Source: a virus. Taken from it: a stretch of DNA of 64,000 bases. The notes under the pieces were generated by a model that worked only from the letters and a program-made list of their open reading frames with translations, was not told where the DNA came from and made no database searches. Positions 1 to 64,000 of this stretch are shown piece after piece. The DNA lies in the IMG/VR virus record IMGVR_UViG_3300042868_005641, positions 13,875 to 77,874 of that record; one strand, written 5' to 3'. How positions within the stretch are numbered: the first letter of the stretch is position 1; every line of letters starts with the position of its first letter. The position numbers were made by a program, and so were the translations under genes.

Positions 1-1199
1 ATGGCAATAGCAACAGTTGCCATCATCCAATGCCGCATGCTATCCCTGAACACTTGCTAGACAACCCGGCGGTGCTGCACAATACTCCCCACAAGTTGAA
101 AATGCAACAGCAGATGTTGGATGGACAACGTCCTGATGAGTGCCACATGTGCTGGCATATAGAAGATTCGGCACCTGATGCCATAAGTGATCGATTGATA
201 AAAAGTGTTGACTGGCAGGATCATATTGCCGATTTAAAAATAGATCCACAGTATGTGCCGCCTATGATTGAAGTTGTATTTGATAACTATTGCAACCTAA
301 CTTGCAGCTATTGTGATTCGGGACAAAGCTCTAGTTGGGCAGCCCGCATACATCAGGAACCATTGGCATTAGAAACTGATCTTCGACAGTTGTATTCCAA
401 GATACATATTGCTCCGGGTACTACTAAAACAGCGTACCTGGATGCCTGGATGAAATGGTGGCCCACTGCTAGAACACAAGTGAACAAAATAAAAGTCAGT
501 GGCGGCGAACCATTGATTAGTAAAAACTTTTGGAAATTTATTGACTCAATGGGGCCGGCCACTGACCTCAACTTGGCCATTAACAGTAACTTTTCAGTAT
601 CCGCAGAACATGTAAAAAAGCTGGCTGCACTTGCTGGAAATTTTTCTACAATAAACATTGCAGCCAGTATTGATGCCACTGGTTCTATTGCAGAATACAC
701 TAGGCAAGGCCTGGACTACCAAAAGTTCCTAACCAATGTGGAATATTGGTGCTCATCGACTCCACCTAATTGTAGCATTTACCTACAAAGCACTGTGAAC
801 GTACTAAACATATGGGGGCTCACTGACAAGTTTGATCTTAACATACAGCTACGGAAACAGTATCCTGATCGTGTGCGGGATCTTTATTGTACTGTGGTTC
901 GTAGTCCAGAATTCCAAAGCATTAGTATACTTCCGGCCCATCTCAAACTGCAATTGCATACCAAGATGCAAGATTGGGCCACCATCAACCAACATCTACT
1001 CACATACAATGAACTGATCTATATCAACAAAATCATTGGATATCTAACACACAATCCTGAACCTATGCATAAGTTTACTCAACGGCAATTAGAGATTGAC
1101 TTTGTGAAGTTTTTGCAGTATTATGACAAGTCCAGTAAACACAAATATCAAGATGTTTACCCTACGGAATTCATTGAATGGATACACACAATACAATAA
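1..1199 (+). CDS. Radical SAM protein with twitch/SPASM-like N-terminal domain (5' truncated by window edge)
   Basis: CxxxCxxC motif (CNLTCSYC), SGGEPL and SIDA motifs, plus an N-terminal CHMC. The frame is open upstream of position 30 (GNSNSCHHP), so the gene starts before the window. Confidence 0.85.
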   Translation, partial: GNSNSCHHPMPHAIPEHLLDNPAVLHNTPHKLKMQQQMLDGQRPDECHMCWHIEDSAPDAISDRLIKSVDWQDHIADLKIDPQYVPPMIEVVFDNYCNLTCSYCDSGQSSSWAARIHQEPLALETDLRQLYSKIHIAPGTTKTAYLDAWMKWWPTARTQVNKIKVSGGEPLISKNFWKFIDSMGPATDLNLAINSNFSVSAEHVKKLAALAGNFSTINIAASIDATGSIAEYTRQGLDYQKFLTNVEYWCSSTPPNCSIYLQSTVNVLNIWGLTDKFDLNIQLRKQYPDRVRDLYCTVVRSPEFQSISILPAHLKLQLHTKMQDWATINQHLLTYNELIYINKIIGYLTHNPEPMHKFTQRQLEIDFVKFLQYYDKSSKHKYQDVYPTEFIEWIHTIQ

Positions 1200-1200
1200 T

Positions 1201-2661
1201 ATGAAAAGATGCACAATTAAAATAAGCGACGAAGTCAACATCAAAATTGAAGGGTTAGATCTTGATGCTCGCAAAGAGCTGGTAAAGAAATTTAAATACG
1301 ATGTACCTTACGCACGATATCTACCAGCAGTACGGTTAGGACGATGGGATGGTAAAATAGCATACTTTCAATTAGGTGGCAGCACTTATGTGAATCTGCT
1401 GCCGGAGATTTTGCCCATACTAGACAAGCATAATTATGATGTTGAGCTAGATGATCAACGCACTTACACAACTACATTTGAATTTGATCAGGTGCATGAG
1501 CAAACTTATGCTCACATGGCGTGGCCAGACAAACACCCACAGGCAGGCAAGCCTATTGAGCTACGCGACTATCAAGTGGAGATTATCAATAACTTTCTAG
1601 CCAACCCGCAGTGCCTGCAGGAAGTGGCCACAGGTGCAGGCAAGACTATTATGACAGCAGCACTGAGTGATGCTGTGAGCAAGTATGGGCGCAGCATTGT
1701 GATTGTGCCCAACAAGAGCTTGGTCACACAAACAGAAAAAGACTACATCAACATGGAACTGGATGTGGGTGTGTACTTTGGGGATAGAAAAGAATATGGT
1801 CGTAGCCATACCATATGCACTTGGCAAAGTCTAAACAATCTCATGAAGAACACCAAGAATGGCATAGGTGATTGTACCATCCAGGAGTTCCTTGAAGATG
1901 TTATTTGTGTGATAGTAGACGAAGTACATATGGCCAAAGCTGATGCATTGAAAACCTTGTTGACCACTGTGATGGCGCAAGTGCCAATTCGTTGGGGATT
2001 AACTGGTACTATACCCAAAGAAGCATTTGAAAGCCAAGCACTGTTGGTAAGTTTAGGTCCAGTTATTTCAAAGCTGGCTGCTAGTGAATTGCAAGATCGA
2101 GGCGTGCTGGCGCAGTGCCATGTGAATGTGGTGCAGATGGTAGACACCGTGGAACACAAAACTTACCAACAAGAGTTAAAATATCTACTGGAGGAATCAG
2201 GTCGCCTGGATGCTATTGCACAACTGGTATTGCAAGTTAATGAAACTGGCAATACCCTAGTGCTGGTAGATCGTGTGGCACCAGGACATGAGTTGGTTGC
2301 AAGGCTAGGTGATCGAGCAGTGTTTGTGTCAGGTGCAACCAAAGGCGCTGCACGTCAAGAAGAATATGATGAAGTAGCCACGGCTACAGGCAAAATCATT
2401 GTGGCCACTTATGGTGTGGCAGCAGTAGGTATCAACATACCACGTATCTTTAACTTGGTCATGATCGAGTCAGGCAAGAGCTTTACCAGAGTTATCCAAT
2501 CAATCGGACGTGGCATTAGAAAAGCCGAAGACAAGGACCATGTGCAGATTTGGGATATTACCAGCACTTGTAAATTCAGCAAACGTCATTTGACCAAGCG
2601 CAAGGCCTACTATAATGATGCTGCATACCCTTATACCCAGGAAAAATTGCATTGGCAATAA
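1201..2661 (+). CDS. uvsW: UvsW-like superfamily 2 DNA helicase
   Basis: LRDYQ Q-motif, Walker A ATGAGKT, DEVH, GLTGT, QSIGRGIR, and an N-terminal WDGKI typical of T4 UvsW. Confidence 0.85.
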   Translation: MKRCTIKISDEVNIKIEGLDLDARKELVKKFKYDVPYARYLPAVRLGRWDGKIAYFQLGGSTYVNLLPEILPILDKHNYDVELDDQRTYTTTFEFDQVHEQTYAHMAWPDKHPQAGKPIELRDYQVEIINNFLANPQCLQEVATGAGKTIMTAALSDAVSKYGRSIVIVPNKSLVTQTEKDYINMELDVGVYFGDRKEYGRSHTICTWQSLNNLMKNTKNGIGDCTIQEFLEDVICVIVDEVHMAKADALKTLLTTVMAQVPIRWGLTGTIPKEAFESQALLVSLGPVISKLAASELQDRGVLAQCHVNVVQMVDTVEHKTYQQELKYLLEESGRLDAIAQLVLQVNETGNTLVLVDRVAPGHELVARLGDRAVFVSGATKGAARQEEYDEVATATGKIIVATYGVAAVGINIPRIFNLVMIESGKSFTRVIQSIGRGIRKAEDKDHVQIWDITSTCKFSKRHLTKRKAYYNDAAYPYTQEKLHWQ

Positions 2662-2698
2662 GGTTGCATTTTTACAAAAAATAACATACAATACAATC

Positions 2699-3199
2699 AT
2701 GCGTATATTAACCCTTGACAACAAACCTTACGATCTAGATCATTTGCCCGAAGAAGTAGATGACATGAGATTTGCCATCCTAGACAACTCTGATCCAGCT
2801 AATCCAGACTATCATTACATACCTTTAATTTTTCTGGAAAGTTTCAATGCACCTGCATTGGTATTGCAAATAGGTGATGCACGAATCAAAATGCCCATGG
2901 ATTGGCAAGTGCTGATTGGAGAACCTGATGTAGGCGATCTAGAAATGTTGCCACTAACTAGCATTAATGATCGTGGATTCAAACTGTTTCAATTCAATCC
3001 ACTCAGCAGTTTCCGTCCAAGTTTTCCACCTATTGAAATTGTAGATGTATATCAAGAAGTAGCATGGTATGCACCCAAACTCAAAAATGGGCAGATGTTG
3101 TGCGTACCCATTAATGATGCACCTCAACCAGACTGTGTGTATTTTGTCAAAGACATCAGTCGTAACTGCGAAATCGTGGACTATAACAAGGCTTGGTAA
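2699..3199 (+). CDS. Conserved hypothetical phage protein
   Basis: Intact ORF starting MRILTLDN, directly behind a TTGCAT-17-TACAAT promoter. Confidence 0.6.
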   Translation: MRILTLDNKPYDLDHLPEEVDDMRFAILDNSDPANPDYHYIPLIFLESFNAPALVLQIGDARIKMPMDWQVLIGEPDVGDLEMLPLTSINDRGFKLFQFNPLSSFRPSFPPIEIVDVYQEVAWYAPKLKNGQMLCVPINDAPQPDCVYFVKDISRNCEIVDYNKAW

Positions 3200-3201
3200 T
3201 C

Positions 3202-4014
3202 ATGGCAGAATTATCCTACAGCGAAAAACTCAAAAACTTTCCCTCAGTTAATTACACCAGCTTGCGTGAAAGTACGGATCGTCGGTTGTACATGAAATAT
3301 CAATTTGATCATTATGGTATCACAAAAACAAATGTGTACCTAACTGAAAGATTTGATAAAATTTCTGATTATGTTCAAGTAACAGGCACAGGATTGATCA
3401 TGCCTGAAGTTCACACACAGATGGGAACCATAATTTCTCACATAAATCTCTTGAGAAATTGGTACGTGTCCACTGATGAAGAATATGCTATTTTTTGTGA
3501 AGATGACGTTAGCTTTGAAAGCATAAGATATTGGAATTTCACCTGGGATGAGTTTGTACAAAGTCTTCCAGAATACTGGAATGGTGTGCAACTGACCAAG
3601 GTAATGATGCCTTACTGCAATCCCGAGGGTGACCCTAACTTAAAACTCAAGATAACACGTGGCCGCTGGTGGGGCGCACATTCGTTATTCCGACGATCTT
3701 ATGTGAAACTTCTGTTGGACAATGTGTGTCGTGGTTACAACAGCTATCAATTGGATTCTATCTATCTTGACGGAGTCCCGTACGGCCCTATTATAGAAAA
3801 CTTACTGTATCTGCAAGCAGGCGGAGTGTTTAATTTTCCAATGCTGTTTGAAGACGCATCGTTTGATACCACTTATAGGGGCAAAAACAAAATCACAGTG
3901 GGCGCAGACACTGCTAACGACTCACAATATTGGTCACATCGTTTGGTTGCTGAACAATGGAGAACCCATGGAGCAACTTTGGATTTCAAAGATGCTATGA
4001 CATTAGAATATTGA
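3202..4014 (+). CDS. Glycosyltransferase family 25-like protein
   Basis: 'SL..STDRR', 'GTIISH..L..W' and 'IFCEDDV' motifs. Confidence 0.65.
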   Translation: MAELSYSEKLKNFPSVNYTSLRESTDRRLYMKYQFDHYGITKTNVYLTERFDKISDYVQVTGTGLIMPEVHTQMGTIISHINLLRNWYVSTDEEYAIFCEDDVSFESIRYWNFTWDEFVQSLPEYWNGVQLTKVMMPYCNPEGDPNLKLKITRGRWWGAHSLFRRSYVKLLLDNVCRGYNSYQLDSIYLDGVPYGPIIENLLYLQAGGVFNFPMLFEDASFDTTYRGKNKITVGADTANDSQYWSHRLVAEQWRTHGATLDFKDAMTLEY

Positions 4015-4017
4015 TCT

Positions 4018-4263
4018 ATGCCAGTGTTTGAAAGTCCAGACGGTGGAAACACAGTGTACTCTCGTGAGGCAGGATCAGATCAACGTGAGTTGGTCAAAAC
4101 TTATGATCTTAGAACCCACGATGGTAGACCGCTGCATGAACACATAATGGAAGACAAGATGTGGGGTAAAATTCGACGAGCAGCTAAGACTAATCCTGCT
4201 TTACAAGATGCCCTAGAACGTGCTATAATGATCTATCACTTGACCAAGAAAAATAATGGATAA
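4018..4263 (+). CDS. Hypothetical phage protein
   Basis: ORF with 'FESPDGGNTVYSRE', tightly packed between its neighbours. Confidence 0.6.
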   Translation: MPVFESPDGGNTVYSREAGSDQRELVKTYDLRTHDGRPLHEHIMEDKMWGKIRRAAKTNPALQDALERAIMIYHLTKKNNG

Positions 4264-4696
4264 ACTACATATCAGCAACGAGATGCGGCAGATGGATGCA
4301 AAGAATCGAGCATTCTACGATGAGCTCACAGTGGAAGAACGCAAGAAGTTTAGCACGTTCCTTATGGTACGTTGGGGCAGTACAGTGAGCGGCAGTCAAG
4401 AACTACAAGAATACTATGTGCAGAGTGTGAATCATTATCTCAACAAGCACTTCTTTACCATGCACAAGCATCCTAAACTGCAATGGCTTATGGCCACAGC
4501 AGCCAGCCCAGGTATGGGATCCATGCGACATGACTGGCTTTCTCTTAAAAAGAAAGAGGGCGGCGACTCTGCGCTAAAGAAGCAGTTAAGAGAACTGTAT
4601 CCGCATTTCAAAGAAGATGAAATTGATTTGATGGCTACGATGACCACCAAAAAAGAAGTCACACAACTCATACGTGACCATGGCAACGACAAGTAA
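4256..4696 (+). CDS. Putative clamp-loader small subunit (T4 gp62-like)
   Basis: Size and 'FSTFLMVRW..N..HPKLQW..RHDW..KK' pattern resemble gp62-type proteins; lies in a replication region. Confidence 0.5.
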   Translation: MDKLHISNEMRQMDAKNRAFYDELTVEERKKFSTFLMVRWGSTVSGSQELQEYYVQSVNHYLNKHFFTMHKHPKLQWLMATAASPGMGSMRHDWLSLKKKEGGDSALKKQLRELYPHFKEDEIDLMATMTTKKEVTQLIRDHGNDK

Positions 4697-5366
4697 CTTC
4701 ACATGCAAGTATTGCAGTCGATCATTCAGCAAAGAGTCCACGCTGAGTGTGCATGTTTGTGAACAGAAGAAACGTTTTCAGGAATCTAGCGAACGTGGTG
4801 TACAACTGGGACTGCAAGGGTACTTGAAGTTCTACGAATACACCCAAGGATCAGCCAAAGTCAAGACTTGGGAAGACTTTGCCACGTCACCTTATTACCG
4901 TGCATTTGTCAAATGGGGTCGATACTGTGTGGATGTCAAAGTAATCAACCCTGTGCGTTTCATAGAATGGTTGCTGAAGAACAACAAGAAAATTGACAAC
5001 TGGTGTAGCGATAATTTGTATACAGAGTATCTTGTGGAATATGTGCGTAAAGAAGCTGTAGATGATGCATTGGCTCGAGCAATCGAACATGGCATGACCT
5101 GGAGTGAAAAACAACATGCACCTGCACATGATTGTTTACGTTATGGCAGTGCAAATGCCAATTGCTATGCAATCACAACAGGTAGAATAAGTGCCTGGGT
5201 GATCTACAATAGTGAGTCAGGGCAGAAGTTCTTGAATGAACTCAATGCAGAGCAAGTGGCCATGATATGGCCTTACATTGATTCCGACATATGGCAAAAG
5301 AAGTTTGCGGATCATCCTGCAGACCAGGCGTATGCACAAGAAATTTTAACACAAGCAGGATGGTGA
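4674..5366 (+). CDS. Hypothetical protein with N-terminal zinc finger
   Basis: FTCKYCSRSF..L..HVC, a C2HC-type finger. Confidence 0.6.
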   Translation: MTMATTSNFTCKYCSRSFSKESTLSVHVCEQKKRFQESSERGVQLGLQGYLKFYEYTQGSAKVKTWEDFATSPYYRAFVKWGRYCVDVKVINPVRFIEWLLKNNKKIDNWCSDNLYTEYLVEYVRKEAVDDALARAIEHGMTWSEKQHAPAHDCLRYGSANANCYAITTGRISAWVIYNSESGQKFLNELNAEQVAMIWPYIDSDIWQKKFADHPADQAYAQEILTQAGW

Positions 5367-6424
5367 TGAAAACACTAAAAATTAATCCAATCAACCTCGT
5401 GGATGAATTCATGAGTCAATATCAGATTTGGAAAGATCATGATAATTTCTACAATCAAAGTTCAAATATTGTTGATATACAGAAAAGTGATAGCGGCATA
5501 CCTTGTTTTAATTATCAAGAAATTGGCGCTATAAATCAGTGCAACGCTCCATTGATAGCAATCGACTGTTTGACTGAGGGCAAGCACTCAGTCCGGTGGT
5601 TTAACCAATACAACACAGACAAGCACTATATCATATTTGCCAACGAATCACATTGTGCGCCAGAAGATCTCAATTTAAAAATATCCTATACTTGGATACC
5701 TCACTATTTCTTTTTATTTCTAATGGCTGACACATATAACACTCCATGGAAATTTTGTTTTTATATTGACAAATTGTACAAATTTGATTATCCAAAGCCC
5801 ATGCAATTTGTATCCACCACTGGTGATATAAGACCAGAGAGATCCTATCTTAAAAATCAGCTGATCGAACACATCAAATACAAAAATTTTATTTTTAGAT
5901 ATAGCGGAGTTGATTATGGAGTTCAAGCCGATTCATTTGATGTGGTTAGTTTTGATAAAACTGAATTTAATCCTTACCGACCGATATTAGAAAAATACTA
6001 TCATAACATAGGTCAAACGTTGCCTATAAACATGTACAATCAGGCCTGTTTCAATCTTGTGGTGGAGACTGACATTGATTATCAGTATGGGTTTTTACTG
6101 TCAGAAAAAACCATCAAGTGTCTAATCACTGGAATGCCGTTTGTAATTGTGTCAACTCCGTATTTTTTAAAACATCTCAAAGAATTAGGATTCTACACGT
6201 ACAGTGAGTTATGGGATGAAAGTTACGACGAGTTAGACTATACCAAACGCATTGATAAAATAGTTGATCTATGCAATAATCTTGACTCATTTGACTGGGC
6301 AGCAAATAGGTCTGCGCTGGAGCTAATTGGGTTAAAAAACAGATGCAACTTTCTAAATCTAAATCAGGTTATAAGTAAAAGTTTTCAACAATTTGAACAG
6401 GCAATATTGGAGTTAACAGTATGA
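5366..6424 (+). CDS. Glycosyltransferase-like protein, paralogue 1 (GT-B/GT10-like C-terminus)
   Basis: 'FNLVVET..LSEKTIK..PF..LKELGF.T..DESYD'; TGATG coupling to the upstream gene. Confidence 0.55.
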   Translation: MKTLKINPINLVDEFMSQYQIWKDHDNFYNQSSNIVDIQKSDSGIPCFNYQEIGAINQCNAPLIAIDCLTEGKHSVRWFNQYNTDKHYIIFANESHCAPEDLNLKISYTWIPHYFFLFLMADTYNTPWKFCFYIDKLYKFDYPKPMQFVSTTGDIRPERSYLKNQLIEHIKYKNFIFRYSGVDYGVQADSFDVVSFDKTEFNPYRPILEKYYHNIGQTLPINMYNQACFNLVVETDIDYQYGFLLSEKTIKCLITGMPFVIVSTPYFLKHLKELGFYTYSELWDESYDELDYTKRIDKIVDLCNNLDSFDWAANRSALELIGLKNRCNFLNLNQVISKSFQQFEQAILELTV

Positions 6425-6771
6425 TCAAAGGACTAATGGGCGATATGTATGTACACGTAAGTGGTGGTGATACCAGTTTACCATACGTGACACAAAACAC
6501 AAACAATCCTATACAAGGCATGATGCGGGTTAACGGCAATCTTTTGGAAACATTTGACGGATCTAGATGGATCCAGATAAACTCCAGTTACGCAACTGTG
6601 AGCCTTACTGCAACATATCAAGCGGCCATGAACTGGGTTATTGACAAAATGGAAGAAGAACAACAGATGAAAGCATTGGCCGAACAACATACAGCAATTG
6701 CTGATCTAGTGGATGCAGTGGACCGAGCACAAGAACAACTGCGAATGACAGCAGCATTGGTTAAGATATGA
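6421..6771 (+). CDS. Hypothetical phage protein
   Basis: ORF coupled by ATGA overlaps on both sides. Confidence 0.6.
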   Translation: MIKGLMGDMYVHVSGGDTSLPYVTQNTNNPIQGMMRVNGNLLETFDGSRWIQINSSYATVSLTATYQAAMNWVIDKMEEEQQMKALAEQHTAIADLVDAVDRAQEQLRMTAALVKI

Positions 6772-7319
6772 GCGCAGACATTGATATTGACGTGCCCAAT
6801 AGGGATGCTGTGCTGGCATTGATCGAGCACACAGCCGCACGACAAAGTAATGGAAAAAAGCACAACTCAGGAATCTACATCACACACATACCACGTGATC
6901 CTGTGCTAGGATGCGCAGCCATAGACTATGAAACAGCAGAAGCAAGAGGCTATTTCAAGATCGACTTGTTGAACATGAGTGTGTACAACTTGATTCGTGA
7001 CACTACACACTATGAACAGATGCTTGCAGCTACTCCGCCGTGGGATAGATTGTGGTCAGATCCTACGTGGGCCAGTCAACTGGTACATATAGGCAACTAT
7101 CAAGCATTACTAAAGAGTATGCGCCCAGATTCGATTCCTAGAATGGCAGCGTTTATCAGTGTGATACGTCCAGGCAAAGCACACTTGCAGAACCAGTCTT
7201 GGCCTACAGTATTTGACTCAGTGTGGGACGGTGATGACAGCAGAGGCTATACATTTAAGAAAGCTCATGCTGTGGGATATGCAGCTTTGGTTGCGCTACA
7301 TATGAATTTGTTGAACTAA
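6768..7319 (+). CDS. Miniature DNA polymerase III alpha (DnaE / family C)-like protein
   Basis: DIDID, KHNSG, FKIDLL, IRPG and YTFKKAHA..Y match DnaE motifs PDxDxD, HAxG, KxDxL, RPG and YxFNKSH in order, in only 183 aa. Confidence 0.75.
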
Positions 7320-7841
7320 TTTACAATTATCATTATGCCAACGATTGATATTAGTTAAAATACTAATAAATCCACAATGTATGCAAGAGTGTTTTTGTTT
7401 TTGTTTTGCTTTTTCTCTAATTTTTTCTTTGTGTGATTCTGACTTTGGCTTACCAACCAATGCTGCACTGATTTTATTTGATCCGGTTTGTTTACGACCA
7501 AACATAGGATTTAAATTACCAACTCTAGTACCGGTCATTGTCAGACTACGCCGTTGTCTAGTTTTGTTAGATTGCTTAACTCCGCCTGCACCATCTCCAC
7601 CATCAGTCTGATTTTGTAAAATGCCAGTGCCTAAGTCTTTTCTACCCCACCAACGTATAAGTCGGCGTTCTATGGCACAAGCACCTATGTCTGTTAAATT
7701 TGATTCGAGTATTATTATTCGTGTTGATTCTTTTGGCACGGCAACTCGATGTTTTTCTGTTGCTCTGCGGCCTTTACCTTTACCGATATAATAAGGCGTG
7801 CCATCTTTGCGTAGATAGGCATAAACGTAGTAAATATGCAT
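7296..7841 (-). mobile_element. Free-standing GIY-YIG homing endonuclease with NUMOD3-like repeats
   Basis: YVYAY..PYYIGKG..R, 'L.NQTDGGDG', NPMFG and 'KSESHKEKI'. Start placed at 7841 because GAAAGGA lies just upstream. Confidence 0.85.
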
Positions 7842-7842
7842 G

Positions 7843-7907
7843 CTGTGATTCCTTTCAATCATAGAGTAGTTGGATATTTCCAGTATCGCGAACTACACCC
7901 TTATTTA
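7843..7907 (-). promoter_or_regulatory. Late promoter plus two-hairpin leader of the GIY-YIG gene
   Basis: TAAATA (7907-7902), then a GTAGTT/AACTAC stem with an inner GATA/TATC, then a TGATT/AATCA stem enclosing the SD. Confidence 0.6.
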
Positions 7908-7914
7908 GTATATT

Positions 7915-8292
7915 TTACTCAATACGCCTCACCAGGGTAATTGATTTTCGCTTGCCTTTTCTACGGGCAATGTCATTGAGACTGCACACAGGACCATGTA
8001 GTATTTCCAAGTCTTTGTTTACAAAGGTTCGTAAACAACTGCGAAATTCGTCCCATTCACCACGTAGGAATATGTTGATAGGAATGCTGCGATTAGATTC
8101 CCACCACCAGGTGTTGGCAAGATCCAAGTATCGACGTTTTTGCTCTAGATCTTTTACATTTCCAAAGTCATAAATGGTGGTGATTATATCATCTCTGTTC
8201 TGTACAATGCCCACATATTCGTTGGTGGCGTACATACACAGCGTTATAAACGGATATTTGTCTGCAAGTTTTTGAAATAAGTCTCGGCCCAT
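7915..8292 (-). CDS. Conserved hypothetical phage protein
   Basis: Intact 125-aa ORF (WWWESNRSIPI) with TAAATA upstream on the - strand (8314-8309). Confidence 0.65.
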   Translation of the reverse strand: MGRDLFQKLADKYPFITLCMYATNEYVGIVQNRDDIITTIYDFGNVKDLEQKRRYLDLANTWWWESNRSIPINIFLRGEWDEFRSCLRTFVNKDLEILHGPVCSLNDIARRKGKRKSITLVRRIE

Positions 8293-8352
8293 ATTGTACT
8301 AGTTCGGATATTTATACCCGGAGACTCTAGGTAAATATCATTGGAGCACCAT

Positions 8353-9441
8353 ATGTATTCAACTCAGATCTATATCTATCAGCAAATCCAACGAGTGTTG
8401 GTCTTGGATTCCAGCGGTGCTTATTTTGACCGGAGGTGGGACCCAGTGTACGCTAAAAAATTAACCATCAACAAAGGTGTTGACAATGTGATCTTGTTTG
8501 AATTTGTTAATCAAGATCAAAAGCCTGTGAACATCACAGGATCAGAATTACGATTCAAGTTGATCAATCTAGCAGGTACTGCTCAGTTGATTGAAAAAGA
8601 CATGGTCATTATTAATGCACAGTACGGCCGTGCCAAAGTCACGTTAACCTCTGCTGAAACTTCTGAATTTCCACCAGATCCAAGCAGCTATAGTATTGAA
8701 CGTGCCAGTGGCAATCTAGTAGAAGCTGTGTTTGTGGATGCGCAAGCCCAGGCTCGTGGTGATGTGGACATTGTAGACAGCGTAAAGCCTGCTTTTGTGC
8801 CTAGCCAATTGGTGACTATACCTAACATCTACGGGCCAGAAGCATTCCTAGATCCTGTATTCAGTGCCAACTACCCAGACTGGGCATTAAATCCACCAGG
8901 CGCATATGGAAATGTTTACAATGATCCACAACGATTCAGTAGCCATGTAAACAGTAATGGTTCTAGCTTGACTACGTTTCAGATGGAGATGGATCATTTC
9001 ACTGGCAATGTCAAGGCACAAGGTGCTCAAACATATGAATCAGTCTGGGTTGATGTTACTGAACAACAAAGTTACTACAACAAAACTGGTACAGACTATA
9101 TCAATGTATTAGGATATCATCCTTTGTTAAGACTTGTGGCAGATCAATGGCCGGGCACAGAACAGGTACAATTAGCCACAGCCACAGCGTATGGTGCAAA
9201 TGGTGTAATTACATCTATCACAGTGACGCAGTCTGGATATGGATATCTAGCACCACCGCGTGTGAATATTATTGGCCTGGGTGCAGGTGCTGTAGCCGAA
9301 GCAGAAATTGAAGGTAACTCAGTAAGTGCCATAAATGTTATTAATGGTGGGCAAGGGTATGTATCCAATCCACAACAAAGCAATCAGATTGCTGCGGTCA
9401 GTCTCAATCGTGGAGCCATTACAAGCATACTAGTTAGATGA
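8353..9441 (+). CDS. Putative virion structural protein (baseplate/tail)
   Basis: TAAATA at 8332-8337; C-terminal 'ITVTQSGYGY..P.V.I.G.GAGA.A' repeats typical of myophage structural proteins. Confidence 0.55.
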   Translation: MYSTQIYIYQQIQRVLVLDSSGAYFDRRWDPVYAKKLTINKGVDNVILFEFVNQDQKPVNITGSELRFKLINLAGTAQLIEKDMVIINAQYGRAKVTLTSAETSEFPPDPSSYSIERASGNLVEAVFVDAQAQARGDVDIVDSVKPAFVPSQLVTIPNIYGPEAFLDPVFSANYPDWALNPPGAYGNVYNDPQRFSSHVNSNGSSLTTFQMEMDHFTGNVKAQGAQTYESVWVDVTEQQSYYNKTGTDYINVLGYHPLLRLVADQWPGTEQVQLATATAYGANGVITSITVTQSGYGYLAPPRVNIIGLGAGAVAEAEIEGNSVSAINVINGGQGYVSNPQQSNQIAAVSLNRGAITSILVR

Positions 9442-10172
9442 AATATAAAAAAATTGTAGGATTTGGTGATTCGTGGATGTATGGTGACGAGTTGTTGGAT
9501 CCAGAGTTGGTGCTAACCCACTCAGATGCACACTCATGTTGGATACAAAATAATACATATCGAACTAATCATAATTTTTTAGGCTTGCTTGGTAAACATT
9601 ACAATGTGCCTGTTGAAAATTTTGGCATCCCGGGTGGCTCAATGCAAAGTTCAATATGGACATTTCAATGGTGGTTGGACCATGAACCCAACCCTGAAGA
9701 ATGTTTGGTATTGGTAGGACATACAGATTCAGACAGACTTAGTTTTTATAATCCCAATCATCGCAGTTACGATAATGATCCGCCTTGGAACAAGTTTATA
9801 CATTCCACATGGGTAGAATTTGGAAGCAGTGTAGTACCTGAAGAATTCCGCACAATGATTAAACAACAATTGGTACTGACCAACTGTGCAGCACTGTCAA
9901 GATTGAATTATCAACAGACTGTGATGTTTTTTGACGGAGTCTCTGCTAGACATAACATACCCATTATGCAATTTCACGTCATGCCTGCCGAGTGCGAAAT
10001 GAAAAATACTCCTACTATAATTTGGCCCGGCTTTGCAACTACACTTTGGTTCCGAGACCATCCAGGAAATCGAAATCGTGAACTGATCAAAGCAGGCGGT
10101 CATCCCAACGAGATTGGGCATGTAATGATTACTGAAAAGTTGATTTCTACCATAGACTCTGCTACAATGTAA
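9438..10172 (+). CDS. SGNH/GDSL-fold protein
   Basis: GFGDSW block I, NFGIPGGS block II and GHPNEIGH block V. Confidence 0.55.
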   Translation: MKYKKIVGFGDSWMYGDELLDPELVLTHSDAHSCWIQNNTYRTNHNFLGLLGKHYNVPVENFGIPGGSMQSSIWTFQWWLDHEPNPEECLVLVGHTDSDRLSFYNPNHRSYDNDPPWNKFIHSTWVEFGSSVVPEEFRTMIKQQLVLTNCAALSRLNYQQTVMFFDGVSARHNIPIMQFHVMPAECEMKNTPTIIWPGFATTLWFRDHPGNRNRELIKAGGHPNEIGHVMITEKLISTIDSATM

Positions 10173-10174
10173 GG

Positions 10175-11152
10175 ATGCTAGACATCCTTGGATATTTGCC
10201 GGCGAAACGAAAATCTACTCCGTCGGGCTGGGTAAGTTTCAACGCAGTATGTTGTCAACATAACAGCAGTACCAAAGACACACGCAGCCGCGCTGGCCTT
10301 AAATCTTCAGAACAAGGTTGGACATATCATTGCTTCAACTGCAACTACACCGCTAGCTTTATCCTTGGCCGTACATTAAGTTATAAGGCCCGCAGGCTCT
10401 TGGGTTGGATGGGTGTGCCCGACGCTGAAATTGATATGCTGAACTTAGAAAGTCTAAGACATCGGGGCATATACGGCATCATCGACGATAGACAACGTAC
10501 ATTTGATGTACTAGCAGGCATAGAGTTTACTGAACAAGAACTACCTCCACTTACTGAGTTGTTGACCGACAATAACGAACTTAGAAAGTATCTACGTAAT
10601 CGACAAGTACCCGAAGATTACCCTGCGTTGATCTTTAAGAATCATAGCAACCATCGACCGGCAGTGATCATACCATTTACACATCACAGTCGTGTGGTAG
10701 GGCACACTGAGAGGTACTTGGATAACAAAAAACCCAAATATATTAGCAATAGCCAACCAGGTTATGTGTTTGGTACAGATTTGCAGCATAATGATTGGAC
10801 CAATGTAATTGTGACAGAAGGCGTATTTGATGCCCTGTGCATTGGTGGCCTAGCTGTGATGCACAGTACAATATCTGATCAGCAGGCTAGATTGATTCGC
10901 AGTTTAGGTAAAGAGATTACTGTGGTACCAGACCAGGACCTAGCAGGTATGGAACTTGTGGACCGTGCTGTGGAACTAGGATGGGCAGTAAGTATGCCAC
11001 CTTGGCCTGCGGACATCAAGGATGTGAATGACAGTGTGGTTCGTTACGGTCGGCTTGCAACTCTACTAACTATATTTGAAAATCGTGAAACCAGCCGAAT
11101 CAAAATAGAAATGAAAAAAAGAAATCTTTTAAAGAAACTCAATGATGAATAA
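10175..11152 (+). CDS. DNA primase (zinc finger + TOPRIM)
   Basis: YHCFNC zinc finger, VTEGVFDA, VPDQD and KDVND; preceded by TTGATT-17-TACAAT. Confidence 0.85.
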   Translation: MLDILGYLPAKRKSTPSGWVSFNAVCCQHNSSTKDTRSRAGLKSSEQGWTYHCFNCNYTASFILGRTLSYKARRLLGWMGVPDAEIDMLNLESLRHRGIYGIIDDRQRTFDVLAGIEFTEQELPPLTELLTDNNELRKYLRNRQVPEDYPALIFKNHSNHRPAVIIPFTHHSRVVGHTERYLDNKKPKYISNSQPGYVFGTDLQHNDWTNVIVTEGVFDALCIGGLAVMHSTISDQQARLIRSLGKEITVVPDQDLAGMELVDRAVELGWAVSMPPWPADIKDVNDSVVRYGRLATLLTIFENRETSRIKIEMKKRNLLKKLNDE

Positions 11153-12215
11153 ATTTACCAATCTAGACCAATTTAGAAAAACTGGCGATGTGTTTACAAT
11201 GTCCTATATCTATTCAGGCATCGCAGCATATTTTTCGCAACAAAACAAATTCAACCAACTGGAATTTACATCTAGCGCAAATACTATTTTCTGTAGAGAT
11301 TGGGATACCAATTTTGTTGATAGCGATCCCACTGAACAAAAATATTTTGGACTTGTGAATGAAGCACACATTGATTATTGGTTTCCGGTTGAAGAATGGA
11401 AGAATGTCATATTGATAACTGGTCACGAACATGTTCGTTATTATCCAAATAATATCAAAAGTATAGGATTTAATCGATGGGACATAGTGATTCAACAGAA
11501 CTTCTCTAATCCAGTGGTACGCAATGAAGTCAATCGTCAAGAACTATCAATAGCCGAATATGATGTGTTGTGCTTGGTCGGTCGACCAAGAGATCATAGA
11601 CTTGAATTTTTATTGAATTTGCAATGCAACAGTAGCGGACTCAAGATTGTGACTGACAGTAATCAACAGATCTTGGATACAGAATATCGCACCACAGCAT
11701 TGGGATTTGAATCTTTTTTTAACAAATGTGATATTGACAAATTTAATTCTTACCAGGGATTTTCCAGTTTCTACCAGGCCGAGGATAAAATTTATCTAGA
11801 CCACCAACCGCACAAGGACATGTATGGGTCTTGTAGAGTCAATGTGGTACTAGAAACCACTGTGTATGATGTGAAAAAACCTTTTCTGAGCGAAAAGACT
11901 TGGAAAGCATTAGCGCATCGTAGACCATTTGTGATACTTGGAGATACCAACAGTATATCTACATTGAAAGAAAAGGGATTTAAAACTTTTGGTAATTTCT
12001 GCGACGAATCATACGACTCTGAACCAGATTTAAGCAAGAGAATCAAAATGGTAGCAGTGGCCATGCATCAATTGGTGTCTGCTTGTAAAACCCATGCCAA
12101 CGAAATAGATAAAATTTGTAAGCACAATCAGGAATTGTTCTTTGATGCCAATCGAACTAATTCAGATCTTGCAGCATTTGGTAAGCTGTGTCTGGATGAA
12201 TTGTATAATATATAA
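11142..12215 (+). CDS. Glycosyltransferase-like protein, paralogue 2
   Basis: 'VNVVLET..FLSEKTWK..PF..LKEKGFKTF..DESYD'. Confidence 0.55.
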   Translation: MMNKFTNLDQFRKTGDVFTMSYIYSGIAAYFSQQNKFNQLEFTSSANTIFCRDWDTNFVDSDPTEQKYFGLVNEAHIDYWFPVEEWKNVILITGHEHVRYYPNNIKSIGFNRWDIVIQQNFSNPVVRNEVNRQELSIAEYDVLCLVGRPRDHRLEFLLNLQCNSSGLKIVTDSNQQILDTEYRTTALGFESFFNKCDIDKFNSYQGFSSFYQAEDKIYLDHQPHKDMYGSCRVNVVLETTVYDVKKPFLSEKTWKALAHRRPFVILGDTNSISTLKEKGFKTFGNFCDESYDSEPDLSKRIKMVAVAMHQLVSACKTHANEIDKICKHNQELFFDANRTNSDLAAFGKLCLDELYNI

Positions 12216-12224
12216 GGAAAAATC

Positions 12225-13661
12225 TTGTTAAAAGACTACGGAATTGAAGTACAAAAGTTATTTCTGGAAATGATGCTAGAGGACGCACAAGGCTATGTGC
12301 GTGTGCAGAACATTTATAATCCAGAGAACTTTGATAGAAGTTTGAGGCCAGCTGCTGAGTTTCTTAAAGAGCATGGAGACAAATACAAAACACTTCCTGA
12401 TCGAGCACAGATATCAGCCACAACAGGAGTGAAACTTCAACCAGTTCCTGAGCTGAATGAAGGACACTTTGAATGGTTCATGAATGAGTTTGAAGCATTT
12501 ACTAGACGTCAAGAGTTGGAACGTGCAATTCTCAAAGCAGCAGACTTGTTGGAGAAGGGCGACTATGATCCAGTAGAGAAGCTGATCAAGGATGCTGTGC
12601 AAATATCATTGACCAAGGATATGGGCACTGATTACTTTGCTGATCCCAAAGGACGCATCGAAAAGTATTTCAACTCTGGCGGGCAAGTTAGCACAGGATG
12701 GCCGCAGATGGATAGGCTGCTGTATGGCGGGTTCAGTCGCGGAGAACTCAATATCTTTGCAGGTGGATCAGGATCAGGTAAAAGTCTTGTGATGATGAAC
12801 ATAGCATTGAACTGGGTACAGTCAGGATTGAGCGGAGTATATATTACATTGGAGTTGAGTGAAGAACTTACATCTCTAAGAACTGATGCCATGCTCACAA
12901 ACATGAGCACTAAAGATATTCGCAAGGACATTGATACTACAGAACTCAAAGTCAAAATGGTAGGTAAGAAATCTGGTAACTATCAAGTGAAAGGGTTGCC
13001 GGCTCAGAGCAACATCAATGACATTCGTGCTTACTTGAAAGAATATCAAATTCAAACTGGCAAGCGTGTGGACTTTGTAATGATCGACTATTTGGACTTG
13101 TTAATGCCAGTGAGTGCAAAGGTAAGTCCTAATGACTTGTTTGTAAAAGACAAGTATGTGAGTGAAGAACTGCGTAACTTGGCCAAGGAGTTACAGATAC
13201 TAATGGTCACTGCATCACAGTTGAATCGATCAGCAGTGGAAGAAGTAGAATTTGATCACAGTCATATTTCAGGTGGTATCTCAAAGATCAACACAGCAGA
13301 CAATGTGTTTGGTATCTTTACCAGCAGACAAATGAAAGAACGTGGCAAGTATCAAATTCAATGTATGAAGTCACGTAGTTCAACCGGTGTAGGACAAAAG
13401 ATTGACTTAGAATACGATATTGATACCATGCGTATTACTGACGCAGGAGGAGAAGATGGTGAAAACTCATTCCGGAAACCTAGCCTAATGGATTCAATCA
13501 AGGCAAAAACATCAGTCACTCCAACTGAGTCGACTGCTTCTGCCAGTGGGTGGGAACGGGCAAAACCCAAAGACGGGCACGATCCTCTTGCTCCAAAAGT
13601 TTCCGCAGATGTACAAAGTACCAAACTCAAGCAATTGTTGGGTAAGATCAAAACAAACTAA
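12225..13661 (+). CDS. Replicative DnaB/gp41-like helicase
   Basis: GGSGSGKS Walker A, ITLEL, IDYLDL and TASQLNR motifs. Confidence 0.9.
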   Translation: MLKDYGIEVQKLFLEMMLEDAQGYVRVQNIYNPENFDRSLRPAAEFLKEHGDKYKTLPDRAQISATTGVKLQPVPELNEGHFEWFMNEFEAFTRRQELERAILKAADLLEKGDYDPVEKLIKDAVQISLTKDMGTDYFADPKGRIEKYFNSGGQVSTGWPQMDRLLYGGFSRGELNIFAGGSGSGKSLVMMNIALNWVQSGLSGVYITLELSEELTSLRTDAMLTNMSTKDIRKDIDTTELKVKMVGKKSGNYQVKGLPAQSNINDIRAYLKEYQIQTGKRVDFVMIDYLDLLMPVSAKVSPNDLFVKDKYVSEELRNLAKELQILMVTASQLNRSAVEEVEFDHSHISGGISKINTADNVFGIFTSRQMKERGKYQIQCMKSRSSTGVGQKIDLEYDIDTMRITDAGGEDGENSFRKPSLMDSIKAKTSVTPTESTASASGWERAKPKDGHDPLAPKVSADVQSTKLKQLLGKIKTN

Positions 13662-13694
13662 AAACCAATAAATAAGTCAAGGGCCCTTAACCAC

Positions 13695-13940
13695 ATGCAG
13701 AAACGAACTCGTAGCTTATTAGAAGAATTAGATTCTATGTATATTGAGCGTGAGCGCGACCTAGTGATAGAGAGCCGAGCTGCAAATATTATTGCTGGTG
13801 CTATTAATCTACTGGAACAGATTGATGCCTCCTATACCCAAGAACAAGCAGAAAATTTAACACGCAAATTACTCAATGCTATCCGTACTCGTGACGCAGG
13901 AAAATTTGCCAGAACAGTGAGGCGCAGTGATGCAAATTAA
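13695..13940 (+). CDS. Hypothetical late protein
   Basis: TAAATA upstream; intact 81-aa ORF. Confidence 0.6.
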   Translation: MQKRTRSLLEELDSMYIERERDLVIESRAANIIAGAINLLEQIDASYTQEQAENLTRKLLNAIRTRDAGKFARTVRRSDAN

Positions 13941-15906
13941 ACAGCTACTTGAAGGTGGCAACGTATTCAAAACCAAATCGGGTGAACCATTAACCCAACG
14001 TATCAATCTGCAAGATGTGCCAGCCACAATTGACTGGATTGAACAAGTAACTGGCATAGACTTTACCACAGAAAAAGGCTCAGACGGAATCCCGTTACGC
14101 TGGTTGGGCAGCACTGGTAAAAAGCCCACGTCGGGCGACTTGGATTTAGCTGTGGATCTCAATGAAATCAGCAAAGAACAATTGGCTGCTATACTCACAC
14201 AGTTTGTGCAAAGTCAAGGACTTGATCCTAGAGAATGGGTCAAAAAAAGCGGTGAAGTACATTTACGCACACCTATTGGCGGAGATGCTAACAAAGGCTT
14301 TGTACAAACAGATTTTATGTTCTTTCCTAACTTGGATTGGGGACAGTTCTTTTATGCAGGTGGTACAGATTCAGCATACAAAGGTATGAATCGTAATGTA
14401 CTCATGAGCAGCATAGCCAAACAACAGGGGCTCAAAGTAGGTGCCAATGGTATGTTTTCGCGTACATCGAATCAACTGGTTGATGGCGGTATGGATCCTG
14501 ACTATGTGGCCAGTGTGCTGCTAGGCCAAGGGGCCGACCGTGAGAATCTAAAGAACGTGGAATCTATCTATGCTGCATTGGCACAAGATCCTGCACGAGA
14601 TACCAAGCTAGCCGACTTCCGTGAATATCTCTCACGTGAAGGACTACAAGAGCCTGCTACCACAGTCAAAGAAAATGATGTGAATTTCCTAGCACGCCTG
14701 CGTGATCGAATTGTAAATCAAGGTATGATGCCATTGATTGAAACCAAGAAAGCATATGAACTATACGAACAAGAACCTGCTGCTATAGGTGGCAAAGCCA
14801 AAGGCATTGAGCACCTGGAAGATTACATATTCCGTAGCGGAACAGCTGGAGTTGATCGAGCATTGGCCATTGCAGATTCATTCTACACCAATCCCAAAAC
14901 TGGATCAGTAAAATGGGACGGCAAACCTGCTGTGGTGTTTGGTCGCAAACCAGAAACTGGTGAATTTGTGCTCACCGATGATGCTGGATTCACTGCTGCT
15001 GGATACGATGGCTTGTTTACTAGCCCAGACGCTATTGCTGATGATATGGCTCGACGAGACGCTAATGCAGCGGCCAAAGGCAATGTGGCCACTAGAGTCA
15101 ATACATTGTTGCCGGTGTATCAGACCATATGGCCTTATCTCGAAGCAGCTACCCCTACCAACTTCCGTGGGTTTGTCAAAGGGGATCTATTGTACATACA
15201 GACTCCTCCTACCGAAGCTGGCAACCTGGTATTTCAACCCAACACTGTGCAGTATCGTATTCCTGCCAACAGCAAGTTAGGACAGCAAATTGCCAACAGC
15301 GATGTGGGTGTAGCAGTGCATACCATGTATGAAGATGCAGGTGCGGCTAAACAACCTCTCAGTAGAGTTAAGTTTAATCCTGTACCTGGACTATTACTAA
15401 TCGAACCAATCTATGCTAAACCAGTGCCAAAGAATGATGCCATAACAAAAGAGATTAAAAAGCTGTTACGTCAAAATCGAGCAGCATTAGACACATTGTT
15501 TAATCCAACAGAGCTGCGGGCCATGAAGATAACTGATTTGGCTAAACTTGCAATTGACTATATCAACAAACGTGTGGATCCTAATCATGCAGCATACACT
15601 GGAGATTTCGGCGATCTAGTACCAGGATTCTTGTCTTGGTTACAGCAGACCCAAACTCCGCAAAAAGTCAACAACATTGCACAATACCTACGTAGCCCTA
15701 CTTCAAATGAACAAGCATTAGCAGCAGCATTCTTGTTGTTTGAATTGTTGCATGATTTGAAACTGGATCTGTTGGGACAACTGGATGCGCAAGTACCAGG
15801 CAACGAAGGATGGGTGTTTGCTACCCCTGCAGGCTATGGTAAGGCTGTGAATAGATTTGATTTCACAGCTAGAAACAAAGCAAGAAACAACCCGCCAACT
15901 GAGTAA
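13930..15906 (+). CDS. Two-domain protein: Pol-beta-like nucleotidyltransferase plus KxDG-motif domain; probable head-internal protein
   Basis: GSTGKK..SGDLDL..QTDF (NTase motif); second half has HLED and KWDGKPA; N-terminal LLE motif. Confidence 0.55.
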   Translation: MQIKQLLEGGNVFKTKSGEPLTQRINLQDVPATIDWIEQVTGIDFTTEKGSDGIPLRWLGSTGKKPTSGDLDLAVDLNEISKEQLAAILTQFVQSQGLDPREWVKKSGEVHLRTPIGGDANKGFVQTDFMFFPNLDWGQFFYAGGTDSAYKGMNRNVLMSSIAKQQGLKVGANGMFSRTSNQLVDGGMDPDYVASVLLGQGADRENLKNVESIYAALAQDPARDTKLADFREYLSREGLQEPATTVKENDVNFLARLRDRIVNQGMMPLIETKKAYELYEQEPAAIGGKAKGIEHLEDYIFRSGTAGVDRALAIADSFYTNPKTGSVKWDGKPAVVFGRKPETGEFVLTDDAGFTAAGYDGLFTSPDAIADDMARRDANAAAKGNVATRVNTLLPVYQTIWPYLEAATPTNFRGFVKGDLLYIQTPPTEAGNLVFQPNTVQYRIPANSKLGQQIANSDVGVAVHTMYEDAGAAKQPLSRVKFNPVPGLLLIEPIYAKPVPKNDAITKEIKKLLRQNRAALDTLFNPTELRAMKITDLAKLAIDYINKRVDPNHAAYTGDFGDLVPGFLSWLQQTQTPQKVNNIAQYLRSPTSNEQALAAAFLLFELLHDLKLDLLGQLDAQVPGNEGWVFATPAGYGKAVNRFDFTARNKARNNPPTE

Positions 15907-15967
15907 TTTTTTGTCAGATTCATAAATAAGTGTAGGGCAAAAACCCACTTACTTAGGAGATTTTAAA

Positions 15968-16399
15968 ATGGCAGGATTTACAAAAACAAACGGAACTACC
16001 CAACCGGTATTCCACATGGACACTGCGAATGGTAACATTCAAGGTACAGCTAACATTGCAGCTACAGGCTCAGTTAACTTCCAAGGCCCTAAGCTGGACT
16101 TCTTCAGCTTGGTAGCTAACGGTGCGTTAACAACTTCCGCTAATGTCAATGGCTACATCAACAACCTGATGCAAGCTATTCAGACCAAAGCCACAGTGGC
16201 CATGTATCAGGTCAGCCCAGCAGCACCTACAGTGTTGAACTTGGCTGTGTATCCTACAGGCGCTTACACCAACGTTACATTGCTGGCTACTGCTAACACC
16301 AGTGCTACTGTAGCGTCTGGTGGTCAGAACCTGGAACTGAGCTCATGCGCAGGTAATGCTGTGTTTGTGACCAGCGCAACCAACTTTGCTCCAACCTAA
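15968..16399 (+). CDS. Small virion structural protein
   Basis: TAAATA promoter, strong AGGAG SD, A/T/N/G-rich sequence, own terminator. Confidence 0.55.
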   Translation: MAGFTKTNGTTQPVFHMDTANGNIQGTANIAATGSVNFQGPKLDFFSLVANGALTTSANVNGYINNLMQAIQTKATVAMYQVSPAAPTVLNLAVYPTGAYTNVTLLATANTSATVASGGQNLELSSCAGNAVFVTSATNFAPT

Positions 16400-16420
16400 T
16401 TCTAGGCTGTAGTACAGAAC

Positions 16421-16454
16421 AAAAGCCTTGGATTAATTTCCAAGGCTTTTTTTT
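16421..16454 (+). terminator. Rho-independent terminator
   Basis: AAAAGCCTTGGA/TCCAAGGCTTTT stem followed by a T-run. Confidence 0.85.
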
Positions 16455-16469
16455 GGCCGTAAATACCAT

Positions 16470-16880
16470 ATGACAATGAGTATACAAATAACCACAGACT
16501 TTGATTGCAGACCCACTGGAGTTACTGGACATCTACGAGAAAACTTGCTGCCGTTTACGGATCAGCTAGGGCAGCAAGTGACAGATATCTCTAGTTGGGT
16601 ACGCAGTCGCAACCAACAACGCAACTGGGAAACCATCATGCAGTTAATCGGCCTCTACACACAACCGGTAAGAGTTTCTCGTGTACGGGCCAAAGACCAA
16701 CGTTGGCAATTTGAATTTGACACAGAGTTTGATGATGTATTTGCAGTTGACAATGATCCTGTAGGAAGACTACTGCAAGCATGCGATGGCGTACCTATTA
16801 TCAACTATGTTGAACAGCAGTTAACTACACTATTGCGTCCAGATGTTAACATTTGGTTTGAACCATTAAACCATAAATAA
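16470..16880 (+). CDS. Hypothetical late protein
   Basis: TAAATA 4 nt before the ATG. Confidence 0.6.
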   Translation: MTMSIQITTDFDCRPTGVTGHLRENLLPFTDQLGQQVTDISSWVRSRNQQRNWETIMQLIGLYTQPVRVSRVRAKDQRWQFEFDTEFDDVFAVDNDPVGRLLQACDGVPIINYVEQQLTTLLRPDVNIWFEPLNHK

Positions 16881-16883
16881 CTC

Positions 16884-17144
16884 ATGGACACTACAGATAT
16901 TGAAAAGAAAAGTTTAGAGGCCCACGTTGAGCTTTGTGCCGAACGTTATCGTATGTTGGAACTCAAGATTGAAACTGTTGAGTCCGGCATTGACTCAGTA
17001 AAAACCATGGTGGAGTCAGTGCATGATATGGTGCATACCATGTCAGCCAAACGCAATGATCAATTGATTGGCTGGGGTATTGGCGTTATTGGGTTTCTTG
17101 TGGCCACTGTGGGGTGGATGCTAAAACACTACGTATTACAATGA
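16884..17144 (+). CDS. Small coiled-coil protein with C-terminal TM helix
   Basis: Heptad region followed by hydrophobic LIGWGIGVIGFLVATVGW. Confidence 0.55.
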   Translation: MDTTDIEKKSLEAHVELCAERYRMLELKIETVESGIDSVKTMVESVHDMVHTMSAKRNDQLIGWGIGVIGFLVATVGWMLKHYVLQ

Positions 17145-17632
17145 AAGCCAGTCGTAAATTGGCTGCATTGGCGGCAAAAGAGCTGCCGCTGCTTCTAGAC
17201 AAAGTGATCATAGAAGATGGCAAGAAGTATCGAGCATTTGGCAAATACACTATACAACCTATTCCTGCAGGATTTCAAGTTCGCCTGCGTGATGATGACA
17301 TTGGTACATTTTCGGGTACCAAATCTGCACTGGCTTGGTGCATAGCAGATAATCTAAATCATCTCAACTTGGCTAGACAAATAAAAGAATTAGACCAATC
17401 TATCATTAGATTGCGCAATGACATATATGTACGTCGTGCATTAGCTGATCGCACAGCAGGACACACATGGGAAAACTTGATTAACAAAACAAGTGCTAGG
17501 CAAGAACATACTCAGGTCCTAGAAAAAGAACTAGCAAAATGTATAAATTTGGCTAAATACTGGCAACTACGAGGAAACTCAGATGAAACTAAACGAACTG
17601 GCCGTAACACGCCCCACACGACAAATCGCTAA
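17141..17632 (+). CDS. Hypothetical protein
   Basis: ATGA-coupled ORF. Confidence 0.55.
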   Translation: MKASRKLAALAAKELPLLLDKVIIEDGKKYRAFGKYTIQPIPAGFQVRLRDDDIGTFSGTKSALAWCIADNLNHLNLARQIKELDQSIIRLRNDIYVRRALADRTAGHTWENLINKTSARQEHTQVLEKELAKCINLAKYWQLRGNSDETKRTGRNTPHTTNR

Positions 17633-18485
17633 AGTATTTGAAAGTCACTTTGACAAATCAGTCAAATTTGATACTTTGAATCGCAAACAATTACACAGCA
17701 TGTATCGCCAGGTGCGCGGCATGCTGGGCGAAGTGCGCAGCAGCCCTGCTCGCCATACTAGCGAAAAGAATCCAGCTTATCTCAAGCTCATGATGATGGA
17801 ACAAGCACTTGCTGATCGTATCTATGAAGCAGAGATGGGTGCCACAGGCGGCGTGGCCCCTACTACTCCTGGTGCAACTCCTCAACAAGCTGCTGCCATG
17901 GCTGTGAAGCAAAAAATGGATCAGAAGAAGCAGGTGCAACAAGAACTGGACAATGCAAAGAAACAAGTTACAGATTTGCAAAATCAACTCAACAGTCTTA
18001 ACACTACTACTACAGTTCAAGAAACTGAACTTCGATTACGTGCGCAAGGATACGGTTATTATCTCAGCGAAGGCGAAGTACAACAAGCTCAAGTGGTGTT
18101 AGCTGCACAAGACATGGTTGACAAGATGCAGGATATGATCGAAGACAGCACAGAAATGCAGTTCAAAGAACTTCCAGCATTAGTTGATTCAATTAAGAAC
18201 CAAATTGGGCCTGATCAAGCAGCACAGTTCAATAATGATGCACAAGCAGCATTAAGTGGGTTAGTGCAGAATTTGCAAGGCAGCAAGCAACAGCTAGAAC
18301 AAGCATTAGGTGTTGTAACTGGACAAGGTCCTGTAGCAATGCCAGGTGCAGATACAGGTATGACACCTCCAGGTGGTGATATGGGATTAGCAGGTCCTCC
18401 TCCAGGCGAAGAAGAAATTGAAATCAGTGCCGAAGAACCAGCAATTGGTGGGCCAGCAGCCGCATTGGGTCGTGAGCGTAGATAA
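17583..18485 (+). CDS. Putative prohead core/scaffold-like protein
   Basis: Q/A-rich coiled coil, several (L/I/V)xE sites, acidic G/P tail, ends LGRERR. Confidence 0.45.
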   Translation: MKLNELAVTRPTRQIAKVFESHFDKSVKFDTLNRKQLHSMYRQVRGMLGEVRSSPARHTSEKNPAYLKLMMMEQALADRIYEAEMGATGGVAPTTPGATPQQAAAMAVKQKMDQKKQVQQELDNAKKQVTDLQNQLNSLNTTTTVQETELRLRAQGYGYYLSEGEVQQAQVVLAAQDMVDKMQDMIEDSTEMQFKELPALVDSIKNQIGPDQAAQFNNDAQAALSGLVQNLQGSKQQLEQALGVVTGQGPVAMPGADTGMTPPGGDMGLAGPPPGEEEIEISAEEPAIGGPAAALGRERR

Positions 18486-18832
18486 TGCGAATCAATGAAG
18501 TAGAAGCAGACGCTACCACAGACAAACTCATGGCATTGGCCAGGTTTGCTGTGGGTAGAGCACAGGATACTTCAGCCAAGATGCAAATGCCGGTGCAGGC
18601 GTTTATCAATCGAGCACAAAGTATGGGCATAGATATCACTCCAGACACTTTGCAAACATTAGTTGGCCAACCACCACTAAGTGGGTTAATTGAACCCATG
18701 AGCCCAAACGCTACAGAACTAACATTCAAAGGTGGTGATCAACCCGGCCCAGTCACAATGCCAGTGAATCAAGCACAGGATATTGTGGCATCTGCTGCAC
18801 AGTCAGCAATGAGAAAAGACCGCGGCATTTAA
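18485..18832 (+). CDS. Hypothetical (possible head-internal) protein
   Basis: N-terminal MRINEV; TAATG coupling to the upstream gene. Confidence 0.5.
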   Translation: MRINEVEADATTDKLMALARFAVGRAQDTSAKMQMPVQAFINRAQSMGIDITPDTLQTLVGQPPLSGLIEPMSPNATELTFKGGDQPGPVTMPVNQAQDIVASAAQSAMRKDRGI

Positions 18833-18869
18833 ACCTGCACAGACTGGTGCGCCTATCATAAATACTTGT

Positions 18870-19466
18870 ATGAAAAACAAGTATGGTATACAAAAAATAT
18901 GTTTATTCTGCGGTAACAAATTTATTACTAAGCCGCGGTTACTTGAATATTGTTCTCAACCGTGTAAAAATCCACATAACAGACCAGGCCACATTCCATG
19001 GAACAAGGGTGTTAAACTCAATGATGACCAAAAAGCAAAACAAAACACATCGGGGCTTGCTAAAGGACATGGGTGGAACAAAGGTATTCCAAATGAAAGA
19101 CAACGAGAAAAGTGGTTAATTGATAATCCTAACAAAAATGGTAAACTGAATAATCTCAGACCTAAAAACTATGTAGATGATAATTTCACTGCATACAAAA
19201 GAGAATGCCAGAAAGCAACTTATAGAACTGTGTATGCTATGAAAAAAGAAGGAACAGCTAAAATAACTGGAAAAAGGAAAACTGATTATCAACTTGATCA
19301 TATCATTCCTTACAGGCAAGGATACACATTAGGTATAGATCCTACCGTAATTGGAGGAAGGAAAAATTTAAGGTATATACTAGGAGAAGAGAATAGATCC
19401 AAATGGGATTATTTTCAATCTGACGATGTAGTAAAATCTATAATAGGAGATAAGTATGGCGTATAG
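18870..19466 (+). mobile_element. HNH-type homing endonuclease-like gene
   Basis: CxxC..YCS..C finger, PWNKG repeats and QLDHIIP..NL..EN.SK; AT-rich; sits directly upstream of iscU. Confidence 0.7.
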
Positions 19467-19842
19467 TGAAGCTGTTCTCGATCATTATAATAATCCAAGA
19501 AATGTTGGATCTTATAAAAAAGACGAAGAGGGAGTCGGGATAGGACTCGTTGGAGCACCAAGTTGCGGTGATGTTTTGCAATTGAGCATAAAAGTAACTG
19601 ATGGAATTATCACAGATGCAAGATTTAAAACGTATGGTTGCGGAAGCGCGATTGCGTCGAGCTCGCTTGTTACTGAATGGGTCAAAGGACGGACACTTGA
19701 CGAAGCGGCAGCGATTAAAAATAGCGAGATTGCTTCTGAACTTGCCCTCCCCCCAGTTAAAATTCATTGTTCAATACTTGCAGAAGATGCGATCAAAGCA
19801 GCAGTAATGGATTACAAGAGCCGACATGATCTCATTAACTGA
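19456..19842 (+). CDS. iscU: Fe-S cluster scaffold IscU
   Basis: MAYS..DHY.NPRNVG, GAPSCGD, FKTYGCGSAIAS and LPPVKIHCS. Confidence 0.95.
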   Translation: MAYSEAVLDHYNNPRNVGSYKKDEEGVGIGLVGAPSCGDVLQLSIKVTDGIITDARFKTYGCGSAIASSSLVTEWVKGRTLDEAAAIKNSEIASELALPPVKIHCSILAEDAIKAAVMDYKSRHDLIN

Positions 19843-20146
19843 CACTGCTGCTCGAAAAATAACTCAAACTATTCAACGTCGGGGTCGCGGAATTGGTATC
19901 CGGGTAGGGGTCAAAACAACAGGTTGCTCTGGGCTTGCTTATGTGTTAGAATATGTAGACACTGTGCAACCGGACGATATCTGTATCGATTGCAACAACT
20001 GTAAATTGTTTGTTGACCCCAAAAGCTGTGCATATCTGCAAGGACTTGAAGTAGACTACACTAGGCAAGGGCTCAATGAGGGATTTCAGTTCAACAACCC
20101 CAATGAACGTGACCGATGCGGTTGCGGAGAAAGTTTTAGAGTTTAA
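19826..20146 (+). CDS. iscA: Fe-S carrier IscA
   Basis: TTGCSGLAY and FNNPN..CGCGESF. Confidence 0.95.
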   Translation: MISLTDTAARKITQTIQRRGRGIGIRVGVKTTGCSGLAYVLEYVDTVQPDDICIDCNNCKLFVDPKSCAYLQGLEVDYTRQGLNEGFQFNNPNERDRCGCGESFRV

Positions 20147-20147
20147 T

Positions 20148-20864
20148 TTGTACAATCCAAAATTTGATTACCAAGAAATACCCAGAGTCACAATAGACGG
20201 CAAACGCTTTTATGCCACACCTGATGGAAACAAGTTACCGTCAGTGACTACTATTCTTGACAAAACCAAAAGTGAAGAAAGCAAGGCTGCACTTCACAAT
20301 TGGAGGCGTGCAGTTGGAGCCGAGAAAGCACAGCAGATCACCACAGAAGCTGCCAATCGTGGCACACGTATGCACACATATCTTGAAGACTATGTGAAAA
20401 AAGGCTCAATCAAAGAACGTGGTACTAATCCATTTTCGTGGAGCAGTCACGAAATGGCCAAGACCGTAATACGTGATGGGTTGAAACATGTGAATGAATT
20501 TTGGGGTATTGAAGTTCCGCTATACTTTCCCAAAATATATGCAGGTACTACAGACGGTGCAGGATTACATCTAAATGAAGAATCTATCCTGGATTACAAA
20601 CAATCTAACAAGCCAAAAAAGCGTGAATGGATTGATGATTACTTTGTTCAATTGTGTGCGTATGCCGAAGCTCACAACGAATTGCATGGTACCAAGATAC
20701 GCAAGGGAGTGATCCTAATGTGTGTTAAGCCCGAACTTGATGCCAATCACAATATCATTAGCAAGCCGCAATACCAGGAATTTGTGTTAGAAGGCGCTGA
20801 GTACGATCGTTATCGTGACTTGTGGTGGCGCAAAGTAGAAGAATACTACACCAAACACATTTAG
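20148..20864 (+). CDS. PD-(D/E)XK exonuclease
   Basis: LPSVTTIL, RGTRMH, E..L..YAGTTD, LDYK and YFVQL.AYA; TTG start inferred. Confidence 0.8.
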   Translation: MYNPKFDYQEIPRVTIDGKRFYATPDGNKLPSVTTILDKTKSEESKAALHNWRRAVGAEKAQQITTEAANRGTRMHTYLEDYVKKGSIKERGTNPFSWSSHEMAKTVIRDGLKHVNEFWGIEVPLYFPKIYAGTTDGAGLHLNEESILDYKQSNKPKKREWIDDYFVQLCAYAEAHNELHGTKIRKGVILMCVKPELDANHNIISKPQYQEFVLEGAEYDRYRDLWWRKVEEYYTKHI

Positions 20865-20910
20865 TTGCCTGACTGATTCTGGCTAAATACAGCACAGAAT
20901 CAGGACTCAC

Positions 20911-22497
20911 ATGGCAATAGTTCAAGTATCACGAATAACAAACCGTAAAGGTCTAGCAGAAAATCTGCCGCAATTAGCTGGCGCAGAATTAGGCTGGGCA
21001 ATCGACGAACGTCGACTATACATCGGCAATGGAACCTTGCAAGATGGCGCACCTGTAATAGGCAATACAGAAATACTCACTGAATACAGTGATATATTGC
21101 TAGTAGGCGGCGCATACACTTACAAGGGCACCGCAGCTGGATATACAGTACAAACAGGATCGTCGTCGGGCAGTCCGATTAGCATTCCACTGCAAAGCTG
21201 GTTAGATCAATTTGCCAGTGTGCTGAGCTTTGGTGCCGTGGGCGATGGTGTTACTGATGACACCGATGCTATCAATCGTGCATTGTATGAATTATATTGC
21301 AGAGAACCAAATCCACAAATACGTAGATCATTGTTCTTTCCAGCTGGACGTTACTTGATTACTAGTTCACTTGAAATTCCGCCATATGCATTGTTATATG
21401 GTGAGGGAATTAACTCCAGCGTGATTGTGTTGGATGCAACTAGTGCCAGTCAATATGTGGCTGTGTACAGTGACAGCTTGCAGCAAACTGGAGTAAACAT
21501 TGGTAACAATGGTGCCACACCTCCAGTTGATATCACAATCTCTAACATGGGGTTTCAGGCACTGGGGTTGGCAGACGTATTTTTGGTCGAAGATGCAAGC
21601 CAGTGTACATTCACAGATGTAAGTTTTTTAGGATCTCTTGTTGAAGCCGATCTAACAGATGCAATTGACAATGTAGCATGTATACATTTTAAGTCTACTG
21701 CAAGTTTGATCTGTAACAATATCACCTTTCGTCGATGCACATTTGGTGGTACTACCTGGGCATTTGAAACCCCCAATCAAGTACAAGGGGTATTGGTTAC
21801 AGAAAGCACATTTGATACACATTATCAAGGTGTATTGCTAGGTGATCCAACACCAGTGAACGGTGGTCCTACTGGATTCCGTTTCTTGGGTAATGTGTTT
21901 GATAACATCTATGCCGAAGGCATCTTAATTGCTGCCAACACTGTAATGAATATTAGTGGTTACAATATGTTTTATGATGTGGGAAATCATTTTGATGGAA
22001 CTACATCGCCGGCCACAGCAGTAATTAATTTTGTAGGGCAAAACAATGTCAGCGTTGGTGACATGTTCCAACGTACCACAATTTACGCTGGCACCTATCC
22101 TCGTATCAACATTAACAACGGTATCAACATAGCATTTGATGCTGCCAGTCAAACACAACAAGGTACGTATGTACGGCAAACCGGTGCTACAGGAACATTA
22201 CTTGACAACACAGCCGATCAAACTATCTTGACATTTAATGCCACAGCAATTAGAGCAGTGCAGATCAACTATACCATAGTACGAGATGTTAATACCAGAA
22301 CTGGAGTTTATACCATTGTAGCCGGCACCGACAGTGCAGGTACAAATATACAAGGATCAGACTCTGGTGTGCAAAATGTAGCACCCGGTGTTACTTTCAG
22401 TGTCAGCGAAACTGCTGGTATTGTGAGTTGGAAAGCTACTACCACTAACACTGGTGTTGCGGCTACTATTAACTATTCAGTAACCAAACTTGCTTGA
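20911..22497 (+). CDS. Tail fibre/spike-like protein with beta-helix (pectate-lyase-3-like) domain
   Basis: LPQLAGAELGW..D..RLYIGNG N-terminal domain; FGAVGDGVTDDT.AI..A and FFPAG.Y; TAAATA upstream. Confidence 0.7.
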   Translation: MAIVQVSRITNRKGLAENLPQLAGAELGWAIDERRLYIGNGTLQDGAPVIGNTEILTEYSDILLVGGAYTYKGTAAGYTVQTGSSSGSPISIPLQSWLDQFASVLSFGAVGDGVTDDTDAINRALYELYCREPNPQIRRSLFFPAGRYLITSSLEIPPYALLYGEGINSSVIVLDATSASQYVAVYSDSLQQTGVNIGNNGATPPVDITISNMGFQALGLADVFLVEDASQCTFTDVSFLGSLVEADLTDAIDNVACIHFKSTASLICNNITFRRCTFGGTTWAFETPNQVQGVLVTESTFDTHYQGVLLGDPTPVNGGPTGFRFLGNVFDNIYAEGILIAANTVMNISGYNMFYDVGNHFDGTTSPATAVINFVGQNNVSVGDMFQRTTIYAGTYPRININNGINIAFDAASQTQQGTYVRQTGATGTLLDNTADQTILTFNATAIRAVQINYTIVRDVNTRTGVYTIVAGTDSAGTNIQGSDSGVQNVAPGVTFSVSETAGIVSWKATTTNTGVAATINYSVTKLA

Positions 22498-22916
22498 TGT
22501 GGTGTTCAACCTTTGAACAACGCTTGGCAGCGTGGAATTCGTTAAGAGACCGCGCCCGCATGTTGCCCAAGCCAGATGCCCTAGGCGCGATCAATTCCTG
22601 GTGGCAGCAAACTCCCTGGCGTGCATATCATCTACACTGGGACGATCAACCTGATTGGCCCGATCCCTGGCAACTTTTGAGCGACAACATCTATTGTGAT
22701 CTTGCTCGCGGGCTTGGAATCCTGTATACTATTACTGTGTTGGATCGTGATGATCTCCAGGACGCTGTGCTGGTTGATTCTGATCAGGGCAATTTAGTCC
22801 TGGTAGAGGATGGAAAATATATATTGAATTGGGACCAGTCTCTAGGGTTAAATATCAACCTACAGCAGAACAAACATCACATTGCGCAGAGCGATGTAAA
22901 ACAACAACTATATTGA
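22497..22916 (+). CDS. Conserved hypothetical phage protein
   Basis: TGATG-coupled ORF with WPDPWQL. Confidence 0.6.
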   Translation: MWCSTFEQRLAAWNSLRDRARMLPKPDALGAINSWWQQTPWRAYHLHWDDQPDWPDPWQLLSDNIYCDLARGLGILYTITVLDRDDLQDAVLVDSDQGNLVLVEDGKYILNWDQSLGLNINLQQNKHHIAQSDVKQQLY

Positions 22917-22920
22917 GTAT

Positions 22921-25242
22921 ATGACACAAATCACAGTTATTAAACGTAACGGAAGAAAAGAACAATTGAGCCTGGAAAAGTGGCAAACCCAAATTGCCAA
23001 AGTTTGTTCGGGCATTGCAGACGTAAGTCAAAGCATGGTAGAGATCAAAGCACAGATGCACTTTTATGATGGCATCACTACTAAAGAGATCGATGGTATC
23101 ACACTACGAGCCATTGTAGACTTGATTGACATAGAACACAATCCAGATGTTGGACATACCAACTATCAATACGTGGCAGGCAAGCAACGTCTTAGCATGC
23201 TGCGAAAAGATGTTTATGGATCCTATGAGCCTCCCCACCTGTATGAGATTGTGAAGAAAAACGTGGCCACTGGCTTGTACACTCCAGAACTGCTGGAATG
23301 GTATGACGAAGCTGACTGGAACCGTATGCAAGATATGATAGATCATTCTAAGGACGAACAATACGGCTATGCTGCAATTGAACAATTGATTGAAAAATAT
23401 CTAGTAAAGAATCGTGCCACAAAGGAAACTTATGAAACTCCCCAAGTTCGTTACATGGTTGCAGCAGCTACAGTTTTTCACTCGGAAGACCCCAACACAG
23501 CCAGAATGCGATACATCAAAGAATACTATAACGCGGCTAGCGATGGCTTGTTTACTCTTGCAACTCCTGTTTTGGCCGGCCTTGGTACTCCAACAAAGCA
23601 ATTTAGTTCTTGTGTGCTTATTCGCTCAGATGATGATCTTGATTCTATATTTGCGTCTGGGGAAATGATGGCAAAGTATGCCAGCAAACGTGCTGGCATC
23701 GGTCTTGAGATAGGTCGACTGCGACCGTTGGGTAGCCCCATTCGTGGTGGCGAAATCATGCACACTGGCATGATACCATTTTTAAAGAAATGGTTCGGCG
23801 ACTTGCGTAGTTGCTCACAAGGAGGAATTCGTAATGCTTCTGCTACTGTGTTTTATCCCATTTGGCATCATCAGTTTGATGATCTTATTGTTCTTAAGAA
23901 TAACCAAGGAACAGAAGAAACTCGGGTTCGACATATGGACTATGGAGTGGTACTTTCTGCCTTCTTCTGGAGAAGATTTAAAAACAAAGAAGACATAACA
24001 TTCTTTGATCCAAACGAAGTTCCAGATCTATACGAAGCATTTTACAAAAACACCCAACGGTTTGAAGAACTGTATGTGAAGTATGAAAAGCGTAAGGATC
24101 TTCGCAAGAAGACCATGAGCGCGGAAGAAGTATTCAAATCAGGCATACTAAAAGAACGCACAGATACAGGTCGTATCTATCTAGTGTTCATCGACAATGT
24201 GATGAACCAAGGACCATTTGATCCTGAGTATCACACCATCTACCAGAGTAACTTATGTTGTGAAATCCTTTTACCTACTAAGAGTTTTAAACGACTTGAT
24301 GATGCTGATGGTCGAATTGCTCTTTGTACGCTGGGATCAATTAACTGGGGTGCGTTCCGCAATCCAGAAGACATGCGTCGTGCTTGCCGTATTCTACATC
24401 GCAGTCTTAATAACATTTTGGATTACCAAGACTTCCTGAGTATTCAATCTAAACTAAGCAACGATGAAATCCGTCCATTGGGTATTGGTATCACTAACCT
24501 AGCATACTGGCATGCCAAACGCAACTTGAAGTATGGTGAAAAGGATGCTCTACACGAAGTCAAAGCATGGAGTGAACACCAAGCATTTTATCTAACTGAA
24601 GCCAGTGTTGAACTTGCCAAAGAACGCGGCAAGTGCCTAGGCAGTGATCACACACGTTATGGACAAGGTGTATTTCCGTGGGAACTCCGTGCCAATGGCG
24701 TTAATGAGCTTGCAGACTTTACGCCTGAACTTGATTGGGGAACTTTACGAGCTCAAATGAAAGAACACGGTGTTCGTAATGCTACACAAATGGCAGTTGC
24801 TCCTGTTGAATCAAGCAGTGTTGTTATTAACAGCACCAATGGTATTGAAATGCCCATGAGTTTGATCAGTGTAAAAGAATCCAAAGCAGGATCATTTGTA
24901 CAAGTTGTTCCTGAATATCACAAACTAAAGAACAAGTATCAATTGATGTGGGAACAAAAAGATTGTGATGGTTATCTAAAAACAGCCGCAGTGATTGCAG
25001 CGTATGTTGATCAATCAATCAGTACCAATACATTCTACAATCCTGCACATTTCCCAGATCGTAAAGTTCCTACCACGTTGATTGCTAAAAATCTAATGCA
25101 ATCACATGCGTGGGGCCTCAAGACCTTTTATTATAGCCTCGTGAATAAACAGGGTTCAAAAGCAGATGCAGAAGAAGCACCTGCCATGTTAGAAGCTATT
25201 GATTTTGACAACGAAGAAGATTGCGAAAGCTGCAAACTTTAA
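22921..25242 (+). CDS. nrdA: Class Ia ribonucleotide reductase alpha subunit
   Basis: ATP cone, FSSCVL, SQGGIR, SNLCCEI, APVESSS, KTFYY and C-terminal CESCKL. Confidence 0.97.
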   Translation: MTQITVIKRNGRKEQLSLEKWQTQIAKVCSGIADVSQSMVEIKAQMHFYDGITTKEIDGITLRAIVDLIDIEHNPDVGHTNYQYVAGKQRLSMLRKDVYGSYEPPHLYEIVKKNVATGLYTPELLEWYDEADWNRMQDMIDHSKDEQYGYAAIEQLIEKYLVKNRATKETYETPQVRYMVAAATVFHSEDPNTARMRYIKEYYNAASDGLFTLATPVLAGLGTPTKQFSSCVLIRSDDDLDSIFASGEMMAKYASKRAGIGLEIGRLRPLGSPIRGGEIMHTGMIPFLKKWFGDLRSCSQGGIRNASATVFYPIWHHQFDDLIVLKNNQGTEETRVRHMDYGVVLSAFFWRRFKNKEDITFFDPNEVPDLYEAFYKNTQRFEELYVKYEKRKDLRKKTMSAEEVFKSGILKERTDTGRIYLVFIDNVMNQGPFDPEYHTIYQSNLCCEILLPTKSFKRLDDADGRIALCTLGSINWGAFRNPEDMRRACRILHRSLNNILDYQDFLSIQSKLSNDEIRPLGIGITNLAYWHAKRNLKYGEKDALHEVKAWSEHQAFYLTEASVELAKERGKCLGSDHTRYGQGVFPWELRANGVNELADFTPELDWGTLRAQMKEHGVRNATQMAVAPVESSSVVINSTNGIEMPMSLISVKESKAGSFVQVVPEYHKLKNKYQLMWEQKDCDGYLKTAAVIAAYVDQSISTNTFYNPAHFPDRKVPTTLIAKNLMQSHAWGLKTFYYSLVNKQGSKADAEEAPAMLEAIDFDNEEDCESCKL

Positions 25243-25261
25243 TAACAACAGAAATATAAAA

Positions 25262-26362
25262 ATGTCCACAGCACAATACAACCTATCAACCAAAACAGAC
25301 TATTTGAGTCGCAAGATGTTCCTGGATCCTGCAGGTCCAGTTACTATCCAACGCTTTGAAGAAGTCAAATATAAAAAGATTGCAGACTTTGAAGCAACAG
25401 CACGTGGCTTCTTCTGGCAACCTGAAGAGATTAGTCTAAGCAAGGATGCCAATGACTTTAAAGAAGCCAGCGATGCAGTCAAACACATCTTTACCAGCAA
25501 CCTGCTACGGCAAACGGCATTAGACAGTTTGCAAGGACGTGGTCCCACACAAGTATTCACTCCTGTTTGCAGCCTGCCAGAAGTAGAAGCATTGATGTAC
25601 AACTGGGGCTTCTTTGAAACCAACATCCACTCAAAGAGTTACAGTCACATTATTCGTAACATCTACAACGTGCCCAAGGATGTGTTCAATACCATTCATG
25701 ACACAACAGAAATCGTAGACATGGCATCAAGTGTGGGAAAATATTATGATGACCTACATAGAATTAACTGTGCAAAAGAATTGGGTCAACCAGTAGAAGA
25801 AATTGAACATGTTCGTGCAATCTGGATGGCATTGCATGCCAGCTACGCACTAGAAGCATTCCGCTTTATGGTATCCTTTGCCACAAGTCTTGCCATGGTA
25901 GAGAACAAAATCTTCATTGGCAACGGCAATATCATCGGATTGATTCTGCAAGACGAATTGCTGCATAAAGGGTGGACAGCATATCTTATTAACCAAGTGA
26001 TCAAAGAAGATAGTCGCTTTGCTGCTGCCAAAGAAGCTTGCGAAGCAGAAGTGTATCAGTTGTATATGGATGTTATCCGCGAAGAGAAAGACTGGGCTGA
26101 ATATTTGTTTAAAATGGGTCCAGTGATTGGACTCAACGCCAACATTCTCAAAGACTTTGTGGATTACACAGCAGTGGGTGCGCTCAAAGACATTGGTATC
26201 AAGTATCAAGCTGCTGCACCACGCAGCACACCAATTCCATGGTTCAACAAGCATTCGGACACATCGAAGAAACAAACTGCACTGCAGGAGAACGAATCGA
26301 CTAACTATGTTATTGGCATCATGAGCGAAAGTTTAGACTACGACCAATTACCAGATTTATAA
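25262..26362 (+). CDS. nrdB: Ribonucleotide reductase beta subunit
   Basis: FFWQPEE, LDSLQGR, ETNIHSKSY, LEAFRF, DELLH and QENESTNY. Confidence 0.97.
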   Translation: MSTAQYNLSTKTDYLSRKMFLDPAGPVTIQRFEEVKYKKIADFEATARGFFWQPEEISLSKDANDFKEASDAVKHIFTSNLLRQTALDSLQGRGPTQVFTPVCSLPEVEALMYNWGFFETNIHSKSYSHIIRNIYNVPKDVFNTIHDTTEIVDMASSVGKYYDDLHRINCAKELGQPVEEIEHVRAIWMALHASYALEAFRFMVSFATSLAMVENKIFIGNGNIIGLILQDELLHKGWTAYLINQVIKEDSRFAAAKEACEAEVYQLYMDVIREEKDWAEYLFKMGPVIGLNANILKDFVDYTAVGALKDIGIKYQAAAPRSTPIPWFNKHSDTSKKQTALQENESTNYVIGIMSESLDYDQLPDL

Positions 26363-26370
26363 GGAAAACA

Positions 26371-26616
26371 ATGAGAGCTATAGTATGGAGCAAAGACAAT
26401 TGCGCATTCTGTGATCAAGCCAAGGCTTTGTTAACACAGCGTAATATTGCATTTGAAGAAAAAAAGATTGGGCATGGCTTTACTAGAGAGGATCTGTTAG
26501 AAGCAGTCCCTTCGGCAAGAACAGTCCCGCAAATTTTCGTGAACAATAACCACATCGGCGGGTTCACAGAACTAAGAAAATACATCGAAGAAACCGCTGG
26601 CGGATACGGAGATTAA
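26371..26616 (+). CDS. Glutaredoxin
   Basis: CAFC active site, RTVPQIF and IGGF. Confidence 0.92.
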   Translation: MRAIVWSKDNCAFCDQAKALLTQRNIAFEEKKIGHGFTREDLLEAVPSARTVPQIFVNNNHIGGFTELRKYIEETAGGYGD

Positions 26617-26617
26617 A

Positions 26618-27232
26618 ATGTCAGAATTTACATCAGATTGGTTCACTTATGCCATTGATAATTTTAAATTGGTCAAGACTGCATTCATGGGGGATCGGAA
26701 TCTTCAGCCAGGTTATATTAACAATATATTAGAAATTGGCAGTCACGAAGGCCGTAGCTCGTGTTGGATGTTAGAAAACATGCTTTCGGATTCAGGAACA
26801 CTCATATGTATTGATCCGTTTGCTAATGATCATATCAATCCTTTTAGAGATGAAAGTTACGAAATGGATGAGGAAGTATTTGCTCGATTCCAAGCCAACG
26901 TAACTAAATCAAAAAAACCGCAACAAACAGTAAATGTCATGAAAGGGGCCAGCTACTATGCATTGGCCGATCTCATAGCCCATCGAAAAACATTTGATTT
27001 TATATATGTAGATGGCAATCATCAAGCAGATGCTACATTAGCCGATGCTTGTATGTGTTTTGGATTACTCAATCCTGGCGGCTTCATGTTGTTTGATGAC
27101 TACCTGTGGGATCATTTACCAAATGTGTTAGACAGAGGAAAAATGTCAATTGATGCATTTGTAAACATGTTCCTGCCCAACATCAATATATCCAGCATAG
27201 GTTATCAATTTTTAATACAAAAGAAAGCGTAA
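26618..27232 (+). CDS. Class I SAM-dependent methyltransferase (Methyltransf_24-like)
   Basis: LEIGSHEGRS, FDFIYVDGNH and L.PGG.M.FDDY. Confidence 0.8.
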   Translation: MSEFTSDWFTYAIDNFKLVKTAFMGDRNLQPGYINNILEIGSHEGRSSCWMLENMLSDSGTLICIDPFANDHINPFRDESYEMDEEVFARFQANVTKSKKPQQTVNVMKGASYYALADLIAHRKTFDFIYVDGNHQADATLADACMCFGLLNPGGFMLFDDYLWDHLPNVLDRGKMSIDAFVNMFLPNINISSIGYQFLIQKKA

Positions 27233-27235
27233 ATC

Positions 27236-27526
27236 ATGTTAATAGACAAAGGCGTTAGCGCAGGCGAAGTGGTCACACTCAAACTCACATCAGGTGAGGA
27301 ATTGGTAGCAAGACTCAATGAGGAAACAGCTACACATTATAAACTATCAAAACCTATGGTGATTGCCATGGGTGCCAAAGGTCCAGGACTCATGCCATAC
27401 TTGTTTACAGTAGCACCGGACAAGGACATCAATCTAAGCAAAACCACAGTGACTGTGGCAGTGGCCAGCGATAAATCATTTGCTGACCAATACATGCAAA
27501 GCACTACCAATATCCAGTTAGTCTGA
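27236..27526 (+). CDS. Hypothetical small beta-rich (Sm-like) protein
   Basis: 'TLKLTSGEELVAR' motif common in myophage proteins. Confidence 0.5.
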   Translation: MLIDKGVSAGEVVTLKLTSGEELVARLNEETATHYKLSKPMVIAMGAKGPGLMPYLFTVAPDKDINLSKTTVTVAVASDKSFADQYMQSTTNIQLV

Positions 27527-27554
27527 TACGAATTTTTGCTCCCATAAATAAAAC

Positions 27555-27770
27555 ATGGGACATAGATTTGTAATCATGCGTCGTGATGTTATTGAAGTAT
27601 ACGATTGCTATGACGATATCCCAGATGACCTAGACCATGTGATAGAATTTCTTCCGGAGATCCCTCCAGAGCCGCATACTCGACAGCAGCACGAGGAAAT
27701 TGATTCATGGCTAGGTCTCTTTAATAGACTTATGGAGAAGGCGTATGCGACCAGTAGCAAGATTGGGTGA
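27555..27770 (+). CDS. Hypothetical late protein
   Basis: TAAATA 4 nt before the ATG; precedes the PAAR gene. Confidence 0.55.
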   Translation: MGHRFVIMRRDVIEVYDCYDDIPDDLDHVIEFLPEIPPEPHTRQQHEEIDSWLGLFNRLMEKAYATSSKIG

Positions 27771-28032
27771 TAAAGGAGTTCCACATTGTAGTGGATTTAG
27801 TATTGCGCAAGGCAGTCCCACAGTATTTGTAAACGGAAAGCCTGCATCTAGACTTGGGGATCTTAGCACTCCTCATTTGCGGCCAGGTACTCCGTGCAAG
27901 CCACACGTGGCTTCGATTTCAAGTGGAAGTCCTACAGTATTTGTAAACGGCAAACCACTGGCAAGAGTTGGCGATGGACTTGCTGGCTGCACAGCAGTGG
28001 CTACTGGTAGTTCAGATGTATTTTCAGGATAA
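27745..28032 (+). CDS. PAAR-repeat spike tip protein (gp5.4-like)
   Basis: PVARLGD, GSPTVFVNGKPASRLGD and GSPTVFVNGKPLARVGD. Confidence 0.9.
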   Translation: MRPVARLGDKGVPHCSGFSIAQGSPTVFVNGKPASRLGDLSTPHLRPGTPCKPHVASISSGSPTVFVNGKPLARVGDGLAGCTAVATGSSDVFSG

Positions 28033-28035
28033 GCA

Positions 28036-29958
28036 ATGGCCATTGGTATTTTAACTCCCTTACAAATGATTGCTGGTGCCACACTGAGCAATAACGGTGG
28101 CATTAAACTTGCCAACACCTGGACCAACAGTGTAAATTCATACACAGGTACAACATTACTCACACCTTTCTTTGCCGCAGTAGCTAATTCAGCTGCTGCT
28201 AATATCAGTGTTAACACACTGGCCAACATGTTTACATTTTGTTCGGCCACAGTTCCTGCCCTGGCTGACAATACTCCTGCAGCCTATTTTAATTTGGGGA
28301 TCAACATCTCTTCAGGATTCACTGGAGTGATTACTGCACAAGGCACAAAAGATCTTGGCAGCGGCAATGTCACGGTGTTTGCACAAGTATTTTCGGCAGC
28401 ACAAGGATATGTGTCTGCCACAAATAATTATATCAATACCAGTATCAACAGCCAGACTTATCTAGGATCAACTTTTACCACAATGAACAGTTTGATCACT
28501 GGAAATCTAAGTGATGTGAACCTGGCCATGAGAGCATTTGGTACTGATCTAGCAGCATTGGGACAATTGATTGATCTTGATAATCTTGGAAATTTTGGAT
28601 CACCTGCTGCATTGTTACAACGGTTATCTTCATTGACCAATGTCACACCAGGTGTAAGCAATGCATTAATACAAGCAGGACTCAATCAGGCCAATATTGA
28701 TGACATAGTGAATCCAAATGTCAATGTCAATGATAATTTGCAACGACTGGCATATCAGGGCATGTTGAATGTCACAGGTACAGAATTGGAGCAGGTTTTG
28801 GTTGTGTTCGGGGTGTTAACTCCAAATATTAATACCATGGCTGACTTGTTGAATCCTGTTAAAATTTTCCCCAACAGTTATCCAAGCCTTACAGTATCAA
28901 CTTACAATCAAGATACATCAACTGTGCTTCGGGCCATTTATGATAACAATCAAGGTGCAGTAAATTCAAAACTATTGATTTACTTGCCACGCTATGTGTT
29001 GATACTTGGTGGTAGCAATATGATCACATATCAACGATTGAGTTTGATCATACCCCCAGACCAAGCATTAGCTTGCAAAGCAATTCAAGTCAGTTTGCAG
29101 CAGATTAAAAATATCAACAACATGAGCCTAGCACAGTTGGCAACTGCATTTATTAACATGCAGACCACTCGAGATCTTGATCTCATAAGTTCATTGACCA
29201 CAGCAGTTCCGCCATCGGTAGCAGCATTTTATGCCAACACGTATGCAACTGGCACTGGCCCTGATGGAACTTTGGTCATAACTGATCTGTTGGGTGCAGC
29301 AGTTGGTGTACCGTTTACTAGTGATCTTACCAATGTTACTACTACTATCAACAGTATGACTTCGGCTGGTATCTTGATCACGTTAACTGGTACCTATGTG
29401 CAAATGCAAAACACAGTAAATGGTGTATATGATATGGGCAACACGGTAGTAATTCCGTCTGGGCCGGCAGCAGGCACGTATGGAAATGCTGATGCTGCGT
29501 TAAATGCATTGATCATTGTGGCGGCCAGCGAGGTTGCCGGAATTGAAAGTGCATACCCTGCACAAGCGTCGGTATTAAACAGCAATTTTATTTCTATGGC
29601 TGCTAATCTCAACACAGAGATTAACAATCTTTCGTTGGCCAGTATAGACATAGCCAATTTGGATCCCAATGGCCGTGGACCGATTATGAGTTTTGTGCAG
29701 AATTTACCCGATTATGGAATTAATACAGAACAGAATGGTCCAGCGCAGTTTCTTGAATCCGTTGCTAATCTCAACACACAAGGTGGACAGGCCATTGTGG
29801 CCTGCTTGAGAGAAGGTAAAAATGTATCTGTGTTAGATGGTGCTGGTGCCGGGCAAGACACAGTGATTCCTAGTACACCTAGCGCAGTTCCTCCTCGTGC
29901 AATCTTGATTCCGAGCACATATTCTGAGGCAGAAGCAGCCAATTTAGTTGTAAAATAG
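28036..29958 (+). CDS. Putative virion structural protein
   Basis: 640 aa, rich in A/N/T/S/L, directly after PAAR. Confidence 0.5.
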   Translation: MAIGILTPLQMIAGATLSNNGGIKLANTWTNSVNSYTGTTLLTPFFAAVANSAAANISVNTLANMFTFCSATVPALADNTPAAYFNLGINISSGFTGVITAQGTKDLGSGNVTVFAQVFSAAQGYVSATNNYINTSINSQTYLGSTFTTMNSLITGNLSDVNLAMRAFGTDLAALGQLIDLDNLGNFGSPAALLQRLSSLTNVTPGVSNALIQAGLNQANIDDIVNPNVNVNDNLQRLAYQGMLNVTGTELEQVLVVFGVLTPNINTMADLLNPVKIFPNSYPSLTVSTYNQDTSTVLRAIYDNNQGAVNSKLLIYLPRYVLILGGSNMITYQRLSLIIPPDQALACKAIQVSLQQIKNINNMSLAQLATAFINMQTTRDLDLISSLTTAVPPSVAAFYANTYATGTGPDGTLVITDLLGAAVGVPFTSDLTNVTTTINSMTSAGILITLTGTYVQMQNTVNGVYDMGNTVVIPSGPAAGTYGNADAALNALIIVAASEVAGIESAYPAQASVLNSNFISMAANLNTEINNLSLASIDIANLDPNGRGPIMSFVQNLPDYGINTEQNGPAQFLESVANLNTQGGQAIVACLREGKNVSVLDGAGAGQDTVIPSTPSAVPPRAILIPSTYSEAEAANLVVK

Positions 29959-30034
29959 CAATTGTGATGCTATAGTAGCTAAGTAAGAGTGTGCCATTTG
30001 GTACATAACAACAACTTTTTAAAAGGAAAACTTC

Positions 30035-30934
30035 ATGAAGAAATATGCTTTACTACTGGCCCTGGCATTGGCCGCAGGTTTTGCTCAAGCACAAACCACC
30101 CCTCAAGTCAGCGTCTATGGCAAAGTGCGTGAGTATCAAGAATCTTATACTTTGGGTACAGCTAGCGCATTGACACGTTTGACCAATGATTCCAGTCGCC
30201 TGGGATTCAAAGCCTCAGCCGATGTTGGCAACGGTATCACTGCTAGTGCTGTGATCGAAACTGGTGTTGCATTGGACGCACCCAGCGCCACCACACTTGG
30301 TGATCGCGTTTCTGTGTTCAGTTTGAGCAACAGCTTGGGTTCCGTTGGTGTAGGCCGCGACAAGCACTCAGTGACTCGTGTGTTGGATAACTATGATGCA
30401 TTGGAAAATGCGTATGGTACATTCGCAACCACAATCCACAGCGCACAAGGTAGCCGTTTGCAAAACGCAGTATTTGTCAGCACAGCAACTGTGGCCGGAT
30501 TCAAAGGTAACTACGTGATGGCCAATAGCGAAACCGCTGGTGTGACCAATGTACAAACTGCCAGCATTGATTATGCAGCAGGCCCATTTGCTGCCACCTT
30601 GGCACGTTACGACAGCAGCACAAACAGCCAAAGCACTATCGTTGGTGCCAAGTACACCTTGGCTGCTACAGGTACCACAGTGTTTGGAATGTATAGCGAT
30701 GACACAGTGTCAGGTGTGAGTACCACAGGTAAGAGCGTGGGTGTTCGTCAAGCAGTTGGTCCACGTGTTACAGCGTTGGCCAGCTACGGCGAAACCAATG
30801 CTGGCGTAACTGCCAAGGCTGTTGGTGTGGCGTATTCAATGAGCAAGGCACTGACTGTGCATGGTCGTTGGAGTTCTACTGACGCTGCAACAGATGTCAC
30901 ACAATATGGCGTTGGTGTGGAATACAACTTCTAA
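30035..30934 (+). CDS. Outer-membrane general porin (betaproteobacterial type)
   Basis: Signal peptide ending AQA, VSVYG, SSRLGFK..D.G.G..A..E, GSV.VGR, and C-terminal GVEYNF BAM signal. Confidence 0.85.
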   Translation: MKKYALLLALALAAGFAQAQTTPQVSVYGKVREYQESYTLGTASALTRLTNDSSRLGFKASADVGNGITASAVIETGVALDAPSATTLGDRVSVFSLSNSLGSVGVGRDKHSVTRVLDNYDALENAYGTFATTIHSAQGSRLQNAVFVSTATVAGFKGNYVMANSETAGVTNVQTASIDYAAGPFAATLARYDSSTNSQSTIVGAKYTLAATGTTVFGMYSDDTVSGVSTTGKSVGVRQAVGPRVTALASYGETNAGVTAKAVGVAYSMSKALTVHGRWSSTDAATDVTQYGVGVEYNF

Positions 30935-30977
30935 ATTGCCAACTGTAGTTTGCGACATTTTGTCGCAAAATAACCAC

Positions 30978-31005
30978 AAAAACCCTGCCCTGTGCAGGGT
31001 TTTTT
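30978..31005 (+). terminator. Rho-independent terminator
   Basis: AAAAACCCTGC/GCAGGGTTTTT stem followed by a T-run. Confidence 0.85.
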
Positions 31006-31032
31006 GTTGTAAAAATACCATAATTATTTTGG

Positions 31033-31061
31033 TTGACCAGAATTGCAAGATCGGCTATAAT
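31033..31061 (+). promoter_or_regulatory. sigma70-type early promoter
   Basis: TTGACC-17 nt-TATAAT. Confidence 0.85.
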
Positions 31062-31091
31062 ACATACATAAACAGCAACATACCGGAGCAC

Positions 31092-31283
31092 ATGATGGAC
31101 CAGACACTTAAAGTAATCCCCAGCGTTGGCGAAGCAGGGTTTGACACTGAAGCTAGCCCGGGCAACGGACCATTTTATGTCAGGCTGTATGATGGGTCCT
31201 ATGATGTCTGCGGCTTTGACACCATTGATGAAGCCTATGCAGAACTGTTAGATATCTCAACCGAAGTTGGTAAAATCGGTTGA
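31092..31283 (+). CDS. Small early protein
   Basis: GGAG SD and ATG at 31092, downstream of the promoter. Confidence 0.6.
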   Translation: MMDQTLKVIPSVGEAGFDTEASPGNGPFYVRLYDGSYDVCGFDTIDEAYAELLDISTEVGKIG

Positions 31284-31308
31284 CCGGTATTGAGTTTTCG
31301 GTTATAAT
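31280..31308 (+). promoter_or_regulatory. sigma70-type early promoter
   Basis: TTGACC-17-TATAAT. Confidence 0.85.
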
Positions 31309-31334
31309 ACATACATCGCAACAAGGAACACACT

Positions 31335-31664
31335 ATGATCGCACTAGACAACATTGAAAGCATCCATAACACCGCAACAGCCGCAGCCCGCAAGACTACT
31401 GAAGACTTTCTTGCCAAACACGGTGATCGCGATGCTTGCGGATTTGCTTGGGTCACGGTCTACGAAAAAGGATCCACCAAGTTGGGCCGTGCGCTGAAAG
31501 CCGTAGGCTTCAAGCCAGCATACGGTGGTGGCCTTCAACTATGGAACCCAAGTGGCAGCTGGACCCAATGCATCACAGCCAAGGAAGAAGGTGCCCGCGC
31601 CTACGCTGATGTGCTACGCAAGTTCGGTATCGAGCAGGCCTACGCAGGAAGCCGAGTAGACTAA
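31335..31664 (+). CDS. Small early protein
   Basis: AAGGA SD; 'CGFAWV' motif. Confidence 0.7.
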   Translation: MIALDNIESIHNTATAAARKTTEDFLAKHGDRDACGFAWVTVYEKGSTKLGRALKAVGFKPAYGGGLQLWNPSGSWTQCITAKEEGARAYADVLRKFGIEQAYAGSRVD

Positions 31665-31671
31665 GAATTGG

Positions 31672-31700
31672 TTGACTGGTATTTCCCAAACTGCTATAAT
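31672..31700 (+). promoter_or_regulatory. sigma70-type early promoter
   Basis: TTGACT-17-TATAAT, with TG just upstream of the -10. Confidence 0.85.
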
Positions 31701-31733
31701 TAACATATAGACAGCAACACACAGGAGCACAAA

Positions 31734-32120
31734 ATGGGATACATGGATTGGAAAGCATCAGCAAAGATCGAAGACATGGTTGGCAAGGTGTTCACTCGCG
31801 TGACAGGTGGAGTGGGCGAGGGCGCGATGGTGTTTGAGAACGCAACCGAACGCTTTGTGTTCTTCCACTCACAAGACTGTTGCGAGTCCGTGGACATCAA
31901 CGACATTGCGGGTGACCTGGAGGACCTGGTTGGTGAGCCTTTGTGGATCGCTGTAGAAGTGTCAGGTGCTACTGAGCCAGACGAAGAGCACTACGAATCC
32001 TACACCTATACCTTCTACAAGTTCGCTACCCGCAAGGGCTATGTGGACGTTCGTTGGTTGGGAGAGTCAAATGGATACTACTCCGAAGGTGTAAGCCTGG
32101 GACGCGAGCTGGTTGACTGA
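31734..32120 (+). CDS. Small early protein
   Basis: AGGAG SD; 'HSQDCCESV..GDL..W.GESNGYYSE' phage family pattern. Confidence 0.7.
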   Translation: MGYMDWKASAKIEDMVGKVFTRVTGGVGEGAMVFENATERFVFFHSQDCCESVDINDIAGDLEDLVGEPLWIAVEVSGATEPDEEHYESYTYTFYKFATRKGYVDVRWLGESNGYYSEGVSLGRELVD

Positions 32121-32141
32121 TCTTGAGGTTTCGGTTATAAT
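32113..32141 (+). promoter_or_regulatory. sigma70-type early promoter
   Basis: TTGACT-17-TATAAT. Confidence 0.85.
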
Positions 32142-32169
32142 ACATTTTTAATTTAACTTAGGAGTTTTT

Positions 32170-32589
32170 ATGTCTTACACTTTCGCTGGTACTTCTGTTC
32201 TCAAAGGTGTTCTCAAAGTTCGTTTTGCCAACTCAGAGGCTCGTGCTAAACAACTGGCCAAGCTGGGCGATACTGATGTGAACATTGTGCCGCTGCCGTC
32301 CACCATGGACAAGGCAGGCGCAGTTGCATATCTGTTGGGACTGGCAGGGTTTGCTGACACTGATGCTGTGCGTGAAGCACTGCAAGCAGAAGTGGCTGTG
32401 AAGACTCGCCCTGCAAAGGCTGCAAAGACTGTGAAGCAGAAAGTTTCCAAGACTGTGACAATCAAGGCTCGTCCTACCATGGATTCCATCCGGGCCAAAG
32501 CGGCTAAGGCTCGCGCCGCAGCAGCCGAAGTGGTTGTAACTGAAGCAGAAGTTGACAGCCTAATGATGGCTGTGTTTGGTACCAAATAA
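32170..32589 (+). CDS. Basic K/A-rich early protein
   Basis: AGGAG SD; 'KVRFAN' motif and K/A-rich tail; followed by a GGGCAGG/CCTGCCC hairpin. Confidence 0.65.
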   Translation: MSYTFAGTSVLKGVLKVRFANSEARAKQLAKLGDTDVNIVPLPSTMDKAGAVAYLLGLAGFADTDAVREALQAEVAVKTRPAKAAKTVKQKVSKTVTIKARPTMDSIRAKAAKARAAAAEVVVTEAEVDSLMMAVFGTK

Positions 32590-32644
32590 TCAACGTCCAC
32601 AGGGCAGGTGCAATGCCTGCCCGCCTTTACTATAAGGAATAGTC

Positions 32645-32998
32645 ATGTCAGGTTGGCTTGCAATTCAAAAAATTCGTAAATTGGAACAAACAGCAGACAG
32701 CCTCGGAATGAAGTTTGCTGCAACCAAGTATGAAAACAAGTATGGAGAACTTGTATCATTGATTCCGAAAGACGCTGACTCATTGCCTATCTACTGTCGT
32801 GATGCAGAATTGTTTTCTGGGTCATTGGAAGCTGCTGACTATTTCATGCGTGGTATTGAATGGGCACGTGATTATGATCGCATGGTTATCGCCAAGGACA
32901 CTGACAAGAAGCGTGACCGCAAAGAACAAGATGAGCGCAATCGTATTCTACTGCGCACACTCAAAGATGGCGTAATGCCCTCTCTAGTGCAAACATAA
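32645..32998 (+). CDS. Hypothetical protein
   Basis: AAGGA SD; intact ORF. Confidence 0.6.
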   Translation: MSGWLAIQKIRKLEQTADSLGMKFAATKYENKYGELVSLIPKDADSLPIYCRDAELFSGSLEAADYFMRGIEWARDYDRMVIAKDTDKKRDRKEQDERNRILLRTLKDGVMPSLVQT

Positions 32999-32999
32999 C

Positions 33000-33287
33000 A
33001 TGGCCAAGTTTACATTTTACTGCCGAGTGGATAGAGACTATCCTGAACGAGAAATTAAGGCAGGTGTCTATGCATATAGATCCGAGCACGATCACCGTCG
33101 GTGCCAGCGGTTCGCCAGCGTGTACGCACCACTTATTCGGAATAGTAACAAAGTTTGGCGCCTGGGCCCACGCGGTGGTGTAAAGATTATCAAAAATCGC
33201 GATATTGGTAGTTATGGATATGTAACCACCAACGAAGAACAGATGAAAGAATTTGTCTGGATTAAATTACAAGCTCAAGCAGTATAA
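33000..33287 (+). CDS. Hypothetical protein
   Basis: Intact ORF with 'W..GPRGGV' motif. Confidence 0.55.
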   Translation: MAKFTFYCRVDRDYPEREIKAGVYAYRSEHDHRRCQRFASVYAPLIRNSNKVWRLGPRGGVKIIKNRDIGSYGYVTTNEEQMKEFVWIKLQAQAV

Positions 33288-33297
33288 GGAGAAACAC

Positions 33298-33675
33298 ATG
33301 GGACTAGATATGTATGCGTATGCAGCCACACAAGCAAACGACAGTGCCACGCAAGGCAAATTGGTACAGCGTGAGATTGCATACTGGCGTAAGCATCCTA
33401 ATCTGCATGGATGGATGCATCAACTGTGGGAACACAAAGGCTGTCCAAACGGCCATCCTGAAGATCAATTTAATGGTACCGAACTAGAACTCACCTGGGA
33501 AGACCTTGAAGAACTTGAACGTGCAGTCACACACAAACAGTTGCCTGCCACTAATGGATTCTTCTTTGGCAACGACAGTGACGATCACTATCGCGAACAC
33601 GATTTGAAATTTGTGCGTGAAGCCAAAGCTGAAATATTCACTGGCCTAAAAGTATTCTACAACAGCTCATGGTAA
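33298..33675 (+). CDS. Hypothetical phage protein
   Basis: AAGGAG SD; MGLDMY..EIAYWRKH..LHGW..GFFFG..Y.SSW family pattern. Confidence 0.7.
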   Translation: MGLDMYAYAATQANDSATQGKLVQREIAYWRKHPNLHGWMHQLWEHKGCPNGHPEDQFNGTELELTWEDLEELERAVTHKQLPATNGFFFGNDSDDHYREHDLKFVREAKAEIFTGLKVFYNSSW

Positions 33676-34130
33676 AGACAGTATTTTACGAAAAGATAGG
33701 ACGCAAGTATACGCCTGTGCGTGAATACGATAGCCTTCTTATGGAATCGTTTCCTAAAGGTGCTCATCTTGTGATAACACATCCAGGTGGGCGCAGCACT
33801 CGTTACAATATTGATCCCAACTATGCTGGATTGATTGCTGCCAGTCAAGTGGCCGAAAATGTTATGACCAAAGCCATGCAGATGGCTAGCGAGTTGAAAC
33901 CACGGCAAACCCCGATCACGCCTGCTCAACAACGAGCTTGGAAGAAACTGGCTAAAGAGTTTGGTGACGAACTTTGCACACTGCAAGGACCCAGCGCACA
34001 CGATATTGCACAGGCAGGAATCAATGCTTTACTTTCAGAAGCAGATGTGCTATACTCTAATCCAGCAGTACGTGATGCCTACGAAAAGTTTCTATTCGTA
34101 TGTGCATTAACCAAACAGAAAGCAGAGTAA
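33669..34130 (+). CDS. Hypothetical protein
   Basis: Intact overlapping ORF. Confidence 0.6.
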   Translation: MVKTVFYEKIGRKYTPVREYDSLLMESFPKGAHLVITHPGGRSTRYNIDPNYAGLIAASQVAENVMTKAMQMASELKPRQTPITPAQQRAWKKLAKEFGDELCTLQGPSAHDIAQAGINALLSEADVLYSNPAVRDAYEKFLFVCALTKQKAE

Positions 34131-34133
34131 ATA

Positions 34134-35522
34134 ATGATTTATGAACCACTTGCACCATACACCATCGACGATGATCGTTTCAAAGGCAATATGTCCTCAG
34201 GTTGGATAACAGATCTCAACAGTTCCGACAGTCGCATCCACAAAGAAAAAGTGATTGAAAAAGCCTTGATGGCTGCAAAATTGGGCAGTGCCGACGCACA
34301 GTCTTTTTTGTTCAATTGCTATCAAGCATACAATCCTTTCTATACCTTCCATGTGAAACAAGTTCCGGAGACTCAAGGTCTTACAGGACGTGATAATCCC
34401 TGGCCAATGTTTTGGGGCTTGTTGGAAAGCCTGCGCACCCGTTCCAGCACAGGACATGCAGCCCGTGACTTCATGACTCGTGTGAGTGAAGAATTTGATA
34501 GTGAAGAATGGAACACAATCTGTGCGCCGGTGATACGCAAAGACCTGCGCTGTGGCATCAGTGAAAAGACATTGAACAAGGTGCTGGGCAACACACAATA
34601 TCGTATTCCTGTGTTCTCATGCCAGCTGGCACAAGACTCTACAGATCGTCCGGCCAAGATGAAAGGAATCAAACGCCTGGAAGTCAAACTGGATGGCGTG
34701 CGAGTAATTGCTGTGGTCACCCAAGGTGGTTGTACATTGTACAGTCGCAACGGTAAACAGTTTGCAAACTTTCCACAGATTGCCGACGCTGTGATGGAAT
34801 CACGTGCAGCACTAATAGCAAACTCTTCGCTGAAAGGCAGCTTCATCCTGGATGGTGAAGTGGTAGGAGAAAGTTTCCAAAAGCTCATGCGTCAAGCACA
34901 TCGTAAGAGCAATGTCGAGACGTCCGACACGGTATATCACATCTTTGATGCCATGCCGTTGAACGAGTTTATGGAAGGGCATTGCAATGCCAATCAAGCA
35001 CGACGGCTTGAATGGTTGGAACACAGTCGAGATCGACTGATGGCCACAGACTGTTTACGCATCATGCAAGGCATTGACGTGGATTTAGACACTGCGGAAG
35101 GACATGACGTGATGAATCGTTATGCACAGGATGCAGTAAAGGATGGGTTTGAAGGCATCATGATCAAAGATCTGTCTGCACCTTATGAATGCAAACGATC
35201 CAGCTTCTGGATGAAATGGAAACCCACCATCACTGTGGATCTCAATATCGTGGGATTCGAAGAAGGAACTGGTCGCAATGCTGGCCGGTTAGGTGCTATA
35301 GTATGTGAAGGAGTTGATAATGACAGAAACATCAGAGTTAATGTTGGTAGCGGTTTGTCTGACAGCGATCGTGATGAGTATTGGGCTTCCCGGGATCAGT
35401 TACTTGGTCACGTGGTTGAAGTTGAAGCGGACGCAGTTACGCAAAACCAAGACGGAACATACAGTCTCCGATTCCCAAGATTCATGAGATTCCGTGGTTT
35501 TGACGCAGGAGATAAACTATGA
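34134..35522 (+). CDS. ATP-dependent DNA ligase
   Basis: KLDGVR motif I, LDGEV, IFD, EGIMIK, WMKWK, VGSG and SLRFPRF. Confidence 0.95.
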   Translation: MIYEPLAPYTIDDDRFKGNMSSGWITDLNSSDSRIHKEKVIEKALMAAKLGSADAQSFLFNCYQAYNPFYTFHVKQVPETQGLTGRDNPWPMFWGLLESLRTRSSTGHAARDFMTRVSEEFDSEEWNTICAPVIRKDLRCGISEKTLNKVLGNTQYRIPVFSCQLAQDSTDRPAKMKGIKRLEVKLDGVRVIAVVTQGGCTLYSRNGKQFANFPQIADAVMESRAALIANSSLKGSFILDGEVVGESFQKLMRQAHRKSNVETSDTVYHIFDAMPLNEFMEGHCNANQARRLEWLEHSRDRLMATDCLRIMQGIDVDLDTAEGHDVMNRYAQDAVKDGFEGIMIKDLSAPYECKRSSFWMKWKPTITVDLNIVGFEEGTGRNAGRLGAIVCEGVDNDRNIRVNVGSGLSDSDRDEYWASRDQLLGHVVEVEADAVTQNQDGTYSLRFPRFMRFRGFDAGDKL

Positions 35523-35752
35523 GCAAATTTAAAACCGTATACACAGAAGTTGAAGTTGATGTAGACATTAGTGAGTTTGAAACCGAGGATCTACTAGACG
35601 AACTAGAAGCACGTGGTCGACTGCCAGCTGATGCCGATGAGGATGCTAAAGCATTAATTGAAAAAATCTGGATGAAGCGTAGATTGGGCAAAGACAACTA
35701 TCAAGAAGAATTGGGTCAGTTGATCTATCAAGTGCTCGGGCATGTGGTATGA
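35519..35752 (+). CDS. Hypothetical acidic protein
   Basis: AGGAG SD; ATGA overlap. Confidence 0.6.
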   Translation: MSKFKTVYTEVEVDVDISEFETEDLLDELEARGRLPADADEDAKALIEKIWMKRRLGKDNYQEELGQLIYQVLGHVV

Positions 35753-36030
35753 TTGATCTAAACTTTTCAATTGAATATCCCTTTAGCAATCGCTTTAAAA
35801 TGCTAGCGTCAACTAGCAAACGGTTGACCAGGCATAAAGCAGTTGAAGCTAGTGCATATAAAACCACAAACATTATCACGCTGTCACTCAGTTACTGTAT
35901 CAGACAGGATCATGCAGGCTTACGCATAGTGCTTGGACTGATTGGGTACGAATGCCAATTGCACATTTACGATACTCGTCACTGGAACGACGAAACCAAC
36001 AGTTGGGCAACGTATGATCATTTATCTTAA
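35749..36030 (+). CDS. Hypothetical protein
   Basis: ATGA-coupled ORF. Confidence 0.55.
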   Translation: MIDLNFSIEYPFSNRFKMLASTSKRLTRHKAVEASAYKTTNIITLSLSYCIRQDHAGLRIVLGLIGYECQLHIYDTRHWNDETNSWATYDHLS

Positions 36031-36070
36031 TTGGTTTTTGTTTTTAACAGCCCTGATAGGATGAGGCTGG

Positions 36071-36256
36071 TTGGTGTTTGAAGAACACATGACCGCAGCT
36101 GAATTCCGTAAGGAATGCTGTGCAGTTGGTGAGCATCAATATACCAAACCCATGCGATGGTTGAGCTTGCCCAAGCCCAATGCACCAAGCGTATGGATGG
36201 TCTCGCAGCATTGTGCTCATTGTGGTAATTACAAAACTTGGATAGAAAATGATTAA
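36071..36256 (+). CDS. Small Cys/His-containing protein
   Basis: C..H..CAHC pattern; fills the intergenic gap. Confidence 0.45.
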   Translation: MVFEEHMTAAEFRKECCAVGEHQYTKPMRWLSLPKPNAPSVWMVSQHCAHCGNYKTWIEND

Positions 36257-36593
36257 CAACATTGATGACAGGATTACCTGCCCGGCTTGTGCCAAGGAAA
36301 TAAGTGTTCTAGCACGACGTTGCCCTCATTGCACAACTGCAATCGAAACAGTGGCTGTGTATAGTATTGCACCCCACACTCCCATGGCCAAGATCGTTGG
36401 ATTTTTGTTCGGCCTGGCAGTTAGTATCATGGGAGGTGTGCTAGGCGCACATTTTGATATCAGTATAGTAACCACAGTGATTGTGTGTATAGTGTCTGGT
36501 ATAGGAGTTGAGTGGTTGATCAGCAGGCACGGATTAGGTAGAACACTGGTAACCACAATAGGTGACAATCAAACCAGTATTAAACAACGATAA
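36249..36593 (+). CDS. Zinc-ribbon membrane protein
   Basis: CPAC..CPHC followed by two hydrophobic helices. Confidence 0.6.
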   Translation: MINNIDDRITCPACAKEISVLARRCPHCTTAIETVAVYSIAPHTPMAKIVGFLFGLAVSIMGGVLGAHFDISIVTTVIVCIVSGIGVEWLISRHGLGRTLVTTIGDNQTSIKQR

Positions 36594-36607
36594 CTTAGGA
36601 GTAAAAT

Positions 36608-36820
36608 ATGGCAACAGCAAAAACAGTAAACAAACTCAGCGACAAGCTGGTCAAAGTGAATGATAACTTCTCAATCAACATGTACGACAACGGATTCATG
36701 GTTGAAATTGGTGGCCGCAACAAGAAAACTGATTACGTCAACGCCAAGATCTTATGTAACACACTGGAAGAAGTGCAGGCATTGGTAGCAGAAGCATGTG
36801 TTATGGAACGTGACAGCTAG
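36608..36820 (+). CDS. Hypothetical protein
   Basis: AGGAG SD; intact ORF. Confidence 0.65.
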   Translation: MATAKTVNKLSDKLVKVNDNFSINMYDNGFMVEIGGRNKKTDYVNAKILCNTLEEVQALVAEACVMERDS

Positions 36821-36823
36821 GTC

Positions 36824-37921
36824 ATGAATTCGCCTAATGTCGGACTCTATATAAATTACGAAACCAGTCATTTATTAGAAAATCAATTTTCTCCAAATTG
36901 TAAAATATATCGAGATTATCTTGACGATCAAGATCGTGATGTATTTTTAAAATCCACACATGATCAATACATTGCAGTTTTGACCATGTTTCCCTTTCAT
37001 GACGGATGGGCAGATCAAATTAACCCATTGATTGCTCGTTGTGATCATGTGTTTATAATCTGCACAGAAGTTTTACTTCCTATTGTTGATTTTATCCAAG
37101 CTCATGATCATCACAACATCACTTATTATCTTTGTGGACATTTGAATTTTGAATTAAAACACAGTGCTGTACATCAGTACATGTATTGGTTTGATAACAC
37201 TACAGATTTTTATCGTAACTGGCTTCCTGAACTGTTGCATAGACTACATCCGTTCGACACAAAAAGATCGAGTTTTGATATCTTATTAGGATCTCGACGA
37301 GAGCACAGAAATTTCATATTTGAGCAGGCAATAAAAAATCCCGCATCTTACGTTCTGACATATTTTAAAAATCTATTAAGTTGGAGACTGTTACAGCAAT
37401 CTGAATGGGAACAGCAAGGAGTCAAGATAAATCAAACTCCAAGTATCACAGTGGAGAAAGTTGAGTATTACGGACGTGAAATTAGTCTAAGTCAAATTAT
37501 TCCGTTTAAGATTTATAATCAAACTGCATACTCTGTGGTTGCAGAAAGTGCTATACAAAATCACTTTTCACTGTTTTCAGAAAAAGTAGTCAAACCAATA
37601 ATGGCACGTAGATTGTTTGTGATGTTTAGTGGAAAGGGATATCTAGCCAATTTAAGAAAATTAGGATTTCAAACATTTGGTAACATCATCGACGAAAGTT
37701 ATGATGACTTGGATAACAACACTGAGAGATGGCAACATGCATGGGATCAAGTTGAGTGGTTAAATCAACAATCACAAGAACTTGTACTAGAAAAGATACG
37801 TCCAATTGTGGAACATAATTTTTCAGTTATGATGAATACAGATTGGTATGGAATATTTAGACAACAATTAACGCAGGACTTTATTAATAATTTAATTACT
37901 ACAGGAAAACAAAATGCTTAG
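36824..37921 (+). CDS. Glycosyltransferase-like protein, paralogue 3
   Basis: 'YSVVAES..FSEKVVKPI..L.KLGFQTF..IDESYD'. Confidence 0.55.
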   Translation: MNSPNVGLYINYETSHLLENQFSPNCKIYRDYLDDQDRDVFLKSTHDQYIAVLTMFPFHDGWADQINPLIARCDHVFIICTEVLLPIVDFIQAHDHHNITYYLCGHLNFELKHSAVHQYMYWFDNTTDFYRNWLPELLHRLHPFDTKRSSFDILLGSRREHRNFIFEQAIKNPASYVLTYFKNLLSWRLLQQSEWEQQGVKINQTPSITVEKVEYYGREISLSQIIPFKIYNQTAYSVVAESAIQNHFSLFSEKVVKPIMARRLFVMFSGKGYLANLRKLGFQTFGNIIDESYDDLDNNTERWQHAWDQVEWLNQQSQELVLEKIRPIVEHNFSVMMNTDWYGIFRQQLTQDFINNLITTGKQNA

Positions 37922-38213
37922 AAATCCACGTGACCTAACCAACGAAGAAATTGAAGAATGCATTGACGGTAGCAGCGATGTCGGCATGATACGTGAAATT
38001 ATCTCCATGGAAGATGTGTACAATGAAGATAGCACACACTTGCATGAAGAAAACTTTGCCACACGTTTTGCTTATGCAATCGAAGGCTTTATTGATGCAG
38101 ATCCAGAAACCGAAGCCTGGTCCGAAGCATGGGATAACAACTACGAATGGGGCCTAAGCATTGCTGAAAATATCAATGATGTGTTGACCGTAGATGTTGA
38201 CAGCACCGATTGA
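37914..38213 (+). CDS. Very acidic hypothetical protein
   Basis: AGGA SD; D/E-rich, 99 aa. Confidence 0.6.
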   Translation: MLRNPRDLTNEEIEECIDGSSDVGMIREIISMEDVYNEDSTHLHEENFATRFAYAIEGFIDADPETEAWSEAWDNNYEWGLSIAENINDVLTVDVDSTD

Positions 38214-38225
38214 AACTGCTATAAT
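38197..38225 (+). promoter_or_regulatory. Consensus sigma70 promoter
   Basis: TTGACA-17-TATAAT with TG upstream of the -10. Confidence 0.9.
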
Positions 38226-38231
38226 TACTAT

Positions 38232-38400
38232 GCATGGGCAAGGAGGTAGAGTAGCTCAATGGTGCTTGCGGGATAGATCTCTAACCCGGGCCTGCAGGCA
38301 TCCGTGGCATGTGAGCGTAAGTCTTTAAGGTTGCGACTAAGACCTCGATTGAAAAATCAAAACCAGGCTGGTACCCTGGGAGTATGCCAAGAGGAATAAT
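38232..38400 (+). ncRNA. Candidate structured ncRNA or long cis-regulatory leader
   Basis: GC-richer non-coding gap with about five nested or adjacent stems (see findings). No family recognised. Confidence 0.5.
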
Positions 38401-38417
38401 CTGGAAAGGATATGTAA

Positions 38418-38753
38418 ATGTCTATTGAAGTTGGGATCTCTGCGTCGAGCATGTCCGAATCACTCAATTCGCTTAAAGTAACGCCCTTGCCCATGCACCG
38501 TATTTTTGTGGAGATTGGCAGTACCGAGATTTGGTACAAGATCATTGCCGAAGCCAATCGTGAATTTGGTATTCGCGGCTGGAGCGGACAATCGGGTACC
38601 AAACGTCGGCTAGATCGTCAGAATCACATGTGGCCGTCTGCACTCAAAACCACCATACGTGTGTGGTTTGACGTGCCTGATGAAAAGTTTGCCACTTGGA
38701 TTGCTATAAAGTATCCAGTAACTGTTCTAGCACCACCGGCAACCAAAATATGA
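38418..38753 (+). CDS. Hypothetical protein
   Basis: AAAGGA SD; 'WFDVPD.KFATW' motif. Confidence 0.6.
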   Translation: MSIEVGISASSMSESLNSLKVTPLPMHRIFVEIGSTEIWYKIIAEANREFGIRGWSGQSGTKRRLDRQNHMWPSALKTTIRVWFDVPDEKFATWIAIKYPVTVLAPPATKI

Positions 38754-39754
38754 AACTATATGAATCTTTTGTAAAATTTGACCACGTTAACAAAAGCTAT
38801 GATGGCAAAACTCTGGTGGTACAAGATCTATCTCTTGACGTTCGGCCAGGAGAATTTCTAACCTTGCTGGGCCCGTCAGGGTCGGGTAAAACCACTGCAT
38901 TGATGATGCTGGCTGGATTTGAAAATCCCACCGCCGGTGAGATATATCTCAATGGTAATCCTATTGTACACATTGCGCCCGAGCATCGGAATATTGGCAT
39001 GGTGTTTCAGAACTATGCCTTGTTTCCGCACATGACTGTGGCTGAGAATATAAGATTTCCATTAAAGGTACGTGGTATAGTAGGCAACACCGCTAATGAT
39101 AAAATTACTGCTATATTGAGCAAGGTAGGACTAACAGGGTTTGAGAATCGTCGGCCATCACAACTATCTGGTGGACAACAACAACGAGTGGCAGTGGCAC
39201 GAGCATTGGTGTTTGATCCGCAATTGGTATTGATGGATGAACCATTGTCATCCCTGGACAAACAATTACGAGAACAATTGCAATATGAGATCAAAAATCT
39301 ACATAGAGCAACAGGTATCACGTTTGTGTATGTGACACATGATCAAACTGAAGCAATGTACATGTCAGATCGCGTGGCAGTATTTCATCAAGGACGTATA
39401 CAGCAAATTGGCACACCATCTCAATTGTATGAATCCCCGGCCAATATGTTTGTGGCACAGTTCATTGGCGAAAATAACATTATAAAATCTTTCAATAATC
39501 TACACAATGTTTGTGTTCGCCCTGAACGAGTTCAACTCGACCCGGTTGATGCAGTTGATATACTAGTCAACGGCACTGTGCTCGATGTAACTTATCTAGG
39601 ACGGTATATCCGCATACAGTTAGATTCATGTGGTCTTGACAATTTTACTGTGACCCTGGCAAATACTGGGCAACTTTTAAATTTGCAAGTTGGAAGAATA
39701 GTCAAACTAGGATGGAATTTTGCTGATTGCCGCACATTCGCTCCAGCAGAATAA
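38750..39754 (+). CDS. potA: Polyamine (PotA/PotG-type) ABC transporter ATPase
   Basis: GPSGSGKT, MVFQNYALFPHMTV, LSGGQQQRVA, LMDEP and YVTHDQ.EA; TOBE-like C-terminus. Confidence 0.85.
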   Translation: MKLYESFVKFDHVNKSYDGKTLVVQDLSLDVRPGEFLTLLGPSGSGKTTALMMLAGFENPTAGEIYLNGNPIVHIAPEHRNIGMVFQNYALFPHMTVAENIRFPLKVRGIVGNTANDKITAILSKVGLTGFENRRPSQLSGGQQQRVAVARALVFDPQLVLMDEPLSSLDKQLREQLQYEIKNLHRATGITFVYVTHDQTEAMYMSDRVAVFHQGRIQQIGTPSQLYESPANMFVAQFIGENNIIKSFNNLHNVCVRPERVQLDPVDAVDILVNGTVLDVTYLGRYIRIQLDSCGLDNFTVTLANTGQLLNLQVGRIVKLGWNFADCRTFAPAE

Positions 39755-39758
39755 ATTT

Positions 39759-40946
39759 ATGAGTTTGACTCAACATACCCGTGCGTATGCACTAATTGCG
39801 CCATTGCTGCTTTTTGTTGTTGTGAGCTTTATCCTTCCGCTTGGAATGATACTGGTCAACAGCATTTATGATCCTGTGATACCCAATGGATTACCTCGTA
39901 CTGTATCCGCACTTGAAACATGGGATGGTGCCCCGACTCAAGTTCCTCCTGAGCATGTGTATGCTGCGTTGGCACAGGATCTCAAACAAGCAGTTGAACA
40001 ACAAAAAATTGGTTCAATTGCCAATCGATTAAACATTGAAGAACCTGGGTTACGCACCATCCTTACTAGGACTGCAACACAACTCGATTATCAAATTACA
40101 GGCCCATGGGCACCTGCATTTGAAGCTGTTAATCCTGCATGGGCTCGCCCAGAAATTTGGGGTACAATAAGAAATCTTTCATCATCTACCCATTTGTTGT
40201 TTTTCTTGTCTGCATTGGATTTACATCAATTGCCCGACGGGACTGTGGCAAGGAAACCTGAAGATCAACGTATCTATATCAAGATCTATCTACGCACCTT
40301 GGGAGTAGCAGCAACTGTAACTGCAATATGTATGTTGTTGGGATTTCCACTGGCGTATATGTTAGCGCACCTTAAAGAAAAAACAGCTAACATACTATTA
40401 ATTTTGGTGTTGCTACCATTGTGGACGTCGCTATTGGTACGTACTACAATTTGGATGGTAATGCTGCAAAAAGAAGGAATAGTAAATTGGCTGTTACAAC
40501 GTTTGGACATTATCTCTAGCCCAATGCAGTTGATATTTAATCAAAGTGGAGTTATAATTGCAATGACGTATATTTTATTGCCTTTTATGATTTTACCTAT
40601 GTATTCAGCGATGCGGCAGATTCCTGCACAGTATGTGAATGCAGCACGATCATTAGGAGCCAGTTCAGCAACTGCGTTTTTTCGTGTGTACTTGCCACAA
40701 TGCATGACTGGTGTTGGTGCCGGTATGCTATTGGTATTTGTTCTTTCTTTAGGATACTATATAACACCTGATCTGATAGGCGGGTCCACAGAACAAATGA
40801 TCAGTTATTTTATAGCAGACAACATAGGCCGGTCCCTAAATTGGGGGCTAGCATCAGCCCTGTCTGTTATTTTACTTGCTGCTGTGTTACCGTTGTATGT
40901 GGTATATGATCGTGTGATTAGTAACAATAGATTTAAAATTCAATAA
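39759..40946 (+). CDS. potB: Polyamine ABC transporter permease (PotB-type)
   Basis: LLGFPLAY, LPLWTSLLVR, LPFMILP.Y and EAA loop (AARSLGAS). Confidence 0.8.
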   Translation: MSLTQHTRAYALIAPLLLFVVVSFILPLGMILVNSIYDPVIPNGLPRTVSALETWDGAPTQVPPEHVYAALAQDLKQAVEQQKIGSIANRLNIEEPGLRTILTRTATQLDYQITGPWAPAFEAVNPAWARPEIWGTIRNLSSSTHLLFFLSALDLHQLPDGTVARKPEDQRIYIKIYLRTLGVAATVTAICMLLGFPLAYMLAHLKEKTANILLILVLLPLWTSLLVRTTIWMVMLQKEGIVNWLLQRLDIISSPMQLIFNQSGVIIAMTYILLPFMILPMYSAMRQIPAQYVNAARSLGASSATAFFRVYLPQCMTGVGAGMLLVFVLSLGYYITPDLIGGSTEQMISYFIADNIGRSLNWGLASALSVILLAAVLPLYVVYDRVISNNRFKIQ

Positions 40947-40954
40947 ACTATATC

Positions 40955-41770
40955 ATGCAAATTGTTGGAAAAATTTTACTTTATTTGATTGCTGCTGCGG
41001 TGTTGTTATTCTTGATTGCACCAATCCTACTAGTAATGCCATTGGCATTTACTCAATCGTCATATTTCCAGTTTCCAATTGAAGCATACAGTCTACGCTG
41101 GTTTGAAGAATTATTTAGTAGTCCAATTTGGTTACATGCCATATACAACAGCATTGTGATTGCATTGATGTCTACATTACTAGCAGTATCTTTGGGCACA
41201 TTGGCTGCAATGGGACTAAATCATAATGACTTGCCGGGCAAACGTTTTGTCATGGCAGTTTTAATCTCACCAATGATTGTGCCAGTTGTGGTGCTGGCAG
41301 TTGGATCTTACTTTTTTTATTCTAAATTGGGCATTGCTAACAATTTATTGAGTATTGTGTTGATTCATGCAGTGTTAGGCATGCCATTTGTGGTGATCAC
41401 CGTAACTGCTGCACTGGCTGGATTTGACATGAAACAAGTGTGGGCTGCACGTGGGTTAGGGGCATCTGCCTGGCAGGCTTTTTGTTATGTAATGTTTCCG
41501 GCAATTTGGCCAGGTGTGGTATCTGGTGCTCTATTTGCATTTGTTATGTCCTTTGACGAAGTAATTGCAGTATTGTTTTTGGGCGGGCCTGAGCAAACTA
41601 CATTACCAAGACAGATGTGGGAAGGACTTCGTGAGCAACTGTCGCCGACTATTCTTTCAGCTGCGTTCGTGATAATTTCTATAACCACAATTATATTGCT
41701 GCTAGAAACACTACGCCATCACAGAACTGTAAAGTACACAGTCACTGTGCCATTATTACCTGGTAAATAA
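40955..41770 (+). CDS. potC: Polyamine ABC transporter permease (PotC-type)
   Basis: SLRWF, SPMIVP.VV, PFVV, AARGLGA, F..SFDE and TLP. Confidence 0.82.
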   Translation: MQIVGKILLYLIAAAVLLFLIAPILLVMPLAFTQSSYFQFPIEAYSLRWFEELFSSPIWLHAIYNSIVIALMSTLLAVSLGTLAAMGLNHNDLPGKRFVMAVLISPMIVPVVVLAVGSYFFYSKLGIANNLLSIVLIHAVLGMPFVVITVTAALAGFDMKQVWAARGLGASAWQAFCYVMFPAIWPGVVSGALFAFVMSFDEVIAVLFLGGPEQTTLPRQMWEGLREQLSPTILSAAFVIISITTIILLLETLRHHRTVKYTVTVPLLPGK

Positions 41771-41774
41771 TCTT

Positions 41775-43331
41775 ATGTTTCTTAGTCTCATTACTTTAGC
41801 TGTGGCATTGAGCCTTAGCGTTATTGCTGCATATTACAGCATTGCTGGCCTGGCTGCTATATTTGCAGCGGCTGTGGTACCCATCATGATCATGGGATCT
41901 GTGCTGGAATTGGCCAAAGTTGTGGTCACATTGTGGCTGCATGAATACTGGTCACGCTGCCGCTGGTTGATGAAATTATATCTAGTACCGGCTGTGGGCA
42001 TGTTGATGTTGATAACGTCAATGGGTATCTTTGGATTCCTATCAAAAGCACACAGCGATCAAAGTCTAGTATCAGGTGACGTGATAGCAAAGATTGCTGT
42101 GTATGATGAAAAAATCAAGACTGAAAAGGAAAACATAGATGTTAGCCGTAAATCCCTTAAACAAATGGATGAAGCTGTGGACCAAGTTATGGGTCGTAGC
42201 TCAGACGAAAAAGGTGCAGACAAAGCTGTGGCTGTGCGCCGTGGCCAACAAAAGGAGCGTCAGCGCCTGCTTGCGGAAATTTCTGAAAGCCAAACACGCA
42301 TTTCAGCACTTAACGAACAACGTGCCCCAATTGCCGCCGAAGTTCGCAAGGTTGAAGCAGAAGTAGGCCCAATCAAGTACATTGCAGCATTAATCTATGG
42401 AGACAATCCGGAGATTAATGTGTTAGAACGTTCTGTACGTTGGGTGATTATACTGCTGGTATGTGTGTTTGATCCACTGGCCATCATGATGCTGCTGTCT
42501 GCAACCGAAAGTCTCAAGTGGGCTCGTAAACCGCCAATGAAGGAAATATCCGAAGATGGGCACAAGACACCATGGTCTGAACCTGTAGTAGAAGAATATG
42601 TTAAATGGCCTGGGGGGTGTGGGCCTACTGAAACAGTAGCAGAAAAAGAATTTGATATCAATGATCATCCGTACTTGTTTACACCGCCAGGGAATCGTAC
42701 TCCGCCAGGCGTAGAACCTGCCCCAATACAAGTATATCGGCCCAGCGATCCAGAACTTGATCCTTGCTATAAATGTGGTACACCATTGATGAATGCTCCG
42801 GGCATTGGTCCTTTTTGTCCAAATCGAGAATGTGATGTATCCGATGGACCATTCTTGCATGAACAGGAACCTATCAAAATCAAATATATTTCACCAACTG
42901 CTCATCTCGAAGATGAGCATGACGAAGATGAAAGTGTTGAGATCAAAAATGCCAAATCACAATGGAAAGCTGACAATCCTGGTGATACATTAAAACGCCA
43001 TAGACGTTTGCTGGAAGTGGGAGTGATAGATCAACTGCCGTGGATAACGTATCTGGACAAAGCGCCCGAATCAGGGTTTGGCAACGTGCTTCCTGAACAC
43101 GGAAACAAGGGCGACACATTTATGTCCACCATTGGCATTCCACATCGACTGTACAAACACAATGGATTTGAATGGATCAGAATTGACAATACTCAACAAG
43201 ATAACTATACTTACGACACAGCTTATATTGATCACTTGATCAGTCAAATTGATCAAGGATTGTATGATCCTGATCAACTGAGTGACAGCGAACGTGAACA
43301 GATTGAACAACGTATAACACAACCCAAATGA
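41775..43331 (+). CDS. Membrane protein with coiled coil and zinc-ribbon insertion
   Basis: Several N-terminal TM helices, a coiled coil, EVGPIKY, FDPLA and CYKC..CPNREC. Confidence 0.6.
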
Positions 43332-44530
43332 CCAAAGAAACATATACATCTTGCAGCTTCTGCGGCAAAAACAAAGACTCGGTAAAAAAATTAATTGTTG
43401 GAGAATACGCAGGTATCTGCAACGAGTGTGTGGATTTTTGCCAAGACTTACTCAAAGACGAGGCAGTGCCCTTGGCACCGCCTCCACCATCAGACAAGAT
43501 GGATCCTGTTGCATTAAAGAATTATCTGGATCAATATGTGATCGGCCAACACGCTGCTAAAATCATGCTGGCAGTAGCCATTGTGAATCATTACAAACGC
43601 ATCAGCAAGACCACAACAGAGCCTGAACTAGACAAAGCCAACATCCTGATGTTAGGACCCACCGGCTCGGGCAAGACCTTATTGGCCAAGAGTGTAGCAC
43701 GATATCTTGATGTACCGTTCGCTATTGCAGATGCCACAAGCATTACAGAAGCAGGTTATGTAGGTGACGATGTGGAGAGCTTGATCAGCAGACTGTATGC
43801 AGCATCGGGCAATGACGTGGCCAAAACACAGCAAGGTATTGTGTTTGTGGACGAGATTGACAAGATTTCACGCAAAGGTGAAAGTACCAGCATCACACGG
43901 GACGTATCGGGTGAAGGTGTACAGCAAGCCTTGTTAAAAATGGTAGAAGGTACCATCTGCCGTGTGAGTGCCGGAGGCGGCCGCAAGCATCCCGGCGGTG
44001 AGATGATTGAGATTGATACCAAGAATATTTTGTTCATTGCAGGCGGTGCATTTGTAGGACTAGACAGCATTGTAAAGAATCGTGTGCAAGGCACAAGTAT
44101 TGGGTTTAATGCGCGAGTAGAAGCCAACATGGATACAGATCTGGACATGACCACCCCGGACGATCTAGTGAAGTTTGGAATGATTCCAGAGTTTGTTGGG
44201 CGTTTTCCAAATTGGGTTAGTCTCAAAGAACTCTCAAAAGCAGACTTGATCCGCATCCTTACTGAAGTCAAGAACAACTACATTGAGCAGTATCATTGGT
44301 TGTTTAAAGAAGATGGCGTGGAGTTGACCTTTACAGAACCTGCACTGGACCTCATTGCTGAACACACCCTGGCCAACAAAACCGGTGCTCGTGGACTGCA
44401 TTCTGAACTGGAACGCACCTTGATTCCGCACATGTTTAATCTACGTCGCTACGCAAGCACAGGTATCAAGTGTGTGGAAATTGATCCTGCACAAGTGAAC
44501 AAACCAACTGCATTAACTGGTACAGACTGA
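43328..44530 (+). CDS. clpX: ATP-dependent Clp protease ATPase ClpX
   Basis: CSFCGK..ICNEC zinc domain, [37 protein letters not shown] and IGF loops, TGARGL. Confidence 0.96.
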
Positions 44531-44534
44531 TGCC

Positions 44535-44771
44535 ATGTATATCGCATTTGATCTTGTAAATCAGCAGCACTGGAATGATATTCAGGATGCATTAGATGAG
44601 TGGCAAGAAAAATACGATATACCTTTCCAAACCAAAACAGTAAAACTGGTCACACGAGTGGTGTTTGCGTCCGACGAACTTTATAGTTTTTTTGCTCTAA
44701 GCTGGAATCCACCATATGCATATCTTAAAACATATCGAATAATTGAGCCAATGAAACTTGACCACTTGTGA
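44535..44771 (+). CDS. Hypothetical protein
   Basis: Intact ORF between clpX and hsp20. Confidence 0.55.
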   Translation: MYIAFDLVNQQHWNDIQDALDEWQEKYDIPFQTKTVKLVTRVVFASDELYSFFALSWNPPYAYLKTYRIIEPMKLDHL

Positions 44772-44792
44772 AATTTGCTGTATAAATACACT

Positions 44793-44855
44793 TGTAGATG
44801 CCCATGGTGGGGTCTACATTATTCAGTCATACTTGCTTATTAAAGGAGAAACAAC
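44793..44855 (+). promoter_or_regulatory. ROSE-like RNA thermometer leader
   Basis: CTTGCTT-ATTA-AAGGAG hairpin (U(U/C)GCU opposite the SD) plus an upstream bulged hairpin. Confidence 0.7.
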
Positions 44856-45302
44856 ATGACAAAAACTCTACACCTACGTAGTTTCGATATCCCCGCTTTC
44901 AACAAATTTGGAATTGGTTTTGACAATGTGTTTGACGATCTAATGCGGGTCACACAAACTCAAAGTTCAACCAACTATCCTCCACACAATGTGATCAAGA
45001 CCGGTGACGACACAGTCACCATCGAAGTCGCTGTGGCAGGTTTTTCCGAAGGCGAAATTGATATCAGCCTGAACAAACGATTGCTTACTGTAACAGGTAA
45101 CAAAAAGCGCGATGACGATGCTGACCATGAATATCTACATCGTGGCATTTCCAGCCGTGACTTCAAGCAGACATTTCCGCTTGCTGAGCACGTGGAAGTG
45201 AATGGTGCAGCTATCAAGGATGGCATCTTGACTGTGTACTTGGAACGTAAAGTTCCTGAATCAGCCAAGCCGAAGAGTATTGCAATCACATACACTTCGT
45301 AG
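44856..45302 (+). CDS. Small heat-shock protein (Hsp20/IbpA family)
   Basis: IGFD, NYPPHN, IEVAVAGF, YLHRGI..R.F and A..DGIL...L. Confidence 0.93.
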   Translation: MTKTLHLRSFDIPAFNKFGIGFDNVFDDLMRVTQTQSSTNYPPHNVIKTGDDTVTIEVAVAGFSEGEIDISLNKRLLTVTGNKKRDDDADHEYLHRGISSRDFKQTFPLAEHVEVNGAAIKDGILTVYLERKVPESAKPKSIAITYTS

Positions 45303-45357
45303 TATAATTGTGTAAATACAGTGGCAGGAATCACCCTGCCACTCCAAGAGGAACCAT

Positions 45358-45666
45358 ATGTCAAACGCAGAAGCAGCAACTATTACCAAAACTAAAAAAG
45401 CCATCAAAGAGCCGCCTCTTTATCGTGTGATCTACATCAATGATAACACTACCACAATGGAATTTGTAGTAGAAAGTCTAGTAGAGTTCTTTGACTATAC
45501 CATTGACACAGCTACACAGTTGACAGTGAGCATACATGAACATGGCCAGGCTATAGTGGCAGTATTGCCGTTTGAAATTGCCGAGCAAAAAGGTTATGAA
45601 GTTAAAGAAAGCGCACGTGAGCAGGACTTTCCTTTGCAAATCAAGCTAGAGCCGGATTCCAAATAA
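45358..45666 (+). CDS. clpS: Clp adaptor ClpS
   Basis: PPLYRVIYINDNTTTMEFVV, IH..G.A, EIAEQK and FPL. Confidence 0.9.
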   Translation: MSNAEAATITKTKKAIKEPPLYRVIYINDNTTTMEFVVESLVEFFDYTIDTATQLTVSIHEHGQAIVAVLPFEIAEQKGYEVKESAREQDFPLQIKLEPDSK

Positions 45667-45667
45667 A

Positions 45668-46471
45668 TCAAGTTTTTACTTCAATACGTTTAGGATAGTA
45701 AGCATCTTGTCGATATGGTGTATCACCACGCCCACGACAGTTGTTTACAAATCTTATTCCTTCTACAGTTTTGTCCACATTGCCATGATAGTGGCCAAAA
45801 CACCAGGTACTGATCTTGCGTTCAGTGTCATTGGTATGCACTAGATGCATGAGTCTATTGCCCATGTGATTAAACTGTACAGTATTTTCTAGTTCTATAT
45901 CATGACGAATCAATTGCGCACTGGGTACAGTGTGTGTGACAATCACAATCTTTTTCACGTCATTGTGTGTTTGTAAACGTTGCACACTGTTGACCAAATA
46001 CGCAACATCACGCCTGCTCATGTCACTGATTTCTTCAGGATTGATCACATGTCCGGGCATCTTTTTAGCATACCAATCAGTTATGTATTGTTTACAATCG
46101 TCTCTGTTGATATTTTCATCTAGATCATATCCCCACCATCCATTGGTTCCTAATATAGCTACACCATCAATCACACACACATTGTCTTGAAGATAGGTAA
46201 CTCGATTTAACCGATTGATACTGCGGGCTAGTTCTTGATAGCTTTCGCCTATTCTGTGATAGTTGTAAGTGTGCTCATCATTGCCATCTATGTAAAACAC
46301 AGCCGCATAACAGTTGGCTAGATGCTTCAAACAGTTTCTCACTATTCTAGGATCTGAGCTTATGTCTCCAGCTACCACACATACCGGGCTAGTAGGTTGG
46401 CCAGTCCAGTCAAATTCCCCAGGCCACGTCTCCAGATGTAGATCTGAAATTAAGTCGAATGTCATGCTCAT
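45668..46471 (-). CDS. Calcineurin-like metallophosphoesterase
   Basis: SDLH, AGD, GNDEH (variant of GNHE), TH.P and GHYH. Confidence 0.8.
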   Translation of the reverse strand: MSMTFDLISDLHLETWPGEFDWTGQPTSPVCVVAGDISSDPRIVRNCLKHLANCYAAVFYIDGNDEHTYNYHRIGESYQELARSINRLNRVTYLQDNVCVIDGVAILGTNGWWGYDLDENINRDDCKQYITDWYAKKMPGHVINPEEISDMSRRDVAYLVNSVQRLQTHNDVKKIVIVTHTVPSAQLIRHDIELENTVQFNHMGNRLMHLVHTNDTERKISTWCFGHYHGNVDKTVEGIRFVNNCRGRGDTPYRQDAYYPKRIEVKT

Positions 46472-46495
46472 GATACATATTTAAAAGGATTACAC

Positions 46496-46849
46496 ATGAA
46501 CATAATATTTGGAGACTCGGCTGCACAACAAGCTCAAGAAAAATACATAGTATTAGAACTAGACACATTTCAAGTGGATCAACAACTGACCACTACCTAT
46601 GCACTGGTTGAACAAGTGACATTGATGGAAATGCTTAGTTTGGATCAATTTAAAGAATTACATAGCAATCTACTGAAAGAATACCGCAAACGCAATTGGA
46701 AATATTGCGAAAATGCTATGGAGCATTTGATTGGCAAATGGAACGGTGAACTTGATACTTTTTACACAGTGTTAACAGAACGTATTCAAGAACTAAAAAC
46801 GCAATCACTGCCCGATGACTGGACTGGAGTTATTTTGCGATCTGCTTAG
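46496..46849 (+). CDS. Protein resembling the C-terminal part of class III adenylate cyclases
   Basis: 'IIFG..ELD..Y..YR..W..Y..RI..P.DWTGV' pattern; no catalytic N-terminal half. Confidence 0.5.
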   Translation: MNIIFGDSAAQQAQEKYIVLELDTFQVDQQLTTTYALVEQVTLMEMLSLDQFKELHSNLLKEYRKRNWKYCENAMEHLIGKWNGELDTFYTVLTERIQELKTQSLPDDWTGVILRSA

Positions 46850-48133
46850 TCTATGCTGTCTGAGTTGTCGAATTGATCTTTTCATATACTCAGATTTAAA
46901 TTCTGAACTTAGTTTATTTCCAGCCCGCCAGATTTTTCTATACCGCCAAAACGTATCACCTAGATTTTCGTAACAAAAATTTACTGCTTGATTAAGATTA
47001 TGCTGTAACTCTTGGCTAACTTGATTCATGAATTCATCACTGAAAAAATGTTGACGGTTATACTCCGAAATACGATTTATCTCTTGCCAGTCGGCAGCAG
47101 TTAAGTTTTGTATTTGTTGCATGGTCTTGATAATTTTTTCCATTCTCTTTATACAATCAGTTTCACCATCGTAGCTTTCATCAAATACTGAACCAAAAGT
47201 TTGAAATCCATACCGTCGCAGATAAGCCAATGCCCCCGGGCCTGCGGCCAACACAAACGGATGACCACATGCAATGGGTCGTAGTATTTTTTCTGTGAGA
47301 TGAATCTTGCTAGTATCAAACACTGTTTCTAACACCACACTGATAGCTGTGGTTGTGATATCAACTGTGTCGTAATCTGCACTGGCGCTGGCAGCAGTGT
47401 TATTATCTGGGATGGCCAATAATCGGTGAGCATCTACTGCAAATTGAGGATTTTGTACTTGATAATCACAAAGATGCACACCTTGGTTATTAACATGCTG
47501 TGTGCTGATATTGCATTGATTCAATAGATCGGCATTCAACAACAATTCCATGAATTTTAATCTATATTCTCTATTGGGTGTCCAATCTCGGCAGTAAACT
47601 AAAAATGTTTTTTCTATTTGTTTGTGTTTGAGTCTAACATCATGTTGGGCAAATCTATACCAATCTCTGGCTATCATGGCATGACTCCAGTAGTACGCCG
47701 GGCAGAATCCATTTTGAGAAAATTGCTCAACGTCCTCACTGTTCCATTCACTATGCAATAATATAGTCCAATCTTTGGCATCATAAAATGCATTGAGCCA
47801 TGTGGGTTTAAATTTGGGATATCGATCAAGTCGAGAATAAAATCTTAACCAGTCAGATGTTAATACTGCTAAGTTTTTGTCATTTTGATTATAGTGTTTG
47901 ATCAACTTAACTAGTCGATCCATATTATGATCAAATTGGTATTCGGAAAAATTCAAAGGTTCCTGATCATAACATATCATGTCAGGAATCATTGCACTGT
48001 TATTATCGTAATTTTTAAAAATATTAAGGTCAAAAATATCTTTGCTGCCATGTGGACGGAATACATAAAGTATCACTGGACGTTGTGCTAGGCCTTCTAC
48101 CCAGTGATACAGATGATCTAAAGGAATATTCAT
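46805..48133 (-). CDS. Glycosyltransferase-like protein, paralogue 4
   Basis: 'ISVVLET..HLTEKILRPI..PF..L..YGFQTF..FDESYD'. Start placed at 48133 to avoid overlapping the + strand gene. Confidence 0.55.
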   Translation of the reverse strand: MNIPLDHLYHWVEGLAQRPVILYVFRPHGSKDIFDLNIFKNYDNNSAMIPDMICYDQEPLNFSEYQFDHNMDRLVKLIKHYNQNDKNLAVLTSDWLRFYSRLDRYPKFKPTWLNAFYDAKDWTILLHSEWNSEDVEQFSQNGFCPAYYWSHAMIARDWYRFAQHDVRLKHKQIEKTFLVYCRDWTPNREYRLKFMELLLNADLLNQCNISTQHVNNQGVHLCDYQVQNPQFAVDAHRLLAIPDNNTAASASADYDTVDITTTAISVVLETVFDTSKIHLTEKILRPIACGHPFVLAAGPGALAYLRRYGFQTFGSVFDESYDGETDCIKRMEKIIKTMQQIQNLTAADWQEINRISEYNRQHFFSDEFMNQVSQELQHNLNQAVNFCYENLGDTFWRYRKIWRAGNKLSSEFKSEYMKRSIRQLRQHRLSRSQNNSSPVIGQ

Positions 48134-49378
48134 ATGAAAAAAATTGGTTTTATTGGTATTGGGAAATTGGGACTGGATTGTGCCGAAGTCATGGCCGAGA
48201 AGCATGAAGTTAGAGGCTATGATATTTACCCACGTACCAGTGACTCGGTAAAAGTATGTGACATTAACGAGTTGGTTAACGAAAGCGAATGGATCTTCAT
48301 TGCTGTACCTACTCCGCATGCAGAAGGATACGATGGTTCTGTACCTAGCAGCCACATGGAACCTAGAGATTTTGGGCACGATGCAGTGATCGACGCTATT
48401 CACAAAATCAATCAGCATGCCCGTGGTCCTAAGAAAGTGGTATTGATCAGCACAGTATTGCCTGGCACCACCCGCAGCAAGTTTATTACACTGTTGGATC
48501 CGGTGCATCAGTTCTTGTATAACCCATATCTCATTGCCATGGGATCAGTTAAATGGGACATGGTCAATCCTGAAATGATAATGATTGGAACTGAAGACGG
48601 CAGTTTAACTGGTGTTGCGTCTGAACTCAAAGTATTATATGACACAGTGATGCAGAACAATCCACGTTACGAAATTGGTACGTGGGATGAATGCGAAGCT
48701 ATTAAAATCTTCTACAACACATTTATTTCGGCCAAAGTAGGACTAGTAAACATGGTGCAAGACTTTGCTATGAAGATCGGGCACATCAATGTCGATGTTG
48801 TAACAGATGCATTGGCCCGCAGTACCATGCGTATCATGGGTCCAAAATACATGACAGCGGGAATGGGAGATGCAGGTGCTTGCCATCCGCGTGACAACAT
48901 TGCACTACGCTGGTTGGCACAAGAATACGAAATTGGCTACGACTTATTTGATACTGTGATGCATGCTCGGGAAATACAAGCAGAAAACTTGGCAAAGTTC
49001 CTAATAGGTGAAAGTCAAGTCAATAACAACTTACCTATTGTTATTCATGGTAAAGCATACAAACCTGATGTGGCATACTGTATTGGTAGCTATTCAACCT
49101 TGGTTGGGCATTATGTTGAGAAACACGGACACAAAGTAGTATATGTTGATCCATTGGCAGATGATCCAACCGATGTAGTAGACCACATTGATGGTGCTGC
49201 AATATTCTTGTGGGCACACAACCGTAAAATCACATACGAATATACCGGTGATCAAGCTGATACACAACCTTATTGCAAAATACATATAGGCAGTGTTATT
49301 GTGGATCCTTGGCGCAAACTGTCACAGATCATGGATGGTATTGAAGTGGTCCATTATGGAAACACCCGTACAAAATAA
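48134..49378 (+). CDS. UDP-glucose/GDP-mannose dehydrogenase family protein
   Basis: GIGKLG Rossmann motif, FIAVPTP, STVLPGT, K..YN, GACHPRD (catalytic Cys) and G.AYKP. Confidence 0.88.
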   Translation: MKKIGFIGIGKLGLDCAEVMAEKHEVRGYDIYPRTSDSVKVCDINELVNESEWIFIAVPTPHAEGYDGSVPSSHMEPRDFGHDAVIDAIHKINQHARGPKKVVLISTVLPGTTRSKFITLLDPVHQFLYNPYLIAMGSVKWDMVNPEMIMIGTEDGSLTGVASELKVLYDTVMQNNPRYEIGTWDECEAIKIFYNTFISAKVGLVNMVQDFAMKIGHINVDVVTDALARSTMRIMGPKYMTAGMGDAGACHPRDNIALRWLAQEYEIGYDLFDTVMHAREIQAENLAKFLIGESQVNNNLPIVIHGKAYKPDVAYCIGSYSTLVGHYVEKHGHKVVYVDPLADDPTDVVDHIDGAAIFLWAHNRKITYEYTGDQADTQPYCKIHIGSVIVDPWRKLSQIMDGIEVVHYGNTRTK

Positions 49379-49877
49379 TGCCTGGGCCCGAGGGCATGTA
49401 AACCCTTGGTGGGGTCTACAGCATAGAGACCTTGGGTATATCAACGAACCATTTAATGATCGTGTGTCATTGAACAAATGGCGTGATTTGGGTTATACCC
49501 AAAGCAGATTCACTGGCGATATGTATGATATGCGTAATGCTGCGCCAGACTGGGTTGACCAATTTCAAATGATATTTCCGTTTGAACACTTTGCCTGGAG
49601 TTTTTACCGTATGCCGCCAGGATCTGTATTGCCTGCACACAGTGACACATACGATAGATTCAAATTGATACACGGTCTAGAATCCACACACTCTGTAGTA
49701 CGCACTATTGTGTTTCTTGAAGATTGGGCTAGCGGTCACTATTTAGAAATGAATAGTCAACCAGTTACCAATTGGCGTGCAGGAGACTGGGTAAGCTGGC
49801 GCGATGATTTTGTGCATCTAGCGGCCAACATAGGACAAACTGATAGATATACGTTGCAACTTACCGGAACAGTATGA
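49356..49877 (+). CDS. 2OG-Fe(II) dioxygenase-like (cupin) protein
   Basis: P.HSD (HxD) ... H.AAN.G..RYTLQ.TG. Confidence 0.65.
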   Translation: METPVQNNAWARGHVNPWWGLQHRDLGYINEPFNDRVSLNKWRDLGYTQSRFTGDMYDMRNAAPDWVDQFQMIFPFEHFAWSFYRMPPGSVLPAHSDTYDRFKLIHGLESTHSVVRTIVFLEDWASGHYLEMNSQPVTNWRAGDWVSWRDDFVHLAANIGQTDRYTLQLTGTV

Positions 49878-50791
49878 AGATACACAGTTTTAATGAATGG
49901 GATCCACTGCGGTCCGTGGTAGTGGGGCGTGCTGATCATGCCAATTGGCCTACAAAAGATCCTGTGTTCCGTTCAGAAAGTGAACGCACACTGTGGAAAG
50001 AAACTCCACTACCGTCGGGCCCTGTGCCCGACTGGATCATCCAGGAAGCCAATCAAGACCTTGATCAACTGGTTGGCGTTCTTAGATCATTAAATGTAGA
50101 AGTATTCCGCCCTAATGATCTTGATTTTCAAGAGCATGACGGCATGTACAACTATTGTCCTAGAGACCGATTGTTGGTGTACGGGGATACCATTGTAAAT
50201 CCTGCCATGATGTATCCTTGCAGAGACATGGAAATTGAATGTTACAAAGACATTGCAGATGCTGCTGCCAACTATGTATTCATGCCTAGACATGAAGGCA
50301 TGATACTGGATGCTGCCAACATAGCACGACTCAATGACAAATGGATCTTTTTAGAATCCGCATCAGGCAATCGTGCTGCATATGACTGGTTATGCAAGCA
50401 GTTTCCCACTGTGGATATTGAACTAGTAAACTTTTATGCCGGTGTACATATCGACTCAACCATAGTACCATTGCGTGAAGGTCTGGTATTGGTCAACAAC
50501 AGCAGAGTCACTCCGGAAAACTTACCTCGTGTGTTAAAAGACTGGGACGTTATCTATTGTAATCATGTGGAGGAACAAGAGTTTTATCAGTATCCATATG
50601 CAAGTAAATGGATAGCATTGAATATGCTGGTGGTAAATCCACACACAGTGATTGTGGATAAAAATCAACCCATGTTGATTGATTTCTTGGAAAAAAATAA
50701 ATTCACAGTGGTACCCATGCAACTGCGACACAGCAGAACACTAGGTGGTGGATTCCATTGTGTTACTCTAGACCTGCATAGAGAGCCATGA
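49874..50791 (+). CDS. Amidinotransferase (glycine/inosamine-phosphate amidinotransferase family)
   Basis: NEWDPL..V.VG, CPRD, DAAN, HIDST, N.L and GGGFHC.TLD (catalytic Cys-His-Asp). Confidence 0.88.
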   Translation: MKIHSFNEWDPLRSVVVGRADHANWPTKDPVFRSESERTLWKETPLPSGPVPDWIIQEANQDLDQLVGVLRSLNVEVFRPNDLDFQEHDGMYNYCPRDRLLVYGDTIVNPAMMYPCRDMEIECYKDIADAAANYVFMPRHEGMILDAANIARLNDKWIFLESASGNRAAYDWLCKQFPTVDIELVNFYAGVHIDSTIVPLREGLVLVNNSRVTPENLPRVLKDWDVIYCNHVEEQEFYQYPYASKWIALNMLVVNPHTVIVDKNQPMLIDFLEKNKFTVVPMQLRHSRTLGGGFHCVTLDLHREP

Positions 50792-51333
50792 ACATTGCGT
50801 GGGTATTTGCTGAAAATACATTACTGCCTCCGACCACACCGGTACAGGCCATAAAAGATCTTGCACCTATTTGGGGCAGCTGGCGTACTCAACGAGGATA
50901 CAACACAGACAATGTGGTATGCTGGAATTCAGAACAAGCTGCTAAGTTAGTATCACAAGGATATGCAAAGATCTGCAATTTGTATATTCCACAAGCAGTT
51001 TATACACAGTTAAAAGAACCCAAGGGTGTGCGAGCATTTGGTGGAGAGTTTGATATTGTGGTAGATTCGGTTGACGACATTGTGGCTGTGCATTTAGTAG
51101 CCAGTGTAGCCGATGTGGTACTGATGGTTGGATTTGATCTAGAATCCAAACTTACCCCAAGTAGAATCAACTACATTGGACTGATCACCGAAGCCATACG
51201 TGCAAGCGGTAAACAATGGGTAGTGGTAGATCATCACACTGATCTTGCCGAATCCATCCAAAAACTTCCCAATATCACTAGGGATATATTGCCAAATGTG
51301 TTACAATTGCTGGGTAACAACAACGGTGAATAA
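50788..51333 (+). CDS. Hypothetical protein (possible degenerate DUF115/Maf-like fold)
   Basis: 'A.HL......V.MVGFDL' pattern; ATGA-coupled to the amidinotransferase. Confidence 0.45.
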   Translation: MNIAWVFAENTLLPPTTPVQAIKDLAPIWGSWRTQRGYNTDNVVCWNSEQAAKLVSQGYAKICNLYIPQAVYTQLKEPKGVRAFGGEFDIVVDSVDDIVAVHLVASVADVVLMVGFDLESKLTPSRINYIGLITEAIRASGKQWVVVDHHTDLAESIQKLPNITRDILPNVLQLLGNNNGE

Positions 51334-51335
51334 TT

Positions 51336-52358
51336 ATGCATCCTCGATTTGGTTTCTGCTGCAAATGGCTCAATAACCCTGACGAAACTGGTGGAATGAA
51401 AGTCAACGCTGTTGACCGTGATATCAACGGTCGAAGTACCACAATGCGTTGGTTGCGTGAACACAAGGACGAAGCAGTACAGCGTCAGTGGGATATCATG
51501 AATCACAATGCTCGTGCAGCATTAATGATGGTCGAGCGTGTGGGTGCAATGGTCCCTGAACGTCGTATGGTTCGCCTGGGCAGTGAAATGCTACAAGGCT
51601 ACACTGAACCCAGCTGGATTTCTTGGTGGCAACAGGCCGATGTGCAAGCGCATTGCGAAAAGATCTTTGCCCCTGTAGGTGAAGCTGCTCGTCGACTTGG
51701 AGTACGGCTCAGTTTCCACCCTGGACAGTTCTGTGTGCTAGCATCAGAAGCTGACGAAATTGTAGAACGCAGCATCTTGGAATTTGAATATCATGCTGAC
51801 ATGGCTCGATGGATGGGTTATGGTGCATCATGGCACGATCATGGATTTAAGATCAATGTACATTTGTCGGGCAAAGGCGGCCCGTCAAAGTTCCTGCGCA
51901 CTCTAGGTCGACTTACACCAGAAGCCAGGAATCTAATCGCTATTGAAAATGATGAGATGACAAATGGTATCGACGTTACTTTACTTGTGGCTGAGCATTG
52001 CGCTCTTACGCTGGATATCCACCACCACTGGATCAACACCGGAGAATACATCACGCCTGCTGACCCTCGCTCGCGTCGCGTTTTGGAGTCTTGGCGTGGT
52101 ACTCGTCCTGCTTTGCACTATAGTGTTAGTCGTGAAGACGTTTTGGTTGATCACAATCCCAATACTCGGCCCGACCTTGAGCAACTCCTTGCAGCTGGAT
52201 ACCGCAAGCAAAAGCTGCGAGCTCATAGCGACTTCATGTGGAATCATGCTGTGACTGACTGGGCTGTGACCTTTGCTGAGGAGTGGGACATGCAGGTAGA
52301 AGCTAAAGGCAAAAACTTGGCCACTGATCAACTGCACCAACATTGGCTGAGTCTGTAA
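51336..52358 (+). CDS. uvsE: UV damage endonuclease
   Basis: GFCC, R.GS, RLSFHPGQF.VL, HLSG, IENDE, LDIHHH, HYS, AHSD and EAK.K. Confidence 0.9.
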   Translation: MHPRFGFCCKWLNNPDETGGMKVNAVDRDINGRSTTMRWLREHKDEAVQRQWDIMNHNARAALMMVERVGAMVPERRMVRLGSEMLQGYTEPSWISWWQQADVQAHCEKIFAPVGEAARRLGVRLSFHPGQFCVLASEADEIVERSILEFEYHADMARWMGYGASWHDHGFKINVHLSGKGGPSKFLRTLGRLTPEARNLIAIENDEMTNGIDVTLLVAEHCALTLDIHHHWINTGEYITPADPRSRRVLESWRGTRPALHYSVSREDVLVDHNPNTRPDLEQLLAAGYRKQKLRAHSDFMWNHAVTDWAVTFAEEWDMQVEAKGKNLATDQLHQHWLSL

Positions 52359-52370
52359 CATAATTGTAAT
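52353..52370 (+). promoter_or_regulatory. Pho box upstream of pstS
   Basis: CTGTAAC-ATAA-TTGTAAT, an 11-bp-period direct repeat resembling CTGTCAT-A(T/A)A(T/A)-CTGT(C/A)A(C/T). Confidence 0.75.
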
Positions 52371-52413
52371 ATTTGAGTGAGTAAATAACTGTATCACTAA
52401 CAAGGAGATCACA

Positions 52414-53409
52414 GTGAAAAAACTCATTACGGTATTACTCTCAGTTGTTGCATTTTGCGCAACAGCACAGGAAATCACAGGAGCCGGAGCAACATTTCCG
52501 GCTCCCCTCTATTCAAAGTGGGCTAGCGAATACAACAAATCGACCAACATTAAAATCAATTATCAATCAGTAGGATCGGGTGCAGGCATCAAACAAATTG
52601 AAGCCAAGACCGTAACATTTGGTGCAAGTGATATGCCACTCACAGATGAGAAACTAGCAGCATCGGGATTGTTTCAATTCCCCACAGCCATTGGTGGTGT
52701 TGTTCCAGTTGTTAATGTTAAAGGTATCGAGCCGGGACAAATGAAATTGTCAGGTGCTGTACTTGCAGACATCTTTCTGGGCAAGATTACCAAGTGGGAT
52801 GATGCTGCTATCAAAGCATTGAATCCTACAATAGCATTGCCAAGTCAAGATATCACAGTTGTTCGCCGTGCAGATGGGTCAGGAACTACATTTATCTGGA
52901 CTAACTATCTAAGCAAAGTAAGCAAAGAGTTTAAAGAAACTATCGGAGAAGGCACTGCGGTTAATTGGAAAACGGGTGCAGGCGGCAAAGGCAATGAAGG
53001 CGTTTCTGCTATGGTTAGACAACTTCCAGGATCATTGGGCTATGTTGAATACGCTTATGTAAAACAAGCCAAAATGAATTGGGTGCAGGTACAGAACGCA
53101 GCAGGCACATGGGTAGCACCAACAGAAGATGCTTTTAAAGCAGCCGCTGCTAATGCTGATTGGAACAAATCATACTTTCAGATTCTAACCAATCAAGCAG
53201 GTAAGGAAGCATGGCCTATCACTGGTGCAACTTTTATCCTGGTATACGTAAAACCCGACGATGCTGCTAAGTCTAAAACAGCATTGGCATTTTTTGATTG
53301 GGCATTTGCCAATGGTGATAAGGCAGCAGATGAGCTAGATTACGTAGCATTGCCCCTGACCGTGAAGAACAAGATTCGTGCAGACTGGAAACGGTTAACA
53401 CTACAGTAA
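52414..53409 (+). CDS. pstS: Phosphate-binding periplasmic protein PstS
   Basis: Signal peptide, GAGATFPAP, YQSVGSGAG, FGASD, RRADGSGTT, GKGNEG, GYVE and WPI. Confidence 0.96.
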   Translation: MKKLITVLLSVVAFCATAQEITGAGATFPAPLYSKWASEYNKSTNIKINYQSVGSGAGIKQIEAKTVTFGASDMPLTDEKLAASGLFQFPTAIGGVVPVVNVKGIEPGQMKLSGAVLADIFLGKITKWDDAAIKALNPTIALPSQDITVVRRADGSGTTFIWTNYLSKVSKEFKETIGEGTAVNWKTGAGGKGNEGVSAMVRQLPGSLGYVEYAYVKQAKMNWVQVQNAAGTWVAPTEDAFKAAAANADWNKSYFQILTNQAGKEAWPITGATFILVYVKPDDAAKSKTALAFFDWAFANGDKAADELDYVALPLTVKNKIRADWKRLTLQ

Positions 53410-53454
53410 ACCGACCGCAAGATTGAGCGGAGGCTGGATCTCGTAACCAGCACT

Positions 53455-53476
53455 AAGAGCCGAAAGGCTCTTTTTT
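53455..53476 (+). terminator. Rho-independent terminator
   Basis: AAGAGCC-GAAA-GGCTCTT followed by a T-run. Confidence 0.88.
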
Positions 53477-53528
53477 ATTGACTTTTATTTCAATAACGAT
53501 ATAAATAGTTTTCAAGGATGGGCATATT

Positions 53529-53687
53529 ATGAAACAATCAAAATTGATCACAAAATTATACCGGGCCTGTGTTGCTCACGATAGTGAAGCAATTGCAAAA
53601 CTTCAGAAAGAAGAGTTTCGTAAAATACGAAAACACAAAGCCCAAGGTAAACCATTTACATCCAAGTGGACTTTGGTACAGATTTAA
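53529..53687 (+). CDS. Small basic protein (52 aa, not in ORF track)
   Basis: [22 protein letters not shown]; TAAATA and AAGGA upstream. Confidence 0.5.
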
Positions 53688-53704
53688 TGTAACACAACTG
53701 TAAC
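53687..53704 (+). promoter_or_regulatory. Pho box upstream of the PlcP-like gene
   Basis: ATGTAAC-ACAA-CTGTAAC, followed by a TATGAT -10-like hexamer. Confidence 0.7.
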
Positions 53705-53736
53705 ATGATTAGTATGATTTTCTGCGTAAATACCCT

Positions 53737-54501
53737 ATGCAGAAAACATACCGATCAATCTTTGTATCTGATGTACACCTTGGTACACGAGATAGCCAAG
53801 CTGAAAAGTTAAACAATTTTCTCAAACACAACACCTGTGATACTCTCTACCTTGTGGGGGATATCATTGATGCATGGAGAATTCAACAAAACAAATGGCG
53901 CTGGAAACAAAGCCACACCAATGTGGTACGGCGTGTGCTAGGTCATGCCAAACGTGGCACTCGTGTGGTTTATATTGCAGGCAATCATGACGAATTCTTG
54001 CGCCCAATGATACCATATGGGTTCAGCTTTGGACTGGTAGAAATACATAATCAAATTGAACATATAGGCGCAAACGGCAAACACTATCTTGTGGTACACG
54101 GAGACTTGTTTGACGGTATAACTAGACTAGCACCATGGATAGCATTTTTAGGAGACAAGGCATATGATGTCATTTTATCGTTTAATAGCAAATTTAATTG
54201 GATACGCCATCGTTTTGGTTTTGGGTACTTTAGTCTTAGTCAATATCTCAAAACAAGAGTAAAGAAAGCTGTGGACTTTATATTCCATTTTGAACGGAAT
54301 CTCGCTGCCTATTGTAAGAAACGTGGGTTTGATGGTGTAATTTGTGGACACATCCATCATGCAGAGATAAAAGAGATAGACGGTATGATCTATATGAATG
54401 ACGGCGACTGGGTAGAATCATGTACCGCATTAGTAGAACATCATGATGGTCGTTGGGAAATAGTTACCTGGATACTGGAGAAAGACAATGAAACTCAGTG
54501 A
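53737..54501 (+). CDS. PlcP/LpxH2-family metallophosphoesterase (phospholipase C-like; usually auto-annotated UDP-2,3-diacylglucosamine hydrolase)
   Basis: SDVHLG, LVGDIID, GNHD, HGD.FD, LGD.AYD, SLS..LK..VKKAV.FI..FE, CGHIH and NDGDWVESCTAL.E. Confidence 0.8.
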   Translation: MQKTYRSIFVSDVHLGTRDSQAEKLNNFLKHNTCDTLYLVGDIIDAWRIQQNKWRWKQSHTNVVRRVLGHAKRGTRVVYIAGNHDEFLRPMIPYGFSFGLVEIHNQIEHIGANGKHYLVVHGDLFDGITRLAPWIAFLGDKAYDVILSFNSKFNWIRHRFGFGYFSLSQYLKTRVKKAVDFIFHFERNLAAYCKKRGFDGVICGHIHHAEIKEIDGMIYMNDGDWVESCTALVEHHDGRWEIVTWILEKDNETQ

Positions 54502-55198
54502 TAAAATTACTATTGTGGTACCTTGCAAGAACGAAGAAAATTATATTCATCACCTATTGTACATGTTGCGTTCGCAGAACATTGGTGATACCAGAATCAT
54601 TATTGCTGACTGTTCTACAGACAACACTAGACAAGTTATACAGGATAACAGTTGGGAATTGAATGTTGAAATAATTCAAGGTGGGCCAGTTTCTGTTGCC
54701 AAGAACAACGGAGCACGATTGGTCACCACACCATACATCTTGTTCATTGACGCTGATGTGCGTTTCTTTAAGTATGATGTGATTCGTGATGCTGTTGATA
54801 AAATTGAATCCGACAATTTAGATCTTGTGGGATTGAACATCAAATGCTATGATCAAGATGTCATAGCCAAGTTTGGATTTGCTGTGTTTAATACCATAAA
54901 TCACACATTAAAATACTTCTCTCCTTTTGCAGTGGGGGCATTTATGCTAACTCGTCGAGACAGATTTGAAGAATACGGTGGGTTTCCTGAAAAGTTCTCA
55001 ACATCTGAAGACTACTTCTTGTCAAGAAAATATAATCCTCGAAAGTTTAAAATTGTCAACCACTATCTTGGACAAGATTCTCGAAGATTTAAAAAGATGG
55101 GATATTTGGGAATGGCCCGATATCTTGTGACAAATTTCATCAACCGCAACAACACGCAATATTGGGATAGATTAGACTCATCTAAGTATTGGAATTAA
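54488..55198 (+). CDS. Glycosyltransferase family 2
   Basis: IVVPCKNEE, D.STD.T, AKN.GA, LFIDAD, GGF.E and SED. Confidence 0.88.
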   Translation: MKLSDKITIVVPCKNEENYIHHLLYMLRSQNIGDTRIIIADCSTDNTRQVIQDNSWELNVEIIQGGPVSVAKNNGARLVTTPYILFIDADVRFFKYDVIRDAVDKIESDNLDLVGLNIKCYDQDVIAKFGFAVFNTINHTLKYFSPFAVGAFMLTRRDRFEEYGGFPEKFSTSEDYFLSRKYNPRKFKIVNHYLGQDSRRFKKMGYLGMARYLVTNFINRNNTQYWDRLDSSKYWN

Positions 55199-55220
55199 CT
55201 TACTCTAAGTCTTTTTGTGA

Positions 55221-55712
55221 TTAAAATCCTCGATTGGTAATGACGTGCCAGGTCAACGTTATGACAGGAACAATTATCATACCAGCGCCAACAACTAGCA
55301 ATAGATTCATAATCATGTTGTACATGGCTTCTCGATCTTTTTGTTTCTTATCTGCTATAGCTTTCTCAGCAGCATTACGTTCTTTCATCATGCGTAAACG
55401 TTCAGCTTGCATTTCTTCCCACACAGGAGCATTGCCACTCCAGAACAGCAGGTCTTTGAGTTCACGTTCATTATCTCGTAATGCCTTGGATGCCATGGCA
55501 ATTTCCAAGGCCTTAGCACTGAGTTGTGCATCTGTTTTGCCAACGCTATCCATGCGCATCTTGCTGCTGGCAATATGCACAGCATCAGCAGATTCGTAGA
55601 ATTGACTGAACTCTTTGTATAGTCCATTAACGTCTTTTCCTAATTGTATAGCTGCTTTGATGCCTTTGACTGCGCCTTGAGCCATGGCAAACGCTGTGAA
55701 GGGATCTATCAC
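55221..55712 (-). CDS. Hypothetical protein with C-terminal TM helix
   Basis: MIDP.TA.A N-terminus, coiled coil, hydrophobic C-terminus. Confidence 0.6.
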   Translation of the reverse strand: MIDPFTAFAMAQGAVKGIKAAIQLGKDVNGLYKEFSQFYESADAVHIASSKMRMDSVGKTDAQLSAKALEIAMASKALRDNERELKDLLFWSGNAPVWEEMQAERLRMMKERNAAEKAIADKKQKDREAMYNMIMNLLLVVGAGMIIVPVITLTWHVITNRGF

Positions 55713-55907
55713 TTAGACCCTCCTGACCAATGGTTTTTCTTTAACTTCCCATTTTAAACACACACTGGGTTGATGTTGCGTGTAATCCGCACTGCCGCGC
55801 CAATGCACACACACGTATTCTTGATTTTTGTCTAGAGGTACAGATTGTGGAGAAGAGGCACTAATAGATACAGCAACCAGTGCTACAATGAGGTAAAAGG
55901 TGTGCAT
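55713..55907 (-). CDS. Small secreted protein
   Basis: Signal peptide and C..W...C..W. Confidence 0.5.
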   Translation of the reverse strand: MHTFYLIVALVAVSISASSPQSVPLDKNQEYVCVHWRGSADYTQHQPSVCLKWEVKEKPLVRRV

Positions 55908-55919
55908 GAATCATGGCCG

Positions 55920-56441
55920 TTAGATAAAGAGCCATATTCCTTGTGCCATTAGCACAGCACCGATCAAGCCCACACCAATGCTAGCGTAGAACATGCCCAT
56001 ACTCACTGCTAGAATACTAGCACTCAACAAAACAATACTCAGCTGTAATGCTGATCCTGCAAAGGTCAGCCAAGGGCTGTGTTTCTTGGCCTGGTCACGT
56101 TCTTGCTCCAGCTGTCGAGCACGAGCCATGAGTTCACGTTTGCCTTCGCTAGTGACTGGGTCACTTTCGTAACGATCAATCTTGGCAGTGAGTTCTGCTA
56201 CCTTCTTGACATCATTTCGTGCCAGTGCATCATCACGAGCATTTTCTGCAATGGTTTGTTTGATACTTTTGCTTTGATAAAAGTTCCAAGTATCATTGGC
56301 TCTGATTGTGTTGGTCAACACATTACTACTGATTCCATTGGCAATGTAAGTGTTTACTGCCAGCAGTGCAGCAATCACTGTGATTACCCATCCTGCTTTG
56401 TCTTTGATATGCGCTTCGCGTTCACTACGTGATTCAGCCAT
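55920..56441 (-). CDS. DUF4337-like membrane protein
   Basis: A.LLA, D.WNFYQSKSIK and LQLSIVL.S; AGGAG SD. Confidence 0.65.
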   Translation of the reverse strand: MAESRSEREAHIKDKAGWVITVIAALLAVNTYIANGISSNVLTNTIRANDTWNFYQSKSIKQTIAENARDDALARNDVKKVAELTAKIDRYESDPVTSEGKRELMARARQLEQERDQAKKHSPWLTFAGSALQLSIVLLSASILAVSMGMFYASIGVGLIGAVLMAQGIWLFI

Positions 56442-56476
56442 GGTTGCTCCTGATTGTTATTATTATTTGGGCAAAG

Positions 56477-56506
56477 AAAAACCCCACTTGTATTTAAGTG
56501 GGGTTT
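56477..56506 (-). terminator. Terminator with a late promoter in its loop
   Basis: On the - strand: AAACCCCACTT-AAATAC-AAGTGGGGTTTTT. Confidence 0.8.
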
Positions 56507-56529
56507 GTGGTAGAAAAAGCTGGTGTTTA

Positions 56530-57051
56530 TTACTGTGGCTTTTTGGCTCGAGGTTTAGCAGGTGCTTTGATTGCAGCAGCCTTGACCACTGGCTTTGCTG
56601 CTTTTGCAACAGCAGGCTTCTTCACAAACGTGCGTTTTTTCTTTTCAGGCTGTGCAGGTGCTGCTACAATTTTTCCAACTGTTGCTGGATTATTGGGATG
56701 GTCGGCCCAGGCTTCTGGCGAGAGTTTGTGCAGTCCAACACAGAATCCAGTTGAGCTACGGCCACAACCACATTTTGGCGGCTCGTTGGCCGGTGTGAAT
56801 GGGATTGGTATGGCGGCAATAGGTTCAGGCGAGATCAGCACAGCCACAGGGGGCGTGTTTGTTGTTTCTATAGCCGGTGATTGAAATCGGTATGGAATCG
56901 GCACAGCAACGGACGGAATATCCGGAATTGGTGTTGTAGCAGCAGGTTCAGGAACCTTGTATGGTGCAGTGGCTGCTGGTTGCCAGGTATCCACTGGCTC
57001 TGCGGGTGCAGGTTTCTTACCAGTAAAAAAGTCAATAATTTTCTTCAACAT
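56530..57051 (-). CDS. CDGSH-like [2Fe-2S] motif protein with P-rich linker and K/A-rich tail
   Basis: CGCGRS.TGFCVGLH; AGGAG SD and TATAAATA upstream of 57051. Confidence 0.65.
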   Translation of the reverse strand: MLKKIIDFFTGKKPAPAEPVDTWQPAATAPYKVPEPAATTPIPDIPSVAVPIPYRFQSPAIETTNTPPVAVLISPEPIAAIPIPFTPANEPPKCGCGRSSTGFCVGLHKLSPEAWADHPNNPATVGKIVAAPAQPEKKKRTFVKKPAVAKAAKPVVKAAAIKAPAKPRAKKPQ

Positions 57052-57120
57052 GTTGTTGTCTCCTATAAAATATTTATACAGCAAATTGTTTGGCAAAATA
57101 AATCTTCAGAATTTCGCCTA

Positions 57121-57155
57121 AAAATGTGCGGTCGCAGCATTTTATCATATATAAT
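57121..57155 (+). promoter_or_regulatory. Palindromic operator overlapping a promoter
   Basis: AAAATG-TGCG-GT-CGCA-G-CATTTT over the -35 position; TATAAT at 57150-57155. Confidence 0.5.
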
Positions 57156-57160
57156 AGTAC

Positions 57161-57217
57161 ATAGGATGCTGCATAGGGCGGGTCCTATAGTCTACTTGCT
57201 TATCTAAGGAGAAACAT
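57161..57217 (+). promoter_or_regulatory. ROSE-like leader (second copy)
   Basis: Bulged hairpin plus CTTGCTT-ATCT-AAGGAG. Confidence 0.65.
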
Positions 57218-57496
57218 ATGTTTACAGCAGACACCATGATCGACACCATTCAAAATGGTAAAAAACAATTCGTTAAGACTTTTGTCACCAACGAAACAAT
57301 GGCCACTTCAATGAATCAATTCGTTGACTCACAGGCCGAATACACAAAGAAGGCTTTCAAAGCATCCACAGATGCAGCCACAGTGCTCATGCAAGAAGCC
57401 ATCAAGGTAACTAAAGATGCTTCTAAATTTGACTACGTGAAGTTCGGCGAAGGCATTATGAAAGCATATCAGACCACGCAGAAAAAAGGAGCTTGA
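57218..57496 (+). CDS. Phasin-like amphipathic helical protein
   Basis: Helical and A/K/T-rich; 'ID..Q..KKQFV..F.D.Q..YTK' pattern. Confidence 0.5.
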   Translation: MFTADTMIDTIQNGKKQFVKTFVTNETMATSMNQFVDSQAEYTKKAFKASTDAATVLMQEAIKVTKDASKFDYVKFGEGIMKAYQTTQKKGA

Positions 57497-57502
57497 TTCT
57501 GT

Positions 57503-57682
57503 ATGTTAAGCCAATTAGCTGAATACTTCCAAAAGATGTTTCAGAGTTCTGAAAAGCCACAAACTTACAGTTCTGAATTGGAAGCATATATTGTCAAAAA
57601 CTCTCCACAAACTGCATGTGATGTGGATCAACTTACACGTCAATTTGACATGCGACAATCGGGCAAAGGGTGGATGGTATGA
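57503..57682 (+). CDS. Small protein (59 aa, not in ORF track), DUF3563-like
   Basis: AAGGAG upstream; 'ELEAYI....P....DVD.L.R.FD'. Confidence 0.5.
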   Translation: MLSQLAEYFQKMFQSSEKPQTYSSELEAYIVKNSPQTACDVDQLTRQFDMRQSGKGWMV

Positions 57683-57861
57683 TCAATTCAACAGTACCTT
57701 GGCCAGCCCTAGATATGTCCATAAATGATTTGTTAGACTGGGTAAAGGATACCTTTACACCATCATACCGAAAAGAAGTTGAAGCTTATCTAGCTGATTC
57801 TGTAGATGTATTTGATTTGGAACGCAGAATTCGAATTTTACAACGCAGAGGCATAGTGTAA
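57679..57861 (+). CDS. DUF3563-like small protein
   Basis: 'EAYLADSVD.FDLERR.R'. Confidence 0.6.
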   Translation: MINSTVPWPALDMSINDLLDWVKDTFTPSYRKEVEAYLADSVDVFDLERRIRILQRRGIV

Positions 57862-57879
57862 GTCACTACTCACCCACGG

Positions 57880-57930
57880 TTGACCACTAATCCGGTTCGT
57901 GCTATAATAACAGCATGTACCGGATTTTTC
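57880..57930 (+). promoter_or_regulatory. sigma70 promoter embedded in a terminator-like hairpin
   Basis: TTGACC-17-TATAAT; the AATCCGGT.CGTGCT/AGCATG.ACCGGATT stem is followed by a T-run. Confidence 0.75.
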
Positions 57931-57940
57931 TATGGAGATT

Positions 57941-58093
57941 ATGATGCAACCCATGAGTTTTGTGATTGAACTACCTCGACAGCGCCGTCGTGCTGTGGAA
58001 CTGTACTCACGCGACACACCATTTCGTCACCGTGTGGAGCAGAGTCGAGTGCAGTATCGTCGTCGTGCTAAACATGTAAAAAAAAGGGTCTGA
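57941..58093 (+). CDS. ArfA-like basic peptide (50 aa, not in ORF track)
   Basis: GGAG SD; AVELYSRDTPFRHRVE..YRRRAKH. Confidence 0.55.
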   Translation: MMQPMSFVIELPRQRRRAVELYSRDTPFRHRVEQSRVQYRRRAKHVKKRV

Positions 58094-58096
58094 AGA

Positions 58097-58291
58097 ATGA
58101 CCACGGGTATAGTTGCAGTAACAGTTTGGGTATTGGTTACAACCGCCGTTGATTCGCATGGTGGCGGTAGCGTAACATATAGTCCACCTTTGATTGACCT
58201 AAAATCGTGTGAGTTTTTGCAAAATAACTTGCCTGATAAACGCTATGTCGGTAATAGATGTATTCAAATTAATATGGCGGTGTTAAAATGA
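58097..58291 (+). CDS. Small hypothetical protein
   Basis: Hydrophobic N-terminus and two Cys. Confidence 0.5.
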   Translation: MTTGIVAVTVWVLVTTAVDSHGGGSVTYSPPLIDLKSCEFLQNNLPDKRYVGNRCIQINMAVLK

Positions 58292-58554
58292 ACGAACGAA
58301 TTCGACAACTTGCTGAACAGGCTAATGAACTTGATTACGAAACTTTTGATGAATATAATCACAAGACCGTTCATCACTATAAGTTTGATAAAGAAAAGTT
58401 CGCCGAGTTGATTGTTCGGGAATGTATGCAAGTTTGTAAAAAGACTGAACAATACGAAGTCGGCAATCAAGATCCGGTTGAAGTTGGGTGTATACGAGCA
58501 GGTGCTGTATTCTGTCGTGAAGAGATTAGAGAACATTTTGGAGTTGAAGAATGA
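58288..58554 (+). CDS. MNERI/FAELIVREC/EHFGVE family protein, copy 1
   Basis: Conserved three-block paralogue. Confidence 0.65.
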   Translation: MNERIRQLAEQANELDYETFDEYNHKTVHHYKFDKEKFAELIVRECMQVCKKTEQYEVGNQDPVEVGCIRAGAVFCREEIREHFGVEE

Positions 58555-58877
58555 ACGAACGAATTCTAGAACTATACGAGCAGAGTCTGCTACATAAAAC
58601 TGGACATGATTATAATGGTAATCCTCTCTATGAGATTAGACAGAACCCTAAACTATTTGCCGAGTTGATTGTGCGGGAATGTGCCAACCTTCTAATGAAA
58701 CCAGAGTATGTTATGAATCATCCTGAAGAACTTACCGACTACAATCGTGGTTGGGTCAACGGAAGATTGCTAGGTATTGAACATATTAAAGAACACTTCG
58801 GAGTAAAGAATGATCGAACGAATTTATCTATCTCGACGCAATCTCCTGACCCTGCTGAGCAAGCTGGATCGATTTGA
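58551..58877 (+). CDS. MNERI family protein, copy 2 (1-nt loss at the junction extends the ORF)
   Basis: Same three blocks; junction reads GGAGTAAAGAATGA instead of GGAGTTGAAGAATGA. Confidence 0.6.
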   Translation: MNERILELYEQSLLHKTGHDYNGNPLYEIRQNPKLFAELIVRECANLLMKPEYVMNHPEELTDYNRGWVNGRLLGIEHIKEHFGVKNDRTNLSISTQSPDPAEQAGSI

Positions 58878-59037
58878 GCAAGGGCAAGAAACACAATGCG
58901 CTATTATAAAATACGCAAACCCACTAGATCCATATTGCAATACTGTAGATGAAGTCATGGTGATTGCAGTGCCCGATGAAAAGTTTTATACCCAGCGATC
59001 ACCAGGTGTGATGCACCCATTGGATGAACCAAAATGA
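58810..59037 (+). CDS. Hypothetical protein
   Basis: GGAG SD; 'LSRRNLLTLLSKLD'. Confidence 0.6.
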   Translation: MIERIYLSRRNLLTLLSKLDRFEQGQETQCAIIKYANPLDPYCNTVDEVMVIAVPDEKFYTQRSPGVMHPLDEPK

Positions 59038-59282
59038 ACGAACAAATTTTTAAACTTGCTCAACAGGCCAATCTAATAGGTGACTGGGGTGAAGATATCA
59101 CAAAAGGTAGATATTTTGTCTTTGACAACTTAAAAAGTTTAGAAAATTTCGCCGAGTTGATTATTCGAGAATGTGCTCAACTTGCCCGCGATACTGAGTT
59201 AGAAGATGTTGAAGGCGGTGATAGTGCTGTATTACGAGCCGCAAAACTTCAGATTCTAGAACATTTCGGAGTTGAAAAATGA
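59034..59282 (+). CDS. MNERI family protein, copy 3
   Basis: MNEQI..LAQQA, FAELIIREC and EHFGVE. Confidence 0.65.
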   Translation: MNEQIFKLAQQANLIGDWGEDITKGRYFVFDNLKSLENFAELIIRECAQLARDTELEDVEGGDSAVLRAAKLQILEHFGVEK

Positions 59283-59464
59283 CCGATGTTGAGACTGCAT
59301 TTAAAAATCATGACTGGAGTCTAAAAGGTTATGTCACTAGACCCATATTAGATAAACTGATAAAAGAAAATCCAGACACCGGCAAAGCATTATGGGAACA
59401 ATATTGCCCTTGGTCTGACTCTAACGGTGGATATATCAAATGGAAAATAGGAGTTGAACAATGA
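59279..59464 (+). CDS. Hypothetical protein ending in the junction motif GVE
   Basis: ATGA-coupled on both sides. Confidence 0.55.
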   Translation: MTDVETAFKNHDWSLKGYVTRPILDKLIKENPDTGKALWEQYCPWSDSNGGYIKWKIGVEQ

Positions 59465-59679
59465 AAAAAATTGAATTGGATGGCGAAATTGCAGACGGCA
59501 TTGCCTTGGCAGTGCTCAAAGACCAACGTGCTTATCTCAAAAAAGAACTAGCGCAATGGAAAAAGAATCCCAAGTCGGAATACAATCCCACAGGCCATTG
59601 GCTACATCCTGACGATGTAGTTGGCAATGCTCAACTCATTGCTGCATTGGATTTGATCATTGCATACTTTGGAGGTTAA
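59461..59679 (+). CDS. Hypothetical protein
   Basis: GGAG SD; intact ORF. Confidence 0.6.
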   Translation: MKKIELDGEIADGIALAVLKDQRAYLKKELAQWKKNPKSEYNPTGHWLHPDDVVGNAQLIAALDLIIAYFGG

Positions 59680-59680
59680 C

Positions 59681-59833
59681 ATGACTATAGACACTCGTGA
59701 AACCGTTGAAATTGATATTGAACAAGAACTGTTGTACCAGATCATGCTGCTGGCACACGAACAAGATATCACTCTAAATCAAATGATTGAACGTATTCTG
59801 CGTGAATACATTACAGAGCATGCACTTGTATAA
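59681..59833 (+). CDS. Ribbon-helix-helix-like small protein (50 aa, not in ORF track)
   Basis: GGAGG SD; 'V.IDI..L...AHE.DITLNQ.IE.IL.E'. Confidence 0.55.
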   Translation: MTIDTRETVEIDIEQELLYQIMLLAHEQDITLNQMIERILREYITEHALV

Positions 59834-59842
59834 GTAGTTGGT

Positions 59843-60415
59843 ATGGCAACCACTATAGATACTAGCACTTGGACTCATTCACAACACTTGCATGCCAATG
59901 GCATGTTTGTTCTCATGGGGCCAATTGAGAATGATTCAGTCAAGCCAGTGATTGAGTGGATATTGCATGAGAACTTTGTAAGCAAAAAACCTCGCAAAGA
60001 ATTAATTCTGAGTATTTGCAGCGAAGGCGGTGATATGAGTGCAGCCTTTGCACTGATTGATGTCATGCGTAGTTCCACAGTGGCTATCAAAACAGTAGGG
60101 TTGGGGCAAATTGCATCAGCAGGATTGTTGATATTTCTAGCAGGCACACCTGGTCGCCGCACCCTTACACCCAACACCAGTATACTGAGTCATCAATTCA
60201 GCTGGGGAAGTGACGGCAAAGTACATGAATTATTTGCCACCATGCGTGAGTTTGAACTCACGCAACAGCGTATGGTTCAGCATTATAAAGATTGCACAGG
60301 GTTAACTGATGCAGTGATCAAAGACAAACTATTGCCACCGCATGATGTTTGGTTAGATGCTAATGAAGCACTAAAGTTGAACATCTGCGATTCAATATCG
60401 CAATTACAACGTTAA
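59843..60415 (+). CDS. Divergent ClpP-family protease
   Basis: S.GG, G.IASAG (Ser), R..PN..LSHQ (His) and D.WL.A.EA. Confidence 0.8.
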   Translation: MATTIDTSTWTHSQHLHANGMFVLMGPIENDSVKPVIEWILHENFVSKKPRKELILSICSEGGDMSAAFALIDVMRSSTVAIKTVGLGQIASAGLLIFLAGTPGRRTLTPNTSILSHQFSWGSDGKVHELFATMREFELTQQRMVQHYKDCTGLTDAVIKDKLLPPHDVWLDANEALKLNICDSISQLQR

Positions 60416-62007
60416 CGGCGTTCGCGTCCTAGAGTTGCACGATCCATTCTGGGCTCGTTGCTGGTTCTAGCTGCTCGCGCACCAGGACCGGCTAATCTAG
60501 GTTTGGCCACTGCTGCATCTAAGTCGTCGGCACTGACAGCAGCAGGAGCTTCGCCATCCAAACTATCCACTGGATCCATTGGATTAACATCTTTCTCTGT
60601 AGCACCATTCTTCATGATGGTAAAGGTAAAGTTGCCCTTGCCTCCTGTGGAGAAGTATACTTTGCTGGCATCTAAGTATACACCACTAACTGTATCGCTA
60701 GGAAACTTTGCTTCCAGCTTGCTGATGGTAATAGTGTCGGAGGTGTGAGAAGTATACGTGTACATCTGCACCAAGGCAGCATTGTTTAGTATTTCACTTG
60801 CTGCTTTGCCAAAGTTTGTGTTCTTGTTCACATAGTCTGCCACATTGTATGCAATACTAGCAGTCATGTGTTCTAGGGGAATCACACGCTTGGGATCTTT
60901 GCTCTTGCGTCGATTGTATAGTTCTTCCAGGTGAGGACTTAGAATACCTGCACCAATGATATCATCATTCGGGCCCATTTGTTTTAACTGTGGTATTTGT
61001 GCAGCTTCTTCGGGGGAGATGATGCCATATTTTACACCCAGAGTCAGCGGTGCACCAAAGTGTCCGTCCTGCTGGATGATGTTTAACAGTTCTATGGCAT
61101 CAGCATGAGTGGTCAATAGCTTTTGTCCCTTAGGAGTAGCTGACAGTTCATTAACAGACTTCAACAAGTTTGTAACTGACGCACTTGCACCATCTTTACC
61201 TTTGCTACTGAGTTTGATTTGTTTACCTTCGGGATTCACCAACAAGCTGTCGTATAATCCGCCAATGGTATTGCTATTAAAGCTGATGGTACATTCACTA
61301 TAGCCGCCTTCACCAAAGAATATATCCGCAGCTTCTTCTGCATTGCCGCCTACTGATTTGCCTGTTACCAGTGCAATGGGTTGTAACACTTCTGCAAAGT
61401 AATCACGGAACGCATCTGGATTCATATTGCCACGCGGTACTGTGCATGGAACATTTGAGTTGATAAAGATCTCAAGTGCCGTGGCTTCATCGCTATCGGC
61501 ACCAAAATGCTGTTGAGCCTGTGACAGGATAGAGTCAGGAGTATTGTCCTGAAACTGTGTTAGCCATTCGCTAGGTTTGAGTCCAGAGTTTTCTTTTTGT
61601 CCTGCTCGGCTTTGATATTTGAAATCACCTGGGATTTCATCGTGTGCAAATTTGTTTTGTGTTTTGTTTGGGCTAACAGCACCAGTCCAACGTCCCAGAT
61701 AGTACGGTGTACCATCTTCGCCAGTGAATGTGGCTATGCTAAACGCACCTGAACTTTTGGTAGGAGTATTGACCCAATGTATTTGAGTAGCTGGCACTTT
61801 TTTATCGGCCAACATGGCGTCTACTCCAGCTTGCAGTTCGTCAGGTGTGTTGAATCGGCCCGACGTGGGATAAAATTCCAAGTTTTGAAAGGTAACAATG
61901 TCACCCACTGCATTCTTGAATTTCTCTCCAGGCTTGCGATTGGCCAGTCCCACACCTTCTGCAAGTGGTAATGCTACTCTGTCTAATAGGTCTAATAAGT
62001 CTCTCAT
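60412..62007 (-). CDS. Late protein with PD-(D/E)XK-like motifs; probable head-internal protein
   Basis: MRDLLDLL..LAE N-terminus, 'DYFAEVL..LYDS..IKLSSKG', ends LGRERR; TAAATA 4 nt upstream. Confidence 0.5.
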   Translation of the reverse strand: MRDLLDLLDRVALPLAEGVGLANRKPGEKFKNAVGDIVTFQNLEFYPTSGRFNTPDELQAGVDAMLADKKVPATQIHWVNTPTKSSGAFSIATFTGEDGTPYYLGRWTGAVSPNKTQNKFAHDEIPGDFKYQSRAGQKENSGLKPSEWLTQFQDNTPDSILSQAQQHFGADSDEATALEIFINSNVPCTVPRGNMNPDAFRDYFAEVLQPIALVTGKSVGGNAEEAADIFFGEGGYSECTISFNSNTIGGLYDSLLVNPEGKQIKLSSKGKDGASASVTNLLKSVNELSATPKGQKLLTTHADAIELLNIIQQDGHFGAPLTLGVKYGIISPEEAAQIPQLKQMGPNDDIIGAGILSPHLEELYNRRKSKDPKRVIPLEHMTASIAYNVADYVNKNTNFGKAASEILNNAALVQMYTYTSHTSDTITISKLEAKFPSDTVSGVYLDASKVYFSTGGKGNFTFTIMKNGATEKDVNPMDPVDSLDGEAPAAVSADDLDAAVAKPRLAGPGARAARTSNEPRMDRATLGRERR

Positions 62008-62036
62008 GTGGTATTTAGTAATATATAAGTATCAAG

Positions 62037-63053
62037 ATGCCAGAACCTATACATTTAAATATTTTTGGAACTTGGCAGAATATACGCCAATTTCAGCAAG
62101 AGATCAATCAACATCTCCAGGGAGAACCATTGGTGTTAGATGTGCATTATGAAGCGCCGAGTCTCCAAGCATTCGGAGTCATGGATATGATCAATTCTTG
62201 GTTGGCAGATCGTTGCTTGCCCCCGACTATGGTTCATCTAACCAAGTGGTGTAATCCAGTAGAAATTATACCATATTGTGTGTTAAATCGCCCAGGAATT
62301 AGCCATTTCTTTTACCGGGCAAATGACTGGTGGCAAGATTCTGATCCTACAATAGAACAACAATTAACATACAAAAAACTTTTTGGATTATTCATTGGAA
62401 GAATGAGTATAGGCAGAGCTGTAATTTTTTATCAATCTCTTCAGAAATATCCAAATGATATGATTGTTAGCCGTGAAAAAACAGCAACTCCTGTTAAAAT
62501 AGCATGGCATAACTCTGACAGCAATACTAGAGATCTGGACAACGTGTCCGATTGGGTACCATTGTATGAACAAGCTCAAATGTTTGAATGGTATGACCGT
62601 ACTCATATCCCCAGTATAGATGATAACTCACTGTGGATTGATCGGACTGGATTTATTTCGAGTTTGTTGCAACATTATCATAATTTTGCAGTGGAAATTG
62701 TGTGTGAAACATGGGTGCATGGTAATACTTTTTTTCCTACTGAAAAAACCACACGTCCCATAATGGCTGCTAAACCTATAATGGTATTTGGACCTCGGTA
62801 TTATCTTGCAAGATTAAGGATTATGGGATTTAAAACTTATCATGACATTTGGGATGAGAGTTATGATTTGTATGAAGGACCTGAACGATGGCATCACATG
62901 CAGAAAAGTATGCAGACACTATCGGAATGTAGTCAACTTGATCAACATCGGATTTTGAGTCATGCTCATGACATTGCTATGTTCAATAGGCAAAGACTTT
63001 GGGATATCATCCACCAGCCATTGCTCCACTTTGACTACTCAATAATGCCATAA
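62037..63053 (+). CDS. Glycosyltransferase-like protein, paralogue 5
   Basis: 'VEIVCET..FPTEKTTRPI..L..MGFKTY..WDESYD'. Confidence 0.55.
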   Translation: MPEPIHLNIFGTWQNIRQFQQEINQHLQGEPLVLDVHYEAPSLQAFGVMDMINSWLADRCLPPTMVHLTKWCNPVEIIPYCVLNRPGISHFFYRANDWWQDSDPTIEQQLTYKKLFGLFIGRMSIGRAVIFYQSLQKYPNDMIVSREKTATPVKIAWHNSDSNTRDLDNVSDWVPLYEQAQMFEWYDRTHIPSIDDNSLWIDRTGFISSLLQHYHNFAVEIVCETWVHGNTFFPTEKTTRPIMAAKPIMVFGPRYYLARLRIMGFKTYHDIWDESYDLYEGPERWHHMQKSMQTLSECSQLDQHRILSHAHDIAMFNRQRLWDIIHQPLLHFDYSIMP

Positions 63054-63131
63054 GTGGCAATAATTTTCGGCACATTGGTATTGCTTTACAAGAAAAAATA
63101 TTGTATAATAAGATCATTATAAAGGAACCCC

Positions 63132-63716
63132 ATGTCAAATCTAGTACCCATCGTTCTCGAACACACATCCAAAGGAGAACGCAGCTATGATATCTATAGC
63201 CGATTACTACGTGATCGAGTAGTAATGCTGGATGGTGAAGTCCACGGACACAGCGCAAGTTTAATCTGTGCGCAGTTATTGTTTCTGGAGGCAGACAATC
63301 CAGACAAAGACATCAGCCTTTACATCAACTCACCAGGCGGAAGTGTAACAGCAGGCATGGCCATTTATGACACCATGCAGTTTATCAAACCAGATGTTGC
63401 AACCATTGTAATGGGGCAAGGTGCTAGCATGGGATCATTGCTAGCAGCATCCGGCGCACCGGGCAAACGTTATATCTTGCCCAATGCCCGCCACATGATT
63501 CACCAACCATTAGGCGGTGCAAGTGGCCAGGCCACTGATGTGGAAATTCAAGCACGTGAACTGCTGCGCTGGAAGAAAGTGCTTACAGAAATTTATGTCA
63601 CACATACCGGAAAATCTTATGATCAGTTGCGAGCTGATATGGAACGAGACAACTTTATGACTGCGGATGAAGCAGTAGCATACGGCTTGGCCGACAAAGT
63701 AATAACTAAACGATAA
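63132..63716 (+). CDS. clpP: ATP-dependent Clp protease proteolytic subunit
   Basis: [30 protein letters not shown] and MERDNFM. Confidence 0.96.
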
Positions 63717-63717
63717 C

Positions 63718-64000
63718 ATGTTCTTTCATATCAGTAAGACGGCACAACAAAACTATCCGTGCCATTGGCAGTTGGGTGATTTTGCAATAAGCACAGACAA
63801 CGATTGGAAACATCTTGTGATTGGTCCTGTACAAATCTTGTACAAGGGGTATGCAAATATAGGGCCAATGGAATCTTTGCTGGGACAGGTAATGTTTCAG
63901 ACTGTGCCGCATCTTACTGGTAATTTCTGTGCATTGGTTGTGGTCAATGATACATTGACAATACAAACTGATCGCTATCGAAACTTTCCTATCTATATCG
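63718..64000 (+). CDS. N-terminus of a possible asparagine-synthase-like (Ntn-fold) protein, truncated by the window end
   Basis: Frame open to the window end; 'GNFC...TDR...PIY' pattern. Confidence 0.4.
   Translation, partial: MFFHISKTAQQNYPCHWQLGDFAISTDNDWKHLVIGPVQILYKGYANIGPMESLLGQVMFQTVPHLTGNFCALVVVNDTLTIQTDRYRNFPIYI

Follow-up and report, generated by a model that had tools for sequence, protein, structure and literature searches.

In uncultured giant freshwater phages we identified a large and well-supported class of RNA that is new to Rfam and widespread in these viruses. Judged by its homologues, the member found in the window (the whole 64-kb stretch of viral DNA that was analysed) is a genuine, conserved and structured phage element. 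Since its fold encloses the ribosome-binding site and the first 27 codons of the gene that follows, the RNA most likely gates the translation of this gene, and we regard it as probably a cis-acting translational gate on the first gene of a ClpX operon. The preliminary description of this region had proposed a non-coding RNA of about 170 nt. This extent was too short, as the fold takes in the SD, the AUG and codons 1-27, and about 80 nt of it are coding (Table 1).

Conservation of the element and its promoter

The RNA recurs 5' of one gene family encoding proteins of about 105 amino acids (the p105 family) in 62 viral contigs, which represent 46-47 distinct sequences. Among the fetched loci there is one covariance-model match per locus, and a p105-family gene is located 3' of the RNA wherever the downstream DNA is readable. 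For the helices of the leader, 46 distinct homologues were aligned to the covariance model (alignment A6); 96.4% of the cells pair, compared with 30-45% when the partners are slid, and 16 pairs are changed on both sides. The long-range and coding-region helices were scored in alignment A7, with the P0 counts taken from 47 sequences; here, 99.7% are paired versus 33-43% when slid, and 12 pairs are changed on both sides. The homologue check suggested in the preliminary description has thus found pairs that do covary. The leader by itself (188 nt) shows no unusual folding stability (z = +0.60), and the reality of its structure therefore rests on the homologues. The full stretch of 267 nt reached z = -2.37 with an MFE of -89.6 kcal/mol, a stability equalled by 2 of 200 shuffles, and its MFE structure contains the 12-bp P0, P4/P5, P6, P7 and the SD hairpin. 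The assignment to the plus strand made earlier is supported by invariant or frequent G-U pairs, such as the U-G pair of P4 that is present in 46/46 homologues.

Table 1. Features of the RNA, its promoter and its first gene (window coordinates; a colon separates paired strands)
Feature	Position	Strand	Details
Sigma70-type promoter	38197..38225	+	-35 TTGACA 38197-38202, 17-nt spacer, TG 38217-18, -10 TATAAT 38220-38225
Whole folded element, about 265 nt	38232..38496	+	5' UTR 38232-38417 and codons 1-27 of ORF 38418-38753
P0, long-range closing helix	38232-38243 (GCAUGGGCAAGG) : 38485-38496 (CCUUGCCCAUGC, codons 23-27)	+	12 bp
P2 and P3, base of long arm	P2 38249-51 : 38323-25; P3 38254-58 : 38312-16	+	covariation
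P4 and P5, long hairpin	P4 38259-62 : 38302-05; P5 38263-72 : 38291-300	+	covariation
P5 apical loop, two 6-nt palindromes	38273..38290; AGAUCU 38275-80, CCCGGG 38285-90	+	lineage comparison
Pseudoknot GGCA:UGCC	38306-09 : 38385-88	+	100% paired, 4 bp
Joining strand J2/6 (xAGGxUGxGAC...)	38326..38346	+	invariant A, G, G, U, G, G, A, C in 46-47 sequences
Pa, second long-range helix GCGA:UCGC	38333-36 : 38469-72 (codons 18-19)	+	100% paired
Pb, tentative, CCUC:GAGG	38343-46 : 38391-94	+	would close P6/P7 junction
P6 hairpin GAUU-GAAA-AAUC	38347..38358	+	100% paired, 2 pairs change on both sides
P7 hairpin CCAGG-CUGGUAC-CCUGG	38363..38379	+	100% paired, 2 pairs change on both sides
Initiation-region hairpin (SD hairpin)	SD GGAUA 38408-12 : UGUCU 38419-23; AUG 38418-20	+	100% paired, in MFE
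Hc1 coding-region hairpin	38434-37 : 38453-56; inner CUC 38438-40 : GAG 38447-49	+	covariation
ORF, 111 aa, p105 family	38418..38753	+	frame 0 open in 47/47, other frames closed

The promoter matches the consensus at 12 of 12 positions, with a TG ahead of the -10 box. The exact pattern TTGACA-N17-TATAAT occurs only once in the window, where 0.04 occurrences would be expected, and the perfect sigma70 promoter noted earlier is therefore confirmed. Nearly all of the 46 homologues possess their own TTGACA-like -35 and TATAAT-like -10 elements at the same spacing to the GCAUG start. From the promoter spacing, the transcript is predicted to begin at G38232, and the 5' strand of P0 begins 7 nt past the -10 box in all four distant relatives (L094, L095, L098 and L099).

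A search with Rfam 15 (4227 models) gave nothing at gathering scores in the window. At E <= 10, the region 38100-38550 returned two chance snoRNA matches, both upstream of the RNA and none within the element, so that the RNA remains unclassified, as had been supposed. It had also been stated that the RNA is not a tRNA; indeed, ARAGORN detects no tRNA or tmRNA gene in the window, and a D-loop-like GCUCAAUGG is the 5' strand of P3/P4. A DNA search of cultured phages gave no matches, and scanning 185,579 bacterial and archaeal species, each represented by a single genome, with a strict pattern did not reveal the element either. A large screen for structured RNAs in IMG/VR has been published (PMC10690425). 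The ORF of 32 codons from 38230, raised earlier as a possible conserved protein, is conserved neither at its start nor in its frame among the 46 homologues: ATG is found in 5/46 and no start codon in 8/46, and an in-frame stop follows after 3-40 codons.

Architecture of the fold

The long arm of the leader is formed by P2 to P5. P2 is paired in 100% of the 46 homologues, which are split 11/35 by an A-U/G-C exchange, and in P3 both-sided changes have occurred in 4/5 pairs; between the two helices lies a conserved internal loop, GUAAxU. P2 and P3 are additions to the helices named in the preliminary description. The stem that had been drawn there between 38259-72 and 38291-305 reappears as P4 and P5, in which seven of the eight modelled P5 pairs change on both sides and P4 is invariant. 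The GNRA hairpin GATT-GAAA-AATC and the stem CCAGG/CCTGG hold as well, as P6 and P7, respectively (see Table 1 for pairing and covariation). In clade 3, the P6 stem is longer by 3 bp and carries the loop GCAA, and an invariant AUCAAAAC is located just ahead of P7. The helix GAG..GTCTT/AAGAC.CTC had to be abandoned, since its pairing, at 46-59%, did not exceed that of shuffled controls. We also considered, and rejected, that P7 (CCAGG...CCUGG, then a T-run) might be a terminator on the minus strand, as no long convergent minus-strand ORF stands out beside it and the G-U pairs point to the plus strand.

The pairing of TGGCATGT with GTATGCCA had been thought to close a multi-way junction. It closes none, and only its GGCA:UGCC part is kept in all sequences. 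Since GGCA:UGCC crosses the well-supported P2 and P3, it is predicted to form a pseudoknot, with modest support from one exchange event (G-C to A-U in four sequences of one clade); distant relatives keep GGC:GCY at this site, as read from their sequences. The joining strand J2/6 supplies the 5' strand of Pa and also that of the tentative Pb. Invariant unpaired junction nucleotides are found in its AGGxUGxGAC as well as in AUCAAAAC, GGGAGUAUGC and GUAAxU. One homologue (L058) has CUUC:GAAG at Pb. A related helix next to the SD, Pc (CACUG:CAGUG and others), can be recognised clearly in clade 3 and in the distant relatives alone. Pb and Pc would connect the tail near the SD with the core; in the clade to which the window belongs, an alignment-free test gave them duplex energies within the range of chance.

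Several other pairings were tried and discarded. A closing helix of the 5' GCAUG with UAUGC (38383-87), first proposed by RNAalifold, was dropped because it never varies, competes with the covarying P0 and the pseudoknot and has no counterpart in distant relatives; it may have a transient role during transcription. Pairing of GAGG in J1/2 with CCUC at 38343-46 does not occur in clade 3, and in several lineages it is broken by G-to-A changes that nothing compensates; a pairing of nucleotides 7-10 with the 3' strand of P6 shows no correlation within clade 3. A CsrA-type GGA sponge was rejected, since three clades have GGU or GGC in place of the GGA in the joining strand.

The leader is connected to the coding region by two long-range helices. 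P0 is 99.3% paired in 47 sequences, with five pairs changed on both sides. In the distant long-leader subfamily (L094, L095 and L099), the best duplex is again formed by the 5' end and the homologous codons, with other sequences; in L098, a counterpart of P0 (GUAGUG:CACUAC) was recognised by eye, and the best duplex there is another one. At Pa, a C-G/A-U exchange splits the sequences 21/24, and distant relatives have GAGG:CCUC and GUGG:CCAC at this site, before CUUAAA, as read from their sequences. The SD hairpin contains an A-U/U-A exchange, split 35/12, which turns codon 2 from Ser to Thr; with two G-U pairs and one covarying pair it is weak. Within Hc1, all four outer pairs are 100% paired and change on both sides, and the three inner pairs are invariant. 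The entropy of the third codon position is 0.44 in codons 1-22, 0.22 in codons 23-27 and 0.96 in codons 28-33.

The first gene and its operon

The first gene encodes a basic protein of 111 amino acids with a pI of 9.7. Its AF2 model (pLDDT 75.6) has a ferredoxin-like core from about residue 25; residues 1-21 score below 50 and are disordered, and the disordered N-terminal 21-25 residues overlap the RNA fold. In Pfam this protein has no match, and in PHROG only a weak one, to a family of unknown function. Fold searches returned generic ferredoxin-like matches only (best Z 6.8; Foldseek E >= 0.05), a protein atlas only unnamed viral clusters, and a protein search of cultured phages no matches. 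Two homologues (L096 and L097) that are without the RNA are also without the N-terminal codons (approximately 25), and the start codon in both overlaps the stop codon of the gene before it. Part of the N-terminus of the protein seems to owe its existence mainly to the RNA structure that its codons carry.

The conserved order of the operon is RNA, small basic protein, membrane protein, ClpX, Hsp20 and ClpS. A homologue of the membrane protein (ORF 41775-43331) comes next after the small gene in 73 loci; ClpX, Hsp20 and ClpS are located downstream in the window, and ClpX is downstream in 53 fetched loci. The preliminary description had considered a riboswitch-like leader for an operon continuing into a polyamine transporter. 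A structured leader is what remains of this proposal: no plus-strand terminator was found between the RNA and ORF 38418-38753, and the RNA is therefore a leader and not a separate gene. The transporter does not belong to the conserved operon. When its genes were used as queries against the other fetched loci, the ATPase and the first permease matched no other locus and the second permease matched none; at those loci, the homologue of ORF 41775-43331 follows the small gene. Among the fetched loci, the source phage alone has the ABC transporter, which is an insertion.

Possible functions and comparison with known systems

In the mechanism that we propose, the stretch would be the 5' part of an mRNA, made from the consensus sigma70 promoter at the start of the conserved operon. 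From nucleotide 1 on, the RNA would fold as a single domain comprising the long arm P2-P5, the hairpins P6 and P7, the GGCA:UGCC pseudoknot, P0 and Pa, with P0 and Pa fastening the 5' UTR to the first part of the coding sequence. Together these two helices surround the SD and the AUG, which is the structure expected of an autogenous translational operator; the weak hairpin of the SD and AUG, with other helices on either side, would lie inside this closed domain. Ribosomes might load during synthesis of the RNA, or once something opens the fold, and the completed fold would occlude the start site of the first gene. Since the SD hairpin is weak and Pb and Pc do not exceed chance in the window's clade, it is from the architecture that we infer start-site occlusion, and with it a block of initiation by the closed fold. 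The trigger is most likely a protein that stabilizes the closed fold, and the first candidate would be the encoded small basic protein itself, acting by autogenous feedback. The generic ferredoxin-like fold of this protein is a counterpoint to such feedback, and a pocket for a small molecule would account equally well for the many invariant unpaired nucleotides. Any ribosome that translates the gene has to open P0 and Pa, and the fold could therefore serve stability or another purpose.

If the core were an aptamer, the RNA would be a metabolite- or ion-sensing riboswitch, in which closure of P0 and Pa over the start site depends on ligand binding. The covarying multi-helix core with its pseudoknot, the many invariant unpaired nucleotides of the junctions and the position in a 5' leader without a terminator are of the kind seen in riboswitches. 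However, no riboswitch of Rfam matches, the controlled genes (unknown protein, membrane protein, ClpX/Hsp20/ClpS) offer no metabolic clue, the sole transporter is a lineage-specific insertion, and the element is absent from the bacterial and archaeal genomes under the strict pattern, all of which makes a riboswitch quite unlikely. Another line of thought starts from the tip of P5, where a perfect 6-nt palindrome is present in 19/20 lineage representatives compared with 3.8 expected from shuffles, a count that overstates the number of independent events because the lineages are related. In control regions, palindromes occur in 0/16 (J2/6) and 2/16 (tail). At least six hexamers are used (AGAUCU, AUCGAU, CUCGAG, CCCGGG, ACCGGU and CCUAGG), and the self-complementarity of the loop is kept as the sequence varies, as expected for symmetric kissing loops; this switching between lineages hints at RNA dimers. 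Covariation from palindrome to palindrome marks the symmetric intermolecular kissing loops of the OLE and GOLLD RNAs (bioRxiv 10.1101/2024.12.08.627333). The RNA might accordingly be a self-dimerising, partly translated mRNA domain whose dimer at the P5 tip sets the translation of the proteostasis operon, a proposal that we consider rather unlikely. The small basic protein and the adjacent membrane protein would then perhaps act together with the RNA dimer, or the RNA would build a ribonucleoprotein assembly in the infected cell. A dimer that serves foremost as a structural RNA or as part of a ribonucleoprotein, possibly together with the small basic and the membrane protein, and has only secondary effects in cis would suit the consensus-strength promoter; but the first palindrome is missing from some lineages and L098 has no palindrome at all, the translated region in the fold argues for a role on the mRNA itself, and no sign of processing was found. 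This we consider less probable still.

The content of the operon, with ClpX, Hsp20 and ClpS, and the coding-region pairings that enclose the initiation region would fit a thermosensor or stress sensor of the rpoH/cspA type, in which pairing between initiation and coding region melts or refolds with temperature and so tunes the proteostasis operon. The closing helix P0, however, is G+C-rich and 12 bp long, and with a total of -89.6 kcal/mol the fold exceeds by far the stability of known thermometers. Moreover, simple melting needs neither strictly conserved unpaired nucleotides nor a pseudoknot, which leaves this a very improbable explanation. The SD hairpin, which is weak, is embedded in this fold, and no ROSE or fourU thermometer family matched in Rfam. 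Hardly credible is a constitutive stabiliser that protects the mRNA from 5'-end-dependent decay by pairing of its first nucleotides, without any switching. P0 does begin at the predicted +1, both in the window and among the distant relatives, but a short 5' hairpin would suffice for this purpose, and the conserved 265-nt fold, the pseudoknot, the invariant junctions and the palindromic loops would be left unexplained.

The RNA heads the operon by which the phage brings its own ClpX, Hsp20 and ClpS, and it is unusual in that the first transcribed nucleotides pair with codons 23-27 and the hairpin tips evolve as palindromes. Working out the translational gate and its trigger would show how giant phages time their proteostasis genes, and would provide a compact natural case of long-range control between 5' UTR and coding region, possibly with mRNA dimerisation, in bacteria.

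The alpha-operon/S4 pseudoknot of E. coli and the leader pseudoknot of phage T4 gene 32 are autogenous translational operators around the initiation region. Like the present RNA, they are pseudoknotted mRNA leaders that include or abut the SD and the first codons of an operon's first gene, and an A-rich, little-structured stretch between fold and start codon is found in T4 gene 32 as well as here. However, they have no sequence or model similarity to the present RNA, which is much larger (about 265 nt), joins its 5' terminus to codons 23-27 by a 12-bp helix and carries palindromic loop tips, and whose binding protein is only a candidate. In the thermosensor of E. coli rpoH, the initiation region is enclosed by pairing with the coding region. 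Both there and here, the initiation region is part of a fold with internal coding sequence, and the genes concerned are heat-shock or proteostasis genes (here ClpX, Hsp20 and ClpS); in rpoH, by contrast, the 5' UTR is almost unstructured, neither a pseudoknot nor conserved junction nucleotides are present, and the fold is far less stable than the one described here. Translational riboswitches with long-range or pseudoknotted platforms resemble our RNA in the conserved multi-helix core, the invariant junctions upstream of the SD and the absence of a terminator, but the present RNA has no match among the 4227 Rfam models and no candidate ligand, and the genes it regulates are non-metabolic.

OLE is co-transcribed with the gene of a membrane-protein partner. 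The homo-oligomers OLE, GOLLD and ROOL (bioRxiv 10.1101/2024.12.08.627333) share the switching of loops from palindrome to palindrome with the RNA described here, and GOLLD and ROOL are likewise phage-associated. The present RNA differs from them in having no Rfam match, in being much smaller, part of an mRNA and partly translated, and in that its oligomers are predicted only. If the dimerisation reading is true, it would represent a phage counterpart of the homo-oligomeric OLE-type RNAs, but one embedded in an mRNA.

Conserved helices of the leader and their reach into the small gene

Since the folding energy of the leader alone (188 nt) is unremarkable (z = +0.60), the case for the RNA rests on its relatives. 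Homologues of the 111-aa protein were found in 18 viral contigs whose upstream DNA can be aligned with the window's leader, and a search pattern combining motifs that are invariant in the leader retrieved 62 viral contigs (up to 364 kb), whose 46-47 different sequences fall into four to five clades. Nearly all of the homologues printed carry a consensus-like promoter at equal distance, the same gene family follows each, and the covariance model detects the RNA once, and only once, at each locus. The small protein had no carrier among cultured phages, its profile matched only 86 clusters in 1.84 billion protein representatives, and the strict RNA pattern was absent from a collection of 185,579 bacterial and archaeal species, each represented by one genome. 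Rfam 15 gave no match at gathering scores in the window and none inside the element at E <= 10, and ARAGORN detected neither a tRNA nor a tmRNA gene in the window, in agreement with the preliminary description of an unclassified RNA that is not a tRNA.

In the model-based alignment of the leader, 96.4% of the cells are paired, versus 30-45% when the partners are slid by 1-3 columns, and 16 pairs have changed on both sides, which is the covariation among homologues that had been named as a check. The U-G pair of P4 fixes the RNA on the + strand, which the preliminary description had favoured for its many G-U pairs. Its first stem corresponds to P4 together with P5, its GNRA hairpin to P6 and its CCAGG/CCUGG hairpin to P7, all invariant or supported among the homologues; the proposed GAG..GTCTT/AAGAC.CTC helix is not upheld, being paired in only 46-59% of the cells, no better than shuffles. 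From the stem thought to close a junction, the GGCA:UGCC pairing is kept, but it crosses P2/P3 and is thus a pseudoknot that closes no junction.

Features of the RNA and its surroundings
Feature	Position	Strand	Remark
Promoter, TTGACA - 17-nt spacer - TATAAT	38197-38225	+	12/12 match, TG ahead of the -10 box
P0	38232-38243 : 38485-38496 (codons 23-27)	+	12 bp, strongest helix of the whole region
P2	38249-51 : 38323-25	+	supported by alignment
P3	38254-58 : 38312-16	+	supported by alignment
P4	38259-62 : 38302-05	+	invariant, U-G pair in all sequences
P5	38263-72 : 38291-300	+	supported by alignment
P5 apical loop palindromes (18-nt loop)	AGAUCU 38275-80, CCCGGG 38285-90	+	
Pseudoknot	GGCA 38306-09 : UGCC 38385-88	+	G-C/A-U exchange in one clade
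Pa, conserved joining strand with codons 18-19	38333-36 : 38469-72	+	C-G/A-U exchange
P6	38347-50 : 38355-58	+	GAAA loop, supported by alignment
P7	38363-67 : 38375-79	+	supported by alignment
SD hairpin with codon 2	38408-12 : 38419-23	+	one A-U/U-A exchange
Coding hairpin, codons 6-13	38434-37 : 38453-56	+	compensatory changes in all four pairs
PotA-like ABC ATPase (TOBE_2 domain) and two permeases	38696-41770		between small gene and membrane-protein gene only in this phage

An all-against-all scan of the alignment of leader, tail and coding sequence for long-range helices showed that the fold is larger than the non-coding RNA of about 170 nt first described, because P0 and Pa pair the leader with codons of the small gene. 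P0 is paired in 99.3% of the cells, and five of its pairs have changed on both sides, in some cases with an effect on the protein, as when Pro-Leu-Pro becomes Pro-Gln-Pro together with the change of GGGCAAGG to GGGUAGGG. The window's 267 nt including P0 reach -89.6 kcal/mol (z = -2.37) in a minimum-energy structure that holds P0, P4/P5, P6, P7 and the SD hairpin. The folded coding part remains coding: frame 0 is open in 47/47 sequences, the other frames are closed, and no indels occur. Third positions vary less here (0.44 for codons 1-22, 0.22 for codons 23-27) than just downstream (0.96). The 32-codon ORF at 38230, whose conservation would have spoken for a protein, is not conserved among the homologues.

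In one related viral locus (L053, IMGVR_UViG_3300008267_003661) the leader is normal, but the small ORF has an internal deletion roughly 50 nt from its start. Codons of about 18-35 are missing, and with them the strands that form the 3' sides of Pa and P0. This copy is either naturally devoid of the long-range lock or the product of a faulty assembly.

Distant relatives and the P5 loop

At the loci of two distant members of the small-protein family the leader is longer (240-250 nt), and these long leaders share the landmarks CCGUGGCG, GUAAAUCC, AGGxUGxGGCAC, AUCAAAAC and GGGAGUAAGC. In three such relatives (L094, L095, L099) the best duplex again joins the 5' end with the homologous codons through different sequences (e.g., GCAG...UGGGA : UCCCA...CUGC), and the P0-like 5' strand begins 7 nt after the -10 box, as in the window; in a fourth, L098, the computation places the best duplex elsewhere, and the homologous pairing, GUAGUG:CACUAC, was recognised by eye. 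As read from the sequences, a counterpart of Pa (GAGG:CCUC or GUGG:CCAC) stands at the same place before CUUAAA. A helix adjoining the SD (CACUG:CAGUG, CACCG:CGGUG, CCACC:GGUGG) is clear in the distant relatives and in one homologue clade (clade 3). The corresponding tail-to-junction pairings of the window's own clade (CCUC:GAGG and a partial one at UCUGG) do not exceed chance and are therefore tentative.

Two further homologues (L096 and L097, both at 1480-1710) lack the leader RNA as well as the N-terminal ~25 codons; they start at the ferredoxin-like core (MYKIWF...), with an ATG overlapping the stop of the upstream gene (TAATG). In the AF2 model of the window's small protein, residues 1-21 are disordered and the remainder adopts a ferredoxin-like fold. 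The N-terminal codons thus travel together with the RNA.

A perfect 6-nt palindrome occurs in the P5 loop of 19/20 lineage representatives versus 3.8 expected, although these are related, so that the count overstates independence. Its sequence varies by lineage (AUCGAU, CUCGAG, ACCGGU, CCUAGG and others), and control segments contained palindromes in 0/16 and 2/16 cases. The two adjacent halves of such a hexamer are unable to pair inside one loop. By analogy, the P5 tips hint at kissing-loop dimers of the RNA. The reasoning published for OLE and GOLLD takes palindromes that covary into other palindromes as the mark of symmetric kissing loops joining two RNA copies (bioRxiv 10.1101/2024.12.08.627333). 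In L094 (1470-1485) and L095 (1470-1486) the SD lies within an 8-nt palindrome followed by UAAC (GAGAUCUC-UAAC), nearly matching the first palindrome and UAAC of the window's P5 loop (38275-38286); this common string may serve in both places as a site of recognition or pairing.

Promoter and operon context

The promoter, rightly described as a perfect sigma70 promoter, is the sole exact TTGACA-N17-TATAAT match in 64 kb (0.04 expected), and its spacing places the probable +1 at G38232. The next long ORF is that of the 111-aa protein, starting at 38418 with the Shine-Dalgarno sequence AAAGGA ahead, and no + strand terminator was found in between. The acidic 99-aa ORF upstream (37914-38213) ends in codons that contain the -35 box (38197-38202); since the covariance model found no RNA in 12 other contigs that share only this gene, the junction is specific to the window's phage, whose record (77.9 kb) is 22% complete (CheckV). 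Read on the minus strand, P7 (38363-38379) with the complement of AUCAAAAC resembles an intrinsic terminator; with no conspicuous long ORF converging on it on the minus strand, this is probably incidental.

The suggested link to a polyamine transporter is not supported. Queries with the ATPase and the first permease had no match in the other retrieved loci, and the second permease had none at all, so the ABC cassette was inserted recently and is peculiar to this phage; its neighbourhood showed no gene for a binding protein. The other loci have the membrane-protein gene after the small gene: homologues of ORF 41775-43331 follow it in 73 retrieved loci, and ClpX, Hsp20 and ClpS, which come next, are kept downstream in RNA-bearing loci. 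Four hydrophobic segments (1-55, 65-90, 220-243) were recognised in the 518-aa membrane protein, along with a middle part that is long, charged and possibly coiled-coil, and a C-terminal domain rich in Cys (CxxC...CxxxxC). No Pfam family covers it. Its metagenomic relatives number at least 8000, with identities of 65-90%, and weak relatives of its N-terminal half occur in Pelagibacter phage Mosig, Xanthomonas phage XacN1 and Salicola phage SCTP-2.

Possible function and comparison with known systems

We consider it rather probable that the RNA acts in cis to gate translation of the first gene, an effect that may extend through this gene to the operon. P0 is outermost, with the long arm and Pa nested inside it, and Pa in turn surrounds the junction of P6 and P7 as well as two hairpins, that of the SD/AUG and that of the coding region. 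The finished fold would thus hem in the initiation region from either side, and poor translation is expected of the folded state. Transcription reaches the 3' strands of Pa and P0 only 50-80 nt past the start codon, so that ribosomes could load on the nascent RNA and, in transit, hold P0 open. The trigger is most likely a protein stabilising the closed fold, the encoded basic protein (pI 9.7) being the first candidate.

A riboswitch for a small ligand is unlikely. Just as doubtful is a dimeric structural or RNP RNA with a secondary cis effect, a reading that the palindromic P5 tips would suit. An rpoH-like thermosensor is distinctly improbable, and a mere 5' stabiliser for the transcript hardly credible.

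The RNA belongs to no known family in comparison with Rfam 15; an IMG/VR screen reported thousands of unnamed candidate RNAs (PMC10690425), which may include it. In its proposed working it most resembles the S4 alpha-operon pseudoknot and the T4 gene 32 leader, both autogenous operators folded around an initiation region, or the rpoH thermosensor. Judged from sequence, its distinctive features are the 12-bp helix that pairs codons 23-27 with the predicted 5' end of the transcript, the palindromic P5 tips, and an N-terminal peptide that seems to be there for the sake of the RNA.

Follow-up and report, generated by a model that had tools for sequence, protein, structure and literature searches.

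Can a phage obtain phosphorus from the membrane of its host? This question is raised by a gene cluster in a 64-kb stretch of DNA (hereafter the window), which is part of the approximately 350-kb genome of a giant T4-like phage from a lake. An earlier note on this DNA had proposed that pstS, a metallophosphoesterase gene and a glycosyltransferase gene form a Pho-box-controlled module for phosphate scavenging and membrane-lipid remodelling. Re-reading of the sequence reproduced the coordinates of the three genes and of both direct repeats and both TAAATA elements upstream of them.

Layout of the locus

All features of the locus are on the plus strand. The first gene, pstS (52414-53409), encodes a periplasmic phosphate-binding protein that scores 439 bits with the NCBIfam PstS equivalog NF008171 (cut-off 339) and 400 bits with TIGR00975 (cut-off 205). 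It has a signal-like sequence at its N-terminus and is 53-67 % identical to PstS of Burkholderiales. The gene starts with GTG, with a TAAATA element (52382-52387) 26 nt upstream and an AAGGAG ribosome-binding site in between. Farther upstream lies the Pho-box-like direct repeat CTGTAACATAATTGTAAT (52353-52370), an exact match to the motif (TGTAAC-N5-TGTAAT). A hairpin followed by a T run, resembling an intrinsic terminator, is located 3' of pstS (53455-53480) and is predicted to separate this gene from the next transcription unit. The pstS 3' region is also conserved in the related loci L015, L016, and L018.

An TATAAATA element (53500-53507) precedes orf52 (53529-53687), an entry in the list of open reading frames (ORFs) that specifies a small basic protein without a match in Pfam or PHROG. 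In ten related viral loci, a protein with 58-71 % identity to it is encoded upstream of the phosphoesterase gene. The orf52 stop codon abuts the second direct repeat, TGTAACACAACTGTAACA (53687-53704; TGTAAC-N5-TGTAAC), which is located upstream of the phosphoesterase gene (53737-54501). Between this repeat and the gene are TATGAT, a sigma-70-type -10-like hexamer (53713-53718; found in a promoter scan as GTAACA-18-TATGAT), and a second TAAATA element (53727-53732). The gene of a GT2 glycosyltransferase (54488-55198) overlaps the end of the phosphoesterase gene by 14 nt, an overlap that had been noticed before.

The phosphoesterase

The phosphoesterase, a putative phospholipase C, matches the Pfam family Metallophos, and its calcineurin-like metal-binding motifs are intact (D12/H14, D42, N83-H84, H121, and H205/H207). 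The public annotations (JGI and GenBank) label it as a UDP-2,3-diacylglucosamine hydrolase or pyrophosphatase, which would make it an LpxH acting in lipid A synthesis. A weak similarity to solved LpxH structures (E ~1e-4) agrees with this label. LpxH (5b49, 8qk2) is of the same superfamily; its lipid-binding lid sits between core motifs IV and V, where the alignment of the phage protein also has an inserted segment. The earlier note had placed the protein with PlcP (LpxH2) instead and had asked for a comparison by models and phylogeny, the outcome of which bears this placement out. The protein obtains only 45.3 bits with NF003743 (cut-off 134) and 34.9 bits with TIGR01854 (cut-off 190), far below both LpxH equivalog cut-offs. 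Its identity to true LpxH is only 22-27 %, whereas homologues with 45-56 % identity are present in 54 of 121 Burkholderiales genomes. In the tree, LpxH is split from the phage and PlcP-like proteins with a support of 100/100. Motif III reads GNHD in the phage enzyme and GNRD in LpxH of four Burkholderiales and of P. aeruginosa, while GNHDE, HLGT, and DGDWVES are common to the phage and PlcP-like proteins and are not found in LpxH. An LpxH function is, in the light of these differences, scarcely credible.

The PlcP-like reference proteins were Burkholderiales homologues that were recognised by their operon structure. Most of the bacterial loci examined have an ORF of approximately 330-357 amino acids directly after the phosphoesterase homologue; the five of these downstream ORFs that were checked against Pfam were all GT4 enzymes. 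YGTCAY-N5-YGTCAY repeats are present upstream of most of the homologues. A matching arrangement has been described for the plcP-agt operons of bacteria (PMC4796936, PMC13691135). The glycosyltransferase neighbour that had been cited for bacterial PlcP is thus present in Burkholderiales as an Agt-like GT4 in Pho-box-preceded operons. By this link through operon structure, the sequence comparisons assign the phage phosphoesterase to the PlcP-like branch and not to LpxH.

The phosphoesterase is approximately 90 % conserved and is encoded on at least 597 viral contigs as well as in cultured Pelagibacter and Synechococcus phages. A codon comparison across relatives showed 88-98 % identity at positions 1 and 2 and only 51-68 % at position 3, a pattern that suggests selection and is counted as such in favour of the explanation preferred below. 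Pelagibacter phage Mosig carries a 47 % identical homologue that is divergently adjacent to pstS, which seems to be an independent recurrence of this gene pair. No paper on a phage PlcP was found, nor any virus paper with a lipid-swap module.

The direct repeats and the TAAATA element

The repeat was defined as TGT(A/C)A(C/T)-N5-TGT(A/C)A(C/T), with a period of 11 bp. The window holds two exact matches against 0.40 expected, a number that is not significant by itself as two or more were obtained in 8 of 100 shuffles; the case for the repeat therefore rests on the relatives. Related phage DNA with a total length of 874 kb contained 55 matches on the strand of the module genes and three on the other strand, together representing 45 distinct sites. 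TAAATA follows exactly 11 nt after the repeat in 37 of these sites and after 21-22 nt in seven. In the window, the distance is 11 nt for pstS and 22 nt, or one helical turn more than usual, for the phosphoesterase gene, where TAAATA is located 4 nt before the ATG and TATGAT 8 nt after the repeat.

The repeat is restricted to three gene families. In the 130 nt before the gene start, it is present at 5/5 pstS loci, at 16/18 loci with the gene of an acidic 215-amino-acid protein (p215), and at 28/81 phosphoesterase loci (32/81 if one mismatch is allowed), compared with 0.8 % of random 130-nt windows. No repeat was found within this distance of the glycosyltransferase genes (0/68 for GT2, 0/10 for GT4). 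The earlier proposal of a Pho-box-like repeat on both pstS and the phosphoesterase gene thus holds for the window and, as regards pstS, for all loci, but for only a minority of the related phosphoesterase genes.

A PhoB-dependent promoter was taken to have TGTCA-type half-sites 11 bp apart, located approximately 10 nt before the -10 hexamer and replacing the -35 hexamer. The arrangement at the phage pstS (box, 11 nt, TAAATA) would correspond to this geometry. In bacterial pstS promoters the box is followed after 10 nt by TATAAT, TATGAT, or TATCGT; one of them (L179) reads TGTCAC-N5-TGTCAC-N10-TATGAT, which is analogous to the repeat and TATGAT upstream of the phage phosphoesterase gene. The half-site TGTAAY is more common in the phage sites than the canonical TGTCAY, and low-GC bacterial pstS promoters also include TGTAAT and TGTAAC half-sites. 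The repeats therefore resemble Pho boxes in their half-sites, their phasing, and their distance from a -10-like element, as had been suggested.

TAAATA is a real and general upstream element of the phage. Of the 99 ORF starts in the window, 20 have it in the preceding 60 nt, against 1.3 expected, and it often lies 6-12 nt before the start codon. The full TATAAATA occurs only four times in the window. As a -10 hexamer for sigma-70 TAAATA is poor; it resembles the late element of the T4 type.

In place of host PhoB, a phage factor might bind the repeat, much as MotA binds its box in the middle promoters of T4, in which case the infection programme, rather than the phosphate status, would set the timing of the module. 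The T4-like family of the phage (the Gp23 capsid protein was detected with E ~1e-99 in five relatives), the fixed distance of the repeat to the phage's own TAAATA element, and the excess of TGTAAY over TGTCAY are all in line with such a factor. However, two of the three families that carry the motif are classic members of the Pho regulon, the repeat occurs only twice in the 64-kb window, and the bacterial pstS and plcP promoters examined agree with it in half-sites, phasing, and spacing. None of four complete relatives encodes a PhoB-type winged-helix DNA-binding domain, although a new phage factor would still be compatible with this result. Control by a phage factor is thus considered unlikely, and host PhoB is the preferred candidate for binding to both repeats.

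The glycosyltransferase

The glycosyltransferase consists of 236 amino acids without a transmembrane segment. It matches the GT2 domain PF00535 with 69.7 bits, and the GT21 domain PF13506 with 33.1 bits (gathering score 21.7), the latter match overlapping the stronger GT2 match. Residues D88 and D90 of the DxD motif, among others, are invariant in 60 homologues. The AlphaFold model (pLDDT 95.9) has a GT-A fold: all top matches among solved structures were GT-A enzymes, PcManGT (6yv7) being the best. The enzyme was also considered as an Agt (GT4, GT-B fold), an assignment that was rejected as it is a GT2.

The sequences of 78 relatives extend far enough to show what comes directly after the phosphoesterase gene, and in 76 of them this is a glycosyltransferase gene. 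The partner is a GT2 of the window type in 66 of them and an Agt-like GT4 in ten; the two never occur together in this slot. The phage GT4 enzymes are 42 % identical, over their full length, to the bacterial GT4s adjoining plcP homologues. That the GT2 may act on diacylglycerol is suggested most strongly by this exchange of GT2 and GT4 in one slot. The pairing with a GT2 had been called unusual, but in the phage family GT2 prevails. Some bacteria also pair plcP with GT-A glycolipid synthases, namely the processive glycosyltransferase Pgt, GT21 (types 3 and 5; PMC4796936), so the combination is less odd than had been thought. The phage GT2 is comparable to these in its fold, its GT21 match above the gathering score, and its location directly after a plcP-like gene, but it is much shorter and lacks a transmembrane segment; the likeness is one of fold, Pfam match, and position.

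The GT2 could have another acceptor, such as polyprenyl phosphate, an envelope polysaccharide, or another lipid, with PlcP alone recovering phosphorus. The fold matches are generic GT-A enzymes with polyprenyl, teichoic-acid, or sugar acceptors, and none of the top ones (PcManGT, TarS, TarP, and WrtF) is a diacylglycerol transferase. The nearest NCBIfam model, which the protein matches with a score under the cut-off, is an arsenosugar-type GT2. Homologues in Bacteroidota adjoin epimerase and Wzi-like genes, but these are only 21-29 % identical. No close bacterial homologue of the GT2 was found next to plcP, the matches in Burkholderiales being only 23-34 % identical. On the other hand, the GT2 start overlaps the stop codon of the phosphoesterase gene, and the slot that it occupies is otherwise taken by an Agt-like GT4. 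Its Atlas neighbours are short GT2/GT21 proteins that include a carotenoid-glycosyltransferase cluster, a lead towards lipid acceptors. A different acceptor is therefore rather improbable, and diacylglycerol remains the favoured one.

A model for the module and its relation to known systems

We consider it reasonably probable that, with this module, the phage carries its own version of a section of the bacterial phosphate-starvation regulon, including a lipid swap switched by PhoB. In a phosphate-starved host, phosphorylated PhoB of the host would bind both repeats and turn on the two phage transcription units. PstS would be exported to the periplasm and deliver phosphate to the PstCAB transporter of the host, while the PlcP-family enzyme would remove the phosphate-containing head groups of the membrane phospholipids and leave diacylglycerol behind. 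The phosphorus thus freed could enter phage nucleotide synthesis, to the presumed benefit of the phage. The translationally coupled GT2 would add a sugar to the diacylglycerol, and the resulting phosphorus-free glycolipid would keep the membrane intact until lysis. The phage, in other words, probably strips phosphorus from the host membrane when phosphate is scarce. The earlier proposal is matched at every step that can be examined in the sequence: enzyme family, bacterial operons, promoter geometry, and glycosyltransferase slot. A more specific version, in which phages mine host phospholipid by means of a new short GT2-type diacylglycerol glycosyltransferase and a hybrid promoter combining phosphorylated PhoB with a late-type TAAATA at a fixed distance, is speculative and has a modest chance of being correct. 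If the hybrid promoter is real, phosphate status and phage programme would be integrated at a single site.

The enzyme pair may alternatively remodel the envelope, to block superinfection, display receptors, or prepare lysis, with phosphorus recovery being incidental. Two papers connect host lipid remodelling with phage adsorption (PMC9804370, PMC9938194). In addition, approximately 60 % of the relatives have no box on the phosphoesterase gene, which is located behind membrane-protein genes (DUF4337, orf163). Yet the gene has the same control site as pstS in the window and in about one third of the relatives, and its adjacency to pstS recurs independently in Mosig, which makes an envelope function very unlikely as compared with phosphorus recovery.

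Bacterial lipid-renovation operons with PlcP and Agt are known from Phaeobacter (MED193_17359), Pelagibacter HTCC7211 (PB7211_983/960), and B. cenocepacia (BCAL2364-2366) (PMC4796936, PMC13691135). The phage module shares with such operons the enzyme family, by its identity to the Burkholderiales operon homologues, as well as the downstream glycosyltransferase and the upstream Pho-box-type repeat, and ten phage relatives even share the Agt-like GT4. It differs in being phage-borne, in its usual partner, the short GT-A-fold GT2 instead of a GT4, in the lack of dagK, in a promoter that couples the box to TAAATA, and in the length of the phosphoesterase (254 amino acids in the window versus 262-306 in the bacterial forms compared).

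In T4-like cyanophages, the phosphate genes pstS and phoA are under the control of host PhoBR. The window likewise presents pstS behind a host-type Pho box in a T4-like phage, so its expression would follow the phosphate status of the host. Unlike in the cyanophages, the box is of the proteobacterial type (TGTCA/TGTAA) and not cyanobacterial, and the regulon adds the membrane-lipid enzyme pair and the acidic protein p215.

Implications

A shortage of phosphorus often restricts the number of phages produced, and a genome of 350 kb is costly in this element. To our knowledge, the viral responses to phosphorus limitation known to date concern uptake (pstS, phoA). As the phosphoesterase gene is so widespread in viral contigs and is present in cultured Pelagibacter and Synechococcus phages, experiments are feasible. 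If the model is correct, it would offer a clean test case for a host response regulator wired to a phage promoter and would correct a widespread mis-annotation as LpxH or "cell wall" glycosyltransferase. The host membrane would then serve as a phosphorus store, the genes that tap it would form a new category of auxiliary metabolic genes, and viral infection would be tied to the glycolipid pools of lakes and oceans.

The phosphoesterase and its bacterial relatives

The gene for the phosphate-binding protein PstS (52414-53409), a metallophosphoesterase gene (53737-54501; Pfam Metallophos match), a GT2 glycosyltransferase gene (54488-55198), two Pho-box-like repeats and two TAAATA elements were all found at the positions where an earlier note had placed them. 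The note had taken the phosphoesterase for a PlcP-type phospholipase C; the lipid-A enzyme LpxH, whose name is given to the protein in public annotations, belongs to the same superfamily and was weighed as the other possible identity. With the two LpxH equivalog models, the protein scored no more than 45 and 35 bits (cut-offs, 134 and 190), and solved LpxH structures matched it weakly (E ~1e-4). A homologue with 45-56 % identity is present in 54 of 121 sampled Burkholderiales genomes, whereas true LpxH proteins reached only 22-27 % in the same search. In a maximum-likelihood tree, a branch with 100/100 support set four LpxH sequences apart from all PlcP-like proteins; the sequences from lake phages were placed beside, and outside of, the Burkholderiales group, with the homologues of cultured phages further out. 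All metal-binding motifs are intact, and the motifs HLGT, GNHDE, and DGDWVES are common to the phage and PlcP-like bacterial proteins, LpxH having GNRD instead.

A search of control genomes with the LpxH model returned no locus of a named PlcP, and the link to PlcP is made through operon structure. Directly behind the homologue, most of the bacterial loci examined carry an ORF of ~330-357 aa, and all five of these ORFs that were compared with Pfam are GT4 enzymes. YGTCAY-N5-YGTCAY repeats are located upstream of most of these bacterial homologue genes. By analogy with the plcP-agt arrangement reported for marine bacteria (PMC4796936) and for B. cenocepacia BCAL2364-2366 (PMC13691135), the homologues can be assigned to plcP-agt-type operons.

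The phage and its relatives

The window covers bases 13,875-77,874 of an IMG/VR viral record. This record is 77,874 bp long and was rated 22 % complete by CheckV, from which a genome of ~350 kb can be calculated. The window has a GC content of 42.6 % and encodes phage-type helicases, a ribonucleotide reductase, a DNA ligase, and a DnaB-like helicase. Relatives with the phosphoesterase gene include records of 345-525 kb that were rated 99-100 % complete, and a T4-type Gp23 capsid protein was detected in all five relatives tested (E ~1e-99). A DNA search of phage records gave no match to the region. At the protein level, the phosphoesterase is encoded in at least 597 viral contigs, the best 80 of which specify proteins 88-93 % identical to that of the window, while the genes around it in these loci reach only 25-85 % identity. 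At the first and second codon positions of the phosphoesterase gene, identity is 88-98 %, compared with only 51-68 % at the third, which indicates that the gene has diverged for a long time under strong purifying selection.

A genome scan also yielded high-identity matches (65-90 %) in MAGs labeled Haliscomenobacter, Polynucleobacter, Fischerella, Gammaproteobacteria, and Planctomycetota. The contig from the Haliscomenobacter MAG (L160) is phage DNA, syntenic with window positions 44.8-50.8 kb, and phage-type synteny was also seen in most of the other contigs. The mixed phyla of these "bacterial" matches are most likely the result of misbinned phage DNA, judging from gene order. For this reason, the MAG labels were not used for host assignment. 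L002, L003, L004, L005, and L160, contigs of this phage family that were binned under Haliscomenobacter, Polynucleobacter, Fischerella, and Gammaproteobacteria, look like binning errors and not like evidence of hosts.

Pho-box-like repeats and the TAAATA element

The repeat before pstS (52354-52370) reads TGTAAC-N5-TGTAAT and that before the phosphoesterase gene (53688-53704) TGTAAC-N5-TGTAAC. Within the window taken by itself, the repeat does not reach significance: two exact matches were counted versus 0.40 expected, and two or more occurred in 8 of 100 shuffles. A third exact repeat (16264-16279, minus strand) was taken as a chance match because it lies within coding sequence and has no TAAATA. 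The picture changed when 874 kb of related phage DNA was included. TGT(A/C)A(C/T)-N5-TGT(A/C)A(C/T) occurred 55 times on the gene strand versus 3 times on the opposite strand. These matches represent 45 distinct sites; in 37 of them, TAAATA follows after exactly 11 nt, and in 7 after 21-22 nt. Some sites contain three phased half-sites. Counted within 130 nt upstream of each gene (background, 0.8 % of random 130-nt windows), the repeat precedes pstS in five of five loci, the phosphoesterase gene in 28 of 81 (32 if one mismatch is allowed), and the gene of p215, an acidic Ala/Val/Glu-rich protein of 215 aa, in 16 of 18. It was found before none of 68 GT2 and none of 10 GT4 genes.

The p215 genes are a third family with a Pho-box/TAAATA promoter (for instance L047:7626-8350; further loci are L024, L026, L030, L032, L037, L042, L052, and L064), of which the window has no copy. 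The protein gave no Pfam match and has coiled-coil-like ends; its leader contains a conserved hairpin, GTGTGCCA...TGGCACAC.

TAAATA is located at 52382 before pstS and at 53727 before the phosphoesterase gene. It occurs at most 60 nt upstream of 20 of the 99 ORFs in the window, versus 1.3 expected, and its distances to the start codon cluster at 6-12 nt and, with a ribosome-binding site, at 22-45 nt. For about half of the 20 ORFs, the element and the start codon are only 6-12 nt apart, which implies little or no leader and suggests that many transcripts of the window are leaderless or nearly so. TAAATA is identical to the core sequence of T4 late promoters. As the family is T4-like, the label "late promoter" used in the earlier note seems reasonable by analogy. 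The element makes a poor sigma-70 -10 hexamer. In the phosphoesterase promoter of the window, the spacing between box and TAAATA is 22 nt, one helical turn above the usual value, and a better sigma-70-type sequence, TATGAT, is present 8 nt past the box.

The pstS promoters retrieved from small, low-GC Burkholderiales genomes are built like those of the phages, with a box, 10 nt, and then TATAAT, TATGAT, or TATCGT, and both TGTAAT and TGTAAC half-sites occur among them. A phage-encoded PhoB was considered as the reader of the box and not found: none of four complete relatives encodes a PhoB-type winged-helix domain. Together with the likeness of phage and bacterial promoters, this would make host PhoB the simplest reader of the box.

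pstS and neighboring genes

The phage PstS is 53-67 % identical to PstS of Burkholderiales, and in several of the Burkholderiales genomes compared, a few kb separate pstS from the plcP homologue. Both observations fit a proteobacterial source or host, without naming the host. Adjacency of pstS and the phosphoesterase gene is rare, being seen in five phage loci. It recurs independently in Pelagibacter phage Mosig, in which the phosphoesterase homologue has 47 % identity, carries the annotation of an LpxH-type hydrolase, and is divergent from pstS. The intergenic region of Mosig (L117:4841-4992) has TTAACA-type repeats 11 bp apart, which may be a different type of Pho box on the same gene pair, and AATAAATA 5 nt ahead of the ATG. 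Synechococcus phage S-SRM01 carries a 37 % identical homologue of the phosphoesterase among photosynthesis-related host-like genes.

The last 4 nt of a UvdE-type UV damage endonuclease gene (51336-52358) fall within the Pho box of pstS; the gene is conserved in several relatives with 55-84 % identity. A terminator-like hairpin (53455-53472) followed by a T run lies 3' of pstS, and the region after pstS has conserved hairpins before the terminator (window 53410-53480; L015:5855-6000). In the related locus L015, pstS is gone; its Pho-box promoter and the pstS 3' region are retained directly upstream of the phosphoesterase gene. Within 53500-53687, a perfect TATAAATA precedes orf52 (53529-53687), the 52 codons of which specify a small basic protein; in 10 related viral loci, this ORF is likewise found ahead of the phosphoesterase gene, with 58-71 % identity.

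The glycosyltransferase partner

The role of the glycosyltransferase is the weakest step of the reading, and it is here that the comparison of relatives was most helpful. The ATG of the GT2 gene overlaps the phosphoesterase stop codon by 14 nt. The GT2 gene lies directly behind the phosphoesterase gene in 66 of 81 phage loci and ~700 nt further downstream in another 2; a GT4 gene occupies the same slot in 10, and the remaining 3 loci end before it. Along its full length, the phage GT4 shares 42 % identity with bacterial GT4s adjoining plcP homologues. That two unrelated glycosyltransferases replace each other at a single position after the same enzyme suggests a common task for GT2 and GT4. 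GT-A partners of PlcP are already known in bacteria (PMC4796936).

GT2 alone is uninformative as to its acceptor. PF00535 gave a match and the GT21 model a weaker one; the nearest NCBIfam model, an arsenosugar-type GT2, scored below its cut-off. An AlphaFold model built from a 60-sequence alignment (pLDDT 95.9) matched generic GT-A enzymes, the mannosyltransferase PcManGT being the top match (TM 0.69). Some 60 clusters of homologues of 230-245 aa, with 30-46 % identity, bear generic names only. The Atlas neighbors, short GT2/GT21 proteins and one carotenoid-glycosyltransferase cluster, point towards lipid acceptors, as a lead and no more. As to the origin of GT2, no close homologue was found among Burkholderiales. 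The nearest non-phage protein cluster, P0156, does not occur in viral contigs and yielded a single close metagenome contig, which is truncated. Bacteroidota were rejected as the source, their homologues being 21-29 % identical and lying in an unrelated epimerase/Wzi context.

Proposed phosphate control and lipid remodeling

The box is absent upstream of the phosphoesterase gene in ~60 % of the relatives, which would confine phosphate control to the phage of the window and about one third of the genomes, as opposed to the whole family. In many box-less relatives, the gene is located behind genes for membrane proteins (DUF4337 and the 163-aa protein). In the window, the DUF4337 protein, the 163-aa membrane protein, and also a 64-aa protein are encoded on the minus strand at 55221-56441. 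In many relatives, by comparison, homologues of the first two immediately precede the phosphoesterase gene and have its orientation. These proteins may form a membrane-related module.

Published work has dealt with host lipid remodeling and with how it affects the adsorption of phages, and "LpxH" has been named among viral genes. No viral PlcP or lipid-renovation pathway was found in literature on PlcP, LpxH, or lipid remodeling combined with phages or AMGs, a search in which subscription journals were mostly not covered. The comparative evidence supports the proposal that the phage genes would serve phosphate scavenging and remodeling of membrane lipids.
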